This document shows, piece after piece, positions 1 through 64,000 of a stretch of DNA of 64,000 nucleotides. A program made the position numbers and the translations under genes. Origin of the DNA: Minisyncoccota bacterium (lineage in GTDB: Bacteria > Patescibacteriota > Minisyncoccia > Phycocordibacterales > SW-6-46-9); the NCBI GenBank assembly GCA_040905385.1, contig JBBDRP010000002.1, positions 679,010 through 743,009 of the forward strand, written 5' to 3'. The first letter of the stretch is position 1; each line of letters begins with the position of its first letter. Below the pieces are notes generated by a model that saw only the letters and a list, made by a program, of their open reading frames with translations, was not told where the DNA came from and made no database searches.

Positions 1-40
1 GTAGAATTGATGGAATATTTTTCATTGCCCAAGTTCTGAA

Positions 41-814
41 TTATTTCCAGATTTCTGCTTCTAAGTCACTAAAACAATCAGCTGGTGCAACTGGTGATCT
101 TGTCGATTTTGGCAACTTATCGGAAAAATCAGAGTAAATTTCTTCAACTTCTTCTTTACTAAATTCCAATTTTTCTATAATCTTTTTTATTCTATCTATG
201 ACACCAGGGGCTAGAAAAGCGAACTCTGAATCGAATGGTTTGTTAAATTCTGGGTCGGAGACTATGTTACCATTCTCATCAGTCATCATGTTTGTTGCTC
301 CATTCAGGTCAAGATAACAAACACCAAGATATATACGTAGCGCCTCTTTGAGTTTTTGTTCTTTTCTCAAAATCTCGGCCATTTGAAATCTTGTATTTCT
401 GTATAAACCCCACTGTCCGCTCTTTGCATGATTAAGAAGATCCTCGTTAAGTAATCCCCATTGAACATCGTGATCAGAAGGTTCTTTGTCGCTAAGATTT
501 TTTCGCAATGTTTCTTTCCTGTCTTCAAATCTCTTTTGCTCCTCAAGATACGCTTCTTGTGTTCCGTTCTCAATCCGCCATTGCTCGTCAATTTTTTCTG
601 CTTCATCTTTTGTAACAACTAGGCGTACATTATCTGGCGTTGTGCGGACAAGCATAAATTCTCCGCAATGCGGACATTTTGTTTTTGCTCCTGGCACCTT
701 TTTGAGAGCTTCGTGACAATTCGGACATTCAGCTTTTCGTTCGTCTTTTGGCTCTTGTAATACTTCCACTCTTTGAGTTGGTTTATTGCTTTTTATAAAG
801 TCAAAAATACCCAT
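41..814 (-). CDS. hypothetical protein with N-terminal C4 zinc ribbon (CPNC...CPHC)
   Basis: 257-aa ORF with two CxxC pairs near the N-terminus. Last gene of the minus-strand cluster that begins with the SMODS/SLATT pair. No recognisable enzymatic motif. Confidence 0.45.
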   Translation of the reverse strand: MGIFDFIKSNKPTQRVEVLQEPKDERKAECPNCHEALKKVPGAKTKCPHCGEFMLVRTTPDNVRLVVTKDEAEKIDEQWRIENGTQEAYLEEQKRFEDRKETLRKNLSDKEPSDHDVQWGLLNEDLLNHAKSGQWGLYRNTRFQMAEILRKEQKLKEALRIYLGVCYLDLNGATNMMTDENGNIVSDPEFNKPFDSEFAFLAPGVIDRIKKIIEKLEFSKEEVEEIYSDFSDKLPKSTRSPVAPADCFSDLEAEIWK

Positions 815-821
815 ATGCTAT

Positions 822-1556
822 TTAATTCTGTAAAGCGGAGTGCATCCAATAACTATCAGCAATATCAGGTAAATTGTCAGTCAAGAAATTATCCCAATTT
901 ATTTTTTCCCAAGTTTTCCGCTCAATCGTTATTAGTGCAACTCTGCTGAGTAATTCTTCACCATACTGATCAACCAGTGTTAAATGTGATTCAACAACTA
1001 TCGCGTTGACATCTTGACCCACGATGGAAGACAATTCTTTCACTAAGTCTTTAGCATCACTTAAAATCCCTCTACGAGTGAGATTCGTCGTTAAGTTTTC
1101 TTTGGCAATGTAATCAATCCAAAGCTCTCCGTCACTAGTTTCGATTCCTCTAATTTCTACATCATGTCCAAGTGCCCGCAGTATTCCAAGTTCAATATTT
1201 CGTTCCGGCGTTTCTGCCTGCGTTAGATAGTTATAAGTTTGAGATGTTCCGGAAAGTATCCCATCCCTTTCGCTTCTAAATTCTTTATCACTTTGTATAG
1301 CGGGCAAAAATATAGATCCAAATATTAAAACGACGAGCACGACAAACGTTGCTGGAACGAATTTCTGCATTTCGGGCTTTTTCTCAAGCATTTTTATTGT
1401 ACCGATAGTCCCTATCAGAGCAAGAATGAAGCCCGTTAAAAAATTTAAGACAATCCAAAAGAGAATGAGCAAAACAAAAAACATTCCCCCGGCAACTTTT
1501 TGCTTTTTCTCCTTTGTCTTTTTATCGTCTATGGCTGATTGATTTTCTTCATTCAT
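822..1556 (-). CDS. hypothetical membrane protein (two TM helices followed by a soluble C-terminal domain)
   Basis: 244-aa ORF with a Lys-rich N-terminus, two hydrophobic helices and a roughly 150-aa C-terminal domain. It sits 8 nt upstream of the zinc-ribbon ORF, so the two are probably co-transcribed. Confidence 0.45.
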   Translation of the reverse strand: MNEENQSAIDDKKTKEKKQKVAGGMFFVLLILFWIVLNFLTGFILALIGTIGTIKMLEKKPEMQKFVPATFVVLVVLIFGSIFLPAIQSDKEFRSERDGILSGTSQTYNYLTQAETPERNIELGILRALGHDVEIRGIETSDGELWIDYIAKENLTTNLTRRGILSDAKDLVKELSSIVGQDVNAIVVESHLTLVDQYGEELLSRVALITIERKTWEKINWDNFLTDNLPDIADSYWMHSALQN

Positions 1557-1714
1557 ATTTTGTTTGTTACTTAATAAAATAGTTCATTCACTCTCTCTTA
1601 ACTAGATTGTATATGTCTTCATTGCTCTCGTACACCCGCAGTCGGCCAGTCATGATGCCCAAGTGATACAACACACCCTCACTCATCAACCGCCAGTTCA
1701 TATCTTTCTGTATA

Positions 1715-2170
1715 TTATCCTAATTTTTCTTTCGCTTTTTCGTACGCCCAATCGGTAGTTGGTGGGGTCAGACGCACTAGTTGTTCGTATTCTTCAGATA
1801 CCTTTTCAGCTTTCTTCAAGAGATCATTCTCAGAGTAACTTGATGATAATGATTTCAATCGTGATGCCTTATTCTTTATAACTGTAAAGTTTTTAGCTGC
1901 ATTTAAATTCTCGTAGTAAGATTTATTTGGATTTATGACAATACTAGTTGCTACTATCACAGAAGATATAAGTGCGAGCAGTCCTGACCATGGCTCTATA
2001 AAACCTTGGATGAAAGCTGCGCTTGATAAGGATGCAATCACAGCCGGAAACAGTTCGGTAAATCGTGAGATCATTTTACTTCGTGTAGCAATAATATGAT
2101 GAGATTCTGCAGTGTATCTGGCGTTATCTGTTATTTTTTCAAATGTTTTTATAATGTTTTCTTTACTCAT
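1715..2170 (-). CDS. SLATT-like 2-TM effector protein (partner of the SMODS nucleotidyltransferase)
   Basis: 151 aa with an N-terminal helix (NARYTAESHHIIATRSKMISRF), two adjacent TM helices and a charged C-terminal helical tail. It lies 9 nt downstream of the SMODS gene on the same strand. Confidence 0.5.
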   Translation of the reverse strand: MSKENIIKTFEKITDNARYTAESHHIIATRSKMISRFTELFPAVIASLSSAAFIQGFIEPWSGLLALISSVIVATSIVINPNKSYYENLNAAKNFTVIKNKASRLKSLSSSYSENDLLKKAEKVSEEYEQLVRLTPPTTDWAYEKAKEKLG

Positions 2171-2181
2171 TTTATTATTGA

Positions 2182-3519
2182 TTATCTTTTAATTGGTACT
2201 AATATGCGATCGATGGCTACACATTCTTCATTTACGATGATATAGCACTCTACGTAATGTTCACCATGGTATTTCGTATTCTCAATCCTTTCTTCTTTAC
2301 CCTTATCATGAGATATTTCACCTCGTAAATCTTTTGCTCTCTGTGCCTCACTTCCATAGTTGCGAACTTTCCACATTACTCGATAAGAGTCTGGGACATC
2401 AATATCTGTAATCTTGAAGGTTAACCTCTTCTTTTTTTCAAGAGGAACCCCTTTGTCAATGAACCAGCTCAGAGGATTTTTTCGAAAACTTTTCTGTTCA
2501 ATATCAGCATCTATGGATACTGTGTATCTGGAGGATGTGTCTATGGGTATACCATAGTCTTCAGTTATATCTTGATCACCATATGATGGATACTGCTCAT
2601 TTAGCTGAGCGATGTTTGTTTCTGACGCGTATTTTGCAAATTTATTGTGTGATGTAGGGAAATCCATACCGAAAATCTTTCTCCATTCTTTAGACGCTTC
2701 TTCAAGATTTCCTTCTGATTCATGATTAAGGGCTTTTTCCGAGCGTTTTTTAGCAGTTTGAGTACGAGAGACCCAGTCTTCACCTAAGTTAATGAATTGT
2801 GATGAGGCAGGTGAATATAAATTCGAGTTTCGCTTCATTACTAAGTAGTCAAAAAAGCCAGCGATCAAGTGGGGGAATTTCGGATTTTCATTCTCTGCAA
2901 AAGGTAGATTAAGAAAATTAACCGCGAGAAGCTCTACTTGGTAGGAAGGTAATGGTACGTTTGAATTTTCGACCCATTTCTTAAGAATTTTTACAAAATC
3001 TAACGTGAGCGAGTTTTGCTCTTCTGACTGCTCTAAATTTATGACTTCCATATTAGGGTTCCAAATCTCCCAGAAACCTCCGTTTTCTGTATTTGGAATC
3101 TTAAAAGCTCCTGAGGAAAGTTTCCATGCTGGTAGAAGCTCTACCGAATGGGAACTTTCTGCAAAGTTTATAACAATAACTTTTCCAAAGGCGGTTATAT
3201 GTTCGGTTGTTGAAAATCTTTCATTCAATATTTCGCGGATTTCTTGCAATAATTTTGATTGCCGATTTCCCTGCCCGGCATCAAAACGACCAAATTCTTC
3301 ATCAGGCATTATGAAAAGTAAATCTATATCTTTCGGTGGCCGTATGTTTGTATCTTTTCTGTATGACCCCACTACTTCTTTCGTGCTTCCATCATAGTCA
3401 CTTTCGTAATACTTATCATGCACAGCACCACACACACTTTTAATTTTCGTCGAAGCATCTTCTTTTTGGCGTTCTGTGAGCTCTATATTACTTAAGAGTT
3501 GTAAGAAATTCTCATTCAT
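2182..3519 (-). CDS. SMODS / CD-NTase-like nucleotidyltransferase with a C-terminal extension
   Basis: 445 aa. Pol-beta type motif GSYRKDTNIRPPKDIDLLFIMP (G-S ... D-x-D), with a further acidic residue in the downstream ...VELLP... segment. The roughly 200-aa C-terminal region has no recognisable motifs. Confidence 0.6.
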   Translation of the reverse strand: MNENFLQLLSNIELTERQKEDASTKIKSVCGAVHDKYYESDYDGSTKEVVGSYRKDTNIRPPKDIDLLFIMPDEEFGRFDAGQGNRQSKLLQEIREILNERFSTTEHITAFGKVIVINFAESSHSVELLPAWKLSSGAFKIPNTENGGFWEIWNPNMEVINLEQSEEQNSLTLDFVKILKKWVENSNVPLPSYQVELLAVNFLNLPFAENENPKFPHLIAGFFDYLVMKRNSNLYSPASSQFINLGEDWVSRTQTAKKRSEKALNHESEGNLEEASKEWRKIFGMDFPTSHNKFAKYASETNIAQLNEQYPSYGDQDITEDYGIPIDTSSRYTVSIDADIEQKSFRKNPLSWFIDKGVPLEKKKRLTFKITDIDVPDSYRVMWKVRNYGSEAQRAKDLRGEISHDKGKEERIENTKYHGEHYVECYIIVNEECVAIDRILVPIKR

Positions 3520-3527
3520 ACAGCGTG

Positions 3528-3770
3528 TTAGTGTTTAGCATCCTTAGGTGGGTACGGATCATTTCCAGGTGGTACAGTGTCACTATCTCGAATGGGGCCT
3601 TTCGAGCTGTGGATACGAACCTCACCACCACCACTGCTTGCTGAATAGTCTTTAGCGATTTTTTCAGCTTCTTTTTGGGTATCGGCATAGCCGCTTACTT
3701 TGCTGGCACCCTCTTTTTTAATGCGCCACTTCTTTTTATCTTTATCTTGACTTATGTGGTAATTGGCCAT
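3528..3770 (-). CDS. DUF2188 family protein
   Basis: 80 aa. The pattern HI..D..KW.IKKEGASK...ADTQKEAEKIA...A...GGGEVRIH...G.IRDSDT..PGNDPYPPKD matches the DUF2188 signature. Confidence 0.7.
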   Translation of the reverse strand: MANYHISQDKDKKKWRIKKEGASKVSGYADTQKEAEKIAKDYSASSGGGEVRIHSSKGPIRDSDTVPPGNDPYPPKDAKH

Positions 3771-3772
3771 AG

Positions 3773-4408
3773 TTAGTTATCTAGATTAGGAAGTGTGGTT
3801 ACATACACACCTTGAATACGAAAATCCTCAGAGAGAATGATCGGGTGGTATTTATCTGGTTTGGTTGTTTCTGGTTTAAGCACCACTGACCCATCTTTCT
3901 TTTTCAGTCGTTTAAGAGTAGCCTCGTCGTCAATAAGAGCAACAACTATTTCTCCTTCATCTGCAGTGTCACGCTGCTCAATAAGAACGAGATCTCCATC
4001 ATTAATACCTGCCCTATTCATAGAATCTCCTTCAGCACGAAGAATGAAATAGTCGCTGCCAGGTGACGCAACTTGTGTATCTAGAGACACGTAAGATTTT
4101 ATGTTCTCATCGGCAAGCAGCGGTTCTCCACAAGCAACCCGTCCCACAATTGGTATTTCTACTGTGTAAGTATTCTCTTTTTCAGCTGCTGATCTTTTTA
4201 GCAACCTTAGTTTATTTCTAGATACACGCTCAAGAAACCCTTTCTCGATTAAAGAGTTTGTCAGGCGAGCCCCTGTTCTCGGAGAGCTATGACCAACCTC
4301 TTCTGCTATCTCTTTAACAGTAGGAGTAGCCTCTTTGTGTACTAAGGAATTGCGGATAAAGCGAAAAGCAACTTTTTCTTTTTCTGTAAGTGGCTGTATA
4401 TTGCTCAT
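3773..4408 (-). CDS. lexA: LexA-like repressor (winged HTH + S24 peptidase, Ser/Lys dyad)
   Basis: 211 aa. LexA-type DNA-binding N-terminus (TPTVKEIAEEVGHSSPRTGARLTNSLIEKGFLER), an autocleavage-region-like VGRVACGEP, a catalytic Ser in GDSMNRAGI and a Lys in ATLKRLKKK. Confidence 0.75.
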   Translation of the reverse strand: MSNIQPLTEKEKVAFRFIRNSLVHKEATPTVKEIAEEVGHSSPRTGARLTNSLIEKGFLERVSRNKLRLLKRSAAEKENTYTVEIPIVGRVACGEPLLADENIKSYVSLDTQVASPGSDYFILRAEGDSMNRAGINDGDLVLIEQRDTADEGEIVVALIDDEATLKRLKKKDGSVVLKPETTKPDKYHPIILSEDFRIQGVYVTTLPNLDN

Positions 4409-4689
4409 GTAAATAACAGTATATTAAATATTTACCTTAAAATCAAGTGGAGTGAGTCCCTCTATTGGATTTACCGTTCCAAAGCTAGTAATATAAGTAT
4501 AGACAACTTATGCCTAAACCACTGGTGTGTGGCATGGCGCAATACATGAAATCCATCCAAGGTACAAAGCTCCTCGTCAGGAGCACCTTGGATGGTTGTC
4601 GGCGGAAACGTCGGCAGATGGGCCTCGCCCATCAACTGGCGGGGAGCTTTCTGCATCTCCGCTCATTACAAAACTAACCAAAACCATCT

Positions 4690-5520
4690 ATGGAAACAGA
4701 GAAGACTCAGCACAAACCAAATTCTAAATGGAGCTGGATCATTGGAATAATCCTTGTTATTGCAGGTCTTGACATGTTAAGCGACTCGTTAGCGCTAGGT
4801 ATAACCTATCTTTTGGCAGGAACGATAATCATGCCTCCTGTCTCTAAGATGATCTCAGAAAAGACAGGGATTTTTATGTCCAACAAAATAAAAATTATTT
4901 CTGTAGTTGTATTATTTGCAATCGGAGGACTTGTAGGATTGTCCGCTAAAATGGACTCTGACCAAGCAACCACTCAACAGGTCAATCAGCAAGAAAATAC
5001 GGAAGCAGCAGTTGAAGCACAGGAGAAAGTAGATTACGAATTATTAACTGATGGCCCATACGTGCCAAACGGTCATAGGTATTCTGTGCTACTACCCGAA
5101 AATTCATCTCAGTCTGACGTGAGGTCTGTAGCACAAAAAATAGTTTCAGAAGATAACAGTGGTAGTGACGAAATAACGATCTTCTTCTGGGATGATAAGC
5201 GTCAGTATGAATTAGGTACTAGTTACAATGTAGCTGAAGCAGAATGGTCTGGAGGTGAAATATCCTATCAGTGGGTAGAAAATAACAAAGACTCAAGCTT
5301 AAAGCCAACTAGTCATGAACTTGAAATATACGATTACTACTGGGAAGTATTTGATGAGCCAGGTAATCCACGAGGATATGTATCTCACCCAACAACAGAC
5401 GAACAGGCTAATGCATGGGAGCTTCAAAGAATAGAAAGAATTACTGCTGAGTATGATATCTCTACAGACCGTCTCTTTGAAATAGTGAGAAAGACTCTGA
5501 CTTGGCAGTTTTCTCAATAG
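4690..5520 (+). CDS. membrane-anchored hypothetical protein (two N-terminal TM helices, extracytoplasmic domain)
   Basis: 276-aa ORF divergent from lexA. Two hydrophobic helices are followed by a Q/E/T-rich linker and a roughly 180-aa domain. Confidence 0.5.
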   Translation: METEKTQHKPNSKWSWIIGIILVIAGLDMLSDSLALGITYLLAGTIIMPPVSKMISEKTGIFMSNKIKIISVVVLFAIGGLVGLSAKMDSDQATTQQVNQQENTEAAVEAQEKVDYELLTDGPYVPNGHRYSVLLPENSSQSDVRSVAQKIVSEDNSGSDEITIFFWDDKRQYELGTSYNVAEAEWSGGEISYQWVENNKDSSLKPTSHELEIYDYYWEVFDEPGNPRGYVSHPTTDEQANAWELQRIERITAEYDISTDRLFEIVRKTLTWQFSQ

Positions 5521-5831
5521 AGTGTTGTAAGGTTTCCAAAATATATAAAGTATTGTGTAGTTGCATACTTTTCAATGTCTGTTAGTATAGATATGTGTTC
5601 GAAACGAACACTAAAGCACATTAAACAATTACTGAATTAGATTACATGTCCCACGCGCGGGCTCATCATGGCACAAAAACCGACGCAATGGTCATATAAT
5701 CAAAGATTTCAGTCAAACGGCGTATTCGCTTGGGTCATCATGCCAGAATAGCCATACGTGCGAACTGTGAATCAAGAAACTAACAAAACCCTTCTGGGGT
5801 GTTAGTGTTTTGGTTTACAGCTTGTACTACT

Positions 5832-5864
5832 AAAGCACCACCTCAGACAGGTGGTGCTTTTTTG
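5832..5864 (+). terminator. rho-independent terminator hairpin (aaagcaccacc-loop-ggtggtgcttt + T tract)
   Basis: A perfect 11-bp stem followed by TTTTTT, lying just upstream of the ParB-methyltransferase gene. Confidence 0.6.
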
Positions 5865-5890
5865 ATTATTTACCACTCACAAAATTAACT

Positions 5891-7162
5891 ATGGAAAAAC
5901 TAAACTGGCGCACAGAAAAACGAATTGTAGACGACCTTGTGCCGTACGAGCCTAACCCCCGGCAAATATCTGAGACTCAACTTGAGAAACTTAAAGATAG
6001 TCTGGAAAAATTCAACTTAGTAGAAATACCAGCAATTGATGCCGACAATACCATCATTGCTGGTCACCAACGACTGAAGGTCATGCAGCTACTTGATCGT
6101 GGCGATGAAGAAATTGAAGTTCGTGTACCGAACCGAAAGCTCACCCACGAGGAGTTTGAGCAGTATCTTCTTACTAGTAACCGCTCCGGCGGCGACTGGG
6201 ACTTTGATCTCCTTAAGGAATTCGATATTGAATTACTCTTAGAGGTTGGCTTTGACGCCACTGATCTATCCCATATCTGGGATGACATCCTCAGTATTGA
6301 AGACGATCAGTTTGATGAGGATAAAGCTCTTGAAAAAGCAAGTGAAACAAACATTGAACTCGGAGATGTCTTTGCTCTAGGTAAGCACCGGCTGATATGT
6401 GGCGATGCGACCGACAAAGAGACCGTCCAGAAACTTGTCGGTAGTACAAAGATTGATTTGGTAAACACTGATCCGGTGTACAACATCAACTTAGACTACA
6501 ACGCCGGCCTTGGTGGCGAAAGCTCATACGGCGGAACAACTAACGACAACAAAAGTCAGGGTGAGTACGAGAGCTTTCTGAACAACCTAATTACGAACGC
6601 ACTTTCTGTCACGAACGAAGATGCTCACATCTTCTTCTGGTGTGACGAAAAGTATATCGGACTACTACAGAATCTGTATGCAAGACATGAGATCAGTCAC
6701 AAGCGAAATTGTCTATGGATCAAAGGACCGCACAACCCCACCCCGAAGGTTGCCTTCAACAAATGCACAGAGTACTGCATCTACGGCACCGTCGGAAAAC
6801 CGTATCTCTCTGAACGGATTAAAAACTTGACCGAACTACAGAATAAGAACGTCGACAGCGGCAACCGCCTTATCGATGACGTGCTTGATCTTCTGAATAT
6901 CTGGCTAGTGAAGCGAGTCAACACCAGTGACTACGAACATCCAACCACCAAGCCACCAGCACTATATGAGAAATCACTACGACGCTGCTCAAAGCCCGGA
7001 GATAAAATTCTTGATCTCTGTGGTGGTTCTGGCAGTAGCTTAATTGCAGCTGAACAACTAAATCGAATGGCGTATCTAGTCGAGATAGAGCCGGTATTTT
7101 GTCAGGTAATCATCAATCGGTATGAAAAACTCACCGGAGAAAAAGCAGAAAAAATTAATTAG
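5891..7162 (+). CDS. ParB-like nuclease domain fused to DNA methyltransferase (N6-adenine/N4-cytosine type)
   Basis: 423 aa. N-terminal ParB/Srx motif (NPRQISE...LVEIPAI...GHQRL). The C-terminal half carries TDPVYN (a DPPY variant), HPTTKPP and CGGSGSS. The C-terminal half is paralogous to the next ORF. Confidence 0.75.
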   Translation: MEKLNWRTEKRIVDDLVPYEPNPRQISETQLEKLKDSLEKFNLVEIPAIDADNTIIAGHQRLKVMQLLDRGDEEIEVRVPNRKLTHEEFEQYLLTSNRSGGDWDFDLLKEFDIELLLEVGFDATDLSHIWDDILSIEDDQFDEDKALEKASETNIELGDVFALGKHRLICGDATDKETVQKLVGSTKIDLVNTDPVYNINLDYNAGLGGESSYGGTTNDNKSQGEYESFLNNLITNALSVTNEDAHIFFWCDEKYIGLLQNLYARHEISHKRNCLWIKGPHNPTPKVAFNKCTEYCIYGTVGKPYLSERIKNLTELQNKNVDSGNRLIDDVLDLLNIWLVKRVNTSDYEHPTTKPPALYEKSLRRCSKPGDKILDLCGGSGSSLIAAEQLNRMAYLVEIEPVFCQVIINRYEKLTGEKAEKIN

Positions 7163-7895
7163 GACTGGAGATGTTATTGAACTAGGTGACCACCGACTTG
7201 TTTGCGGTGATGCCACCGACAAAGATGTAATGGAAAAGCTTGCTAAAGATTTGACCATCGACTGCCTGTTAACCGACCCGCCCTACGGCGTCTCATATAC
7301 CGAAAGCAAAAAAGACTTTGCCAAGCTCTCCAATGACACAGCTATTGCCAACGATGATCTGGATGATGAAGCTGGTTACCAAAAATTCACAGCTGCCTGG
7401 CTGGAAGCCCTGCTCCCCCATTTGTCTAAAAAGAACAGCCTGTACATCTTCAACTCAGACAAAATGATATTTGCTCTACGCGAAGCCATGGTTGGAATGA
7501 ATATTCACTTTGCTCAACTACTTATCTGGACAAAGACACACTCAATCATTGGTCGGCTGGATTACCTTCCACAACATGAGCTGATCGCCTACGGCTGGTA
7601 CGGCACACACCAGTTTGAGAAAAGTAAGGACAAAAGCGTACTTATTCACCCAAAACCAAATAAAAGCAAACTCCACCCCACAATGAAGCCGGTGGGGCTA
7701 CTGCGACGCCTAGTTCTCAACAGCACGAAAGTTGGAGATGTGGTTTGCGATCTGTTTGGTGGATCAGGATCAACATTAATTGCCTGCGAACAGACTAAAC
7801 GAAAGTGTCTGATGGTTGAATCTGATCCCGAATACTGCCAAACAACTATAAACCGTTTTGAGAAACTTACCGGTAGTAAAGCAACCATCCTATGA
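7122..7895 (+). CDS. DNA methyltransferase (DPPY motif, N6A/N4C class)
   Basis: 257 aa. Motifs HRLVCGDATD, TDPPYGV, HPTMKPVGL and FGGSGSTLIA. It overlaps the 3' end of the previous gene by 41 nt. Confidence 0.8.
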   Translation: MKNSPEKKQKKLIRTGDVIELGDHRLVCGDATDKDVMEKLAKDLTIDCLLTDPPYGVSYTESKKDFAKLSNDTAIANDDLDDEAGYQKFTAAWLEALLPHLSKKNSLYIFNSDKMIFALREAMVGMNIHFAQLLIWTKTHSIIGRLDYLPQHELIAYGWYGTHQFEKSKDKSVLIHPKPNKSKLHPTMKPVGLLRRLVLNSTKVGDVVCDLFGGSGSTLIACEQTKRKCLMVESDPEYCQTTINRFEKLTGSKATIL

Positions 7896-8308
7896 GCAAA
7901 GAAAAAACAATTGAAAAACGGCAAGAGATCCGAAAGAAACTCATTGTTGAGCAGTTAGAAAAAACGCCAATTGTTGAAACATCCTGCCAAAAGGTCGGGA
8001 TCGGGCGCTCCACCTACTACCGCTGGCGTAAGGAGGATTCGGAGTTTGCCAAGCGAGCAGACAAGGCCCTCTTTATTGGTAAATTACTTGTCAATGACAT
8101 GGCTGAGTCACAACTGATGAGCCTGGTAAAAGAAAAGAATCTATCAGCGGTAAAGTTCTGGCTTCGCAACAACCACCCACAGTACGCTCGCAAGCTAAAC
8201 ATTAACGCCCATCTTAAACACGAGCGTAAAGAACTGACTGACGAGCAAAAAGAGATTGTTCGCAAAGCATTAACATTAGCAAAACTTAACTCACCTGATC
8301 ATGACTAA
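7892..8308 (+). CDS. phage terminase small subunit (HTH-containing)
   Basis: 138 aa. HTH GIGRSTYYRWRKEDSEF typical of TerS proteins. Overlaps both the methyltransferase and terL by 4-8 nt. Confidence 0.65.
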   Translation: MSKEKTIEKRQEIRKKLIVEQLEKTPIVETSCQKVGIGRSTYYRWRKEDSEFAKRADKALFIGKLLVNDMAESQLMSLVKEKNLSAVKFWLRNNHPQYARKLNINAHLKHERKELTDEQKEIVRKALTLAKLNSPDHD

Positions 8309-9848
8309 AAACAACATTCAAATCGATAAAAAGATCATTGAAGAACTAATCAACGACCGTGATTCCCGTATTGAAGCAACTAAGCAGTCACATCTCTTAT
8401 TCTTTCACACCTATTTTGCTCATTACGTTGAATACGAAACGGCAAGATTCCAAAAGGAGATGTTTGCAATGACGGAGAAAGAGCAAGGTCTTGATGTGAT
8501 CATTGCCTTTCGAGACTCAGGAAAGTCCTCAATTGTCACTACATCTTATCCACTATGGGCAATTCTTGGCAAACAAGAAAAGAAGTTTGTTTTGATTTTG
8601 AGCCAGACTCAAAACAAGGCTCGTCAGCACTTAAAGAACATGAAACGTGAATTAGAAAATAATCAGCTACTACGCGATGATCTTGGTCCGTTTCAAGAGG
8701 AATCAGACGAGTGGGGTGTTCACGCTCTAACCATACCTAGGTTTAATGCCAAAATAATGATCGGATCTGTAGATCAAAGTATTCGTGGTATTCGACACCT
8801 TCAATATCGCCCTGACTGCATCATTCTTGACGATATTGAGGATACTCAATCCGTAAAAACTAAGGATGGCCGAGACAAAACTTGGAATTGGTTTACTGGT
8901 GAAATCATTCCAGCAACAGATCGTGGAGCGCATCTAATAGCTGTTGGAAACCTATTACACCGTGATTCACTTCTTAAGCGTATAGAAGCCTCGATTACCT
9001 CAGGAGACACGAAAGGTACATATAAAGAATTTCCGATTATAGACGGCAAAAAGAAGCCTTTGTGGCCAGATAAGTATCCAAACGAAGCAGCAATTACAGC
9101 TGAGCGAGAACGGGTAATGGATAGGGTTTCCTGGCATCGTGAGTATCTTCTGGAGATCCTTCCAGATGAAGATCAGGTCATCTTACCTGAATGGATTCAC
9201 TATTATGATGAACTTCCAGACACACGCCAAAAATTCATTGCCATTGGCATTGATCCAGCTATCAGCCAAAAGGACACGGCTGATTACACAGCTATGATTA
9301 CAGTCAAAGTATACGGACGGAGTGATAATATGCGCATTTATGTTCTGCCCAACATAATCAACAAACGACTTACGCATCTAGAAACAATTGATACGGCTGT
9401 GAGTATATATGAGTCAGTCAGGGGTCAATCAAGGCCAACAATTTACATCGAAGATGTAGCCTACCAAAAATCCTTGGTTGAACAAATTGACCAAAAACGT
9501 TATATCACTGTAAAGGGAGTAAAGGTTGGAGGCCAGGATAAATGGGCTCGACTTACGAGTGTCAGTCATATCTTCCAGAATGGACAGATACTATTTCCTA
9601 AAACAGAAATATCTGACCGCTTGGTGAATCAACTCTTAGGATTTGGGGTGGAAAAACATGATGATCTTGTCGATGCCTTAACTTTAGTGGTTCATCAAAT
9701 AATGGAAAAAGATCGGGGTGGATATGGTCGCGCATACAAGCGAGTGCGCCGTAACAGTCCGGAAGTCGGTCATCTTAATAGCAGAGAGCGTCATATGCTA
9801 TTTGGTGGCAATGATTGGGCTTCAGTAGACATTCAAAAATTACAGTAG
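8301..9848 (+). CDS. phage terminase large subunit
   Basis: 515 aa. Walker A-like AFRDSGKSS, Walker B-like CIILDDIED, and a C-terminal nuclease-like region with conserved acidic residues. Confidence 0.7.
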   Translation: MTKNNIQIDKKIIEELINDRDSRIEATKQSHLLFFHTYFAHYVEYETARFQKEMFAMTEKEQGLDVIIAFRDSGKSSIVTTSYPLWAILGKQEKKFVLILSQTQNKARQHLKNMKRELENNQLLRDDLGPFQEESDEWGVHALTIPRFNAKIMIGSVDQSIRGIRHLQYRPDCIILDDIEDTQSVKTKDGRDKTWNWFTGEIIPATDRGAHLIAVGNLLHRDSLLKRIEASITSGDTKGTYKEFPIIDGKKKPLWPDKYPNEAAITAERERVMDRVSWHREYLLEILPDEDQVILPEWIHYYDELPDTRQKFIAIGIDPAISQKDTADYTAMITVKVYGRSDNMRIYVLPNIINKRLTHLETIDTAVSIYESVRGQSRPTIYIEDVAYQKSLVEQIDQKRYITVKGVKVGGQDKWARLTSVSHIFQNGQILFPKTEISDRLVNQLLGFGVEKHDDLVDALTLVVHQIMEKDRGGYGRAYKRVRRNSPEVGHLNSRERHMLFGGNDWASVDIQKLQ

Positions 9849-9900
9849 CCTACTCTCTTTAGGTCTGGATAACCTCAACCAGTCCGGCACTGTGTAGGTA

Positions 9901-11196
9901 ATGACCGACAACCATCCAAGTAGTGCTTCTGACGAGGTTAAATACGTCCTCTATGCCCGTAAATCAACCGAAAGTGATGAACAACAGGCACTTTCAATAG
10001 ATGCACAGGTCAAGGAAATGAAGCGGCTAGCAGAGAAAAAAGACCTCAATATAACAGAAGTGATGACAGAAGCACACTCTGCTAAAGCAGTCGGGCAACG
10101 ACCGGTCTTCAACAAGATGATTGAAAAAATTAAAACCAGTGAATTCACTGGGGTACTCACCTGGGCACCAGATAGACTCTCTAGAAATGCTGGAGATCTT
10201 GGTGCCCTTGTTGATCTTATGGATCAAGATGTACTCAAGGTTGTCCAAACACACGGACAACGCTTTAGTGATGCTCCATCGGAGAAGTTCTTACTAATGA
10301 TAATGGGATCACAGGCCAAACTTGAAAATGATCAGAAAAGTAAAAATGTGAAGCGTGGACTACGGGCCAGATGTGAGCAAGGGCTGTGGCCTGCACCCGC
10401 ACCGACTGGGTACTTAAAACACAGAGACAGGAAAAAGAAATGCCATGTAGTGGTTGATCCTAAGCGAGCACCAACCATAAGAGATATCTTTCGAAAAGTT
10501 GCGTACGAAAATATGTCCGGAAGAGATGTGTATAGATGGCTGAAAAAGGATGCTGACTTTAAAACTAAAAATGGAAAGCATCTTACACAATCTAATATCT
10601 ATCTTATCCTTAAAAATACCTTCTACTATGGAAAATTTGAGTATCCGACCGGTAGCGATAATTGGTATGACGGAGTACATGAACCTATCATATCTAAAGA
10701 ACTGTACGAAAAAGTACAGTTATCTATACGAGCAAATACTCAGTACAAACCGAGCTCAAAAGAATTCGCCTTCACAAAGCTCATGAAGTGCGGAGAGTGT
10801 GGATCTGGAATTACCGTTCAAGAGAAAATAAAGAAATTGAAAGATGGTAGTGAAAGAAATTATGTCTACTACAACTGCACAAGAAGTAGAAATACCTACT
10901 GTGATGCCGAGTACATACGTGAGGTTGATCTGATTGAGCAACTTAAGGATCTAATAGATGAAATTAATATTAACGAACTAGGAGTACAAGAAAGTCTTCG
11001 GAATGAATTAGAGAGATTTAATTCATTCCGTGGATTAATTGGCGAAGATAAAAAAGATACAAAGATAGAGAACGTTGGAATTAAAGAGTATGCAAAATAT
11101 ATATTAAACAATGGAAGTTTAGTAGAAAAAAGACAGGTGTTATCTAATCTTAAAGGTAATATTATCTTAAAAAATGGAAAATTATTATATGAATAG
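9901..11196 (+). CDS. large serine recombinase / integrase
   Basis: 431 aa. Resolvase-type N-terminus (YARKSTESDEQQALSIDAQ ... LTWAPDRLSRN), a recombinase domain, and a Cys cluster (CGECGSG...YYNCTRSR...C) forming a zinc ribbon. Confidence 0.85.
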   Translation: MTDNHPSSASDEVKYVLYARKSTESDEQQALSIDAQVKEMKRLAEKKDLNITEVMTEAHSAKAVGQRPVFNKMIEKIKTSEFTGVLTWAPDRLSRNAGDLGALVDLMDQDVLKVVQTHGQRFSDAPSEKFLLMIMGSQAKLENDQKSKNVKRGLRARCEQGLWPAPAPTGYLKHRDRKKKCHVVVDPKRAPTIRDIFRKVAYENMSGRDVYRWLKKDADFKTKNGKHLTQSNIYLILKNTFYYGKFEYPTGSDNWYDGVHEPIISKELYEKVQLSIRANTQYKPSSKEFAFTKLMKCGECGSGITVQEKIKKLKDGSERNYVYYNCTRSRNTYCDAEYIREVDLIEQLKDLIDEININELGVQESLRNELERFNSFRGLIGEDKKDTKIENVGIKEYAKYILNNGSLVEKRQVLSNLKGNIILKNGKLLYE

Positions 11197-11263
11197 AAGA
11201 TTACTTCATTACAGAAATAGCTATGATAACATTGAGCTATTATAAATAGTATGGAAATTATCT

Positions 11264-11452
11264 ATGGAGGGATTTCTTAATGTTGTAAGAGCTGTTATTT
11301 TAACCTTTACATCTGCTGGAGGTCTTTATTTATTGTTATACATTACCATTCAGCTAGCCGGTAGAGACGATGGTGAGTTTGGCTTAGCTGTTACTGTTCC
11401 AACATCTTTAGTATTACTATTGATTTCTTATTTACTACTTCAGACTTTTTAG
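11264..11452 (+). CDS. small hydrophobic (2-TM) protein, hypothetical
   Basis: 62 aa, almost entirely hydrophobic. Could be spurious. Confidence 0.3.
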   Translation: MEGFLNVVRAVILTFTSAGGLYLLLYITIQLAGRDDGEFGLAVTVPTSLVLLLISYLLLQTF

Positions 11453-11670
11453 CTGCTAATTTCCATATTTTACTTTTGTTTTCTTAAATAAAATGATTTA
11501 TTTAAGAAAAATTATTATAAATTTTCATGATCATTTCTTACATCAGCCCATTTATCCTCAAACTGCTCGTTCACATCTACAGTATAAAATGGCATTCCGA
11601 CTAGATGGTAATCTTTGTTTTCGTAAAATGTCTTTAAATCATGCTCTTGCTAAAATTATTGACTTCATAT

Positions 11671-12126
11671 TTATTTTATTAGTATAGTTACTAATAAAGA
11701 GGCTAATGAAATTAGAAAAGCCAATGCCGATAAAAATAGACTAATTGGATTTTCCCAAGCTTTATGTAATAAGTATTGCAGTTTTTTTCCGCCCTTAGTA
11801 GTTAAAATAATTCTCTCTGAATCATTATTGAAATGACCCGCAAGAGATGAATATCCATGCACTTTTTGGGTATCTATTATTACTAATCCGTCATTTTGCA
11901 TTTTTTGCAACTCTCTACGAATGTGAGATTCTGAAATTTCTTCTTTATCATTTTTAATATTTTTATTTATTTCATCATAAATGACTCGAAAATTAGGATG
12001 CTCAGGGTAAAACTCAACCTCATTTGAAACATCATATCCTCCCAGTTCTTGTATATCCATATATTTAAAATTAGATTCTTGTTCAAATTGCTCCAGTATT
12101 TTTTTCAATCTATTGCGTAAATTCAT
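11671..12126 (-). CDS. hypothetical protein with C-terminal TM anchor
   Basis: 151-aa ORF in the AT-rich part of the island. Confidence 0.4.
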   Translation of the reverse strand: MNLRNRLKKILEQFEQESNFKYMDIQELGGYDVSNEVEFYPEHPNFRVIYDEINKNIKNDKEEISESHIRRELQKMQNDGLVIIDTQKVHGYSSLAGHFNNDSERIILTTKGGKKLQYLLHKAWENPISLFLSALAFLISLASLLVTILIK

Positions 12127-12195
12127 GTTTACCTATTCATAAAATTATTCACTTCTTTATTCTTCTTCGATAATCATTAATATTCACACTCTCAG

Positions 12196-13227
12196 CTAAT
12201 CGGCTTTTAATGACTTAATCAAATCAAGGGATAGTGAACTAGCTGCATATACGCCATCTATCTTCTGAAGATAGTCACGAGATTTATAAATCTCGTCAGC
12301 TACAAATAAATATACTCCATGATTCCTGATAGCTTCTGCGATATTTTGGCGTAGATCCAGTCCTAAAGTTATTTCAATCATCACATCCAAATCAGTCATT
12401 TGTGCTGTCTTAATAAACTGTTTATATCTTTCACGTAAAGTTCTTTTTGCGCCTATTCCTACAGTGACACCATCTGCATTAAAGAAGAAATCAAATTCTG
12501 TTGAACTATCATCTTCATCATGTTTCTTTTCAATGCTGTCAGCATCAATACCCATTTCAACAAGTATTTGAAAAATACGCTCTTCGTAACTTGAACCCGC
12601 TGTAGAAATAATTGATTGATTTACGCTCTCTGAAAACATCAGCATAAACATTTGATTAGGTTCAACTCCAGATTGCTTTAGTTCTTCAAAATCCTCCTTT
12701 AGATTATTCACATAATCCTCAGCACCTTGACTCAAGAAATTACTGTTACTTTCTTCAAGTTTCCTGAAAAATAATAGAGAAAGAAGGGCTCCATTCACTC
12801 GCATATAATATGGTTCATTCTTACTTTTTTTATCGTACTCTAATGAGAGTAAATGATGTTCAGATCTTTCCTCTTTAACTTCCTCTATCGATATTTTTGC
12901 CTCTTCTAGTAATAATGGTTTTACTTTTAATAACTTTAGCGCAAAGGAGAATATCTTGTAATCTTCAGAAGATTCAATCAAATATAAAGTACTCATCATA
13001 TTATCCATTTTTTCAGGACTTTTGATCTTTTCTTCAAAAATATTTTTTATTAAATCGTGACCTTTTTCGTATTCAGTAGCAGGATGACGGTTTGTAATTT
13101 CTAATACCTTGTTTAACTGATTCTCAGTTAAACCCAATCCTCCATTTATTTCCTTAAGAAAAACATAAAGCTTCAGGTTAGAGTCCAGTTTCTGTTTTTC
13201 TATTTCGATTTTATTATCTATGTTCAT
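12196..13227 (-). CDS. putative type II restriction endonuclease (partner of the m5C methyltransferase)
   Basis: 343-aa ORF 4 nt downstream of the C5-methyltransferase on the same strand. No clear motif was recognised, so the assignment rests on position only. Confidence 0.4.
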   Translation of the reverse strand: MNIDNKIEIEKQKLDSNLKLYVFLKEINGGLGLTENQLNKVLEITNRHPATEYEKGHDLIKNIFEEKIKSPEKMDNMMSTLYLIESSEDYKIFSFALKLLKVKPLLLEEAKISIEEVKEERSEHHLLSLEYDKKSKNEPYYMRVNGALLSLLFFRKLEESNSNFLSQGAEDYVNNLKEDFEELKQSGVEPNQMFMLMFSESVNQSIISTAGSSYEERIFQILVEMGIDADSIEKKHDEDDSSTEFDFFFNADGVTVGIGAKRTLRERYKQFIKTAQMTDLDVMIEITLGLDLRQNIAEAIRNHGVYLFVADEIYKSRDYLQKIDGVYAASSLSLDLIKSLKAD

Positions 13228-13230
13228 AAT

Positions 13231-14280
13231 TTATTCTTTTAGAGCCTCTTCTAATTCTATCTCTTCAATATTAATCTTGTTACCTTTACGAGGATTCATT
13301 TTTTTATGAGCTTTTACAACCTCTGCAGCTATAGCCTCAATAACAGGAATTGCAACACTGTTTCCAAACTGCTTATAAGCCTGTGTATCACTAACTGGTA
13401 TTTGAAAATTTTCTGGATAACCCTGCAGTCGAGCAGCTTCTCTTGGTGTTATCTTCCTAGGGTTCTTATCCTCCTGCTTAATCAGAATCTCAGAACCATC
13501 TTTGTAATACCGAGCAGACATTGTGCTTGTGTACTCGGAATCTTCATCAAACATAGAATAACCAAACCCCCAACCCTTTGCTTCATTCTCTTTTTTTCTA
13601 CGCTTATGACCAGACCAGAGCTTTTCAGATATTGTATATTTTTCTGGAACCTTATTTTCAAGAATTTGTCCGACTCTAGTTTCGTGCTTTGGTGGCTCAG
13701 GAAATGAAAAATCTGTCTCTCCAAGAAAAGCAATAATGTATATTCTTTCACGATTTTGAGGTACTCCAAAATGTTTAGCATTTAATACTCTAGCATGTAC
13801 TTCATATCCTAATTTTTCAAGAATAAATTTAACAATTTTAAATGTTCTTCCTTTATCGTGATTTTTAAATCCTTTAACATTTTCCAAGAAAAGAACTGAA
13901 GGATGATGATGATTTACAATTCTTGCAATATCAAAAAACAATGTACCTCTATCATCTTCAAATCCCTTCTTAAGACCAGCATGAGAAAACGGCTGACAGG
14001 GAAATCCAGCAAGCAGATAATCAAATTCTGGAATTTCCTCTTCATGGATTTCAGTGATATCACCATGCGGTATTTCATCAAAATTTTCCTTGTAAGTTTC
14101 TTGCGCAAACTTATCAAATTCAGATGAAAAAACACATTTACCATTATGTACCTCAAATCCTAGCCTGATACCGCCTATACCCGCAAATAAGTCGATGAAA
14201 GTAAAATCTGCATCTCTATTTTTAGTCCTATTATCAAAAAGTCGATTTAATTTAATTTTTTCTTTTACGTCATTACTCAT
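13231..14280 (-). CDS. dcm: DNA (cytosine-5)-methyltransferase
   Basis: 349 aa. Motif I FAGIGG, motif IV PCQPFS, ENV, QNRERIYIIAF, and a C-terminal FGNSVAIPV. Confidence 0.9.
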   Translation of the reverse strand: MSNDVKEKIKLNRLFDNRTKNRDADFTFIDLFAGIGGIRLGFEVHNGKCVFSSEFDKFAQETYKENFDEIPHGDITEIHEEEIPEFDYLLAGFPCQPFSHAGLKKGFEDDRGTLFFDIARIVNHHHPSVLFLENVKGFKNHDKGRTFKIVKFILEKLGYEVHARVLNAKHFGVPQNRERIYIIAFLGETDFSFPEPPKHETRVGQILENKVPEKYTISEKLWSGHKRRKKENEAKGWGFGYSMFDEDSEYTSTMSARYYKDGSEILIKQEDKNPRKITPREAARLQGYPENFQIPVSDTQAYKQFGNSVAIPVIEAIAAEVVKAHKKMNPRKGNKINIEEIELEEALKE

Positions 14281-14342
14281 TTTTTTGATTAATTTAAATT
14301 ATAAGAATACATACAATATTTATTTCTTACTTTATTTTACCA

Positions 14343-14780
14343 TCAGTTCTCACAAACATTACCTTGATTTAACTCACGGATATTGTGCATACATGGCTCC
14401 CCATCAGCCAATCCAAGAGCTGTGAGATGAACAAAGAATGATTTCCAGCCATTACCGCTGCTGCTACCGGCGAATTCGCCGGCGATGAACTTCTCTCCTT
14501 TCCATGTGTTACCGCTACTATCATAGTAAATGATAAGCTCGCCTTTATCGCCAAATTTGTTCTCGTACTGCATAAAGTACTCTGTATCGCCCTTTTTGGT
14601 TGGGCGACTACTCTTTGGCCGATACGGGGCATACCCCATAACTTTTTTACCAGCTTTAATCTTCCATTTGGCGAATAAAACCGTGTGCGGAAAGTTGTAA
14701 AGCACGGAATCTTCGTCATCAGAAAGGTGCTTAGGAATAAACGCGAACAAAGTACCATCAGCTTGATTGTTTCTTTTCAT
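14343..14780 (-). CDS. hypothetical protein
   Basis: 146 aa when started at MKRNNQ. The longer ORF in the track would read through an upstream GC-rich hairpin. Confidence 0.4.
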   Translation of the reverse strand: MKRNNQADGTLFAFIPKHLSDDEDSVLYNFPHTVLFAKWKIKAGKKVMGYAPYRPKSSRPTKKGDTEYFMQYENKFGDKGELIIYYDSSGNTWKGEKFIAGEFAGSSSGNGWKSFFVHLTALGLADGEPCMHNIRELNQGNVCEN

Positions 14781-15008
14781 AGGTTGTAAAGATAAAGGCG
14801 TCTCCCGCCGGAGACGCCTGAGTTTATAATCATCTCTCCTTGCGGATGGAATTAGCACCTTACTTTCGCAGGTTGCCGGTGGGTCACAGGGCCAGATCCC
14901 TCACCACACTCACGATAATTATTCAGTTGTGTTTACATAGTAACATCAACTCACGCCAGAAAGAAAGATTGGGATTAGCTTCGTTTATTACAATTTTTGT
15001 CCTCTTGA

Positions 15009-15575
15009 TTAATTATGTACATTCAAATCATTATTTAAATATTTATTCATCACCTTGTAACCACTATCTTTATCACTAACATGTGCCTTTATAACAAAAT
15101 TAAGTTTTTCTAGATTATCGGAATGGCTATTTATTTCTTCCGTTGATATTCCAATAAATCCTTTATCCCAGTCTAAGGCATTTCTTTTATTTTTTCGACT
15201 TGCTTTTACCAAGTTTAAAATTTTTGTTTCTCCAACTTCAGTCTTTTCTGATTTCATATTTATCCACCATTCAGAATGAATAATCTCGTTACGATATTCC
15301 ATTTCATCATAAATTAATGAATATATTTCTTTAAATTTATTAGCGTGTTTTTTCCCCAACCTTTCAGTAATAAGCTCTTGTAACAAATCAAGCTTATCTT
15401 TAAATGTAAGTTTTGTAGTTATGCGATGACATACTGACTGATGATCTGGTGTGTTACCAAATAAATAGAGGCAAATTAGATCTCCGATAGCATACTCAAC
15501 CTTATTGAAGAAAACTACAAATCTTCCAATAGATTCATATATTTGTTCTTGCTCTGTTTTCTCGTCATCACTCAT
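15009..15575 (-). CDS. hypothetical protein
   Basis: 188-aa ORF in an AT-rich segment. Confidence 0.45.
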   Translation of the reverse strand: MSDDEKTEQEQIYESIGRFVVFFNKVEYAIGDLICLYLFGNTPDHQSVCHRITTKLTFKDKLDLLQELITERLGKKHANKFKEIYSLIYDEMEYRNEIIHSEWWINMKSEKTEVGETKILNLVKASRKNKRNALDWDKGFIGISTEEINSHSDNLEKLNFVIKAHVSDKDSGYKVMNKYLNNDLNVHN

Positions 15576-15668
15576 TACGTGGCTATTTTAGTATCTCTAT
15601 CTTACCATCCAGACTACCTGAAACGAAGAGAGGTGGTGTGTAAGTAACCCACTACTCTAACCACCCTG

Positions 15669-15744
15669 TCTTGCAAGACGTATGCTAACGCTGCAAAACT
15701 AGAAGTATTAAGTACTGCTTATTCAAATCTTGTTACAGACCGCT
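15669..15744. repeat. direct repeat copy 1 (~76-80 bp, core tcttgcaagacgtatgctaacgctgcaaaactagaagt)
   Basis: About 90% identical to the copy at 17070-17147, with a 38-nt exact core. Confidence 0.85.
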
Positions 15745-15990
15745 CTTCAAGATTCCTTCTGGCGATACAAGTCCTCTTTCCACGTCCTGTTGTATTTTCT
15801 CCAGATATTCTCCTAGCGTAGCTCGTGTTAGATCTATCTCCGCCCTCTTGTATATCTGATAAAACTTGTCTACTGCCATCGCCTCCTCTTCAGACACGTT
15901 CAACCGGTCCGCTATTGCTTTTTCTTCGGTAAGCCACGGTAGTTCCACCATCTTCTTGTTCAAATGTTGTTTGTAGTTTTCTTTACTCAT
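15733..15990 (-). CDS. hypothetical protein
   Basis: About 86 aa from MSKENYKQ. Its 3' end overlaps repeat copy 1. Confidence 0.4.
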   Translation of the reverse strand: MSKENYKQHLNKKMVELPWLTEEKAIADRLNVSEEEAMAVDKFYQIYKRAEIDLTRATLGEYLEKIQQDVERGLVSPEGILKSGL

Positions 15991-16051
15991 AACTATATTA
16001 TTACCTTTTAACTCTCTGAAACTTAGCAAGCAACCGTAAGCCCTCTCTATA

Positions 16052-16459
16052 CTATATTTTAATTACTTCATTGACAGCTTCCTTTAAAGTTATTTTGAAA
16101 GCATTCATGTTACGAAAATCTTTCTGGACAACATGTGCAACACCTTCCCGTAATGCGTTTTCATTCCATTCCGGATTAGAAGAAATTGAAATCATTTTAT
16201 CAACGCCAAACTTTTTAAAATCAATGATGTGAAATGACTTACCATCAATACAATCACGGTCTAGAAGAACGAGATCGAAAGTGTCTGATATTAACTTATT
16301 AACAACACCTTCTACATGCAAATAGCTAGAAAACTGCATTGTTTTAAATTCTATATCCCTCTCTTCTGCAAGCTCATCCAAAGCACTGTAAATGACTGAA
16401 AGCGTTAAAGTGTCATCTTCCAGAATGAGAATATTGAGTTTATTTAATTTATTCATCAA
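16052..16459 (-). CDS. stand-alone response-regulator receiver (CheY-like) domain protein
   Basis: 135 aa. ILILEDD (acidic pocket), LVLLDRD (phospho-acceptor Asp) and a conserved K near the C-terminus. No output domain. Confidence 0.7.
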   Translation of the reverse strand: MMNKLNKLNILILEDDTLTLSVIYSALDELAEERDIEFKTMQFSSYLHVEGVVNKLISDTFDLVLLDRDCIDGKSFHIIDFKKFGVDKMISISSNPEWNENALREGVAHVVQKDFRNMNAFKITLKEAVNEVIKI

Positions 16460-16950
16460 CTAAATATAATTATAATAATGATAATAATAAAAATCCAGAA
16501 AGCAGAAGTATAAATCAGTACCCAAAAACCTCTTTTTTTGGCGTATAGTTCTTGAGCCCAGTAACTATATATAAATTTCCTGAGACTATCTGCTCTAAAG
16601 AATCGCTCTACTTCTTCCTGATCTAATGGCTCAACAAAGTTAATTGGAATGGTTTTTAGCTCATCATCTGGTTCCTCTAAATATTTTGTATATCCACCTG
16701 TGTACAGTTCTCTAACTTTGTCTTCAATCTGCTTTTCCACCTCATCAATTCTTTCCTCAAAATGATCACCTTTATTAATCACAGTGAACAAAGTGAAATA
16801 CATAGAATTATTTTCATCAAAGATAAATGTAGACGCATTCTCAAAACTATCAGCGTTATTGAGTTTCCCAATAAGAGTGTACTTTGGGTTTTCGGTAAAG
16901 TCTCTTAGGTGATTACTAATGTAGTCCGGAAACTCTTTTTTGTTGATCAT
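16456..16950 (-). CDS. hypothetical protein with C-terminal poly-Ile TM segment
   Basis: 164 aa. The C-terminus FWIFIIIIIIIIFS is encoded by an (ATA/ATT)n tract. Confidence 0.45.
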   Translation of the reverse strand: MINKKEFPDYISNHLRDFTENPKYTLIGKLNNADSFENASTFIFDENNSMYFTLFTVINKGDHFEERIDEVEKQIEDKVRELYTGGYTKYLEEPDDELKTIPINFVEPLDQEEVERFFRADSLRKFIYSYWAQELYAKKRGFWVLIYTSAFWIFIIIIIIIIFS

Positions 16951-17069
16951 GATTCGTAAATCATTATTCTTATATTTACTTTACCATCCACACACACCAT
17001 AAAGAAGCGAGTCAGTGCAGTCAGATACGCCGCTAGCGATAATTGACCCAAAGAGCATCGCCACTCCCA

Positions 17070-17147
17070 TCTTGCAAGACGTATGCTAACGCTGCAAAAC
17101 TAGAAGTTAAGTGCTGCTTTTTTATTCAGATCTTGTTACAGACCGCT
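17070..17147. repeat. direct repeat copy 2
   Basis: Matches 15669-15744. It lies 44 nt from the 3' end of tRNA-Gln. Confidence 0.85.
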
Positions 17148-17190
17148 AAGACATGACGCTACACCCGTCTCGGTCGGTCTCACTAAGTTG

Positions 17191-17261
17191 TTGCCGGACT
17201 AGGAATCGAACCTAGATTACGTGGACCAAAACCACGCGTCCTACCGTTAGACGATCCGGCA
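17191..17261 (-). tRNA. tRNA-Gln (anticodon UUG)
   Basis: Cloverleaf read by eye: acceptor tgccgga/tccggca, D-arm gtct-aacggta-ggac, anticodon stem cgtgg/ccacg with loop ttttggt, T-arm ctagg-ttcgatt-cctag. Confidence 0.8.
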
Positions 17262-17388
17262 CTGACCTGCAGAAACTGCTTATAGATTACCATAAAATAC
17301 CAGGAAAATAAGCCTTTTACTACATATAAATGACTCAATAAGTTTAGAACTCAGTATTGTTTAAATGCACAGCTCTTATGTATAAAAA

Positions 17389-18261
17389 CTACTCCGAGGA
17401 ATTATCTTCTTGTACATGTCGCATTACCTGCTGCGGGAACGGAATCTCAATATGAGCCTCATCAAAGGCCTTTTTAAGGCGGCGGCGCATCTCACCAGTT
17501 ACTGCCCACTGCTGGCCGGGCTTCACATCCCCAAGAACCTTGAGATAAATTGCCGAATCACCCAGATCATCGACACGGAAGAAACGGGGCGGTTCAATGA
17601 CGTGCTCTCCCCACTCGGGATCATCAGCCAGTTCTTGACCAACTCGGTTTATCACCTCCTTCACCTCATCTATGTCAGACTCGTACGCCACACCTACATT
17701 AAGATTAACGCGAGAGAACCGCTGACTCATATTAGAGGCCACATTTACATGGCCATTCTGGATGTAATGAACCACCCCATCGAGATCACGTAGCTTGGTC
17801 ACCCGTAGTGTTACCTCCTCGACCGTTCCGCAGGTACCATTCAGACAGATCACATCACCCATGCTGTACTGATCCTCGATCAGGATGAAGAAGCCGGAAA
17901 TGATGTCCTGAATTAAGTACTGCGCACCAAAACCAAGGGCCACACCAGCCACACCAGCAGCGGCCAAAAGCGGGCCAATATCAAGACCAAACTCAGACAG
18001 GAGAACCATCAAAGTAACAACGACGATAAGCACCTTGACCGTGGCGGTGCTGACTCGCTGTAGCGTCTTCGTGCGTTGCTCGCGCTCGAGCTGAGATAGA
18101 TCATCTTTGCGATCCACGACTCGTTTAATTGCCTTTCGCAATAGAAATGTAGACAGCCACCAGGCTAGGGCGGCGCCAATAAGAATCGTTAGAACCGCTG
18201 GGCCGGAGGTCGTAATCCAGGCCAGGGCATCAGTACTAAAATTTTCCCAAAGGGTTTGCAT
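17389..18261 (-). CDS. mscS: small-conductance mechanosensitive channel (MscS family)
   Basis: 290 aa with three N-terminal TM helices and the MscS beta-domain region (IEDQYSMGDVI...GTVEEVTLRVTKLR). Confidence 0.85.
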   Translation of the reverse strand: MQTLWENFSTDALAWITTSGPAVLTILIGAALAWWLSTFLLRKAIKRVVDRKDDLSQLEREQRTKTLQRVSTATVKVLIVVVTLMVLLSEFGLDIGPLLAAAGVAGVALGFGAQYLIQDIISGFFILIEDQYSMGDVICLNGTCGTVEEVTLRVTKLRDLDGVVHYIQNGHVNVASNMSQRFSRVNLNVGVAYESDIDEVKEVINRVGQELADDPEWGEHVIEPPRFFRVDDLGDSAIYLKVLGDVKPGQQWAVTGEMRRRLKKAFDEAHIEIPFPQQVMRHVQEDNSSE

Positions 18262-18275
18262 ATAGTGTAAAGATA

Positions 18276-19136
18276 TTATAACGCAGAATCTCGGAGGATC
18301 TTAACATTCTTCGCATCTGGACCTTTGCCTTCGAAGCCCGGGGTCTCGAGAATAAGTGGTAGGTCTTTTGTGGGAGATTTTGTGGTGAGATTTCGAAATA
18401 CGCCCTCCGGAATCTCCCCCTCGCCGAGGTTGGCATGACGGTCGCGCAGGCTGCCGAAATCATCCCGAGAGTCATTAACATGAATTACCGAGAGACGCTC
18501 AAGCCCAATTAGCTTATCGAATCGTTGGAAGAAGTCATCGTATCCATCAGCTAAATCAAAACCTGCTACATGTAAGTGACAGGTATCCAGACAAACCTTA
18601 AGGCGCTCGTCGCCATCGCAGGCGTCGATGATACGTCCAATTTCCTCGAAACCCTTTCCAATCTTTCTGGTGCCCATATTTTCAATCAAGAAATCAGCTG
18701 CTGAGTCAGTCTCTTCGAGAACTGTCTTCAGACTCGTCACGAGATGCTCAAAATGATCCTCGTCTTCCGGAGACTCATCGTCGGTCTTCCAGGAGCCGAC
18801 GTGCACGACACTGCCGATAATCCCACAGCGGGCCGCGACATTCAGCTCCTCGATCATAGCCTTGATTGACTTCTCACCCGTCCCGCCGCGATCAGCTAGG
18901 TTGATCAAGTATGGTGCATGAAAGACTACTGGGTCGATACCGAGTTCATCCTTCATCTGACGAAACTCCTCCACATCTTCTTTTGATATATTCGCCCCAG
19001 CCCAGGATCGCGGTGATGAAGAGAAAAGCTGCAGGCTGGTGGCACCGATGTCTGCCGCCCGCTGGACCGCTTTGGCGTAACCACCGGCCGCGGACTGATG
19101 GGCCCCGATATTTAGCGTTGTTTTCTCTTTACTCAT
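18276..19136 (-). CDS. nfo: endonuclease IV (AP endonuclease, TIM-barrel)
   Basis: 286 aa with the metal-ligand motifs HAPYLINLA, HVGS, CLDTCH and IHVNDS. Confidence 0.9.
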   Translation of the reverse strand: MSKEKTTLNIGAHQSAAGGYAKAVQRAADIGATSLQLFSSSPRSWAGANISKEDVEEFRQMKDELGIDPVVFHAPYLINLADRGGTGEKSIKAMIEELNVAARCGIIGSVVHVGSWKTDDESPEDEDHFEHLVTSLKTVLEETDSAADFLIENMGTRKIGKGFEEIGRIIDACDGDERLKVCLDTCHLHVAGFDLADGYDDFFQRFDKLIGLERLSVIHVNDSRDDFGSLRDRHANLGEGEIPEGVFRNLTTKSPTKDLPLILETPGFEGKGPDAKNVKILRDSAL

Positions 19137-19139
19137 GAT

Positions 19140-20807
19140 TTAATTATCTTTACACGCCTTAATAAACGCATCAAAAAGCGGCTGGGAGGAACGGACTCGG
19201 GCCGTGAATTCGGGATGAAACTGTGTACCTAAAAAGAATGGATGTACATCACGCGGTAACTCGGCAATCTCCATCAGTTTTCCGTCCGGTGAACGGCCAG
19301 AAAACACCAAGCCAGCCGCTTCAAGTTGCTCGACGTAGGCATTATTAACCTCAAAGCGATGTCTATGCCGCTCAGACACCTGCATCTTCTCGTAGGCCTT
19401 CTGAGCGATTGTGCCGTCTTCCAGTTTTGCCGGATACACTCCCAACCGCATGGTGCCGCCGTACTCTCCGTCGGCTAACTTTGACTCCTGCTCGGCCATC
19501 ACACTGATGACCGGATGTGGTGAGTCGGGATCAATCTCGACGGTATGCGCATCCTCCAGCCCGGCGACATTACGGGCGAACTCAACCACCGCCAGCTGCA
19601 TCCCATAGCAGAGTCCGAAGAACGGAATCCCCTGCTTGCGAACGTACGCAATCGTTGCTAGCTTGCCATCGATACCGGTGGAGCCAAAGCCACCCGGTAC
19701 AATGACACCATCGTAATCTGCTAATTTTTCCAACGCCCCTTGGACGACCGAATCATTCTGATTCGGTTTAGTCTCGAACTCATCAGCATTAATCCAGTCG
19801 ACGTCAGCCGTGATACCAGCATAAGCGCTGGCGATCTTGATCGCCTCGATAACCGATATGTACGCATCCGACAGCTGAAAGTCACCGGTCGCAAAATACT
19901 TACCAACGACCGCTATACGAAGTGATTCACCTGCCTTTTTTTGAGCATCGGTAAACTTCTTCCAGTCGGAGAGATCAGTAGACTTATCCGGCAGCGAGAA
20001 GAAATCCAGTATTCGCGAACCAAGTCCGTCATCGGCAAAGTTCAGCGGAATGTCATAGATATTCTCGACATCTGGCGCGGAGATAACATTCTCCCTCTTT
20101 ACCCCACACATATTAGCAATCTTTTTCTTGCGCTTATCATCCAGTGGCGTTTCAGCGCGACCTATTATCATATCTGGTGCCACACCATAAGAGTTTAACT
20201 GACGAACCGCATTCTGGGTCGGCTTGGTCTTCATCTCACCAATTGATGGCGGAGTCGGTAAGTATGAGACCATCGCAAACATCACGTCGTCTGGACAGGC
20301 GCGCTTCAGTCGGCGGCCGGCCTCGATAAAAATGGCATTTTGGTACTCACCGACGGTACCGCCGATCTCAACAATGGTAATGTCCGCCTCGGTCTCCTTT
20401 GATGAATCTGTGATACGCCGCAGAATCTCCTCGGTAATGTGGTATGTCGGCTCCACACACTTGCCGTCGTACTCTAAAGCTCGCTCCTTGTTGATGACGT
20501 GCTGGAAGACCATACCATTGGTCATGTAATTACCACCTGGTAGCGAGCGGTCGAGAAAGCGCTCGTAGTTTCCCATATCTTGGTCAGTCTCCAGCCCAGA
20601 ATCAAGCACAAATACCTCGCCATGCTCGGTTGGGTTCATGGTGCCGGCATCGACATTTAAATATGGGTCAACCTTTATCGGACTCACGCTGTAACCAGCT
20701 GACTCTAAAATAGTAGCAATCGATGCCGTGGCAATTCCTTTACCGACGCCGCTCATGACACCACCGACCACAAAGATGTACTTGGTTCCATTGGTATTAA
20801 TTTTCAT
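19140..20807 (-). CDS. pyrG: CTP synthase
   Basis: 555 aa. N-terminal GGVMSGVGKGI, and a glutamine amidotransferase C-terminal domain with GLCYGMQ and HRHRFEVN. Confidence 0.95.
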   Translation of the reverse strand: MKINTNGTKYIFVVGGVMSGVGKGIATASIATILESAGYSVSPIKVDPYLNVDAGTMNPTEHGEVFVLDSGLETDQDMGNYERFLDRSLPGGNYMTNGMVFQHVINKERALEYDGKCVEPTYHITEEILRRITDSSKETEADITIVEIGGTVGEYQNAIFIEAGRRLKRACPDDVMFAMVSYLPTPPSIGEMKTKPTQNAVRQLNSYGVAPDMIIGRAETPLDDKRKKKIANMCGVKRENVISAPDVENIYDIPLNFADDGLGSRILDFFSLPDKSTDLSDWKKFTDAQKKAGESLRIAVVGKYFATGDFQLSDAYISVIEAIKIASAYAGITADVDWINADEFETKPNQNDSVVQGALEKLADYDGVIVPGGFGSTGIDGKLATIAYVRKQGIPFFGLCYGMQLAVVEFARNVAGLEDAHTVEIDPDSPHPVISVMAEQESKLADGEYGGTMRLGVYPAKLEDGTIAQKAYEKMQVSERHRHRFEVNNAYVEQLEAAGLVFSGRSPDGKLMEIAELPRDVHPFFLGTQFHPEFTARVRSSQPLFDAFIKACKDN

Positions 20808-20999
20808 GAAGTAATTTCATTATAGCAAAAGCATGATTTCTCAGATAATAAAATAGTTAGATACAAGCCTGGTGCCGTGGGAGTACACGGTGCCAGGCGA
20901 ATCAACAAAACGCGACTGACTTATCTCTCGAACAACCAACAAAATTAAACGACTCAGGTCGGCACAAATATTCGGAAATCACTTTCTTCTGTAGATATC

Positions 21000-21968
21000 T
21001 TAGATATCCAAATACTTGCGAACAGCAATGTAGGAAGAAATCCCACCGAGCGCGATTCCGGTAATCATCAGGATAACGAAGAGTTCACCAAAGTTATTTA
21101 GGAAGTAAGTGAATGACCCCTCACCGCCAAAGAAGGTACTAGTTGTGTCTTCTCCCCAGAGAGAAATTGGATAAAAAAGAAGTAATGTAATCAGGGCCGA
21201 GACGATACCATACATAACACCCTCCAGCACGAACGGACCACGTACATATCCGCGTGAGGCACCCATCAACTCCATAACGGATATCTCATCTCGTGATGAG
21301 AAGATGGCTAGGCGGATCGTATTAAAGACAATCAAGGCAGCAATAAGCGCAAATACTATAATAACGAGGAAGCTGAAGGTGTCGAGCGACTGGATGATAC
21401 TTGTCAGTCGCTCAATAGCGTCACGGTTCTGCTGGAAATTAACCCGGTCAATAATGTTCTGGCTGCCAGCCACAACCGGCGCATCACTCTGGAGGTAGTT
21501 AGCGATGTCTTCGTAGTACTGTGAATCGGTCGCCTGCACGTTGAAGTAGGCGCCAAGTGGGTTTTCCTGTAGCTCCTCGAGTGCCTGGATGATTAGATCA
21601 TCATCGCGATTAGCACTGCGGAAGTTATCCAGCGCCTCCTGCTGCGAGACGTACTCGACTGCTGCCACATCATCGCGAGACTCGAGCGCACTCTGTAAAG
21701 ACAAAATGTCTGACTCCCGTGCATCGGTGGTGAAGTAGACGTTGATATCAACCTTCTCGGAGATCTGTTCCAGTGAAGTGTCTAGCATTGCCCCGATAAA
21801 AAGGAGGCTTCCCATAATAAACAACGTCACCGTCATGATCAGGATTGCTGAAGCGGTTATAAACTTGTTTCGCCAGAAGCTGGTAAAACCGGCTCGGATG
21901 ATGCGTTGTGAATTTTCAAAAAATGACATAGCAGGTTTATAAGTGGTAAGAACCAGTCTCATCATCAC
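21000..21968 (-). CDS. ftsX: cell-division ABC transporter permease FtsX
   Basis: 322 aa with the topology TM, large periplasmic loop, then three TM helices. Overlaps ftsE by 32 nt. Confidence 0.8.
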   Translation of the reverse strand: MMMRLVLTTYKPAMSFFENSQRIIRAGFTSFWRNKFITASAILIMTVTLFIMGSLLFIGAMLDTSLEQISEKVDINVYFTTDARESDILSLQSALESRDDVAAVEYVSQQEALDNFRSANRDDDLIIQALEELQENPLGAYFNVQATDSQYYEDIANYLQSDAPVVAGSQNIIDRVNFQQNRDAIERLTSIIQSLDTFSFLVIIVFALIAALIVFNTIRLAIFSSRDEISVMELMGASRGYVRGPFVLEGVMYGIVSALITLLLFYPISLWGEDTTSTFFGGEGSFTYFLNNFGELFVILMITGIALGGISSYIAVRKYLDI

Positions 21969-22653
21969 GAATAATGCGACCGTTCTTCATCGTCAATACT
22001 CTGTTCTCTAGTATATCAACAACTCCCTTGTCATGTGTTGAAAGAAGCACGGTAGTGCCAAGATTATTGATTTTTTTCAGTATCTGCATGACTTCGTAGG
22101 TATTGACAGGATCCAGGTTACCGGTTGGCTCGTCTGCCACCACTACATCCGGCTGATTAACGATCGCACGAGCAATAGCCAACCGCTGCTTCTCACCACC
22201 AGATAGTTCGGTCGGGAAATGCCAGGTCTTCTCACGCAGTCCAACAAGATCAAGCACATACGGAACATCTACCTCGATCTCGTCGTCTTCACGTCCGGCC
22301 GCCTCCATCGCAAAGGAGATGTTCTCGTACGCCGTTTTGTGACTCAGCAGTCGAAAGTCCTGAAACACCATTCCGATTCGGCGCCGTAATTTTGTACGTT
22401 CATACTTAGGAAGCTTATGTACAATCGTAGACTCAAAAAGTACATTCCCGCTGGATGGATGCACCTCGGCAAGTAGTAGTTTCAGCAGCGTGGTTTTTCC
22501 GGCTCCTGAATGCCCCACGATTGATACGAACTCGGATGGCTCGATCGTGAAGTTAATGTCCTCTACCGCGACCGAATTACCAAGATATACCTTGGATACA
22601 TTATCAAAATGAATAAGGCTTGAACGAACTGATTTTTTACTTTCTCTATTCAT
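21937..22653 (-). CDS. ftsE: cell-division ABC transporter ATP-binding protein FtsE
   Basis: 238 aa. Walker A GHSGAGKTT, signature LSGGEKQR, Walker B VVVADEP. Confidence 0.9.
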   Translation of the reverse strand: MNRESKKSVRSSLIHFDNVSKVYLGNSVAVEDINFTIEPSEFVSIVGHSGAGKTTLLKLLLAEVHPSSGNVLFESTIVHKLPKYERTKLRRRIGMVFQDFRLLSHKTAYENISFAMEAAGREDDEIEVDVPYVLDLVGLREKTWHFPTELSGGEKQRLAIARAIVNQPDVVVADEPTGNLDPVNTYEVMQILKKINNLGTTVLLSTHDKGVVDILENRVLTMKNGRIIRDDETGSYHL

Positions 22654-22671
22654 TGGTATGAAAATTTAGGC

Positions 22672-23577
22672 TTATTCAGTTTCGGACGTACTTTCTTCAT
22701 GCAACTTAGCAGCCGAGATAAACTCATCAATATCACCGGCAAGCACGGCTTCTACATCACCTACTTCGTGTTTAGTTCGATGATCTTTTACGAGCGTGTA
22801 CGGATCCAGCACATAGCTGCGCATCTGGTTTCCCCACTCATTATCAGCTGATGTTGTTGGGGAAAATTCCTGCTGCCGGGCTTTCTTTTCAGCTTCTCTC
22901 TTATGATACAGTTTTCCGCGTAAAATTTCCAATGCCTTTTGTCGGTTGGCCTGCTGAGTGCGTTCGCTATCAGTTCGAACCGCAATCCCGGTCGGTTTGT
23001 GTGTCATTCGCACAGCAGTTTCGCGGCGATTGACGTTTTGCCCGCCGGCCCCTCCTGACCGCGTAAAGGTGATATCCAGGTCGCTTTCATCTATATCCAC
23101 CTCATCCATGTCGGCCATTTCTGGCACAACCTCAACCAGTGCAAAGGAGGTATGTCGCTTGCCGTCGGAATTAAACGGTGACTTTCGTACCAGTCGATGC
23201 ACACCGGATTCATACTGTAACTTTCCGTAGACACCGTCGCCGACCACATCCACGGTTACGTGCTTGATACCACCATGGTCATCCTCGGTCTTGTGTACCA
23301 GCCGAATCTTCCATCCCTGCTTGGCGGCATACCCACCATACATCTCCAGAAGCATTCGGGCAAAATCATCAGCATCAAGGCCACCAGCACCGGACATAAT
23401 TGAAAGCACAGCATTACGCCCGTCAAAAGAGCCGACATACTGGCGCTTTTTCTTCATCTCTTCGTACTCAGAAATAACTTCCTGAGCCGCTGCCTTATCC
23501 TGCCAGAAATCAGGCTGATTCATTTGCTCGAGTAGATCGGCGAGCTTTTTTTCTATGTCATCGACGGTCTCCATCAC
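22672..23577 (-). CDS. prfB: peptide chain release factor 2 (short N-terminus, no frameshift)
   Basis: 301 aa. The SPF tripeptide (RKSPFNS) identifies RF2, and [13 protein letters not shown] is the GGQ motif. A GTG start is predicted. Confidence 0.85.
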
Positions 23578-23619
23578 CTTGTAAGTATAGCAGATAGGCC
23601 ACTGGACGAATAAGCTGTG

Positions 23620-26079
23620 TTACTGAACACTTGCGGTGATGTCGTAGCACGTTGAGATTGTATTGAGTGATGTGGATCCACAAGCCGTACCGGCACCGTT
23701 GAAGCCGTTTGTAAAGTTCTGAGCAGCAGAGTTAAAGTTAGCGTCGTTTGGTGTATCCATACGCAGATACGTCTGCAGAGTAGCACCAAGGTGGTAACGA
23801 TCGGCTGACTGAGAAACTCCATAGGAGTATGCAACTGCAGTCATTGGGTCACGTGGAATACTGCTAAGGACTGTATTCTGACCGCTCGTAAGTTGAGAAA
23901 GATTACCTGGGAAGGAACCGTTCTCACTGGCGTACATGCGCAGTGCGGCTTTTATCTGCTGAACATCGTTGATACGGAGCTGGTCAAAGCGACGCATATT
24001 ATCCACCGACATCTGCGGACCAGTATCATCCGGCTCGTCATCATCACTTGTGTCAGAATCAGTGCTGGTAGCATCATCATTGTTAGATGAATCCGAATCG
24101 GTACTTGTAGCATCGCTCGTGTCATCATCAGATGGATCAATCTCATCTGACTCGTCGTCATCTATGTCGTCAAGTTGACTGGTTGTGTCCTCAGGAGAGA
24201 AGATCGCTGCCAGTATCTGTTCCGTCGACCGCGCCTCGTAAGAAGGAGTTGTTTCCGGGATGTAACCATGATTTTTAATCTGTAAATTTATCTGCATGTC
24301 CTGACCGTCCGCGCCTGTACCAATTAACGTAATCTGATATGGCACGTTAGTTTCACTGTCTAGCCACGCCTGCCCTTGAACCGGCTGGAAGGCCCCGACG
24401 GTGGCTTGAAGATTGCTGATAACATCCTGTGAGACAGCACTATCAAACAAGGCTTGGTAGAGTATAGCGTACTCAGAGACAAGCTGACCTGGTTCAGCAG
24501 TAATGCCGAAGCGATTAGTTGTAAACCCATCATTGCTGTCACTCTGACCGAGCTGCTCTTCAGTTTGAAACTCGCCCAGTGTAAAGAACTCCGGAGTAAG
24601 TAGAATGTCTCGAATAGTTTCTCGTTGAATGGCTGGAACACTCACAATATTCTCTACCTCTGGCATAACTGCCTGAATCGGAGAAAAACTCGGCTCCGAA
24701 TGCGTAACCACATAGTAACTCTGCGTCTCAGTATCGGTATTTAAATCCATCACTCCCTCAATAGTTAGTCTGTCTGTTGTTGTATCTAATTCATTAGCAG
24801 ACTCGATCATAATACGAAAATCAAACGTCTCTGCTTCCGCCAGTGAGTTCATCATCTGTTCAGCTGTTACCTCCGGAGATGAGTCTTGGAAGTAGGTCAT
24901 ATAAGCGTATGCTGCACCACCACCGATCAATGCCAGTACCAAAATAAAGATAAGGATTGAAACAAACTTAGATCCTGACCCACTTTTCTTTTTTCCCCTC
25001 GTCGGCTTACTTGCCTTTGCTGTCGTTTTACCGGCCGAGAAACGACGCTTGCCATCAGAGGTGCTTTCGGGGCCTGATTGATCATCTGAAGGCATTCTTT
25101 TGGGCTTTGCCGCCGGCTTGTCATTAACTGGCTCCATCTGATTACGTGGATTATCAATTAGTTCATTACCAAGATTTTTACGTGCTCCTTGAGCTGACGC
25201 AACGCTTTCGACAGCTTTATTAAGACCATCATCATTTATCTTCTGCTTCTGAGCTGGAGAGCGCTTCACACGCACGCCATCTGTCTTTTTGACGTGACGA
25301 GCCTTTGCCCCTTTCGGTTCATCAACTTTTTCGGATTTCTGACCGTTGCCACCAGCCTGCTGACTATCTCTGTGAAAGGTACGAATCGCTAACGGACCAG
25401 GGTCATTTTCTTCACCCTCACCTTCAGCAGCTAGTTTCTTCATCTCCTCATGTGAATCCAGTGGATTCGTAGAACCGCCAATATTCTTCAACTCTCGAGG
25501 TTCATCAGATTCCTGTGTTGATGACGTATCATCATCTTCCTGCTCGTCCATACTGACAGTTGATTGATTATCTTCTGCTACTACACCCTCTTGGGTGGCA
25601 GGAGTGGTTTCGGACTGCGTATCTAGTTGATCTTCCTCGTCCTCATCAGCAGAATCTGGCAAGTCACCGATCTTTTCAGAATCATCGTCCTTTAGCTCAG
25701 TCTGATCCTGCAGATCAGCAGCGTTATCAGTGTCTTCAGATTCTATCGGTTCACGATAGAAATCGTCAGATTCTGATTCATCTGTTGTGTCGATCGATTG
25801 ATTACCACGGCTTTTCTGGACCGCTTCCTCGCGTACCTGTTGGTGGGCAGCCGATGAGTTGTCGGCATCAAGATTAGTCTCAATTGCCCCAAAACCCTCG
25901 TCGACATCCTCCTGACGCCAGCCGGCCGAGAGAAGATTGTCTTTAATCATCTCGTCATCAATACCAGCTTCCTGCTGGCTTGAAATATATGTAAGTAGTT
26001 GCTGATTTATCATATAAAAATCACGGGCTGTTTTCTCTGTCTTGTATAATAACACGCCTTTTCCTTTGTATACCTGCAC
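23620..26079 (-). CDS. large acidic single-pass membrane protein with pseudopilin-like C-terminal domain
   Basis: 819 aa in the track. A more likely start is MINQQ at about 26013. The layout is a D/E-rich N-terminal region, one TM helix (FVSILIFILVLALIGGGAAYAY), a D/S/T-rich linker, and a C-terminus (QIKAALRMYASENGSFPGNL...IPRDP) that resembles the GspG/PulG pseudopilin fold. Confidence 0.6.
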   Translation of the reverse strand: MQVYKGKGVLLYKTEKTARDFYMINQQLLTYISSQQEAGIDDEMIKDNLLSAGWRQEDVDEGFGAIETNLDADNSSAAHQQVREEAVQKSRGNQSIDTTDESESDDFYREPIESEDTDNAADLQDQTELKDDDSEKIGDLPDSADEDEEDQLDTQSETTPATQEGVVAEDNQSTVSMDEQEDDDTSSTQESDEPRELKNIGGSTNPLDSHEEMKKLAAEGEGEENDPGPLAIRTFHRDSQQAGGNGQKSEKVDEPKGAKARHVKKTDGVRVKRSPAQKQKINDDGLNKAVESVASAQGARKNLGNELIDNPRNQMEPVNDKPAAKPKRMPSDDQSGPESTSDGKRRFSAGKTTAKASKPTRGKKKSGSGSKFVSILIFILVLALIGGGAAYAYMTYFQDSSPEVTAEQMMNSLAEAETFDFRIMIESANELDTTTDRLTIEGVMDLNTDTETQSYYVVTHSEPSFSPIQAVMPEVENIVSVPAIQRETIRDILLTPEFFTLGEFQTEEQLGQSDSNDGFTTNRFGITAEPGQLVSEYAILYQALFDSAVSQDVISNLQATVGAFQPVQGQAWLDSETNVPYQITLIGTGADGQDMQINLQIKNHGYIPETTPSYEARSTEQILAAIFSPEDTTSQLDDIDDDESDEIDPSDDDTSDATSTDSDSSNNDDATSTDSDTSDDDEPDDTGPQMSVDNMRRFDQLRINDVQQIKAALRMYASENGSFPGNLSQLTSGQNTVLSSIPRDPMTAVAYSYGVSQSADRYHLGATLQTYLRMDTPNDANFNSAAQNFTNGFNGAGTACGSTSLNTISTCYDITASVQ

Positions 26080-26145
26080 TCACGATAGGTTTTCCACACG
26101 ACACTTAGACCTACCTTCACCTTGCGTCCTCCTGCAAATGAAAAT

Positions 26146-26562
26146 TTACTGCAATGGTTTAGCTCTAAGTGTTGACGACTCAAAGAGACCGACAACTAAT
26201 AAAAAAACAACCAAAACCAACGGAATCCACAAAAATGGTGTAACAATTATGCAAAAATATTTATCTCCTTTCGATTCAAACTCTTTTGCTCTCCACCTCT
26301 TTAGTAGCAAGTTTATGTAAGTCACTGCTACCGGAGCTAAAATTATAAAAGCAAAAAACGCTTGAAAGTAAGCAGGAAACGACCCCAGAATTTGATCATA
26401 AGCTGCAACACCGGATATGTCTCGATAGAAATATGGATAGAGAACCGTGGAAGGAATAACAAAAATTATACCAAGTAATATAGATAATGACCGGCGACCC
26501 CATTTTGAATCCGGCGCATACTTTTTTAGCTTATCTAGTTTCTTAATGATTTTCATATACAT
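26146..26562 (-). CDS. hypothetical integral membrane protein
   Basis: 138 aa with about four hydrophobic helices. Confidence 0.5.
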   Translation of the reverse strand: MYMKIIKKLDKLKKYAPDSKWGRRSLSILLGIIFVIPSTVLYPYFYRDISGVAAYDQILGSFPAYFQAFFAFIILAPVAVTYINLLLKRWRAKEFESKGDKYFCIIVTPFLWIPLVLVVFLLVVGLFESSTLRAKPLQ

Positions 26563-26659
26563 TCATATTATCATGAGTGAAGGGGTGTAGAGACTTATTT
26601 GTATTCTCTTGGAGTGCGATCTCAGAACGAAGTACAGAGTGGTGTGCTCATTATCTGAG

Positions 26660-26731
26660 AGCCGGAGAGAGGAATTGAACCTCCGACCTATCCCTTACGA
26701 AGGGATTGCTCTACCCCTGAGCTACTCCGGC
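26660..26731 (-). tRNA. tRNA-Thr (anticodon CGU)
   Basis: Acceptor gccggag/ctccggc, D-arm gctc-aggggta-gagc, anticodon stem atccc/gggat with loop ttcgtaa, T-arm ggagg-ttcaatt-cctct. Confidence 0.8.
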
Positions 26732-26809
26732 TCTCAGATAACCAACCTGGCTGGACAAATTAGTATTGTATACTAAAGAGGAGGAATTATTAACTCATAT
26801 ACCCACATC

Positions 26810-27112
26810 ATGTTATTTCGCACACGTAATATCATCAACAGTGTAATCAACATCATTCTGACCATCGTTGAAGGACTGCTACTTTTCCGCCTCATTCTTA
26901 AGCTACTTGCCGCAGACTCATCAGCCATCTTTACTCGCTGGATTTACGAAACAAGTCAGCCACTTCTAGCTCCATTTGAGGGTATGTTCCCGACTGTCGT
27001 TGAGTCCGGAATCGCGCTTGAGATGTCGACATTGTTTGCGATTATGGTCTACGCGCTGCTTGGCTACCTACTCATCGCTATTGTAGACACGGTGTACAAC
27101 GCCAGTAAATAA
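26810..27112 (+). CDS. YggT family membrane protein
   Basis: 100 aa with two TM helices and YggT-like spacing. Confidence 0.65.
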   Translation: MLFRTRNIINSVINIILTIVEGLLLFRLILKLLAADSSAIFTRWIYETSQPLLAPFEGMFPTVVESGIALEMSTLFAIMVYALLGYLLIAIVDTVYNASK

Positions 27113-27130
27113 TTTATAAATTCCCTGGTG

Positions 27131-27160
27131 CAAAAAAGCCTCCTGGTATGGAGGCTTTTT
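27131..27160 (+). terminator. rho-independent terminator (aaaaagcctcc-tggtat-ggaggcttttt)
   Basis: A perfect 7-bp stem flanked by an A tract and a T tract, so it could terminate in either direction. Confidence 0.7.
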
Positions 27161-27207
27161 GTATCCTGGTGACAGGGTAGTAGAAAATAAAAGCTATTTT
27201 CCTCTGT

Positions 27208-27282
27208 GCGGCTGCCAAGATTCGAACTTGGGACCTCACCGTTATCAGCGGTGCGCTCTAAACCAGGCTGAGCTACAGCCGC
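27208..27282 (-). tRNA. tRNA-Ile (anticodon GAU)
   Basis: Acceptor gcggctg/cagccgc, D-arm gctc-agcctggtt-agagc, anticodon stem caccg/cggtg with loop ctgataa, T-arm ccaag-ttcgaat-cttgg. Confidence 0.85.
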
Positions 27283-27345
27283 ACGCAAGAAAATAGCATT
27301 GCTTTTATTTATTTGTTTCGAGTAAAGTGCTCACACGATTAGTAT

Positions 27346-27393
27346 CAGCGGTGCGTTCTAAACCAAGCTGAGCTATAGCCGCAAACAAATACC
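27346..27393 (-). pseudogene. truncated tRNA-Ile copy (5' half only: acceptor 5' strand, D-arm, anticodon stem 5' strand and loop)
   Basis: About 48 nt that are about 90% identical to positions 1-38 of the adjacent tRNA-Ile. No matching 3' half or T-arm follows it. Confidence 0.6.
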
Positions 27394-27431
27394 ATCTTAC
27401 AGTTTTTCTCCAACAATCTCAAGAAAACTTA

Positions 27432-28220
27432 CTAAAGTGACTGCAACTTCTGCAAAAGAGCTTCGTAATCAAGAGAGCCGTTTGTAACTACCAAATTACC
27501 ACTGTCTGGCTGCCAACTTTTGCCCGCAAAATCAGTAACCGTACAACCCGCCTGAGACATGACCAGCGACGGACCGGCGTAATCCCATGGACTACTTCCA
27601 CGAGAAATATACCAATCACGCCGGCCAGCAGCCAACCAAACGCCGGTAACTGCCGGTGAAGCAATAGCACTGCACCACGCCTCTCCATCTGATAGTTCCG
27701 ATACGGCCGCTTTGGTTTCATTCTCTTTTTGATTTACACCAATATTTCCGATTCCGTATGTTTTCTTCCAGTTATTTTGTTTAGAGGAGTGGATTATTTT
27801 TTCATTTAATTCAGTTCCTTTATCAATCTCTGCATAGCAAAGTTCATCAGTTGCTGGTAAGTAAATTGCTGCGTGCGTCACCTGCTTTTTCTTATTATCC
27901 CAGACGCCAATATTGATACCGAAAAGCTCGACCTCACTACTAAAATTGAGCGTACCATCAAGCGGATCAAGAAACCATGTGTATGGCGCATCAGTTGCGA
28001 CACTTGCTTGAGAATAATCACCCTCTTCGGCCACGATATGGTGATTAGGATACTCTCTCTCGATTGCCTGGACCATCACTCGCTGAGAAGCCAGATCTGC
28101 CTCGGTCATAATATCATTGATTCCCTCACCCTTTGTTTGTACCTGCAAATCAACAGTCTTAAATCGCTTCATTAATTCATCGCCGGCCACTTTAATTGTT
28201 TGAGTAATAAAATCTTTCAT
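27432..28220 (-). CDS. inositol monophosphatase family protein (SuhB/CysQ-like)
   Basis: 262 aa with WFLDPLDGTLNF, the WDYAG motif and the metal-binding EE..D pattern. Confidence 0.85.
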   Translation of the reverse strand: MKDFITQTIKVAGDELMKRFKTVDLQVQTKGEGINDIMTEADLASQRVMVQAIEREYPNHHIVAEEGDYSQASVATDAPYTWFLDPLDGTLNFSSEVELFGINIGVWDNKKKQVTHAAIYLPATDELCYAEIDKGTELNEKIIHSSKQNNWKKTYGIGNIGVNQKENETKAAVSELSDGEAWCSAIASPAVTGVWLAAGRRDWYISRGSSPWDYAGPSLVMSQAGCTVTDFAGKSWQPDSGNLVVTNGSLDYEALLQKLQSL

Positions 28221-28237
28221 ATCTTTAGTGTAGCAAA

Positions 28238-28280
28238 TTTAAAAGCCACCGCGGTGAAACCGGATGGCTTTAAATTAATC
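28238..28280. repeat. hairpin repeat family copy 1 (AAATTTAAAAGCCAcc...ggtGGCTTT)
   Basis: Shares A-tract/GCCA...TGGC/T-tract arms with the copies at 28772-28818 and 29500-29545. The loops differ, and the changes in the stem are compensatory. Confidence 0.6.
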
Positions 28281-28399
28281 GGTGGCAGTTTGTCTCATGC
28301 GAGACTCATGGTGCCAACCATGAACAATTTTGAATTCGCTTCTCTCAGGTTGTTAGGCTGAAAGGCCCTTCTCGGAGTCTTGTCCGAGTGCAGTAAGGC

Positions 28400-28696
28400 T
28401 TACTCGTGGCTTAGCGCACTCTTTTTACTGTCTGTATCTCCAACAAAGTAGAGATAGATAGCAGCCAGAGCTAGTAGTATCGCCACCACCCAGTACACAT
28501 AAGGCGGCAGGTTTACATACCAAGCACTCCCGAAAACATCGAGAAAGAGGTATCCGTCTGGAGCAGTGTACTCACCTGAAAAAGCTAAGTCATCTGACAG
28601 CCCAAGCTTGATACCAAAGTTGGCAACTTGGATTCCTGCGACTAAACCGGCTGCAAGCAGTAAAAATGCAGAGAGTAAACGATTGATGTATTGCAT
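28400..28696 (-). CDS. small membrane protein, hypothetical
   Basis: 98 aa with three hydrophobic helices. Confidence 0.4.
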   Translation of the reverse strand: MQYINRLLSAFLLLAAGLVAGIQVANFGIKLGLSDDLAFSGEYTAPDGYLFLDVFGSAWYVNLPPYVYWVVAILLALAAIYLYFVGDTDSKKSALSHE

Positions 28697-28771
28697 TTAT
28701 TTGGGGTTTAAATTAAGGTTCCTGTTTCTGATTATTATATTAAACCAATAAATGTTGTTTGTCAAATCTAC

Positions 28772-28818
28772 GTCAATAAATTTAAAAGCCATACCGGAAA
28801 ATCCGATATGGCTTTTTT
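28772..28818. repeat. hairpin repeat family copy 2
   Basis: aatttaaaagccataccggaaaatccgatatggcttttttgattt. Confidence 0.6.
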
Positions 28819-28826
28819 GATTTGAT

Positions 28827-29363
28827 TTATTTACGCTGAAACATAAACCCCTGCGTACAATGATTTGGATCAGCACGGTCCATAGGAACATCAGTAATAT
28901 AAAGTTGTTCACCCAGCGAAGTAGTTGTAATGGAAAGTGAACGTGATAACTTCTCAGTCATAGCAATCACACCATCCATACTGTGTTCTTCTATACCCTT
29001 TTTGCCCCACAAATCCAAAACAAGACAAGCTGTCTCTGGATGCACATAAGAATAACCACGTCGGGATGCCTCCTCTCTGACATCATCAAAGAAGAGATGA
29101 CTACCTCGAAATGCTAAGCCCTTCATGATTAGTAACTGATATTTTATTCCGTTAGAAATTCCTTCATTGAACTGAGGTTCCTTAAGCAAGTGAGGAACAC
29201 CGCAGGCTGAAACTGTATATTCTTGTCCAAGACTATAACCAGCCTGAGAAAACTTTTCATACCATTGCTTTCCTGTCATTCCGTTAGATATTACTTCTAA
29301 CTCAATGATATATTTTTCGTCTTGATACCATTTCGTTTCTTTCTTCGTTATCATAGTAAACAC
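28827..29363 (-). CDS. hypothetical protein
   Basis: 178-aa ORF with no recognised motif. Confidence 0.5.
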   Translation of the reverse strand: MFTMITKKETKWYQDEKYIIELEVISNGMTGKQWYEKFSQAGYSLGQEYTVSACGVPHLLKEPQFNEGISNGIKYQLLIMKGLAFRGSHLFFDDVREEASRRGYSYVHPETACLVLDLWGKKGIEEHSMDGVIAMTEKLSRSLSITTTSLGEQLYITDVPMDRADPNHCTQGFMFQRK

Positions 29364-29499
29364 CTTTTATTTAATTATTATTGTTCTAATTTTCTGTTAT
29401 TTATAATACATTATTTAAATGTACTTGTAAAGTGCTAAAATGTCGCTTATTTAGGGCTGTTTATTCAAACCCACCTACTTGTAGCCACAAGTAGGTGGA

Positions 29500-29545
29500 T
29501 AAATTTAAAAGCCACCTCGGTTGTGCCGGGTGGCTTTTTTGATTT
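29500..29545. repeat. hairpin repeat family copy 3, preceded by a perfect 12-bp hairpin at 29468-29495
   Basis: aaatttaaaagccacctcggttgtgccgggtggcttttttgattt. The upstream hairpin is ccacctacttgt-agcc-acaagtaggtgg. Confidence 0.6.
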
Positions 29546-29553
29546 TTGTGAAT

Positions 29554-29784
29554 TTACTTCACTACGCTCTTATGCAGTTTATTCTTCACTTCTCTTACTG
29601 TTGGATTAGATGGTATCTCGCTAACAACAAGATGGTAAGCATCCTCAAGAATTAGTGGTTTGAGCTCTTTTTCCAGCCTCTCCATCTCTTCTTTCGTACC
29701 AGCAGCTAAAATTTGAAGAGTGAGATAATCGTACTTGTGAGAAGGGATAACGTTTAATACATGCACATTATTCATAACTATCAC
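29554..29784 (-). CDS. small hypothetical protein
   Basis: 76-aa ORF immediately downstream of the 16S terminator region. Confidence 0.4.
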   Translation of the reverse strand: MIVMNNVHVLNVIPSHKYDYLTLQILAAGTKEEMERLEKELKPLILEDAYHLVVSEIPSNPTVREVKNKLHKSVVK

Positions 29785-29940
29785 CTATTTGTTTCGCAGA
29801 GGAACGCTTTACATCCTCTAGTTGGTATTCTATTTAAAATATTCTAGTATATTTATATCATACTACATTACTTTGTCAAGTACTAAAATAGCCCGTAATT
29901 TAGCGATATTCCCAACACAAAAACACTATCTATAATCAAA

Positions 29941-29967
29941 AAACTCCCTTTCGGGAGCTTTTTTTTA
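29941..29967 (-). terminator. bidirectional intrinsic terminator (ctccc-tttc-gggag with flanking A and T tracts)
   Basis: Hairpin with a T8 run, located downstream of the 16S 3' flank. Confidence 0.65.
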
Positions 29968-30304
29968 CATAAATAATTTGTTTTGCTATTTGCAAGACTC
30001 GCGCAGTGCGATTTGCACGGTTTCAGCTGTGCTGAAAAATCGCGCGAGCGTAGAAGAATTCTCGCTGGAGAATTCATTCGTGTTGCAGTAAATAGCGAGA
30101 GAAATTATCACCTTTTTCGTTTCGTTCATCCGCCGGTAACGGTATTCCGGGAACCGATCAGTTTTTGATGCACTGATATACATATGTGAAATTGTACACT
30201 CAAATAAGTGCGTACACTAACGCAGCGTGTAGCGATGATGAATAAATTCGTCATACGCTTCACTTGCAGTAGTCGACCTGTCAATCTTCAACGTTAGTTG
30301 AGGA

Positions 30305-31944
<1,640 letters not shown>

Positions 31945-32441
31945 TCTCGGTTGAACGAAACAAAGAAAATGACAATCATTTTATTTATTTCTGTACTGAT
32001 CTAGATAAGTTCTATTTCTCACCAAACTGTTTTCTATCTAAAAAAACAGTATGAATGATCGTGATCTATTCGGCTGTGAAAGAGCAGTATGGCTGACGCA
32101 ACCGCCAGACAAAAAATGCCCTCTTTCAGGGCGTTGACCATTATATACAGATGAAGCCGGAAGTCAACACGTTGCCTTCCGGCAGTCTAAAGTTAAAAGT
32201 AGAAAGTTCACCCAGTTAAATGCAGCTACGCTACAATCCCGCTCAAACGGGATTATTTAACCGGGTTAAAAGTCGATCAAGCTTCTCTAGAAAAACCATG
32301 GTCGATGCGTGCACCAGCGAGGTCAACAGCTAGCTTTGCAGCGAAAAAAACATAATTCATGAGGCTATATATATTTGACGCCTGTTAATTGAACGTGTAT
32401 TATTTACTTAAACAAGAACTTTCAAATCAAATTGTTGATAA

Positions 32442-32804
32442 ATGGATAATACAACGAAAGCACCCGCACCTCTGAGAAATCTTTTTAATGAATTCAATAA
32501 CGCTGAGCCGGAAACGCTGTTCGCACAACTTGAGCATTTTTTTGCTCGACTGTACGAAATGGAAACCAAGGAATTGGTAATTGGCTACCAAGCGTTCAAG
32601 ATTTTCAAGCAACAAGTGTCTAAGCGAGTATCCGAAGATGATTCACGCATTGAAATCCTTGATGACATTGAAAAAGCCATTTTCGACAGAATGTCGGCAA
32701 TAGCAAAAGATGGTATGTTTGTCTCATCTCTCAGACTGAAGCCCATTGAACGATTTATGAGAGTAACGGGCAAACCTCGTTCTTTTTTCTTGCAAAATAT
32801 ATAA
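32442..32804 (+). CDS. hypothetical protein
   Basis: 120-aa ORF divergent from the 16S promoter region. It is followed by a double hairpin terminator at 32806-32880. Confidence 0.5.
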   Translation: MDNTTKAPAPLRNLFNEFNNAEPETLFAQLEHFFARLYEMETKELVIGYQAFKIFKQQVSKRVSEDDSRIEILDDIEKAIFDRMSAIAKDGMFVSSLRLKPIERFMRVTGKPRSFFLQNI

Positions 32805-32891
32805 ACCAAAAACCGTGTTGGGATTCAACTCCTAACACGGTTTTAAAATTATCCGCTGGCTAAAATTAGTCAGCGGATTTTTCTTTTAACC

Positions 32892-33152
32892 TTAACTATC
32901 GTAAATCTCAGAGCGATGGCCGGCGGCGTCAACTCGTATCAGGTTGCTTTCTGGTCTTAGTCTATACAAAACACGATAATCTCCAACCCGCAGCTTGAAG
33001 AAATCACTATAATTCCCTGACAAGCGTTCGTGATTTACAGAATCAACATTTTCTGCCAACCAACGAAGTTTCTTCTCTATACGTTCACAAACCGCAGTAT
33101 CGAGTTTATTTAATGTCTCTTTAGCCTGCGGTGTGATATATACTTTCCACAT
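32892..33152 (-). CDS. RelE/ParE family toxin
   Basis: 86 aa with the core motif LRVGDYRVLYRLRPESNLIRVDAAGHRSEIY. It lies 2 nt downstream of the antitoxin ORF. Confidence 0.8.
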   Translation of the reverse strand: MWKVYITPQAKETLNKLDTAVCERIEKKLRWLAENVDSVNHERLSGNYSDFFKLRVGDYRVLYRLRPESNLIRVDAAGHRSEIYDS

Positions 33153-33153
33153 T

Positions 33154-33402
33154 TTAAGCGGTCTTCTTTTTTACCTCTTCAAGCGGAATCAGGTCTTCAT
33201 CAGGTGTTTGGCGAGCCTGCTCTAACTGCTCTTTAATTTCTTCACGCAACTCTAGGCCGGCATCCGGGTCATCGGTGAGAGTTTGCAAAGCCCGAACAAC
33301 CTCCTCGCGCACTACCTGGCGTAGGTCTTCAAGATTGATGTTTTTGTTCGTTGCTTTACTCATAAGTATTCTCATTGTACTGCACACAAATATGTCTTGC
33401 AA
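33154..33402 (-). CDS. antitoxin of RelE/ParE pair (start probably at internal Met, ~33363)
   Basis: Small acidic protein whose gene almost overlaps the toxin gene. A C-terminal acidic tail is typical of such antitoxins. Confidence 0.6.
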   Translation of the reverse strand: MQDIFVCSTMRILMSKATNKNINLEDLRQVVREEVVRALQTLTDDPDAGLELREEIKEQLEQARQTPDEDLIPLEEVKKKTA

Positions 33403-33561
33403 AGGCTGTCACACAAATACAACTGCTCGGTAGCTACTCTTAATAGTCATTAATGTTAAGTGTCGGACACTTAACATATACCGAATAGATATCGCCTACC
33501 ATTCAACCACCTAACGCCTTCTGCTCAAGCAGTTGCTACAGCTTTGCGCTACCTCTCAACG

Positions 33562-34065
33562 CTATAGAAGAAGCTGCGTGAGCATATAAACCGCCATCGT
33601 CGCCATCAGCAGATCCTCCCCGAGCGTCACCCAGGTCATCGGGATCTTAAACACCGCTCCCATGCAGGCGCACGGAATTGTCTCCTTCTCGCGCAGCTTC
33701 TGGGCAACACCATAGGCACCAACTGTCATCAAAATCGCGGTCAGGATATTCACCGGAACCAACCAGAGCCCGGCCAGATACAGACTACCGAGCATTATCT
33801 CGATAAATGGATACACATGGGCGTACGCACTGCTTCGCTTTGCCAGCGGATCGTACATCGAAAAGGCGCTGGCAAAACCCTTCGTATTGTAAGCCTTCAT
33901 GATTCCAAAGGTTAGAAAGAAGAAGCCCATAAACACCCGAGCAGCCGTAAAGACAGTGTTCGTCGCCGAAGGGATCAGCTCGATGAAGACAGCACTGGCC
34001 AGCAACACAAAAGAGACAGCATAAATAAGTGGGTAGAAATCTTTTATTGTGTAGGAATTTTTCAT
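33562..34065 (-). CDS. DoxX/MauE-like integral membrane protein
   Basis: 167 aa with 4-5 TM helices and a CACMG motif. Confidence 0.5.
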   Translation of the reverse strand: MKNSYTIKDFYPLIYAVSFVLLASAVFIELIPSATNTVFTAARVFMGFFFLTFGIMKAYNTKGFASAFSMYDPLAKRSSAYAHVYPFIEIMLGSLYLAGLWLVPVNILTAILMTVGAYGVAQKLREKETIPCACMGAVFKIPMTWVTLGEDLLMATMAVYMLTQLLL

Positions 34066-34163
34066 AATGTGGTACTCATTATTACATAATACGCCCCAAA
34101 AAACTGGAAAAAGAAGCTTTTTTGCCGTAATATAGAGTCACTACCAGATAAGATAAAAGATAT

Positions 34164-34550
34164 ATGGAAATTATTTTTGTGATCGGACGCATACTACTGG
34201 GTGGATACTTTGTCATGATGGCTTTTAATCACTTTAAGGATAGCGAATCCATGGCCGGGTACGCTAAATCGAAAAATGTACCGATGCCGAAAATTGCTGT
34301 GATTGGTACAGGTGTCCTTATGGCACTTGGTGGACTTGGAATCGTTCTAGGTGCCTTTCCTCAGCTGGCTATTCTCTTGCTGATTCTGTTCCTGCTACCA
34401 ACAACCTTCATGATGCATGACTTCTGGAACGCTGAAGGTCAGGAAAAGCAGATGGAGATGATTAACTTTACAAAAAACCTGGCGCTTGTCGGGGCTCTCA
34501 TCATGCTTCTGGCACTGAGTACACCATGGCTTGCATCAGTTGGTCTGTAA
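34164..34550 (+). CDS. DoxX family membrane protein
   Basis: 128 aa with four TM helices and DoxX-like spacing. Confidence 0.65.
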   Translation: MEIIFVIGRILLGGYFVMMAFNHFKDSESMAGYAKSKNVPMPKIAVIGTGVLMALGGLGIVLGAFPQLAILLLILFLLPTTFMMHDFWNAEGQEKQMEMINFTKNLALVGALIMLLALSTPWLASVGL

Positions 34551-34857
34551 GAAAAATTACGGACATGACATAAAAGTAACAACACTCGCCAAGAAGGCGA
34601 GTGTTGTTTATTGTCTGATAATCTACTTGCCGCAGCACCAAAGCACAGCATGGTTCTGGACTACACTACCGAGGAAATCACTGTTCGTTTGGCTGGTAAT
34701 TCAGCATGAAATAGTATCTTAAACCATGATTTCCTTTTTCCGCTTGCATTTTTCTCTAAATACTATACGCTTGGTGGTGAACCAAGTGGCCGGGAGAGGA
34801 TGATGAATCATTCTAAACGGGCGTTTGGGGTTATTCATTATTCTAATTCAAATTCTT

Positions 34858-35115
34858 ATGAACACTGGAAAAATTCAACGACTAACCGACCGTGGTTTTG
34901 GCTTCATCGAAGCTGATAGCGACGAGTACGGGGACGATCTATTCTTTCACGCTAACGAACTCGAAGGTGTTGAGTTCGACGCTCTAACTGAAGGTGAGAC
35001 AGTTCAGTTCGAAGTAACTGAAACACCGAAGGGAATGAACGCTGTAAACGTTAGCCGCACAGACGGTGACGCTGCAGACGCTGATGAGGACACAGACGAA
35101 GAAGCTGAGGCATAA
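34858..35115 (+). CDS. cspA: cold-shock protein (CspA family) with acidic C-terminal tail
   Basis: The N-terminus GKIQRLTDRGFGFIEADSDEYGDDLFFHANEL carries the RNP1/RNP2 motifs. A 275-nt 5' leader precedes the gene. Confidence 0.9.
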   Translation: MNTGKIQRLTDRGFGFIEADSDEYGDDLFFHANELEGVEFDALTEGETVQFEVTETPKGMNAVNVSRTDGDAADADEDTDEEAEA

Positions 35116-35124
35116 ATCCCTCTC

Positions 35125-35156
35125 TTCTTAAGATAAAAAAGACCCGCCGAGAGGCG
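35125..35156 (+). terminator. rho-independent terminator (gacccgcc-gaga-ggcgggtc + T6)
   Basis: A perfect 8-bp GC-rich stem followed by a T tract, downstream of cspA. Confidence 0.8.
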
Positions 35157-35187
35157 GGTCTTTTTTATTGTTGTGTTACTATAAAAT

Positions 35188-35556
35188 ATGAATATGGAGA
35201 ATGTACCACAACCAAAAAACGGCTCAGAAACTCCTGAAGAAACTGACGAATACACGTCAAAAATACAGAGTATTCTTCATTCACAAGGAAACCATGAAGA
35301 GAAGATAGCTCAGATTGAGCAGATTAAAGATAAAACTCGAGAGGAGATTCAGAAAATAACTGAAAAGCGAGAGGAGATTCAGAATCTCCGAGAGAAATTT
35401 ATAACTAATGATGAGTTAACCGAGCAGCGGAAAAAAGAGTACGAGGAGGCTATTGGAATAATTGATAAAAAAGAAGCGGCTGCTTACCAGAAAATTAAAG
35501 AGGCTGAGGAAGCTTTTAAGAAGATTGCCGACACTACGCACGCAGAAGATGTATAA
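35188..35556 (+). CDS. coiled-coil hypothetical protein
   Basis: 122 aa with E/K/Q-rich heptad repeats. Confidence 0.5.
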   Translation: MNMENVPQPKNGSETPEETDEYTSKIQSILHSQGNHEEKIAQIEQIKDKTREEIQKITEKREEIQNLREKFITNDELTEQRKKEYEEAIGIIDKKEAAAYQKIKEAEEAFKKIADTTHAEDV

Positions 35557-35636
35557 ATGAACTCTTAGAAAAATTGATAAAATTTTCTACTGATTGACAC
35601 TGATATTAAAACCAGCTCGTCATCTCAGCTTCTACT

Positions 35637-36341
35637 TTGTACATGCTGCCACTTTCGAATGATAATTTACTGCTTGTCGACAAACCGAAAGGAATTAGTT
35701 CTTTTGATGTGATTCGTCGACTACGAAGAATGATCGGTAAACGCAAGATGGGTCATGCCGGCACGCTCGATCCGCTAGCTACTGGTCTTTTGATTATTGG
35801 TATCGACCGTGGCACCAAGGAGCTGCAGCAATACCTTGGCAGCGACAAGACTTACGATGCCAAGGTACTTATTGGTATCTCAACAGAGACAGATGATATG
35901 GAGGGTGATGTTACAAAATCTGCAGCTCCTGATAATCTCTCCGTGGAAGCCGTGAAAAAAGTACTGGACGGAATGATTGGTAGTATAACGATACCTGCCC
36001 CTATCTACTCAGCGATCAAGGTTGATGGCGTGCCACTTTACAAGCACGCCCGTGCCGGTCGCGACGTCACTCCTCCGGATCGTACAATGAAGATAATTCA
36101 GGCTGACCTTAAAAATTTTCAATGCGGAGTCGAAGAAATTAAAAATATTAAGCAAAATTTCTGCCGAGCTAAAATCCAGTTCGAGGTCGGCAGCGGTACC
36201 TACATTCGCTCACTGGCTGTAGAGATCGGCCGACGGATCGGCTTTCCGGCAACCCTAGCAGATCTTCGGCGGACGAGTATTGCTGACCTATCCATCGAGG
36301 ATGCCCACACGCTAGAGGAGATATCTCAATTAGCTGATTAG
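35637..36341 (+). CDS. truB: tRNA pseudouridine(55) synthase
   Basis: 234 aa. LLVDKPKGISSFDV....GHAGTLDPLATGLL contains the catalytic Asp motif. Confidence 0.9.
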   Translation: MYMLPLSNDNLLLVDKPKGISSFDVIRRLRRMIGKRKMGHAGTLDPLATGLLIIGIDRGTKELQQYLGSDKTYDAKVLIGISTETDDMEGDVTKSAAPDNLSVEAVKKVLDGMIGSITIPAPIYSAIKVDGVPLYKHARAGRDVTPPDRTMKIIQADLKNFQCGVEEIKNIKQNFCRAKIQFEVGSGTYIRSLAVEIGRRIGFPATLADLRRTSIADLSIEDAHTLEEISQLAD

Positions 36342-36572
36342 TCTTTCTTTTTGTGGGCGTGAAAGTTTCTTGATTTCTGCCTCGCGCGCGGATGCGGCGG
36401 ATCGATTAGTCACTTCCTCTACATAAACCATTTTTTCTGCGCCCTTGGCGGACGTATACTTACTGGCTGTACCAGCCTGATGTTCCGCCAATCGTCGATC
36501 GACATCTGTTGTAATACCGGTGTACAACGTGCCGTCACTGCACTTCAGGATGTAAACAAACCATAAGTTCAT
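36330..36572 (-). CDS. GIY-YIG nuclease family protein (UPF0213/YhbQ-like)
   Basis: 80 aa. WFVYILKCSDGTLYTGITTDVDRRLAEHQ matches the GIY-YIG signature. Confidence 0.8.
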   Translation of the reverse strand: MNLWFVYILKCSDGTLYTGITTDVDRRLAEHQAGTASKYTSAKGAEKMVYVEEVTNRSAASAREAEIKKLSRPQKERLIS

Positions 36573-36748
36573 TACAAAATTAAGTTAGGTACAATGAAAA
36601 TTTCGCACCGTCAGCACGTCAAATACGGCATAATACGTCTTCTTATCACTCAGAGTATAGTATACACCTCATTCTTCTGCATCGTTTTATGCCGCATTTG
36701 ATCGCGCTTTTGGGCACGATTACGTTTTGTAATGAACTTTTTTTCATA

Positions 36749-37306
36749 CTAGAGACCAAGAGCTTCGTACACCGCGTCGCGATGATCGGCAATAAAATCT
36801 TCACGACCGCTCTCTTGGCGATACTGCTCGTAATGCTCAGGATTCTTATCAGCATAGTTTTGGTGGTACTCCTCGGCCGTCCAGAAATCATCAGCCGGCA
36901 GTACCTCGGTAACGATCGGATTAGGAAAAACGTCGGCTTCTTCAAGCGCCTCAATTACTGCCAGTGCCTCGTCCTCTTCCTGTCGGTTTTGGCAGTAAAC
37001 TGCCGAGGTGTATGAGTGGCCACGATCATAAAAGGATCCACCTGAATCAGTCGGGTCATGAATTGTGAAAAAATAAGCTAGTAGCTCACGATAGCTGGTC
37101 TCATTCGGGTCATACCAGACACGAACTGCTTCGCGGTGACGATTAGCCGCCGCTGTTTCGTATGAAGGATCCTCGGTATCTCCGCCGATGTAGCCAGACT
37201 CAATATTCTTGATGGCTGGACGCTTTTTAAAGTCTGCCTCCACACACCAGAAGCAACCGCCAGCAAAAATAGCCGAATTGAGATCCCTGTGTGAAATTTC
37301 GTTCAT
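36749..37306 (-). CDS. msrA: peptide methionine sulfoxide reductase MsrA
   Basis: 185 aa with the active-site motif GGCFWCVEA. Confidence 0.9.
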   Translation of the reverse strand: MNEISHRDLNSAIFAGGCFWCVEADFKKRPAIKNIESGYIGGDTEDPSYETAAANRHREAVRVWYDPNETSYRELLAYFFTIHDPTDSGGSFYDRGHSYTSAVYCQNRQEEDEALAVIEALEEADVFPNPIVTEVLPADDFWTAEEYHQNYADKNPEHYEQYRQESGREDFIADHRDAVYEALGL

Positions 37307-37374
37307 ACTTATAGAGTACTATGGAATTTACTTTAGAGAAAATGAAAATTTATAAATTCCCCACAAGAAAAGGC

Positions 37375-37914
37375 TTATTTATCTATAACGCTGATAGACT
37401 GGATAAACTTTAAAAGCTTATCTCCTGAATATCTCACTCCAGTGTATGCAACCCCGCTAACACTAATTAAAAGTGCAAATAATGCAAACACAATATACAT
37501 ATCCATTAAAGTAGTGCTAGTAGCAAGTTGCTGAAAAGGAATAAGTATAAATATAAAAATTAATATAACACCTGAAATAGCCGGAATACACCACCAGCAA
37601 TACGCTTCATCAGGGTTATTTTCTCCAAATATACTCATCACAATCTCTGAGATTATCCCAAAAGCCATGGAGCCGTATAGATACCAACGCCACAGATCAT
37701 TTTCATCAATTGATATCGTGTTTAAGCTATCAGGTAGATATTTATCAAAAATTACTGCTAAATCAACAGTGATGATGGATCCAAGCATTAACACTGAAGT
37801 TAATGTCAGAATAATCAGCCCGGTAATAGGAAGAAATCCAAAGGCGTGCTTCAGTGAATTAACTAAAAATACCGCGGTTGTGTGTACAATCTTTTTTGTA
37901 AGAGATTCGTGCAT
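37375..37914 (-). CDS. hypothetical integral membrane protein
   Basis: 179 aa with about five TM helices. Confidence 0.45.
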   Translation of the reverse strand: MHESLTKKIVHTTAVFLVNSLKHAFGFLPITGLIILTLTSVLMLGSIITVDLAVIFDKYLPDSLNTISIDENDLWRWYLYGSMAFGIISEIVMSIFGENNPDEAYCWWCIPAISGVILIFIFILIPFQQLATSTTLMDMYIVFALFALLISVSGVAYTGVRYSGDKLLKFIQSISVIDK

Positions 37915-38002
37915 ATGGATACGTAATGTAAATCCAGAATACTACGAAACAAGACGGAATTAAAATTATCATATCTAACACCTTGCTGGTTATAATAGAT
38001 TA

Positions 38003-39004
38003 ATGAAGCGAAGACCCATACAGCTCATCTTGGTGCTAATTCTAGCCAGCGTGATTGGGCTGGGGCTCGCCCTTTACGCCAATCAGTCCTTGCATATTAA
38101 AAACCCTCCTTCTGTCAGTACAAGTAGTCAGTCGGCGCCTAAAGCAACGAGTACCACAATCACCTTTGTTGGTGACATGATGCTCGACCGCTACATTCGT
38201 GCCCAGGCCGAAATACACGGATACGACCATATTCTAGCTGAGGTAAAAGACCAGCTACTGGCAGTCGATATGGTAGTCGGAAATCTAGAAGGACCCATCA
38301 CCAGCCAGTCATCGGTCAGTACCTACGATCCGCAAGACCCGAACCACTATCGCTTTACCTTTGCTCCGCTGGTAGCTGATCTGCTGACCGAGCATAACAT
38401 CGGTCTGGTTTCAATTGGCAATAATCATATCGAAAATTTCGGCCGTGGCGGTGTTGATGAGACGACTAAATTTTTGGATATTGCAGGTATCTCGTATGTT
38501 GGACATCCGTACAATGATGAGAATCTATCCTTCGTAAAGCAGATAAATGGGCAGCAGTTTAGTTTTGTTAGCTTCAATTACGCTGACGACAGACCAGCGA
38601 GTAAGACGCAGCAGCAGATTGAGGCACTTAAGGATAGAAATGATGCACCTGATTGGATCATCGTGCTGGCTCACTGGGGTCGTGAGTATGAGCAGTCAGC
38701 CAGTCCAGCCCAGGTGGAAACTGCACGTAGCTTCGTAGATACCGGAGCTGATCTTGTTATTGGCACCCATCCGCACGTCATCCAGAACCGAGAAACCTAC
38801 CGAGACGTACTGATCTACTACTCGCTGGGTAATTTTGTGTTCGACCAGTACTTCTCACCTGCTGTTCGCTGTGGACTCATGCTATCAGTGCGCTTTGATT
38901 CAACATCAAGCATAGAGACAACCGAAAACTTTGTAGAGCTCATCGAGGACGGAAGCACGCAGCCAGCCGACTGTCGTAATGCAGCTACCGAAAAAGAGCA
39001 GTAA
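38003..39004 (+). CDS. capA: CapA family metallophosphatase (poly-gamma-glutamate synthesis-like)
   Basis: 333 aa with a signal anchor and the metallophosphatase motifs FVGDMM, GNHE-like SIGNNH and LAHWG. Confidence 0.8.
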   Translation: MKRRPIQLILVLILASVIGLGLALYANQSLHIKNPPSVSTSSQSAPKATSTTITFVGDMMLDRYIRAQAEIHGYDHILAEVKDQLLAVDMVVGNLEGPITSQSSVSTYDPQDPNHYRFTFAPLVADLLTEHNIGLVSIGNNHIENFGRGGVDETTKFLDIAGISYVGHPYNDENLSFVKQINGQQFSFVSFNYADDRPASKTQQQIEALKDRNDAPDWIIVLAHWGREYEQSASPAQVETARSFVDTGADLVIGTHPHVIQNRETYRDVLIYYSLGNFVFDQYFSPAVRCGLMLSVRFDSTSSIETTENFVELIEDGSTQPADCRNAATEKEQ

Positions 39005-39559
39005 TTACTTTCTTATTTCTGACCATACTTTTGGCTGCCACGGCGTTCCGAGTGCCAAAAGCACCCAACGATCCAGGCCAATATAACCAGCCACTCTCCA
39101 GGCCATTAGAATACCCAACGTAAGTATAAACAACACCGGGTTAGAGCTTACCGTACCAGCTAGAAGGAAGTTGGCATTCATAAAGATACCAAAGAAGGCA
39201 GCAATACCCACGAAAAGGCCAACAATGAGAGCTACACCAACCAATACTTCTCCGTACGCTATCACATGTCCAAAAATATCTGTATACGGAAGTACAGCAT
39301 TTTCAAGAAACCAGCCATACCAGGCCTGAACATCAGGATGATCACCCTCCATCTTTGTAAGCGCCCCCTGAACAAATCCTTCAACGGCAGCACCGGCATT
39401 ATCGCCTGTCCACGCTTCAGCGCCAACCTTTCCAATTCCCGCCATCAACCAGGCATAGCCAACATACACACGAACAATCAACCAAAACAATGCTGTTTTG
39501 GTATTTGAGAATAGAAATTGCGCTACTGGAGGTTCATCGATGATGATGCGTTTTGACAT
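39005..39559 (-). CDS. DoxX family membrane protein
   Basis: 184 aa with a DoxX-like four-TM architecture. Confidence 0.65.
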   Translation of the reverse strand: MSKRIIIDEPPVAQFLFSNTKTALFWLIVRVYVGYAWLMAGIGKVGAEAWTGDNAGAAVEGFVQGALTKMEGDHPDVQAWYGWFLENAVLPYTDIFGHVIAYGEVLVGVALIVGLFVGIAAFFGIFMNANFLLAGTVSSNPVLFILTLGILMAWRVAGYIGLDRWVLLALGTPWQPKVWSEIRK

Positions 39560-39641
39560 ACATATAAAAATTAAACTACTGACAAATAGCCTGATAAGAT
39601 CAGGTCGTATTACTCACGATAATGTATGCGAAGGAACTTAC

Positions 39642-39848
39642 TTATTTCTTCCCATTACACTCATCAGAGAGCTGGATTCCACGTACTGCCAAGTATCCAG
39701 CAATGAAAACAGCTGCCCAGCTTGCCCACATCGGGACTGGAGCACCGTTAATTACTGCATCCCACTCACCAGTAATACGTGCCAAGTGAACGATAACAAT
39801 CGTACCGAACACAATTATGATTGCTTTGTAATACAACTTTAGTACCAT
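39642..39848 (-). CDS. small membrane protein
   Basis: 68 aa with two TM helices. Confidence 0.35.
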   Translation of the reverse strand: MVLKLYYKAIIIVFGTIVIVHLARITGEWDAVINGAPVPMWASWAAVFIAGYLAVRGIQLSDECNGKK

Positions 39849-39988
39849 GAAATTATTATACCACTACTTTTAGACGTGACGATGTGTATAAAAAATATCC
39901 GCCAAGTGCAGACAGTACGTCGTGACACTTTAAATTTGTAGGAAAAAATCTACCTTATAATATAGATCACGGAACTCTTTTAAAAAAC

Positions 39989-41680
39989 CTAACTTTCTAC
40001 CCGAGCAGCAAAATCAGTGTGGGGTAGCTTATCGAGCGCAATTGAACAGATTGCCCAGGCCAAGCAGATTGAAAATAGAAGAAAAAGCATCAGGCTTATC
40101 AAGCCAACCCCGGCGAATACCAAATAGTACGAGTAAGCGGCTAGTGAACCGTACAAAAGCGATATACCGACAAAGCCAAAGCCTGGAAGTGTCGTGCTCA
40201 GCTCCTCTGGATCATCAGTCAGGAAGTTCGGGAACCGTGCCCCCAGACCAAGTCCAATCAATGTAAGTGTAATACTAACCACCAGGACATAGAGAATAAA
40301 CAGCAGTGCTGACGTGACAGACTCACTCAGCATCAGTACATGCAGGAGTGCGATCAGTATCGAGATGGCTGCGATTGTTGATACGTAAAAGGCCGCCTTG
40401 GTCCAAAACAAGCGACTGAGCGTGATTGGTGCCGTAATAATGCTCCAGGCGGTGTCACGCTCCATGCTAAAGGCTGGAAATACTATCCGCAGCACGAGCG
40501 CCGCGACAAAGTATCCAACAACGATTATCTGCAGCGACTGAACAAACTGTGGCACCATCACTGCCGAAGCAATCTCCTGGCTGGAAAAGCTATTTTGAAT
40601 AAATACATCGAAGCTGGTAACAATAATCCACAGCAGCGTCAGGAATCCAATCCAGAAAAGTGTCCGCTTGTTACGAAACATCGAAATACGCTCCTTGGTA
40701 AATACAGACGAAATCGGATTAGCCGAGAAAGGACTCGGCTTTCGTGTCTTATCAGCATTAAGATTCGTACGGGTTCGCGCCTCAAAGGTGCCTTCCCGGA
40801 AGTACTGCCAGATGTAAATAAACGGACGCGAGAACAAGGAAACGAAGTAAATTGCCGCAATGGTAATGGCAGCCAACAGAAAGGTCAGTGAGGTTGCGGC
40901 CTGCAAATCACCCACCTGTATTGCCAGCAGTGTCTCGGCTGACATATGACTTGGAAACACACTAAAGTACTGACTAACGTTCGAAATATCAGCCTGTTCT
41001 ATGTCGAGGTTAGAAACATCAAACAGCGTCACTAGATCAAGACCGGACATATGCAGCCATATCAAGCCGGCAAGCACGAGGACCACAGATGTTGTAAGGC
41101 CAAGCAACCAAGAGAAACCATCTGTGACAAGATGCTTACTACCAAGGTAGCGCACAAAGGTACTCAAGCTCAGAATCAGGAGCACGGCCAAGGCTGTAAC
41201 GAGCAAACTGAGAAGAACCACCGACACAAGCCCCAACACAATGCCCCAAAAACCAATCGAGAACACCGTCTGCATAGCCAGAAGAGCCGGAATCGCAAAT
41301 ATAAAAAGTGGCCAGATAGAGGTCAGAGCAATCGAGATAAACTTATCAAAAAGCAGCGAATCATATGCCGGACTAACGAGCAGCCAGGCATCACTTTCGT
41401 TACGAAAAAGCATAAAAAGACCGGTGATCAGCGCACTAACAAAAATAAGCCCGAGAACTGTCAGGAGAAATACCTGGTACACAAAGTAAGGCAAGCCAAT
41501 ACGAAGAAAGTCGCTCTCAGCCACTGCCCCGAGACCGGATGTTAGAGAAAAATACACGCCGATTCCGATCAGAACAAGGATGCCGAAAAAAAGCGACACC
41601 GTGATCAGTCGAGCTGCCTCCTGCTTTTTAAAGAAGCGAGCGACATGATGTAACCGCTGTCGTAAGAAAAACTCAATCAT
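39989..41680 (-). CDS. ABC transporter permease (multi-TM, two repeated halves)
   Basis: 563 aa with at least 10 TM helices. Starts 4 nt after the ATPase gene. Confidence 0.6.
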   Translation of the reverse strand: MIEFFLRQRLHHVARFFKKQEAARLITVSLFFGILVLIGIGVYFSLTSGLGAVAESDFLRIGLPYFVYQVFLLTVLGLIFVSALITGLFMLFRNESDAWLLVSPAYDSLLFDKFISIALTSIWPLFIFAIPALLAMQTVFSIGFWGIVLGLVSVVLLSLLVTALAVLLILSLSTFVRYLGSKHLVTDGFSWLLGLTTSVVLVLAGLIWLHMSGLDLVTLFDVSNLDIEQADISNVSQYFSVFPSHMSAETLLAIQVGDLQAATSLTFLLAAITIAAIYFVSLFSRPFIYIWQYFREGTFEARTRTNLNADKTRKPSPFSANPISSVFTKERISMFRNKRTLFWIGFLTLLWIIVTSFDVFIQNSFSSQEIASAVMVPQFVQSLQIIVVGYFVAALVLRIVFPAFSMERDTAWSIITAPITLSRLFWTKAAFYVSTIAAISILIALLHVLMLSESVTSALLFILYVLVVSITLTLIGLGLGARFPNFLTDDPEELSTTLPGFGFVGISLLYGSLAAYSYYLVFAGVGLISLMLFLLFSICLAWAICSIALDKLPHTDFAARVES

Positions 41681-41683
41681 AAT

Positions 41684-42436
41684 TTAGGCTTCATCGCTTA
41701 CCTTTTCATGCGAAGTTGCAAACACCGAGTAAATGGTAGAAAGCTTTGCGTGATCCGGGACACCAGCCGCTTCGCGAAGTTCAGGAAGAGTTCCGGTTAC
41801 CTTTAGCTCTCCACCGGCGATGACACCGGCTGAATCCGCCACGCGGTCGGCAATACCAAGCATGTGTGTGGTAATCAGCACCGTGCCACCATTATCACGG
41901 TAATCGGTAAGCAGACTCTCTAGAATACGAACACTTTGCGGATCGAGCCCAATAATCGGCTCATCAATCAGGAGAAGTTCTGGCTCATGCAGTAACGCGG
42001 CCAGGATGGTGAACTTCTGACGATTTCCGCGTGAGTAGTACTCAAAGTACATATCATCAACTCCCTGCAAAGAGAAGGCCGGCAGTAGCTCCTCAATACG
42101 CTTTTGGCGTGTATCGGCATCGTATCCATACAGCGCACCGGTAAAATCAAGGAATTCACGACCAGTCATCTTACCCCAGACGGTTGGGTTGTCCGGAATA
42201 AAACCGATCTTCTCCTTCGCCTCAACCGATTCTCCGTCCACCTTGGTACCACCAACCGTTATGTCGCCGGACGTTGGCTGCAACAGCCCGGCAATCATTT
42301 TGATAATGGTGGTTTTTCCGGACCCATTCGGACCAATCAATGAGTAAATCGATCCCTTCTCTATCGATAGCGAGACATCATCGACCGCAATACTATCGGG
42401 TCCGAACTTCTTTGTGAGATGTGAAATTTCTAGCAT
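41684..42436 (-). CDS. ABC transporter ATP-binding protein
   Basis: 250 aa. Walker A GPNGSGKTT, signature YSRGNRQK, Walker B LLLIDEP. Confidence 0.9.
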   Translation of the reverse strand: MLEISHLTKKFGPDSIAVDDVSLSIEKGSIYSLIGPNGSGKTTIIKMIAGLLQPTSGDITVGGTKVDGESVEAKEKIGFIPDNPTVWGKMTGREFLDFTGALYGYDADTRQKRIEELLPAFSLQGVDDMYFEYYSRGNRQKFTILAALLHEPELLLIDEPIIGLDPQSVRILESLLTDYRDNGGTVLITTHMLGIADRVADSAGVIAGGELKVTGTLPELREAAGVPDHAKLSTIYSVFATSHEKVSDEA

Positions 42437-42471
42437 GTATCTAATGTATCATATAATACCCAAAAAAATCC

Positions 42472-42705
42472 CTACTCCAGCGTTCGAACATACGCTGAAA
42501 GTACGGTGGTCAGATCTGCAATCGCCTCAGAAAGTTCGGCTGCTGATCGATTCGGCTGCTGGACATAAGTGGTAAACCGATCAATCTGTATGACAACATA
42601 CTGGTCGATCGGAATCATCTCTCTGCGCTCACCGTGGCTGGCACTCGCTAGCATCGGCAGCGCCATCAGAGCGAGGGTTAAAATTGTTGTGTATACGTAT
42701 TTCAT
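42472..42705 (-). CDS. small secreted protein
   Basis: 77 aa with an N-terminal signal peptide (ALMALPMLASA-SHG). Confidence 0.4.
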   Translation of the reverse strand: MKYVYTTILTLALMALPMLASASHGERREMIPIDQYVVIQIDRFTTYVQQPNRSAAELSEAIADLTTVLSAYVRTLE

Positions 42706-42803
42706 ATTTTTTTACTTATCTTCTGTGTATATTTTATCACGCTATTACATTATAGCTAACACAGATATAAAAAAGCCCCAGAATGAATCCAAGGCCTCGG
42801 TCG

Positions 42804-43691
42804 TTAGTTTGAATATGGTTCGGTGGTATCGTCGAGATGCTCGGCTTCGTGCTCTTGATGAACCTCGTGGTGCTCATCCTGCTGGTGAATCTCTCCATGT
42901 TCATGATGATCATCACGAGGTTCATCGTCTCCGTGGCCGTGGGCAGCAATAGCATTAACTCCAAACATAAGGATTACGCCAATCGCAAACCAGCTGACAT
43001 GCTTGAGGTGGCTGGCCTCTGCCTTGGCCTCGCGAACCGAGTGCGGAATCAAGTCCTGAAACACTACTACCAAAAAGGCTCCGGCAGCAATCCCCATTAG
43101 CGGCAGCTGGAGACTTGAAAATACACCCAGTAAAAGCGTACTCCCAACCGCCCCGATCAGAATTGTTGAAGATATAAGGAAATTAATTAGCAAGGCCTTC
43201 TTGGTGCTGTATCCAGCCTGCTTGAGAACAAAAAACTCAGATATCTCCTGAACCAGCTCATGAACAAATACACTGATGGTGGTGATGATACCGAGACCCG
43301 GATTAACAACAAAGGCTGTCGCTATCAGTACACCGTCACCAACATTATGGATGGCATCTCCAGTCATGATGCGCCTAGCGTCCAGTGGCGAATGTGTGTG
43401 CTCCTCTCTCTCATCATCATGGTGATGGTGAAAATCCGGAAGCAAGGCGAATATCAACCAGAAGCCGGCGGCCCCTAGAAGTATCCAGCCGGCACCGACA
43501 AACGTATCAGCAGACAGATGCAGCACCTCACGCCCCAACTGGTACGAGACGATCAGAAATACCCCAGCCGAAAAACTAACCAGATAGTGCAGATTACGGG
43601 CGATGGCCTTACCAACCCCCTTCCAGACAAACAGAACTCCCGATAGTGAAGCCAGCATGATAGCAAGTGAAGCGATGAGAATTTCAATCAT
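42804..43691 (-). CDS. ZIP family metal (Zn/Fe) transporter with His-rich C-terminal tail
   Basis: 295 aa with ZIP TM motifs (HNVGDGV, HELVQEI) and the tail HGHGDDEPRDDHHEHGEIHQQDEHHEVHQEHEAEH. Confidence 0.8.
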   Translation of the reverse strand: MIEILIASLAIMLASLSGVLFVWKGVGKAIARNLHYLVSFSAGVFLIVSYQLGREVLHLSADTFVGAGWILLGAAGFWLIFALLPDFHHHHDDEREEHTHSPLDARRIMTGDAIHNVGDGVLIATAFVVNPGLGIITTISVFVHELVQEISEFFVLKQAGYSTKKALLINFLISSTILIGAVGSTLLLGVFSSLQLPLMGIAAGAFLVVVFQDLIPHSVREAKAEASHLKHVSWFAIGVILMFGVNAIAAHGHGDDEPRDDHHEHGEIHQQDEHHEVHQEHEAEHLDDTTEPYSN

Positions 43692-43782
43692 TTTTCTTTA
43701 GTTTAGAGTTGGGGTTAGTAAATTTAGAGCGCTCGCAGTGCAGCAAGCAAACAACACTGATCGCGCTGTTTGCTGGCAATAA

Positions 43783-44130
43783 TTACCTGCACTCGTTACA
43801 CGTGCCGTGGACCGTTACAGAGAAGTTTTCATCTGTCGGGAGCTGTGATCGGAAAGCGGCCGCGTCTACAAAAATTGTCTTTACCATTTCGCAGTTTTTA
43901 CAGATGAAATGATCATGTGCATCATGCTTTTCAATTAGCTCATACTTCGTCACCTCTCCGACCGGCACGCTGCGAAGCATGTCATCCTCCTCAAGACGCG
44001 TGAGGTTGCGATAGATGGTTGAGGCGTCAGCATCAGAAATCTGCTGCTGCAGCTCCTTGGCTGACAGAAGATGATTATTTTCAAAGATCTCTAAAATTGC
44101 CTGCTTGTGTTTTGTGCTGCGTCTTTCCAT
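43783..44130 (-). CDS. zur: Fur family transcriptional regulator (likely Zur)
   Basis: 115 aa. HDHFICKNC...HGTCNEC gives the structural zinc CxxC pairs. It lies next to the ZIP transporter gene. Confidence 0.8.
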   Translation of the reverse strand: MERRSTKHKQAILEIFENNHLLSAKELQQQISDADASTIYRNLTRLEEDDMLRSVPVGEVTKYELIEKHDAHDHFICKNCEMVKTIFVDAAAFRSQLPTDENFSVTVHGTCNECR

Positions 44131-44246
44131 AACTTCTTATTGCAACTTACTTGCAATAATACCTATACAGCGAAAGTTTGCAAGGTATATAAAAAATTTT
44201 CGGTTATCTACCGAGAGATTTTGGTGATATCTGTGGATTTTTATGC

Positions 44247-45926
44247 TCAAGAAAGCCGCTCTTGTAGGTAGCGCAGGTGCTTATCCCGCCGCTCGAGAAA
44301 CTGGTCTTCGGTGATGCTAACACCACCATTGATCATATCCAAGACATGCTCGCTGCCTAAGAAGTGCGGCATGATCACGTACGTAGCTCCGCTTTCGTAC
44401 AGCCGGGCTGCCTCCGTCGGATACTCGGAATAGGCAATCATCACCATGTCTGGATCACGCTCATGTACGTACTCGGTCAGATACAGGCTGGTCTTGAAAT
44501 CACTGATTGCTGAGACCACCATATCTGCCTGCGTGATATGCAGATCATGCAGAAATTCCGGGTCATGTATATCGCCGTAGTGATGCTTTATGTCCTGTGC
44601 CTCAAGCTGGGTGATCCGTTCCGGATCATAATCAACCACCACGAAATTCTTCTTCAGCTCCTTAAATGACTGCGCCAGGCTGTGGCCGCTGCGAGCATAG
44701 CCGAATAGAAATATATCCGGAGAGTCCTCGATACTCGATTCCTCTATCGGCCGGGAGCGCTCGAATATACTTAGCCAATTTTTGATGTAGTCATAAATAT
44801 GGTCGTCGTAACGCATCATGTAGGTCGAACCGGCAATTGTGATCAGGCTGGCCATCGTTACCAGCGTTACAATCTCCTGGTTAACCTCACCGATCTGCAG
44901 CGCCAGCAGGATGAAGATCAAGGAGAACTCGCTCACCTGCCCGGCCGTCATCGCCATCTTGAAGCAGGTTCGCTTGGTGTATCCGTAGAAACCAGATAGC
45001 CCCATCACAATCAACGGATTAACCAGTAGCACAAAAAGTGACAGGCCAATGGTCGGCAGTAAAACAGATGAGAATATATTCAGATCAAGCCCGGCACCAA
45101 GCATCACAAAGAAAAACAACAGGAAGAAATCACGCAGTGGCCGCAGTCGTCCCGAGATCTCCTGCGCATAGATTTGCGTTGACAACGCTACTCCGGCCAT
45201 CAGTGCACCAACCTCTAGAGACAACCCAGCAGCCGCCACAACGGCAGAGACCCCAAAGCCCCACGCCACCGCAAAGAGAAACAGATACTCCTGTGAGCGA
45301 GCCAGGAAAGTTGATATTTTCGGCAGTAGATACCGGGCCGCAAACCACAAGGCAGCAGCGATAATAATAAACCAACTCGCGCCCTGCGTAGCCGAGACCC
45401 AAACTGCTTGCTCGCCACCAAGAGAGGAAAGATAAATCAAGAACCCTGTAGCAATCAGGTCCTGAACCAGCAGAAATCCGACGGCTATCTTCCCGTACAA
45501 ATGCTTTAACTCCTCCTTGTCGCTAAGAACCTTGAGAATAACAATCGTACTAGAAAAGGTCATGGCAATGGCAATGTAGCCAGCATGCATCAAACCGAAG
45601 CCAAAAGCACTCGCAATTCCAAAGGTTGCTGTTGCTGTCAGTAGTACCTGCCCCACCCCGATAAAGGCAGAGCCCCAACCGACCTCTTTAACTTCCTTGG
45701 GATTAAGCCCAATTCCAACGATAAACAAAAGCAAAGCGATTCCCAGCTCGGAAACGGTATCGAGAACGTGGACAGAGTTGATGGCATCAAAAAAATACGG
45801 TCCTAATAGAAGGCCGCTGATAATGTAGCTGATGATGAGTGGCTGCTTTAGAAGTCGCATCAAGGATGCAAGCAAAAATGCCACCACTACAACCAAGCTG
45901 ATTTCTATAAAGAGGGCGCTTTCCAT
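44247..45926 (-). CDS. monovalent cation:proton antiporter (CPA2/Kef-type) with C-terminal TrkA-N (KTN) domain
   Basis: 559 aa with about 12 TM helices followed by a Rossmann-like FLFGYARSGHSLAQSF...VVVDYDPE. Confidence 0.8.
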   Translation of the reverse strand: MESALFIEISLVVVVAFLLASLMRLLKQPLIISYIISGLLLGPYFFDAINSVHVLDTVSELGIALLLFIVGIGLNPKEVKEVGWGSAFIGVGQVLLTATATFGIASAFGFGLMHAGYIAIAMTFSSTIVILKVLSDKEELKHLYGKIAVGFLLVQDLIATGFLIYLSSLGGEQAVWVSATQGASWFIIIAAALWFAARYLLPKISTFLARSQEYLFLFAVAWGFGVSAVVAAAGLSLEVGALMAGVALSTQIYAQEISGRLRPLRDFFLLFFFVMLGAGLDLNIFSSVLLPTIGLSLFVLLVNPLIVMGLSGFYGYTKRTCFKMAMTAGQVSEFSLIFILLALQIGEVNQEIVTLVTMASLITIAGSTYMMRYDDHIYDYIKNWLSIFERSRPIEESSIEDSPDIFLFGYARSGHSLAQSFKELKKNFVVVDYDPERITQLEAQDIKHHYGDIHDPEFLHDLHITQADMVVSAISDFKTSLYLTEYVHERDPDMVMIAYSEYPTEAARLYESGATYVIMPHFLGSEHVLDMINGGVSITEDQFLERRDKHLRYLQERLS

Positions 45927-45977
45927 AGTATTTCCTACAGAATATCATATATCTGCACTTATACTGCTTGGAAATTG

Positions 45978-48005
45978 TTATACCGCCTCGCGACGAAGCA
46001 GTGTTGCGTTGACAGCCACAACGACAGTTGAAGCAGCCATCAACGCAGCACCAACTGCTGGAGACAGTACGATCCCAGCCCAAACCATCACACCAGCCGC
46101 CAGCGGCAAGGCCACAATGTTGTAACCGGCCGCCCACCAGAGGTTCTGCACCATCTTACGATACGTCCTTCGACCCAGATCCATTACGCGAACCACATCT
46201 CCTGGATCATCATTAACAAGAATGATATCGGCCGTCTCAGCAGCAACATCAGTTCCGGAACCAATTGCCATCCCTACGTCCGCCGTCGCCAGGGCTGGGG
46301 CATCATTGACCCCATCACCGACCATGGCCACCAGACCATACGTTTCTTGTGCCTTCTTTACGATATCGCTCTTCTCATCTGGAAGCACTTCAGCATAAAC
46401 CTCATCAATACCCACAGCGACAGCTACGCGATTTGCCACCGACTCACTGTCACCAGTCAGCATAATCGGCACAATCCCCTTATCTTTAATATTTTTAACT
46501 GCACTAACAGCACTCTCCCGTACCACGTCATCAAGGATGATGGCTCCGAGTAGACGGTCATCTTCAAGCACATACACGACGGTTTTACCATCATTGTTTG
46601 CTTGGAGGATTTTTTCTTTGTCTGGAATAGTAATATTATTATCAGTCAAAAAACCTGGACTAACCACCCGCAACTTACGGCCATCCACCACTCCCTCGAT
46701 ACCACGTCCAGGTAAGGCCCGGAAGCCTTCTACTGAATAAGAAGCTTCGGTGGTTGCAGCTATTGCCTTGCCAAGCGGATGCTCAGAATCACTTTCAAGT
46801 GAAGCGGCCAAGCGCAACACCTCCTCTTTACTTTCATTCTCTGACAGCAAACAATAATCATCAATCACAAACTCGCCCTTTGTCAGCGTTCCAGTTTTAT
46901 CAAAGATAATGGCCGAAATATCACCCGACTGCTCAAAAGCCGTACGATTTCGTATCAAAAGCCCGCTCTTGGCTGCCAGTGATGTCGAGATCGATGAGAC
47001 CAATGGAATTGCCAGCCCGAGTGCATGTGGGCAAGCAATCACGATTACCGCAATGGTTCGCTGCAGAGCGTATGAAAATAGCTGACCAGAAAAAAATGTC
47101 CAGCCAGCCAGCGTCAGAAGTCCAGCCGCCACCGCAACATAGGCCAGATTTGCTGCTGCACGGTCGGCCAGCTTCTGGGTTTGTGACTTCTGAGCTTGAG
47201 CATCAGCCACAAGTTTCATCACCTGCGACAGGTAAGTGTCTTCACCAACCTTCTCTATCTCTACACGAATTGATCCAGAACCATTGACTGAACCAGCAAT
47301 CACTTCATCGCCAACTTTTTTGGTGGCAAGTTTTGATTCTCCGGTCACCGCTGAAAGATCAATATCCGTTTCTCCCTTTATAATCTCACCATCAACCGGC
47401 ACCTTCTCGCCAGGCCGAACCAACACCACATCTCCAATCTGGAGATCGCTGATAGGCACCATCTCAGTAGATCCATCTTGGGTTATGCGATTGGCTTCAC
47501 TGGGAAGAAGCTTTGAAAGCTCACGCAGCGCATTTGAAGCCCCCATAGTTGCACGCATCTCTATCCAGTGACCCAAAAGCATCACATCCACCAACGTTAC
47601 CAACTCCCACAAGAGCGGCTCACCGGCCAAGCCGAGCTGTACCGCCAGGCTGTAGCCAAAGGCAGCACTGATACCAATGGCCACTAGTGTCATCATGCCA
47701 GGCTGGCGTTTTTCGAGCTCCTGCTTAGCTCCAGCGAGGAATGGCCAACCACCGTAGCTGTACACGACCGCCGCCAACCCGAAGGCTATCCAGGAACCAG
47801 CCGGTAATGTGAGAGAGAACCCAAACCAGTCTTGCAGAGATGGGGATAAGGCCAATACTGGCAGAGATAATGCTAGTGCAACCCAGAAACGTTGGCGAAA
47901 ATCGGTCGCCATAGTCTGGTGGTGAGCGTGGTGGTCGTGCTCACTTTCAGCACTATTGTCTGTGTCATGAGAATGTTCTGTGTGATTTGAGTGATCCATA
48001 GACAT
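45978..48005 (-). CDS. copB: heavy-metal (copper) translocating P1B-type ATPase with His-rich N-terminus
   Basis: 675 aa with the CPH motif (CPHALGLAIP), DKTGTLT, GDGVNDAPAL and an N-terminal HxHxH run. Confidence 0.9.
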   Translation of the reverse strand: MSMDHSNHTEHSHDTDNSAESEHDHHAHHQTMATDFRQRFWVALALSLPVLALSPSLQDWFGFSLTLPAGSWIAFGLAAVVYSYGGWPFLAGAKQELEKRQPGMMTLVAIGISAAFGYSLAVQLGLAGEPLLWELVTLVDVMLLGHWIEMRATMGASNALRELSKLLPSEANRITQDGSTEMVPISDLQIGDVVLVRPGEKVPVDGEIIKGETDIDLSAVTGESKLATKKVGDEVIAGSVNGSGSIRVEIEKVGEDTYLSQVMKLVADAQAQKSQTQKLADRAAANLAYVAVAAGLLTLAGWTFFSGQLFSYALQRTIAVIVIACPHALGLAIPLVSSISTSLAAKSGLLIRNRTAFEQSGDISAIIFDKTGTLTKGEFVIDDYCLLSENESKEEVLRLAASLESDSEHPLGKAIAATTEASYSVEGFRALPGRGIEGVVDGRKLRVVSPGFLTDNNITIPDKEKILQANNDGKTVVYVLEDDRLLGAIILDDVVRESAVSAVKNIKDKGIVPIMLTGDSESVANRVAVAVGIDEVYAEVLPDEKSDIVKKAQETYGLVAMVGDGVNDAPALATADVGMAIGSGTDVAAETADIILVNDDPGDVVRVMDLGRRTYRKMVQNLWWAAGYNIVALPLAAGVMVWAGIVLSPAVGAALMAASTVVVAVNATLLRREAV

Positions 48006-48398
48006 TTACTTATTAGCAACAGCATCAACTACGCGCCTTAAGCGTTCTTTCACCTCCGTTGCAATCTCGTAGAGTTCTTCATTATCAGTTACTCCCAAAA
48101 GAATTTCCGGGTCAACTGCTGATATAAACACTTTTTCATCCTGTTCATAAATGATCACATTGCACGGGAGAAGTAACCCAAGCTCTGGTTCTAGAGATAG
48201 CGCCTGATGAGCTAATTTAGGGTTACACGCTCCAAGAATTTGATATGGAGCTTGATCGACACCAAGCTTTTTCTTCAGAGTGTCCTTCACATCAATGTTA
48301 GACAACACCCCGAATCCTTCACGTGCTAAAGCCTCCTGGACCGCGGTAGTAATATCGCTAAAATTTCCAGTAGCTTGTTGTGTGTATCCGTAAGACAT
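48006..48398 (-). CDS. DUF302 domain protein
   Basis: 130 aa. Gene directly abuts copB, which suggests an operon. Confidence 0.7.
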   Translation of the reverse strand: MSYGYTQQATGNFSDITTAVQEALAREGFGVLSNIDVKDTLKKKLGVDQAPYQILGACNPKLAHQALSLEPELGLLLPCNVIIYEQDEKVFISAVDPEILLGVTDNEELYEIATEVKERLRRVVDAVANK

Positions 48399-48544
48399 AA
48401 TAAGAATAAGTTATTACCAATTTTTACAACAATTAATAATCCCCTGCACAAATGACTTTAGTTTACTCGTATTTCGTCATGAAAATAATTCCCTGACCAG
48501 AATCCATATCACATGGATTGAAAGAAAAATTTTTTCATAACTGA

Positions 48545-49045
48545 TTATATGCGCATGAACACATCACCCTTTTCTCCATCCTGGGTTATCTCATAAATTA
48601 CAAACTCTCCATTTTTTGGCCCTGGCATGCCCGGTGAACCAGACGGCATTCCGGCCATGCCAATTCCTTTGATGTCTGGCTTCTCCTCCAGAAGTTTCTG
48701 GATAGCGGCTTCTGGGATATGTCCTTCAATCACGTATCCAGCCACCTCCATAGTGTGACAGCTCTCCAGTTCATACGGAACTCCAAACCGCTCCTTTACA
48801 GATGCCATGTCCTCTATATCCCTTACCTCAACCGCGTAATCTAAGCCTTCTAAATAAGAGCCGTAGACACCACAACAACCACAATAAGGAGACTTATGTA
48901 GCGTCACCACTGCCACTGCTGCTTCGCTCGACTGTGGTGCGGAGGTCTGTGAAAGCAGGAAACCTCCCATGGCTACTACTACCACAACTAAACCCGCGAT
49001 AATGACTTTATTATTCATATTAATTACTGTTGTTAAACCACTCAT
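48545..49045 (-). CDS. DUF411 domain protein (copper-resistance associated), secreted
   Basis: 166 aa with a signal peptide and the motif YCGCCGVYGSYL. Confidence 0.7.
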   Translation of the reverse strand: MSGLTTVINMNNKVIIAGLVVVVVAMGGFLLSQTSAPQSSEAAVAVVTLHKSPYCGCCGVYGSYLEGLDYAVEVRDIEDMASVKERFGVPYELESCHTMEVAGYVIEGHIPEAAIQKLLEEKPDIKGIGMAGMPSGSPGMPGPKNGEFVIYEITQDGEKGDVFMRI

Positions 49046-49526
49046 CCAGCCAGGTTTCCATCTGTTCTACCTCCTGCTCTTGGGCGCTGATAATGTCATT
49101 GGCAAACTCTATCAGTTCTGATCGACTAGTTTCTTTCAGTAAATCCTCGGACATCTCGATAGCTCCAAGATGATGGACGATCATCCCGCGAAGGAAGGCT
49201 TCTTCATAATCAGCTCCCTCCTTGCCACGAAACATCATTGTCATCTCATCCATGGCGTGCTGCATAGCTCCATCCTGGCGAATAATATCGTTTTCATGTA
49301 TATCCTCCGACAGCTCACCGTGCATATGGTTATCGTCGTGCATAAAGCCACCTCCGTGCATCCAGTCTGCCCCAGGAGCAGCATTGATACCAATAAGGTA
49401 ACCAACCATGAGGCCGACGATTATACCAACAAGACCGTATATAATGGCTGTACTATTTTTCATATTACTTTTTCTTAGACCGCTTAAATACGCTAATAAT
49501 TTCCTCAACTGCCTTATCCTCATCAC
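49020..49526 (-). CDS. DUF305 domain protein (metal-associated), membrane anchored
   Basis: 168 aa with His/Met-rich motifs (HGGGFMHDDNHMHG) and FLRGMIVHHLGAIEM. Confidence 0.7.
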   Translation of the reverse strand: MMRIRQLRKLLAYLSGLRKSNMKNSTAIIYGLVGIIVGLMVGYLIGINAAPGADWMHGGGFMHDDNHMHGELSEDIHENDIIRQDGAMQHAMDEMTMMFRGKEGADYEEAFLRGMIVHHLGAIEMSEDLLKETSRSELIEFANDIISAQEQEVEQMETWLDEWFNNSN

Positions 49527-49734
49527 CCTGCTTCATCTGGTGAATCACGTGCTCAGACAGATGATTTTCCAGCATAAGATCCTCAACCCCGGACAAAGCG
49601 CTACGGACGGCCGAGGATTGATTGATAACATCAATACAGTACTGCTCCTCATCCACCATCTTCTGCAAGCCACGTACCTGCCCCTCAATACGCTTGAGGC
49701 GGTTGGTAAGTTTCTGTTTTATGTCTTTGTCCAT
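49465..49734 (-). CDS. csoR: CsoR family copper-sensing repressor
   Basis: 90 aa from MDKDIKQ. It has the RLKRIEGQVRGLQKMV helix and metal ligands in YCIDV and HLSEHV (the C-H-C pattern). Confidence 0.85.
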   Translation of the reverse strand: MDKDIKQKLTNRLKRIEGQVRGLQKMVDEEQYCIDVINQSSAVRSALSGVEDLMLENHLSEHVIHQMKQGDEDKAVEEIISVFKRSKKK

Positions 49735-49742
49735 GCCGTAAG

Positions 49743-49764
49743 TATATACCCCAAGGGGGTATAT
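49743..49764. promoter_or_regulatory. candidate CsoR operator (TATATACCCC-AA-GGGGGTATAT inverted repeat)
   Basis: A GC-tract palindrome 9 nt upstream of the csoR start codon, resembling known CsoR boxes. Confidence 0.6.
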
Positions 49765-49959
49765 TGCAAATCCCATGACACGTAACCAAAAAACCACCTT
49801 TCGGCGGTTTGGTTCCAACTTCATCCGGATACGCGAGCTAGTGAGTAGCAAATGATGCTAGAACTTAGATTAGAAAAAATAATACCTATTTCGTTCCTGT
49901 TCTAACAACATGATATTCTGTATATGAGCTGATTAATATAATTTCTAAATCTTTTAATT

Positions 49960-50319
49960 ATGGAAAGCTTTGAGAAGACACCAAACGAACCCGATAAAGT
50001 TAATGAGCCTAGCAAGGAAACACAAAATGAACTAACGAAAAACATGAGACATAAAAAGGTCACATTGGAAGCGATTGCCTCTGAAATTAAAGAGCTAAAC
50101 AATATCATCCCAACACTTGAAACAGCCAGTCCGGCTGAGATTAAAGATGCGTATCTTGAGTACATAAATCGTGACGAATCAAATCTGAAAGAGCAAATAG
50201 ATATGGGATATGTGGATATACCCGACCCAGACGACACCGAGGCAATAATTACATATCTTAAGAACGAATTGGGGGAACTAAAGAAGGAACAGAAGAAAGA
50301 AGCCGCAGAGACTAACTAG
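49960..50319 (+). CDS. coiled-coil hypothetical protein
   Basis: 119-aa ORF followed by a hairpin terminator at about 50346-50378. Confidence 0.5.
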   Translation: MESFEKTPNEPDKVNEPSKETQNELTKNMRHKKVTLEAIASEIKELNNIIPTLETASPAEIKDAYLEYINRDESNLKEQIDMGYVDIPDPDDTEAIITYLKNELGELKKEQKKEAAETN

Positions 50320-50405
50320 TTCAAATCCGTGCCATGTATTTAAAATAAAACAGCCTCCTTTTCAGGAAGCTGTTTTTATATCTGCCTGTGCTGAGCTTGT
50401 CGAAG

Positions 50406-50421
50406 TGCGCGGGCGAACGGA
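50406..50421. repeat. 16-nt direct repeat of the tRNA-Asp 3' end (tgcgcgggcgaacgga)
   Basis: An exact copy of 52736-52751, in the same orientation and 2.3 kb away. This is the signature of an attR-like site. Confidence 0.7.
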
Positions 50422-50778
50422 ACATTCACATCGTCGCTTCGCTCCTCTTTAATCCCTTCGGGCCTGCTTATTTTCTATCTCACTTCGTTCGATAAAGAAA
50501 ATTCTCTAACAAGACCAGATAAAAAGTAAAGCAGATTACTTTTTATCCCACGGTTCTCAACGCTCGCACTGCTCGCTGCTCTCCGTCACGGGAAAACTAG
50601 AGTTTTCCCGACCCCTTTCCTGGTTCAAATCCGGTCTCATCATCCATACAAAAGTAAAAGAAAAAGCCGGCACAAGGCCGACTTTTCTTTCACTAGCGCG
50701 GGCTAGTGGACGATGTTGGAACCGAGATAAGAGAGTATAAGGATTATATAACAATTCCCAAAATTTAAAGCAAACTAG

Positions 50779-51939
50779 TTACTTCCTTACGATAAAAATC
50801 GTATTGATATACTCAACTTCACCATTGGCTAATTTTTCTTTTATCTCGTGCTCAAATTCATAATAAGACTTCAGATCCATTTCAAGCCACAGTCGTAAAA
50901 CTTTATACAACTCATCCACTGAACCTGCACTAACCTTACAATCCACATCAACTTGCTTATATTCAATCTCTAGATCATCTAGTGTTCTAGTAAGTTTATC
51001 GTATGTGTATTCATACTTCTTACCCTTTTTATCAAATACATAATTCTTTAAGTCTGCATAATCTTTTGTTGGTTTATGTGCGACAAATAGCGAGATACCT
51101 TCATCGGAGAGTAAATTGTGAACTTTCTCAACCGCTGATTTCTTATTATCAAAATAATAAAGGACATGTGAAGCGATAATAGCGTCATATTTCTGGTCAG
51201 TTTCCCAAGTCTCGAAATCGGCGTGGATCACCTCCTTTGAAGTATTCATGTAATCACGAACGTAACTTGTATTCTTCTCTACGATAGATATATCCTTTAT
51301 GCTTTGAGGAAAATCATCTGCCTTAGAAAGAGTATCGAAACCAGAACCGATATTAAGTAGATTACTAGGCTTATGCTCGTTTAGTATATCTACAATCTTT
51401 TGCTCAACTTTTTGTTTTTCATCAGAGTGATTTACAAAATTTTCAAACAATATTTCTGGGAACCAAAAATTCCCTTTCTTTTCTAGTTCAGAAATAGCCA
51501 CAGTTGCTGACCACAACATATTAAAATACTCCCTATAGCTATCTGCTATGTGCCTATCCTTAATAATAATCACACGTGGATTAGAAGGATCATCCCAATT
51601 AAGCATATCGATTGTGTTGCCGTATATATTCACTCCCACCTTTGTTATAAGTCCTAAAGGCATATAGCGAACCTGAACCAATGGAATAGACTCATAAGTT
51701 TTTCCCAGAGCCTTTACATCATCGTTATATAAAATCTTTGTCTTAATACCACGCTCAGAGCGATCATGGACATAATTTACAAAAAAATCGATAGCTTTCT
51801 GAAAGTCGGGGTTTCCTGATCGAGCCCCAAACACCAAAACCTCCTCTCCCTCTTTAAGATCTTCATTGATAGAATAATAGTATTCCTTGATATTTTCAAA
51901 GCCCTCTATCACCTCGACATTTGATTTGCTCGATTTCAT
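50779..51939 (-). CDS. two-domain protein: unknown N-terminal domain + class I SAM-dependent methyltransferase
   Basis: 386 aa. The C-terminal half carries motif I LLNIGSGFDTLS and the post-I acidic motif DISIVE. Confidence 0.6.
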   Translation of the reverse strand: MKSSKSNVEVIEGFENIKEYYYSINEDLKEGEEVLVFGARSGNPDFQKAIDFFVNYVHDRSERGIKTKILYNDDVKALGKTYESIPLVQVRYMPLGLITKVGVNIYGNTIDMLNWDDPSNPRVIIIKDRHIADSYREYFNMLWSATVAISELEKKGNFWFPEILFENFVNHSDEKQKVEQKIVDILNEHKPSNLLNIGSGFDTLSKADDFPQSIKDISIVEKNTSYVRDYMNTSKEVIHADFETWETDQKYDAIIASHVLYYFDNKKSAVEKVHNLLSDEGISLFVAHKPTKDYADLKNYVFDKKGKKYEYTYDKLTRTLDDLEIEYKQVDVDCKVSAGSVDELYKVLRLWLEMDLKSYYEFEHEIKEKLANGEVEYINTIFIVRK

Positions 51940-51941
51940 GA

Positions 51942-52613
51942 TTATATTTTAACAAACTTACACACCATAAAAGTTGGGTAGTAATCACCACCAACTTGCT
52001 GGGCACTAGTATCAGAAAAATCACTCTCTTCTGTAATTGATGTCAGTTTCATTTTCTTTAATACATCTTCATCAAAATACTCCGAAAATGTATGTGATAG
52101 TTCTGTAGCAACAATTTCACCCTTAAATAAAACTGAACGAACTTCTTCTTGTTCATAATAATCCCTGTATTTTTCTTTCTTTTCCAAAAATTGGCGAATT
52201 GGATGAACGGTCAGATACAAAATAGTAGCCCCAGACTTTGCTACTCTAGCTAACTCCATGAGACATTCTTTGAGGTCCTTTGATGTTTGGAGGGCGTATT
52301 TACTAACAACCAAATCAAAACTGTTATCTTCATATGGAAGATCTTCCATTCTTCCAACCTTTACAACGTCTTTAGAAAACTTAGAGTTAGCAATTTCAAC
52401 CAATTCTTCAGATGCGTCAACTCCAGAAATCTGAGCACCTTTACCTTGGTAATAAGTTAAGTCAGTCCCATCCCCACAAGCAACATCTAACAAGTTCTTA
52501 TTATTTAGGTCTTCATCAAGGATCTCGTAAAAAATATTTCTACTAATAAGTGTCTTGCCAACAGAGTCAGAAAAATCCGATGCGAAGGAGTCGTATTGTT
52601 TCTCATTACTCAT
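51942..52613 (-). CDS. class I SAM-dependent methyltransferase
   Basis: 223 aa with motif I LLDVACGDGTD, motif II VDASEE and LVVSKYALQ. Confidence 0.75.
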   Translation of the reverse strand: MSNEKQYDSFASDFSDSVGKTLISRNIFYEILDEDLNNKNLLDVACGDGTDLTYYQGKGAQISGVDASEELVEIANSKFSKDVVKVGRMEDLPYEDNSFDLVVSKYALQTSKDLKECLMELARVAKSGATILYLTVHPIRQFLEKKEKYRDYYEQEEVRSVLFKGEIVATELSHTFSEYFDEDVLKKMKLTSITEESDFSDTSAQQVGGDYYPTFMVCKFVKI

Positions 52614-52737
52614 GAGAGTAAATTATAACACCTAATCACCTACCATACAGTAAGCGGGTTTATGTCGAATATGTGCATGGTTCAAATTCCATTTGCCCCA
52701 AAAATAAAAGCCCCCACCTAGGGGCTTTAAATCAATG

Positions 52738-52813
52738 CGCGGGCGAACGGATTTGAACCGTCGATCTTCCCCGTGACAGGGGGATGTGTTAAACCAGACT
52801 ACACCACGCCCGC
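52738..52813 (-). tRNA. tRNA-Asp (anticodon GUC)
   Basis: Acceptor gcgggcg/cgcccgc, anticodon stem tcccc/gggga with loop ctgtcac, T-arm gacgg-ttcaaat-ccgtt. Confidence 0.85.
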
Positions 52814-52824
52814 ATTGTCAAGTT

Positions 52825-53490
52825 TTACCTGCTTTTTAGAAAGATTTCAAACTTTTCCCTCTTTCTACTTAAAAACAGATCACTGACTAGATTACCGTAC
52901 ATTACTTCATAAAGCAACAATGAATCGCTAATACTGTATTGCAAAGAATGTGCTTTATCGGCCTCTGACAAGCTCCCTTTCCCCATTCCAGCATTCTCCG
53001 CCAATAACTCACTTAAATCTTCTAGAAAGCCAACAGAAGAGGAGGTAAACCTGGTTGTAATACCCACACTATTCACCTCTCTACTAGCGTGAATAGTACC
53101 GACCCATACCGTACCGTCACCATCAAAGTAACCACGTACGAAGTCTCCCGTAAACTCTTTAGGTACATCAGGAAAACTGAGTATCCTGGTCTTTCTTGGA
53201 GTAATACCCAAACTCCTGAGGTCCGAAAACATGTCCTTGCTACCTATTTGCAAATGATATACGTCTTGATGATTATCGGGTGTCGCTCGCCTGCCGATTT
53301 TGTGCTCAGAATCAAGAGCGGTCTTTACTTGCTCTATCAACTCCTTGTCAACGGAGGTGAAGTCTAAATACTTGGTACCGCGCTTGGTCTCATACATACT
53401 GCCGTCAGCAGCAAAGAAGCCTAGTACATAAGCCATATCGGGTGACCACTCTTTAAAGAAGTCTTTATTTACCTTTCGTTGAATAGGCAC
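52825..53490 (-). CDS. LAGLIDADG homing endonuclease (two-motif, single-chain)
   Basis: 221 aa. Motif 1 is AYVLGFFAADGS and motif 2 is VRGYFDGDGTV. Its stop codon lies 11 nt upstream of the tRNA-Asp 5' end. Confidence 0.85.
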   Translation of the reverse strand: MPIQRKVNKDFFKEWSPDMAYVLGFFAADGSMYETKRGTKYLDFTSVDKELIEQVKTALDSEHKIGRRATPDNHQDVYHLQIGSKDMFSDLRSLGITPRKTRILSFPDVPKEFTGDFVRGYFDGDGTVWVGTIHASREVNSVGITTRFTSSSVGFLEDLSELLAENAGMGKGSLSEADKAHSLQYSISDSLLLYEVMYGNLVSDLFLSRKREKFEIFLKSR

Positions 53491-53721
53491 TAATTACAGC
53501 GTATCACGTGACAGGATATATTGTTAACCACTTTTAATACGTCAATCAGTGTATGACGTATTGATTTGGGTGTAATCCCTCCTCCCCGACTCAATATGTA
53601 GGATTTGAACCACGGTCCGTTACGCTCTATCGCTTCGCGATAAAGAGCGTTTGCAGAGCAACCACCTAAAACGCAAAGAAGGTTGCGTTTTAGCCTCAGC
53701 TTTATTAGACATTTTTTAATG

Positions 53722-53795
53722 TGTCGGGGGGCAGAATTGAACTGCCGACCTTGACTTTATGAGTGTCACGCTCTAACCAACTGAGCTACCCCGAC
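53722..53795 (-). tRNA. tRNA-Met/Ile2 (anticodon CAU, elongator-type)
   Basis: Acceptor gtcgggg/ccccgac, D-arm gctc-agttggtt-agagc, anticodon loop ctcataa, T-arm ggcag-ttcaatt-ctgcc. The loop-closing pair of the anticodon stem is a mismatch. Confidence 0.7.
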
Positions 53796-53920
53796 AAATG
53801 AGGGACAAAATAAAAGCGTACTTTCATTTTTCCCGAATGCTGTCGAGGCAAGATCTTCTTACCCCGACAAATGATCGTTCTTTACCCCTCACAGTATAGC
53901 GACCAGCGCGCCGTAGTTCA

Positions 53921-53945
53921 AGAAAAAAGCCCCCGAAGGGGCAAT
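53921..53945 (-). terminator. intrinsic terminator (gcccc-ttc-ggggc + T tract on minus strand)
   Basis: Downstream of the minus-strand gene 53971-54927. Confidence 0.6.
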
Positions 53946-53970
53946 TTTCCAGTCTTTTTTTTATACTTCT

Positions 53971-54927
53971 TTATTCCTCGTCATTATCGTCGTCGCTATC
54001 TTCATCGTCCTCTTCGTCAGAATCATCATCTTCAAATTCTATTACCGCCCTAACCTCCTCTTCCGTTAGATCTGTACGAGATACGATTTCAGCAATTGCT
54101 TCTTCCTTGTCAGTTGTCTCTAGATTAAATTCTTCCTCGCTTCCGTCAGAGTAATCTATCTTAACCTCGGCTTTGCCATCATCAAACTCGACCTCTATCT
54201 CCAGCTCATCATCGTCATCGCTTTCATCGTCATCTTGATCAAAGCGATCAAAGATTACACGCAAACGTTCCTTTAGCTCTTCCGGAATACTAAGTCGGTC
54301 GATGTCTGGACCACGACGTGATGAACGCTCATCAGCTGCTTCTCCATCATCGTCAGAATCATCATCACTGTCATCGTCAGAATCATCATTAACATCATCC
54401 CCAGCAAATAGTCGCTGAATACCTGGAGCCCGCAAAAGTCCTGGTGGTGTGATACCAGAGTTTCCAGCTCCATCCTCGATCAAGCTACGAATTCGAGCTA
54501 TTGTTTGTTCATCTAACTCTCCATCGTCCGCAACACCAATCTGCTGCTGCAGTCGAGCGACGGCCTGCGATGTCAGTGGACCGTAATACCCAGTTGTTAG
54601 GCCTTCTGGGTAAATGCTTCGGTCCTGAGCCAGAAATTCCTGCAGTCGCTGTACGCGTTCTCCACGATCACCCTGGCGCATACTCTGCCCGAAGACTGCT
54701 GCTTCATTACTTTCTTCATCATCATCCGAATCATCTGTAGATTGACCTCGCAGCGATAATACTCGCTCCTGAAGCTCGGCTACCTGCTCCTGAAGCTGTC
54801 GCACCTGCTCCTGAAGCTGAGCGGTAATTGAGTCATCTTCGCTCTGTGCCTGCACCGAGACACCACCAATCAAGGCTAGTGTTACGACGAGCGCAGCCAC
54901 GAATCCAATTTTGGTAAAAGATTTCAT
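53971..54927 (-). CDS. secreted acidic protein with peptidoglycan-binding (PG_binding_1) domain
   Basis: 318 aa with a signal peptide, coiled-coil QLQEQV repeats, the PG-binding motif GDRGERVQRLQEFLA...GYYGPLTSQAVARLQ, and very long D/E/S tracts. Confidence 0.7.
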   Translation of the reverse strand: MKSFTKIGFVAALVVTLALIGGVSVQAQSEDDSITAQLQEQVRQLQEQVAELQERVLSLRGQSTDDSDDDEESNEAAVFGQSMRQGDRGERVQRLQEFLAQDRSIYPEGLTTGYYGPLTSQAVARLQQQIGVADDGELDEQTIARIRSLIEDGAGNSGITPPGLLRAPGIQRLFAGDDVNDDSDDDSDDDSDDDGEAADERSSRRGPDIDRLSIPEELKERLRVIFDRFDQDDDESDDDDELEIEVEFDDGKAEVKIDYSDGSEEEFNLETTDKEEAIAEIVSRTDLTEEEVRAVIEFEDDDSDEEDDEDSDDDNDEE

Positions 54928-55073
54928 ATACGTAAAAATAAATAACGAATAAACCTATCTTTAATAATAGACTTATAAACAGTAGATATCAAGATTTACG
55001 TGTGGATAGATTTAAAATCCGTCTACATAAGATAAACAAAGAGCCAGCCACAAGGGCCAGCTCTTTGCTTATT

Positions 55074-55091
55074 ATTGTTGCGGGGGCCGGA
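55074..55091. repeat. 18-nt direct repeat of tRNA-fMet 3' end plus flank (attgttgcgggggccgga)
   Basis: An exact copy of 55247-55264. It is followed, on the minus strand, by a hairpin terminator. Confidence 0.7.
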
Positions 55092-55250
55092 ATTTCACAT
55101 AGACACAGCCTCGTTCCCGACCCCTCGACTTTGAAAACCCTCGGTTTTCAATACTTTCCAACACGGGAACGAGGAGTTCAAATCCTTAGTGCTATAGACA
55201 AAATTCCCTTGGTATTCAGGGTGACACTAATATATTCGATTGAATCATTG

Positions 55251-55321
55251 TTGCGGGGGCCGGATTTGAACCGACACCTGGAGGTTATGAGCCTCCCGAG
55301 GTACCATTCCTCCACCCCGCG
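55251..55321 (-). tRNA. initiator tRNA-fMet (anticodon CAU, C1xA72 mismatch)
   Basis: Acceptor cgcgggg/ccccgca with an unpaired C1-A72, D-arm gagg-aatggta-cctc, anticodon stem ggagg/cctcc with loop ctcataa, T-arm gtcgg-ttcaaat-ccggc. Confidence 0.7.
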
Positions 55322-55551
55322 ATATAGTCCTGTATCCTTTCTTTGTTTTTAAGAGACTTCAGGTACTTCTCTTTCTCCACAGCGGATGAACGATTTGAAC
55401 ACTTTTCCTTGTAAGCAACCTCCCAAGGCTGATAGGGCTTTGTCCAACCGGCATCATCACCGTTATGTTCGTTTATACGACGATTCATATCATTCGTATG
55501 ACCAATATAATACTTGTCATACGAAGCACTGTACAGAATATAAATGAACAT
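55285..55551 (-). CDS. GIY-YIG nuclease family protein, 3' end overlapping tRNA-fMet
   Basis: About 88 aa from MFIYILYSASYDKYYIGHTNDMNRRINEHN, which is the GIY-YIG signature. The ORF tail reads 37 nt into the tRNA gene. Confidence 0.65.
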   Translation of the reverse strand: MFIYILYSASYDKYYIGHTNDMNRRINEHNGDDAGWTKPYQPWEVAYKEKCSNRSSAVEKEKYLKSLKNKERIQDYIAGWRNGTSGGS

Positions 55552-55557
55552 AACCTC

Positions 55558-55607
55558 GGTTATGAGTCCCGCTTTAGCGGGATACCATTCCTCCACCCCG
55601 CGATATA
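55558..55607 (-). pseudogene. partial tRNA-fMet copy (5' flank + acceptor 5' strand + D-arm + anticodon loop)
   Basis: A 25-nt exact match (taccattcctccaccccgcgatata) plus ggttatgag, corresponding to the 5' portion of the intact tRNA-fMet 280 bp away. Confidence 0.65.
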
Positions 55608-55665
55608 TTCCTGTCTCTTCACGTACAAGTAGTATTTTACTAAATAATACTAGGTGTGTCAACGA

Positions 55666-56739
55666 CTAATTTTCTCCGTCTAGCTTTGGGTTCTCTACCT
55701 CTACCCCATCAATCTCGAAGTCGCCGTCAGTGATTTTACGAATGTCGCGACCGATACCGCGTAACTTTACGCTGGACTCATCGTACTGATTCACAACTGC
55801 ATTTAGATTACTGCCCAGCCGCCCGTGCACATCTTCATATCCAACTAGATGTGTTCGTAGTGCTTCTACTCCTTCCTGAATCCGCTCGGTGTTCTTCTCG
55901 ATTCGAAACGCCCGCAGACCCTGCAGGATTGTATGCAGATACGCCGCTAAGGTCGTCGGCGAGACAATAATGACACTTCTCTCGTGAGCGTACTCAATCA
56001 GGTTACGCGTATTGGTGCCCGCTGAACCAATCTTGTTAACCAGCAGATCATAGTAGACACCCTCGGCCGGGATGAACATCATCGCAAACGAGAGCGTGTT
56101 TTCTTTGGGACGAATGTATTTGCTTGTTTCATCAATACGCTTTTTCAGGTCATTTTTAAACTCCTTAGCAATCACCGCGCGCTTGTCCTCATCCTCTTCG
56201 TCCATTAGTCGCTGGTAGTTATTTAAAGAGAACTTGGCATCCACCGGAATAATACCGTCCTTGGCCTTGATGATGGCATCCACTGCTTCACCATTTTCAA
56301 AAGAGTACTGTAGCTCGAAGCCATTTGGCGGCAAGAGATTCTCCAGAATCAGCGATAGACCGGCCTCGCCCAGCGACCCACGCTTCTTCTGGTTGGACAG
56401 CACCTTCTCGAGATCCTTTAACGTCTCGGTGATGTCCAGCACATCCTTGTTGGTCTCCTTTACCGACTCAATCTCCTTGGTGATGTTCTGGATCAACTTC
56501 CGACTCTGTCCGAACTGGCTCTCGACCGTCTTGGTGAGCTTGTTGTCCATGGTGCGGGTCTGCTCACCAATCTGCTGGTTAAGCTGCTGAGACAGGTCCC
56601 TCAGCCGCTCCTGGAGGTCTTTATGCGCCGCATTTTCACCGCCATCAGCACGATGAAAGTACCACCCCACCGCTACGTGAATAGCGATCGTGATTACAGA
56701 AATTACAACCAGTATTGTTAGGGTTAGCTCCATACGCAT
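55666..56739 (-). CDS. rmuC: DNA recombination protein RmuC
   Basis: 357 aa with an N-terminal TM helix, a long coiled coil and a C-terminal RmuC nuclease-like domain (GEAGLSLILENLLP...DAKFSLNNY). Confidence 0.85.
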   Translation of the reverse strand: MRMELTLTILVVISVITIAIHVAVGWYFHRADGGENAAHKDLQERLRDLSQQLNQQIGEQTRTMDNKLTKTVESQFGQSRKLIQNITKEIESVKETNKDVLDITETLKDLEKVLSNQKKRGSLGEAGLSLILENLLPPNGFELQYSFENGEAVDAIIKAKDGIIPVDAKFSLNNYQRLMDEEDEDKRAVIAKEFKNDLKKRIDETSKYIRPKENTLSFAMMFIPAEGVYYDLLVNKIGSAGTNTRNLIEYAHERSVIIVSPTTLAAYLHTILQGLRAFRIEKNTERIQEGVEALRTHLVGYEDVHGRLGSNLNAVVNQYDESSVKLRGIGRDIRKITDGDFEIDGVEVENPKLDGEN

Positions 56740-56922
56740 CCATTATATCAGAACCTGTATTACAAACCCATCGCACTTAAGTCGCGTTGATTTCTAGTAA
56801 AAAATAGTGCAGACGAAAGAGATATATAAAATATATCGAAAGAGGATAAGCTGTTTTCTGCAGAAATCCAGAGTGACTTGGGGTGCGAAATGAGTGGAGT
56901 GTGGATTTATTATGGTGGGTTG

Positions 56923-59649
56923 TTATGCAGATTCCTTCGCCTTGCGCTGAAACAGAACGTACTTCGCAATCTCAACTACCGCTAGATCAAAGATTCCCAC
57001 CCCGGCCAGCAGCAGCCACTGGTTGCCAGACAGTGTAGTGAGGCTCAGCAGCTCTCGCAGCGGCGCGAAGAAAAGCGCTCCGAACAAAGCTACCAAACTA
57101 AGTCCGAGAGATATGAATAAAAACCTGTTGTTAGAGAAATCAATTTTATAAATTGGTTTATAAAAATTCTTCAACGCCACCACAAAGAAGAGTGCATCGA
57201 TGGTCAGAATCACGAACATGATGGTGCGAATCGTCTCGATGGCAACACCTTGCTGGTTGAGCAGTGCAAAAATAACAAACGCGGCGATACCGGTAATCGT
57301 ACCACTCACCGCAATCAGCCACTTCATTGGCTTACTGACGAGATTCTTGGTTCGGGCATCCTTCGGGTCACGATCCATTACACCGGCCGCCGATGGCTCG
57401 GCAGCAAAGACAAAGGTTAAGAGGCCCCCTTCTACAATGTTCACCCACAGGATCTGCGGCGTCAGGATCGGAATCGGCAAGCCAGAAACCAAGGCACCAC
57501 CAATCAGGAAGAGTCCACCAAAACTGGTAGAAAGTAGATGGGCAATAATCTTCTTTAGGTTATCGATAATTTTTCGGCCCTCCTCGATGGCAGCGACGAT
57601 GATCGAGAAGCTGTCATCCAGCAGTACCAGATCAGACGCCTCCTTGGCCACCTCAGTTCCGGATCCAACCGCCACACCAATATCAGCCGCCTGTAGCGCT
57701 GGGGCGTCATTGACCCCATCCCCGGTCATTGCTACCACCTCATGCCTACCCTGCAGCAGCTTAGCCAACCGCAGCTTCTGGTTTGGCAGCACCCGAGCAA
57801 AGACGTACCGGGTATTAACGGCTTCAACAATCTCCTCATCACTCATATCCTCTAGGTCTGACCCGATCAGCGGCTCAGAATCAGAATCGGCCGAGATAAT
57901 ACCGACCTCACGAGCGATAAAATTAGCCGTCTCGGGATTATCACCGGTCACCATCAGGATATGCACACCGGCCGATTTAGCCTGGGCGATGGACTCGGCA
58001 ACATCTTCTCGGACTGGATCACTAAAGGCGATCAAGCCCAGAAAAGTCAGGCCGGCAATCTGCTCGTCGGTTGGCTTGCCTTCCTCTGCAAGGTCGATTT
58101 TGTCTCCAGCATTCGCCTTGAAGCCGATAGCGATCAGGCGCTTGCCTTCGGAGCTCTTTCTATTCTGAAGATCCGTTATATTTTCACGTATTTCATCATC
58201 CAGCGGGACCACGCCCTCCTCGGTGCGAACCTGGATGGAATGACCCAGCACCACCTCGGGCGCCCCGCTGACAAATAATTCATTCTGGTCCTCTTTATCG
58301 CCAGAGGCAGCCGCCGACAGACTAGCAGCAAAACGGTTTTCCGAGCTGAAGGCCAGCAGATCCTTGCGGCGTTTATCAATAGCAACCTTATCAAAATCGG
58401 CCTCAATACCCCGCGCTACCAAGGCCCGCTCGATGGGTTCGCCGCGGATTATTGACTCACCTTCAGACTCTTCCACGTAGGCACTTGAGGACGTGACGGC
58501 TCCCTCCAGCAGGTGTCGCTGTAGTGGTGACAGCTTGCCGTCAGACGCTGCCACCTCGTCATCAGCGAAGGTATCAAAACTCAGCAGGTTCGAGACCGCC
58601 ATCTTGGCCTGTGTTAGGGTTCCGGTTTTGTCCGTGAGAATTATGGTGGTTGAGCCCAGTGTCTCGGCGGCGCGGAGATTCTTCACCAATCCACCGCGAT
58701 CTAGAATATTCTGCATACCCAGCGCCAGCACCACCGTCACGGCCGCCGGCAGCCCTTCGGGAACAACACTCACTGCAACTGCTATCGAGAAGACAAGCAT
58801 CTCGATCAGCGACTCGCCACGTATGACTCCAAGTACAAAGATGACTACCACGGCCACCACAGAGATAACCGCCACAAACTGCGCAAGTGTCTTCATGTGC
58901 TGCTGAATCGGCGTATCGGATTCCGGACCGGCCGTTAGTTCCTGGGCGATCTTTCCTACCTCGGTCTCATCACCGACTGCCACCACAATGCCGCGGGCTT
59001 CTCCGGACGCCACCAGCGTGCCTTTATAGGCCATGTTTTTCCGGCCGGTGACCGGCTGATCATCTGTTATCTTTTCGGCGCTCTTTTTTACCTCCAGCCA
59101 CTCACCCGTTAAGGCGGCTTCGTTTACCTCGAGATTCTTCTCCCTTATCACTCGCATATCGGCCGATACATACATGCCAGCCTCAAGCACCACAATATCG
59201 CCAACTACCACCTCCTTGGCCGGGATTACGTGCTTCCTTCCGTCACGAATCACCGTCGCCTCCTTGCTTTGGCTACTATCCAGCGCCTGAAAAGCCTTCG
59301 AGGCCCGACCCTCCTGAATCGTGCCGATGATGACATTGATTCCCAGCGCCACAAAAATGACCGCGGTATCTACCAGATGCCCGATAGCCAGCGTAATCAG
59401 CCCCGCCACCAGAAGAATCAAGACAAGCGGATTCTTAAACTGCTTGAATATTCGACCAAACACACCCACCTGTGCTGCCTCCGTCAGGCTATTGTCACCA
59501 TGCAGCTGGCGCGATCCGTCGACCGCATCCTCGCTCAAACCCTGCTTCGTATCCACCGACAACTTCTCGGCCACCCCGTCAGCCGACAGCTGATACCAGT
59601 CGCTGCCAGTAGCTTCTTGGGGTTTTTGATTGTCAGGTAATTCGCTCAT
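56923..59649 (-). CDS. cation-transporting P-type ATPase (P2/P3 type, Ca2+/Mg2+-like)
   Basis: 908 aa with DKTGTLTQ, TGDNPETA, MTGDGVNDAPAL and 10 TM helices. Confidence 0.9.
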   Translation of the reverse strand: MSELPDNQKPQEATGSDWYQLSADGVAEKLSVDTKQGLSEDAVDGSRQLHGDNSLTEAAQVGVFGRIFKQFKNPLVLILLVAGLITLAIGHLVDTAVIFVALGINVIIGTIQEGRASKAFQALDSSQSKEATVIRDGRKHVIPAKEVVVGDIVVLEAGMYVSADMRVIREKNLEVNEAALTGEWLEVKKSAEKITDDQPVTGRKNMAYKGTLVASGEARGIVVAVGDETEVGKIAQELTAGPESDTPIQQHMKTLAQFVAVISVVAVVVIFVLGVIRGESLIEMLVFSIAVAVSVVPEGLPAAVTVVLALGMQNILDRGGLVKNLRAAETLGSTTIILTDKTGTLTQAKMAVSNLLSFDTFADDEVAASDGKLSPLQRHLLEGAVTSSSAYVEESEGESIIRGEPIERALVARGIEADFDKVAIDKRRKDLLAFSSENRFAASLSAAASGDKEDQNELFVSGAPEVVLGHSIQVRTEEGVVPLDDEIRENITDLQNRKSSEGKRLIAIGFKANAGDKIDLAEEGKPTDEQIAGLTFLGLIAFSDPVREDVAESIAQAKSAGVHILMVTGDNPETANFIAREVGIISADSDSEPLIGSDLEDMSDEEIVEAVNTRYVFARVLPNQKLRLAKLLQGRHEVVAMTGDGVNDAPALQAADIGVAVGSGTEVAKEASDLVLLDDSFSIIVAAIEEGRKIIDNLKKIIAHLLSTSFGGLFLIGGALVSGLPIPILTPQILWVNIVEGGLLTFVFAAEPSAAGVMDRDPKDARTKNLVSKPMKWLIAVSGTITGIAAFVIFALLNQQGVAIETIRTIMFVILTIDALFFVVALKNFYKPIYKIDFSNNRFLFISLGLSLVALFGALFFAPLRELLSLTTLSGNQWLLLAGVGIFDLAVVEIAKYVLFQRKAKESA

Positions 59650-59658
59650 ATAGATATA

Positions 59659-61566
59659 TTACTGCTCAAGTGCAAAAATGCGCTCGGACTTATTAAGCTC
59701 GTACCGAACCTCGGTTACGGTATCGTACTCATACTCGGTCGGCTCTGGATTCAGTGGCCAGAAGTAGAGAATCAGCGGCATCGAGATGGCAATTATCAAA
59801 ATCTCCAGCGGCAGACCGACCTTCCAGAAGTCGCGGTACTTGTATCCACCCGACCCCATCACCAGCGCGTTTGATTCGTGTGCCGTCGGGGTCAGAAAGG
59901 CCATGTTGGCACCGACCGCCACTGCCATCAGGAGCGGATCAATAGACACCCCAATTGTCTCGGCAATCAGAATACCAACAGGAGCCATCACCACCGCGGC
60001 TACGTTTGCATTCACAAAATCAGACATCAGCGTTGTCACCAGCATCACCGCCAGTACCATCAAGGCTGGCGACAGGTAATCAGCCAGCCCGAGAATTCCG
60101 TCGGCAATTTGCCCAGCACCACCGCTAATAACCAGCGCCTGTCCAAAGGTAATAATCGCTCCCAACAGTACGACGATAGACCAATCAACGCTTTCGTACG
60201 CTTCCTTGATACCGGTCATGTCCAGCAGCACCACCGCTACCGCCGCTGCAAGAAAAGCAATATGAATATCGAGAATACCAAAGGAGGCGACCACAATGGC
60301 GAGTATAAAAATAGCCAAGGTTTTAAAGATGGCAGTCGAACGACCGAGCTTCAGGTCGCGATTCTCTAGCGGCAGACCCTTGAAGGCATCAACGGTGTAG
60401 TTAACGCTTTCCTCTCGACCACGAAGTAGCATTACATCACCCACCTTAAAGTGCACATCATCAAGATGCTTGTTCAGCTGCCCGCCAGACCGTGACACCG
60501 CCAGAAGATTTACCCCGTAACGAAGGTTCAGCGGCATCTGCTTCCAGGTACTGTCAACCAACCGAGATTTTCGCGTTACCACCACCTCGGCATCGATCAC
60601 CTCATCATCGGGATCGGCTGCCCCCTCCTCGGCATGCTCGCCAACCAGATCAAGCCCGGCAGCCTCGACCAGCTCGGTCAGTGACTCGGCATCATCCTGA
60701 ATCAGTAGAACATCACCAGCCTGCAGCTGGTGGCCAGATGACGGGTACGAAATCTTTTGGTAGTCACGAATCAACGCCACGAACACAACACGTGTATCAA
60801 CAATGCCTGCCAGCTCCTTAAGTGATTTACCAATCGATGATGATTCCTCGCCCACCTTGACCTCGGTGATGTAGTTCTCTACCTCGAAAAGTTCCGACTT
60901 TTCTGACTCACCGTGTCGGTTTGGAATCAGCCGCCAGGCCAGAAGTGCGAGAAAAAGCACTCCGACAACGATAATACCAGCACCGACCGTCGCAAAATCA
61001 AACAGGCTAAAGGCGGTACCGGTCGCCTGCTCTCGAAATTCAGAGACAATAATGTTGCGTGGCGAACCTATCAGCGTCAGGAAGGCTCCAAGATGCGATG
61101 CGAATGCCACAGGCATCAGAAACATTGCCGGCGACACATTGCTCTCCTTGGCCATCTTTACCGCGATCGGGATCGAGAAAGCCAAGGCACCGACATTGGC
61201 TAGGAAGGCCGAGGCGATGGATACAAACACTGTCAGCGTCAGAAGCTGAAGCACCGGCCGGCCAGCCAGCCCGGAAAAACGCCGGGTAACAATCTCGATA
61301 ACACCGGAATTCACCAGCGCCTGAGAAAGTACAAACATGGAAACGACGATGATAACGGCCGGATGCGAGAAGCCATAGAAGGCTGATTCGACGGGCATCA
61401 CCCCGGCGATCACAACAATCAAGAGTGCCAAAATCGCCACCATGTCATAACGAAGCTTGCCCCACATAAACATCACCAGCGCACCGACTAGTACCGCAAA
61501 GACGATAATCTGATCAGCTGGCAAGGCGGTGAGAAAATCCATAACTGTTGTATATATATCCATCAT
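59659..61566 (-). CDS. SLC13/DASS-type anion permease with central TrkA-C domains
   Basis: 635 aa. Two TM bundles are separated by two TrkA-C-like soluble domains. Confidence 0.8.
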   Translation of the reverse strand: MMDIYTTVMDFLTALPADQIIVFAVLVGALVMFMWGKLRYDMVAILALLIVVIAGVMPVESAFYGFSHPAVIIVVSMFVLSQALVNSGVIEIVTRRFSGLAGRPVLQLLTLTVFVSIASAFLANVGALAFSIPIAVKMAKESNVSPAMFLMPVAFASHLGAFLTLIGSPRNIIVSEFREQATGTAFSLFDFATVGAGIIVVGVLFLALLAWRLIPNRHGESEKSELFEVENYITEVKVGEESSSIGKSLKELAGIVDTRVVFVALIRDYQKISYPSSGHQLQAGDVLLIQDDAESLTELVEAAGLDLVGEHAEEGAADPDDEVIDAEVVVTRKSRLVDSTWKQMPLNLRYGVNLLAVSRSGGQLNKHLDDVHFKVGDVMLLRGREESVNYTVDAFKGLPLENRDLKLGRSTAIFKTLAIFILAIVVASFGILDIHIAFLAAAVAVVLLDMTGIKEAYESVDWSIVVLLGAIITFGQALVISGGAGQIADGILGLADYLSPALMVLAVMLVTTLMSDFVNANVAAVVMAPVGILIAETIGVSIDPLLMAVAVGANMAFLTPTAHESNALVMGSGGYKYRDFWKVGLPLEILIIAISMPLILYFWPLNPEPTEYEYDTVTEVRYELNKSERIFALEQ

Positions 61567-61587
61567 ATTGTAAAGATACTACCGAAA

Positions 61588-62334
61588 TTAAGCATCCGGC
61601 TCTTCTCTCTGCTCACTCTTTTCTTCGGTTGCTGCCTGCTTGGCCTGCTCATCTTCTTCGACCTCCTCCTCAATCTTTTTATCCTGATAGGCGCGCACCT
61701 TATTGAGATGAAAAAATGAGAAAATAATCACGCTGGCCAGCACGACGCCTAGCAGGTTCACAAAGAAAAGAGATACTGAACCAGTCAATAGATCTGTAGA
61801 AAAAAGTGCTAGCGAAACCCCAATCGCTGAAAGCGGCGGTACCAAGGATACAGAAATTGCTACGCCCGGCAGCGACATCGCCGTCTCCTCACTGACCCAC
61901 GCATAGCTGGCAACTACACCAGCCGCAAAGGAAATAAAGAAGTAGAGAAGTAGATCCGGATTCGTCAGCAGATCCAGCTCTGGTGTTAAATCTGAAACGC
62001 TAAAAAAGAATGTCGTCACCAGCGAGATGCTGATACCAATCGCCAGCGTTTTAAAAAGAATCTTGATGGCTCGCCAGATGGCGTCACGGCTGTCGGTTAC
62101 GACCCCCAACCCAAGCGCCAGAATCGGGAAAAGAATCGGTGCCACCAGCATAGCCCCCACAATCACGATGGAGTTGTTCATCAAGAGACCAATGGTGGTA
62201 ATAAAAGCCGAGGCCGAAAGCAGCAGATAAAAGTCGCCGTCGGCACGGGACTCATCGATGAGCTTTTTAACCGCGCGCTTCTGGCCAAAGATACCAGTCT
62301 TAAAAAAACCGTCTTCGTTTTCGGTGGTGTTCAT
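61588..62334 (-). CDS. DUF389 family membrane protein
   Basis: 248 aa with a hydrophobic core and a charged E/K-rich C-terminus. Confidence 0.6.
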   Translation of the reverse strand: MNTTENEDGFFKTGIFGQKRAVKKLIDESRADGDFYLLLSASAFITTIGLLMNNSIVIVGAMLVAPILFPILALGLGVVTDSRDAIWRAIKILFKTLAIGISISLVTTFFFSVSDLTPELDLLTNPDLLLYFFISFAAGVVASYAWVSEETAMSLPGVAISVSLVPPLSAIGVSLALFSTDLLTGSVSLFFVNLLGVVLASVIIFSFFHLNKVRAYQDKKIEEEVEEDEQAKQAATEEKSEQREEPDA

Positions 62335-62382
62335 TGCCCTTATTGTAGCAAATTAATAATGCGAGCATGCTACAATATCCAC

Positions 62383-62847
62383 ATGCTACAAGAAACCATA
62401 AGCGAAGACATGAAATCAGCACTCAAGACCGGCAAAAAGCTGCGTCTGAGTGTGCTGAGAAACATTAAATCAGAGATTTCCAACCAGCTGGTGACCAATG
62501 GAGAGAAGCCGGACGGTCAGCTACCGGACAAGGATGTTGTCGAGGTGATTGCGCGGCTGGCCAAGCAGCGTCGCGAGGCAGCCAGCGAGTTTGATGCCGG
62601 TGAGCGCGCAGAGATGGCTGACAAGGAACGTGCCGAGCTGGAAATTTTGGAAGAGTACCTCCCTGAAGCGATGGGTGATGACGAGCTAGAGACATTGGTC
62701 GAGTCAGTGATTGCCGAGGTCGGTGCCGAGGATATGAGCGGCATGGGGCAGGTCATGGGTAAGGTGATGGCCGAGACCGGGCCGGCGACTGATGGCGATA
62801 CCGTGCGCAAGCTGGTGGAAGAAAAGCTGAGTTCATCTACTTGTTAA
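62383..62847 (+). CDS. GatB/YqeY domain protein
   Basis: About 154 aa from MLQETISEDMKSALKTGKK...LRN.KSEI, the typical YqeY N-terminus. Confidence 0.8.
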   Translation: MLQETISEDMKSALKTGKKLRLSVLRNIKSEISNQLVTNGEKPDGQLPDKDVVEVIARLAKQRREAASEFDAGERAEMADKERAELEILEEYLPEAMGDDELETLVESVIAEVGAEDMSGMGQVMGKVMAETGPATDGDTVRKLVEEKLSSSTC

Positions 62848-62859
62848 ACAAGTAGATGA

Positions 62860-62958
62860 ACGAAACCCAGCACTTTGCTAGCAAAGTGCTGGGTAAAAAA
62901 TTAAATAACTCACCCGGTTGAGTTATTTAGCAAAAAAGCCGCCCTCGGGCGGCTTTTT
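62860..62958 (+). terminator. three tandem hairpins (cccagcactttgc/gcaaagtgctggg; ataactcaccc/ggttgagttat; gccgccc/gggcggc + T6)
   Basis: The last hairpin is a canonical intrinsic terminator. All three lie between convergent genes. Confidence 0.7.
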
Positions 62959-63162
62959 TATGGTGTGTTAGTTGTGGTTGTTGCCGGCAAGACCTGAATA
63001 CTGTCAGAACTACTACGTGTATCATTATCCATTACTTGTTCAGTAACCAGGATAATGCCCAGAGTAACGGTAACAATCACCAAAAATCCCAAAAGAAACT
63101 TCACAAAGTCTTCGTTAAATATCTCTTTCATACTGTATATTCTACCATTTCTTTCACAATGT

Positions 63163-63960
63163 TAGACTTCCAATGTTAGACTTCGGAAGTCTAACATGGT
63201 CATACCTGAGGTGGTTCAAAGCCGCCTTTCGCGCTGCTTTCTTGTAAAAATTTCTTATATTCAGTGAAATCAGAGAATTGATCCCTGATAATTTCATCAC
63301 TAAGCAAATCTCCCCAGCGATTATTACCAGCTAAATCTCGGCAGCTCGACCAGGTGTAATCCCAGTAATTATTTCGCCATTTGGGTAATTCTTTAGGATT
63401 TTTATGCACGTAAGAGAAGAGGTATTGAAGCTGTGCATCGGAAGAAATATGGATCAAATTGTAGGCTCCTTCGAACACATGTCCCGACACGTCGTCATAC
63501 TTGGTATTGAAATAATTAGCAAAACCAATTAAGACGCGATGCATATATTTAGACACTCCTTTTTCGGAGATATTTTTTACTATTAAATGATAATGATTAG
63601 GCATTAAACAAAATGCGGCTAATTCTATATGTCTATCTTTAGCAATTTCAGCAACAACGTCATTATCAATTCGAAAATCACGCGAATCTTCATAATAATC
63701 AACGTATCGAGAAGTGTTATAAAAACGCCTATCAGACTGAAGATAGAGAATGTTGAATATAAACCGCAAATAATCACGCTTATGTCTAAATAAGGTTTGT
63801 TTCTTATCTCCTCGACCACAAATGTGGTAATACTCGCCTGGTGCTTGTATTTCTCTTTCCATAATGTTCAGTATATCAAACTGTTAGACTTCCGAAGTCT
63901 AACATAATAGTTTCAGATGGAGTTGCAACTGTTAGACTTCGGAAGTCTAACATGTAGGTG
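63163..63960. mobile_element. REP-associated tyrosine transposase (RAYT / IS200-like) unit bounded by palindromic REP hairpins
   Basis: The 21-nt palindrome gttagacttcGgaagtctaac occurs at 63176-63196 (with a half copy at 63163-63172), at 63883-63903 and at 63938-63958. Confidence 0.8.
63200..63862 (-). CDS. tnpA: RAYT / IS200-family Y1 (HuH) transposase
   Basis: 220 aa with the HuH motif LMPNHYHLIV and a downstream catalytic Tyr region (YLFSYVHKNP). Confidence 0.8.
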   Translation of the reverse strand: MEREIQAPGEYYHICGRGDKKQTLFRHKRDYLRFIFNILYLQSDRRFYNTSRYVDYYEDSRDFRIDNDVVAEIAKDRHIELAAFCLMPNHYHLIVKNISEKGVSKYMHRVLIGFANYFNTKYDDVSGHVFEGAYNLIHISSDAQLQYLFSYVHKNPKELPKWRNNYWDYTWSSCRDLAGNNRWGDLLSDEIIRDQFSDFTEYKKFLQESSAKGGFEPPQV

Positions 63961-64000
63961 TAGGCGGATGTTTTTGGCGAACTTGTATTAATTAAGTCCC

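Follow-up and report, generated by a model that had tools for sequence, protein, structure and literature searches.

A LAGLIDADG gene between tRNA-Met and tRNA-Asp

The 64,000-nucleotide stretch analysed here (the window) carries an open reading frame (ORF) for a LAGLIDADG homing endonuclease in the interval between an elongator tRNA-Met gene and the gene for tRNA-Asp (Table 1). The ORF is co-oriented with the tRNA genes, and no terminator lies between it and tRNA-Asp. In the window, an inserted gene separates tRNA-fMet from the rest of the array, while many related loci contain two tRNA-Met genes upstream of the endonuclease gene. The first-pass annotation had recognized both LAGLIDADG motifs and placed the ORF 11 nt before tRNA-Asp and 230 nt after tRNA-Met; the motifs were found at residues 23-31 and 118-128, and both distances are exact. 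It had also described the ORF as intergenic and suggested looking for a group I intron core around it. Rfam scans of positions 52500-54100, at gathering cutoffs and at E<=10, returned the two tRNAs only and no match to the group I intron model RF00028, in agreement with a free-standing gene.

Table 1. Features of the endonuclease locus, in window coordinates
Feature	Position	Strand	Remarks
Terminator-like hairpin and T-run after tRNA-Asp	52707..52728	-	Probable end of the transcription unit
tRNA-Asp(GTC), intron-less, divergent D-arm GTGGTGTAGTCTGGTTTAACAC	52737..52813	-	Starts 11 nt after the ORF stop
LAGLIDADG homing endonuclease gene, free-standing	52825..53490	-	221 aa, GTG start, own TAA stop
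LAGLIDADG motif 2, VRGYFDGDGTV, residues 118-128	53107..53139	-	Catalytic D125 at 53116-53118
LAGLIDADG motif 1, LGFFAADGS, residues 23-31	53398..53424	-	Catalytic D29 at 53404-53406
Spacer, 230 nt	53491..53720	-	Travels with the ORF (alignment to L001)
Putative extended -10 element TGATACGCT	53498..53506	-	7 nt before GTG; family consensus TGnTATAAT
Target mimic / putative operator TGGTTAA-CAATATAT-CCTGTCACG	53507..53530	-	tRNA-Asp half-sites, 8-nt spacing
T-loop-like string gtaggatttgaaccacgg	53601..53618	-	Flagged by the first-pass annotation; tRNA remnant unsupported
tRNA-Met(CAT), elongator type, left cassette boundary	53721..53795	-	230 nt before the ORF start
Initiator tRNA-fMet (C1xA72)	55250..55321	-	First tRNA of the conserved fMet-Met-[HE]-Asp array

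The 230-nt spacer upstream of the ORF has no Rfam match. Aligned to the locus of the closest relative (L001), its proximal ~75 nt, which hold the putative operator and promoter, are conserved, whereas the distal ~190 nt cannot be aligned; we therefore did not favour the spacer as a conserved structured RNA despite a folding z-score of -2.5. The T-loop-like string that had been read as part of a tRNA fragment is indeed present, but its flanks form no T-stem, nhmmer with tRNA profiles gave E=0.25, and the string is not conserved in L001. Its 11-mer recurs within a coding region at 50622. Genuine duplicated fragments of tRNA-Met or tRNA-Asp do occur at other loci (L039, L001 and probably L015).

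The encoded protein is an intact two-domain enzyme

The N-terminus of the window protein (MPIQRKVNKDFF) agrees with the family consensus (MPIYKKVNKDFF), which makes the GTG start credible. Pfam LAGLIDADG_3 (PF14528) matched the protein in two stretches (E=8e-17) and PF00961 matched at 4.5e-4; the WhiA profile scored under its cutoff. Neither the Pfam profiles nor an AF2 model revealed a helix-turn-helix (HTH) domain in the 221 residues beyond the two LAGLIDADG domains. Among 36 aligned homologs, A28, D29 and G30 of motif 1 and R119-G126 (RGYFDGDG) of motif 2 show no variation. The first-pass annotation had named as its counter-case a degenerate maturase with catalytic residues lost and no intron-like RNA nearby; since D29 and D125 are present in every one of the 36 homologs, this is not what the family presents.

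The AF2 model (pLDDT 93.6, pTM 0.90) predicts two alpha-beta-beta-alpha-beta-beta-alpha halves, with the element order expected for a pseudo-dimeric LAGLIDADG protein. A PDB search by sequence gave a single marginal match, I-Tsp061I, so we turned to a fold search. Foldseek with the predicted model placed monomeric LAGLIDADG endonucleases at the top, with 2dch (I-Tsp061I) first at 2.8e-9, followed by 1p8k (I-AniI), E-DreI, I-DmoI and I-SceI; the bI3 maturase was also a structural neighbour. The protein is 100% identical to an NCBI protein from a Candidatus Paceibacterota metagenome-assembled genome, and more than 3000 homologs exist. Family members are uniform in length at ~50% identity. Against L001, whose protein is the closest relative (71% identical), the ORF has a dN/dS of 0.07, within a family range of 0.07-0.13. 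With two motifs and both catalytic aspartates kept, the window ORF is an intact gene for a single-chain, two-domain LAGLIDADG homing endonuclease, as first proposed, and its product is predicted to cleave DNA.

A fixed home in Paceibacteria, with empty sites

Relatives of the ORF are encoded in at least 519 GTDB species, and in more than 500 species of Paceibacteria, which are ultra-small CPR bacteria, it occupies the same slot. tRNA-Asp adjoins the ORF downstream in all 77 usable loci, intact in 42, split by an intron in 34 and behind tRNA-Val in one; tRNA-Met precedes it on the same strand in 53 of 70 species loci. At 30 loci, the ORF stop codon even falls 10, 15 or 21-23 nt inside tRNA-Asp. 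The spacer between tRNA-Met and tRNA-Asp is thus the fixed home of this endonuclease family in Paceibacteria. The locus had initially been taken for a rearranged one; conservation of the order tRNA-Met, ORF, tRNA-Asp across dozens of species-level Paceibacteria genomes shows that it is the native arrangement and not a rearranged relic. A neighbour-joining tree of the endonucleases of 80 carriers was star-like, with intron-bearing and intron-less loci interleaved; NCBI taxon labels are unreliable for comparing this tree with vertical or horizontal descent.

Three loci (L198, L194, L191) have a tRNA-Met to tRNA-Asp gap of only 47-82 nt and no endonuclease ORF. They pair with filled loci (L039, L003/L010, L015) of the same gene order, whose flanking proteins are 60-89% identical, and the tRNA exons of L198 and L039 are 100% identical. 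Homology between empty and filled loci stops 1-2 nt after tRNA-Met and returns 2-10 nt before tRNA-Asp. Close relatives thus differ in whether they have the gene, and alleles with and without it occupy one and the same site, as a mobile element demands. The empty sites came from scanning metagenomes for a 5'-half pattern of tRNA-Asp that required a canonical tRNA-Asp, so their canonical tRNA-Asp is given by construction; nor is the pattern CPR-specific, as most of its metagenome matches follow tRNA-Val in other phyla. Around the insertion, tRNA-Met 3' fragments are duplicated in L039 and L001 and the tRNA-Asp ends in L039, and an incomplete 5' copy of tRNA-Asp appears to be present in L015.

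An ORF-less group I intron splits tRNA-Asp in many relatives

At 34 of the 77 loci, tRNA-Asp is interrupted between U35 and C36 by a group I intron of 203-260 nt that lacks an ORF. The insertions follow ...CCUGU, the last intron base is G in all 27 cases with a mappable 3' boundary, and the visible 5' ends carry GCAG, able to pair with cUGU as P1. RF00028 matched these introns with 83.6 bits in L022 and with 42-44 bits (E~1e-8) in L044 and L115. Comparison with relatives, as had been recommended, thus did uncover introns at the locus; none of them holds the ORF. An intron-borne past for the ORF, also suggested initially, finds no backing, with no Rfam intron in the window and the relatives' introns ORF-less, downstream and inside tRNA-Asp.

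The introns belong to the class named 'Asp.4Ug' in a preprint by K. Williams (bioRxiv 10.1101/2020.01.27.920355): both insert after U35 and share the P1 pairing (cuGU/GCAG), and the Wba81.Asp.4Ug seed has the same core motifs. The available text of the preprint maps introns alone and mentions no linked endonuclease, and the window itself is intron-free. Our literature search found no description of a tRNA-Asp-linked LAGLIDADG family, and found the intron class alone in that one preprint. With the window locus lacking an intron, any collaboration between intron and endonuclease is visible only through the 34 related loci that have one in the adjoining gene.

Target integrity follows the intron

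A canonical tRNA-Asp gene contains the half-sites TGGTTAG-N8-CCTGTCACG, which span D-loop to anticodon loop. The two match perfectly in the adjoining tRNA-Asp of 23/35 intron-bearing loci compared with 1/43 intron-less carrier loci (p=4.6e-10), and a 31-nt canonical pattern is present in 20/35 versus 0/42 (p=2e-9), where both p values ignore shared ancestry. The single intron-less carrier with both half-sites intact is L085; conversely, 12 of the 35 intron-bearing loci lack a perfect left half-site. The D-stem sequence GCTC is found in 80% of the neighbouring tRNA-Met and tRNA-Thr genes but in 45% of intron-less tRNA-Asp genes. Among gene carriers, a canonical tRNA-Asp is thus nearly confined to intron-bearing loci, a distribution from which we predict cleavage of the canonical gene and immunity of the split one.

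In the window, tRNA-Asp has the D-stem GTGT/ACAC. Owing to a 1-nt register shift its left half-site matches at only 4/7 positions, and the target pattern is not matched in this gene at up to 2 mismatches; we predict that this allele of the target resists the endonuclease. The possibility raised at the outset that the enzyme targets a tRNA gene is thereby narrowed, as the comparative evidence points to tRNA-Asp. Overall, comparison with relatives suggests that the enzyme targets the tRNA-Asp gene and that genomes can escape by way of a self-splicing intron or, in the case of the window, by divergence of the tRNA sequence.

A copy of the putative target in the promoter region

The putative target sequence reappears upstream of the endonuclease gene. 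Of 82 upstream spacers, 46 contain CTGTCA where 2 would be expected, in most cases 23 nt ahead of the start codon, and the family consensus is TGGTTAG-N8-CCTGTCACG and then TGnTATAAT, the start codon lying at +23. This consensus is in register with that of tRNA-Asp over 16 positions, with differences at the central bases. The copy at the window locus is the sole match in the window at <=1 mismatch (shuffled sequences average 0.06), a tRNA-Asp profile matches 53502-53527, and the copy is conserved between the window and L001. At intron-less loci, the left half-site is better preserved in the putative operator than in the tRNA itself (6.1/7 versus 4.5/7 positions; p=6e-4).

No Shine-Dalgarno sequence is visible before the window ORF. 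Positional conservation points to a putative extended -10 element, and its location 7 nt before the GTG start implies a leaderless mRNA. The window therefore contains a homing-site-like sequence over the putative promoter, of the kind known for I-TevI-type endonucleases, to which the enzyme is predicted to bind; by analogy with I-TevI, it would probably allow autorepression. The differing central bases could permit binding without cutting. Alternatively, the motif could be a plain conserved promoter or an RNA-level element. We also considered an RNA mimic of the anticodon arm, which we keep only as a minor rival since the flanks do not pair.

Proposed mechanism and alternative explanations

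Taken together, we consider it probable that the window ORF encodes a free-standing homing endonuclease directed at the intron-less canonical tRNA-Asp gene, that carriers would be immune through an intron or through divergence (divergence in the window), and that the putative operator probably mediates autorepression. The enzyme would recognize a site of ~24 bp in the canonical, intron-less tRNA-Asp(GUC) gene, directly downstream of its own gene. When donor DNA enters a cell without the gene, it would cut the essential, single-copy tRNA-Asp gene, and repair would copy the donor segment, so that the spacer-plus-ORF cassette takes the place of the short Met-Asp spacer. Comparison of empty and filled sites reveals the boundaries of this cassette at the two tRNAs, and the duplicated tRNA fragments at some loci may be scars of recombination. 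Protection could arise in two ways, each seen as an association for which a causal role is our proposal: an ORF-less group I intron would split the site at U35|C36, amounting to collaborative (trans) homing, or the tRNA-Asp D-arm would diverge by compensatory changes, as in the window. The target copy overlaps the putative extended -10 promoter, and the protein probably acts there to repress transcription of its own, leaderless mRNA. A broader version of this proposal, which we hold tentatively and at slightly less than an even chance, is that of a chromosomal drive on the essential tRNA-Asp gene throughout an entire class of CPR bacteria, with hosts that are uninvaded, intron-protected or D-arm-remodelled, and with expression self-limited by the promoter copy of the target.

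Strong purifying selection together with a deep and very broad spread at a single locus would be compatible as well with a domesticated role of benefit to the host, and this weighs against our proposal. The protein would then be an immobile, vertically inherited DNA-binding factor with a host function, for instance in regulating the tRNA-Met/tRNA-Asp unit. Uniform length at ~50% identity, the low dN/dS, the binding-site-like motif conserved over the promoter, and co-orientation with the tRNAs without a terminator ahead of tRNA-Asp all accord with such a role. We nevertheless regard it as unlikely, as the gene is missing altogether from near relatives that share its gene order, with the Met-Asp spacer replaced rather than decayed, and as the association between intron and target integrity would be left unexplained. 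Domesticated LAGLIDADG proteins of the WhiA type have lost the catalytic aspartates and gained a C-terminal HTH, whereas here both aspartates are invariant and no extra HTH domain is found. Somewhat less likely still is a selfish gene fixed in an old sweep and now without function, a passenger whose target is gone and whose window copy may be catalytically silent. In the homing cycle, an endonuclease is left without substrate after fixation, and the tRNA-Asp of the window is indeed not the canonical site. Yet the ORF is full-length with all family-invariant residues kept, its dN/dS is 0.07 against a relative with 71% protein identity, the operator is conserved, and susceptible empty sites persist in related lineages.

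A maturase that helps an intron of tRNA-Asp (or rRNA) to fold or splice, linked to it for co-expression and using the upstream motif as an anticodon-arm RNA mimic for translational feedback, would account for the ORF-less intron just downstream in 34/77 loci, for I-AniI and the bI3 maturase among the structural neighbours, and for the anticodon-loop sequence in the motif. However, 44 of the 80 carriers on the endonuclease tree, including the window, have no tRNA-Asp intron and still keep the ORF intact and constrained. The flanks of CTGTCAC in the motif make no anticodon-like stem, and, judging by the -10 element, transcription probably starts downstream of the motif. Small tRNA introns of the IC3 type, that of Azoarcus for example, moreover self-splice without protein, and we judge this explanation to have only a small chance of being correct. 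The initial view of an endonuclease from a former intron, stranded between tRNAs by rearrangement with a tRNA fragment left in the spacer, drew on the T-loop-like 11-mer at 53601 and on the fact that CPR LAGLIDADG genes are best known from rRNA introns (PMC11270868). Set against the conservation of the arrangement in about 77 species, a window without an intron core, relatives' introns that are ORF-less and downstream, and a T-loop fragment that is neither significant nor conserved, it appears highly improbable.

Relation to known systems

A homing endonuclease acting on tRNA-Asp, as we propose, would have precedents by analogy in the I-TevI operator, in SegB of the T4 tRNA cluster and in collaborative or trans homing (PMC2988022; PMC2790892). 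F-CphI, encoded free-standing beside the psbA group I intron of cyanophage S-PM2, is reported to engage in collaborative homing (Zeng, Bonocora & Shub 2009; PMC6083498, PMC2988022). As there, the endonuclease gene studied here lies outside the intron and adjoins its presumed target gene, and the intron is ORF-less and sits within the presumed recognition site, so that immunity and co-inheritance are expected. Unlike F-CphI, an Endo VII-like phage enzyme with a protein-gene target, ours is a LAGLIDADG protein on a bacterial chromosome at a tRNA gene, more than half of its carriers show target divergence instead of an intron, and a cut at the intron site is predicted. Phage T4 provides SegB, a GIY-YIG endonuclease encoded free-standing among tRNA genes, as well as mobE, which mobilizes the nrdB intron in trans (PMC2988022; PMC2790892). 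Shared with these are a free-standing endonuclease gene in a tRNA cluster, inherited with flanking tRNA DNA, and the prospect that a neighbouring endonuclease-free intron can be mobilized. The present family differs from SegB in its nuclease type, its cellular host and its spread across a whole bacterial class, and in the constant placement of the ORF at the 5' end of one particular tRNA, which it often overlaps. To our knowledge, nearly all known cases of free-standing homing endonucleases, and of collaborative homing involving ORF-less introns, come from phages.

I-TevI is reported to repress its own transcription through a homing-site-like operator over its late promoter (Edgell et al. 2004; PMC2988022). 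Here, too, a target-like sequence overlaps the predicted promoter of the endonuclease, where we propose an operator function; in contrast to the modular GIY-YIG enzyme I-TevI, the protein is of the LAGLIDADG family. We know of no LAGLIDADG enzyme shown to autoregulate through a homing-site-like operator. Within CPR bacteria, insertions in 16S and 23S rRNA genes encode LAGLIDADG endonucleases (Brown 2015; Tsurumaki et al., PMC11270868). These belong to the same phylum and PF14528 superfamily and are likewise two-motif monomers, but they are encoded by introns or insertions in rRNA genes, whereas the present genes are intergenic, tRNA-linked and equipped with a predicted promoter of their own.

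Our proposal would extend a phage-type logic to the chromosomes of hundreds of bacterial species, where another nuclease family would act at a tRNA gene that is both essential and single-copy. With its three natural states, the locus offers a comparative test of whether introns spread as protection from the nuclease and whether the nuclease drives tRNA diversification. In practical terms, the promoter copy of the target provides a concrete 24-bp specificity prediction, the 221-aa protein is a compact meganuclease scaffold with a predicted site, and annotators gain an explanation for 'missing' tRNA-Asp genes in many CPR bins and for a 'LAGLIDADG' ORF overlapping a tRNA gene. If true, the proposal would constitute the first collaborative homing in cellular genomes and the first LAGLIDADG autorepressor, and would give an endonuclease-driven account of unusual tRNA sequence diversity and of tRNA intron acquisition.

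A conserved endonuclease gene between two tRNA genes

The ORF between tRNA-Met and tRNA-Asp, the only copy of the endonuclease gene in the 64-kb window, typifies a large family of free-standing LAGLIDADG homing endonucleases that is linked to tRNA-Asp. Pfam LAGLIDADG_3 matched its protein in two stretches (E=8e-17), and both motifs claimed by the first-pass annotation were found, LGFFAADGS at residues 23-31 and VRGYFDGDGTV at residues 118-128. Homologs numbered more than 3000, with lengths of about 220-226 amino acids, and a MAG of Candidatus Paceibacterota (CPR) encodes an identical protein on a 784-kb contig. A28-D29-G30 and R119-G126 (RGYFDGDG) were invariant in an alignment of 36 sequences with about 50% identity, indicating that both catalytic Asp residues are retained. 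The AlphaFold2 model (pLDDT 93.6, pTM 0.90) consisted of two alpha-beta-beta-alpha-beta-beta-alpha halves, and the first Foldseek matches in the PDB were monomeric homing endonucleases (I-Tsp061I, I-AniI, the Tli VMA intein nuclease, E-DreI, I-DmoI and I-SceI). The dN/dS ratio was 0.07 between the window and its closest relative, L001 (71% protein identity), and 0.07-0.13 in five other close pairs, with dS near saturation. Taken together, these results predict that the ORF product is an intact, constrained LAGLIDADG enzyme.

ARAGORN and Rfam coordinates bore out the placement given by the first-pass annotation, with 230 nt from tRNA-Met to the start codon and 11 nt from the stop codon to tRNA-Asp. 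The order tRNA-Met, ORF, tRNA-Asp was repeated in the first homolog loci fetched. Scanning one genome per GTDB species, we detected a relative of the endonuclease in at least 519 species; the 80 loci kept, among the matches listed, came from Kaiser-, Nomura-, Wolfe-, Taylor-, Giovannoni-, Yanofsky-, Harrison-, Lipton-, Vogel-, Moran- and Campbellbacteria. Within this set, a same-strand tRNA-Met lay at most 700 nt upstream in 53 of 70 loci with room, and tRNA-Asp followed the ORF in all 77 loci with room (42 intact, 34 split and one behind tRNA-Val). Where tRNA-Asp was called, the ORF mostly extended into it: its stop is U8-A9-G10 of the tRNA itself in 18 loci (10-nt overlap), and 12 further loci overlap by 15 or 21-23 nt. 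The window and L001 form a sub-lineage with its own TAA stop 11 nt upstream of tRNA-Asp. As read from these sequences, the position between tRNA-Met and tRNA-Asp is native, not rearranged.

In 30 species, the ORF lacks its own stop codon and ends on a TAG within tRNA-Asp; there, maturation of the tRNA by RNase P would leave non-stop mRNAs, maybe as an extra brake on expression.

Features of the window, with positions in window coordinates
Feature	Position	Strand	Remarks
LAGLIDADG ORF	52825-53490	-	221 aa; GTG start, TAA stop
tRNA-Asp(GTC)	52737-52813	-	ARAGORN and Rfam
tRNA-Met(CAT)	53721-53795	-	ARAGORN and Rfam
Promoter copy of predicted target, putative operator	53507-53530	-	TGGTTAA-CAATATAT-CCTGTCACG
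T-loop-like string gtaggatttgaaccacgg	53601-53618		
Inverted tRNA 3'-half-like piece (CATGGTTCAAATTCCATTTGCCCCA)	52676-52702	+	Just past tRNA-Asp terminator; tRNA-Asp profile only E=1.1
Two adjacent class I SAM-methyltransferase-like genes	50779-52613	-	223 aa and 386 aa; directly downstream of tRNA-Asp
PG_binding_1 domain gene	53971-54927	-	318 aa, secreted-looking; long Asp/Glu/Ser-rich runs
Initiator tRNA-fMet	55250-55321		
16S rRNA gene	30309-31944	-	1636 nt vs 1533-position model
tRNA-Ile/tRNA-Thr	27206-27282	-	
LOOT RNA motif	4511-4633	+	Rfam 65.4 bits (gathering score 46.4)
SAM-I riboswitch aptamer	14827-14921	-	61.9 bits

As to the surroundings, the PG_binding_1 gene is an insertion between initiator tRNA-fMet and elongator tRNA-Met, which lie about 80-170 nt apart in many relatives. 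At the place of the methyltransferase pair, the related loci L002 and L005 carry a different gene, an RsmI-like TP_methylase, and an inverted tRNA-Asp 3' fragment comparable to the inverted tRNA-like piece in the window lies downstream of tRNA-Asp in L039. Elsewhere, no 23S gene follows the 16S rRNA gene within the window, and 16S is separated from tRNA-Ile/tRNA-Thr by about 3 kb in which an inositol-monophosphatase-family gene and two unannotated ORFs lie, so that the rRNA genes look unlinked.

A group I intron splits tRNA-Asp in relatives

In 34 loci lacking an ARAGORN call for tRNA-Asp, the ORF still overlapped a tRNA-Asp 5' half ending in ...CCUGU, and the 3' half (CACG...) resumed 203-260 nt further on. 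The insertion point in tRNA-Asp(GUC) was always U35|C36 (34 of 77 Paceibacteria species loci, for example L013:5657-5950, L039 and L022:1130-1463). The insertions start with an element whose GCAG could form P1 with cUGU, including a U-1•G wobble, and the insertion ended in G in 27 of 27 cases with a mappable 3' boundary. The Rfam group I model scored 83.6 bits on L022 (E=1.5e-19) and 42-44 bits (E~1e-8), under the gathering score, on the main intron type. K. Williams's preprint (bioRxiv 10.1101/2020.01.27.920355), which, in its accessible portion, maps tRNA introns only, contains one seed of the 'Asp.4Ug' class to which these introns belong. As ARAGORN does not report the split gene, such genomes may appear to be without tRNA-Asp. 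In a Harrisonbacteria genome, another group I intron (L074:7197-7407; RF00028, 62.4 bits) lies some 1.5 kb downstream of the endonuclease and tRNA-Asp.

The predicted target and its promoter copy

Upstream of the ORF, the family shares a conserved motif, TGGTTAG-tataatgt-CCTGTCACG-TGnTATAAT. CTGTCA occurred in 46 of 82 upstream spacers (2 expected), most commonly starting exactly 23 nt before the start codon. When anchored on CTGTCAC, the upstream and tRNA-Asp consensus sequences had TGGTTAG at -16..-10 and C-CTGTCAC-G in common, with equal 8-nt spacing, and the intron insertion point falls within this predicted site, TGGTTAG-N8-CCTGTCACG.

Independently of this motif, 20 of 35 carrier loci with the intron, and none of 42 without it, had the canonical tRNA-Asp 5' half (GTAGCTCARYTGGTTAGAGC-N6-CTGT; Fisher p=2e-9), and both half-sites stood perfect and in register in the locus's own tRNA-Asp in 23 of 35 versus 1 of 43 (p=4.6e-10); both tests count species as independent, with intron-bearing and intron-less loci interleaving on a poorly resolved endonuclease tree. 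Exceptions were L085, an intron-less carrier retaining both half-sites, and 12 intron-bearing loci that do not. Among intron-less carriers, tRNA-Asp showed unusual D-arms in which the stem had changed in a compensatory way (GTGT, GAAC, GAGG, GCGA, GATC), a 'TAGTAGC' insertion or C32U; the D-stem GCTC occurred in only 45% of their tRNA-Asp genes versus 80% of neighbouring tRNA-Met and tRNA-Thr genes. Their promoter copies matched the left half-site at 6.1 of 7 positions, compared with 4.5 of 7 in their own tRNA-Asp (Wilcoxon p=6e-4); the tRNA-Asp of intron-bearing loci reached 6.95 of 7. The simplest reading of these comparisons is that the endonuclease would bind this site, that the intron lies within it, and that genomes keeping the gene would need to have the site interrupted by the intron or changed by mutation. 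The earlier hunch that a tRNA gene is the enzyme's target is probably right, with the comparative evidence pointing to tRNA-Asp.

In the window, the composite pattern with up to two mismatches matched only the promoter copy and one probable chance site (18576); shuffles gave a mean of 0.06. Downstream of the copy come TGATACGCT, which resembles an extended -10 element, and, 7 nt further, the GTG start; no Shine-Dalgarno sequence precedes this codon, which suggests a leaderless mRNA. The window's tRNA-Asp does not match the composite pattern: TGGTT is one base out of register, the D-stem reads GTGT/ACAC, and 4 of 7 left half-site positions agree. Being intron-less as well, the locus represents the state of gene present, no intron and diverged target. 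In one family clade (L017, L022, L026, L039, L051, L052, L067 and L070), the upstream motif is rearranged to TGTATAG-TGTATAAT-A-CTGTCATG; there, the right half-site overlaps the ATG and a TATAAT box lies between the half-sites, indicating that the putative operator/promoter geometry varies across the family.

Empty and filled loci

A metagenome scan with a tRNA-Asp 5'-half pattern, which matched mainly other phyla, also gave ORF-less Paceibacteria arrays (tRNA-fMet, tRNA-Met, tRNA-Asp). At three such empty sites, gene order and flanking proteins agreed with those of filled loci: L198 (Met-Asp spacer 78 nt; flank identity 79-89% to L039/L051), L194 (47 nt; 64-74% to L003/L010) and L191 (82 nt; 60-86% to L015). 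As these sites were retrieved with a canonical-tRNA pattern, their frequency and tRNA state are biased. In pairwise comparison, homology stopped 1-2 nt past tRNA-Met and restarted 2-10 nt ahead of tRNA-Asp, a spacer-plus-ORF cassette replacing the entire short spacer in filled loci. Between L198 and L039, the tRNA-Met genes are identical, as are the tRNA-Asp exons. A tRNA-Met 3' fragment is duplicated within the spacer in L039 and L001, tRNA-Asp 3' ends are duplicated in L039, and L015 has an apparent partial tRNA-Asp 5' copy; these duplications may be recombination scars. The pattern is that of a mobile cassette, with the tRNA genes as putative homology arms.

The first-pass annotation had instead proposed a rearranged relic of an intron ORF, a reading that is not supported. 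Rfam scans of 52500-54100, one using gathering thresholds and one allowing E<=10, returned tRNA-Met and tRNA-Asp only and no group I intron core; the gene order recurs in relatives, whose introns are ORF-less and lie within tRNA-Asp. The tRNA-like fragment described in the spacer exists as a string, but a tRNA origin is not supported: no T-stem can form from its flanks, tRNA profiles gave E=0.25, an 11-mer of it recurs within a coding region at 50622, and L001 has unrelated sequence at the equivalent place. Appreciable weight, in turn, belongs to a domesticated protein instead of a mobile endonuclease, since this would likewise show deep, constrained conservation at one locus.

Relation to known systems

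For the mobile endonuclease, the closest analogues are collaborative homing by F-CphI, which adjoins a psbA intron in cyanophage (PMC6083498, PMC2988022), trans homing by T4 mobE and the free-standing T4 SegB inside a tRNA cluster (PMC2988022, PMC2790892), and autorepression of I-TevI, in which a homing-site-like operator overlaps the enzyme's own promoter (PMC2988022). Unlike these, the tRNA-Asp-linked family belongs to another nuclease family (LAGLIDADG), has a cellular rather than a phage host, a putative tRNA target, an ORF physically overlapping the tRNA and two probable alternative immunity routes, and spans an entire bacterial class. Previous descriptions of CPR LAGLIDADG genes concern those within rRNA insertions (PMC11270868, PMC11809585, PMC8172020); our literature search found no published description of a tRNA-Asp-linked, free-standing LAGLIDADG family, which as far as we could find was previously undescribed. 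The family brings with it a concrete, testable target prediction.
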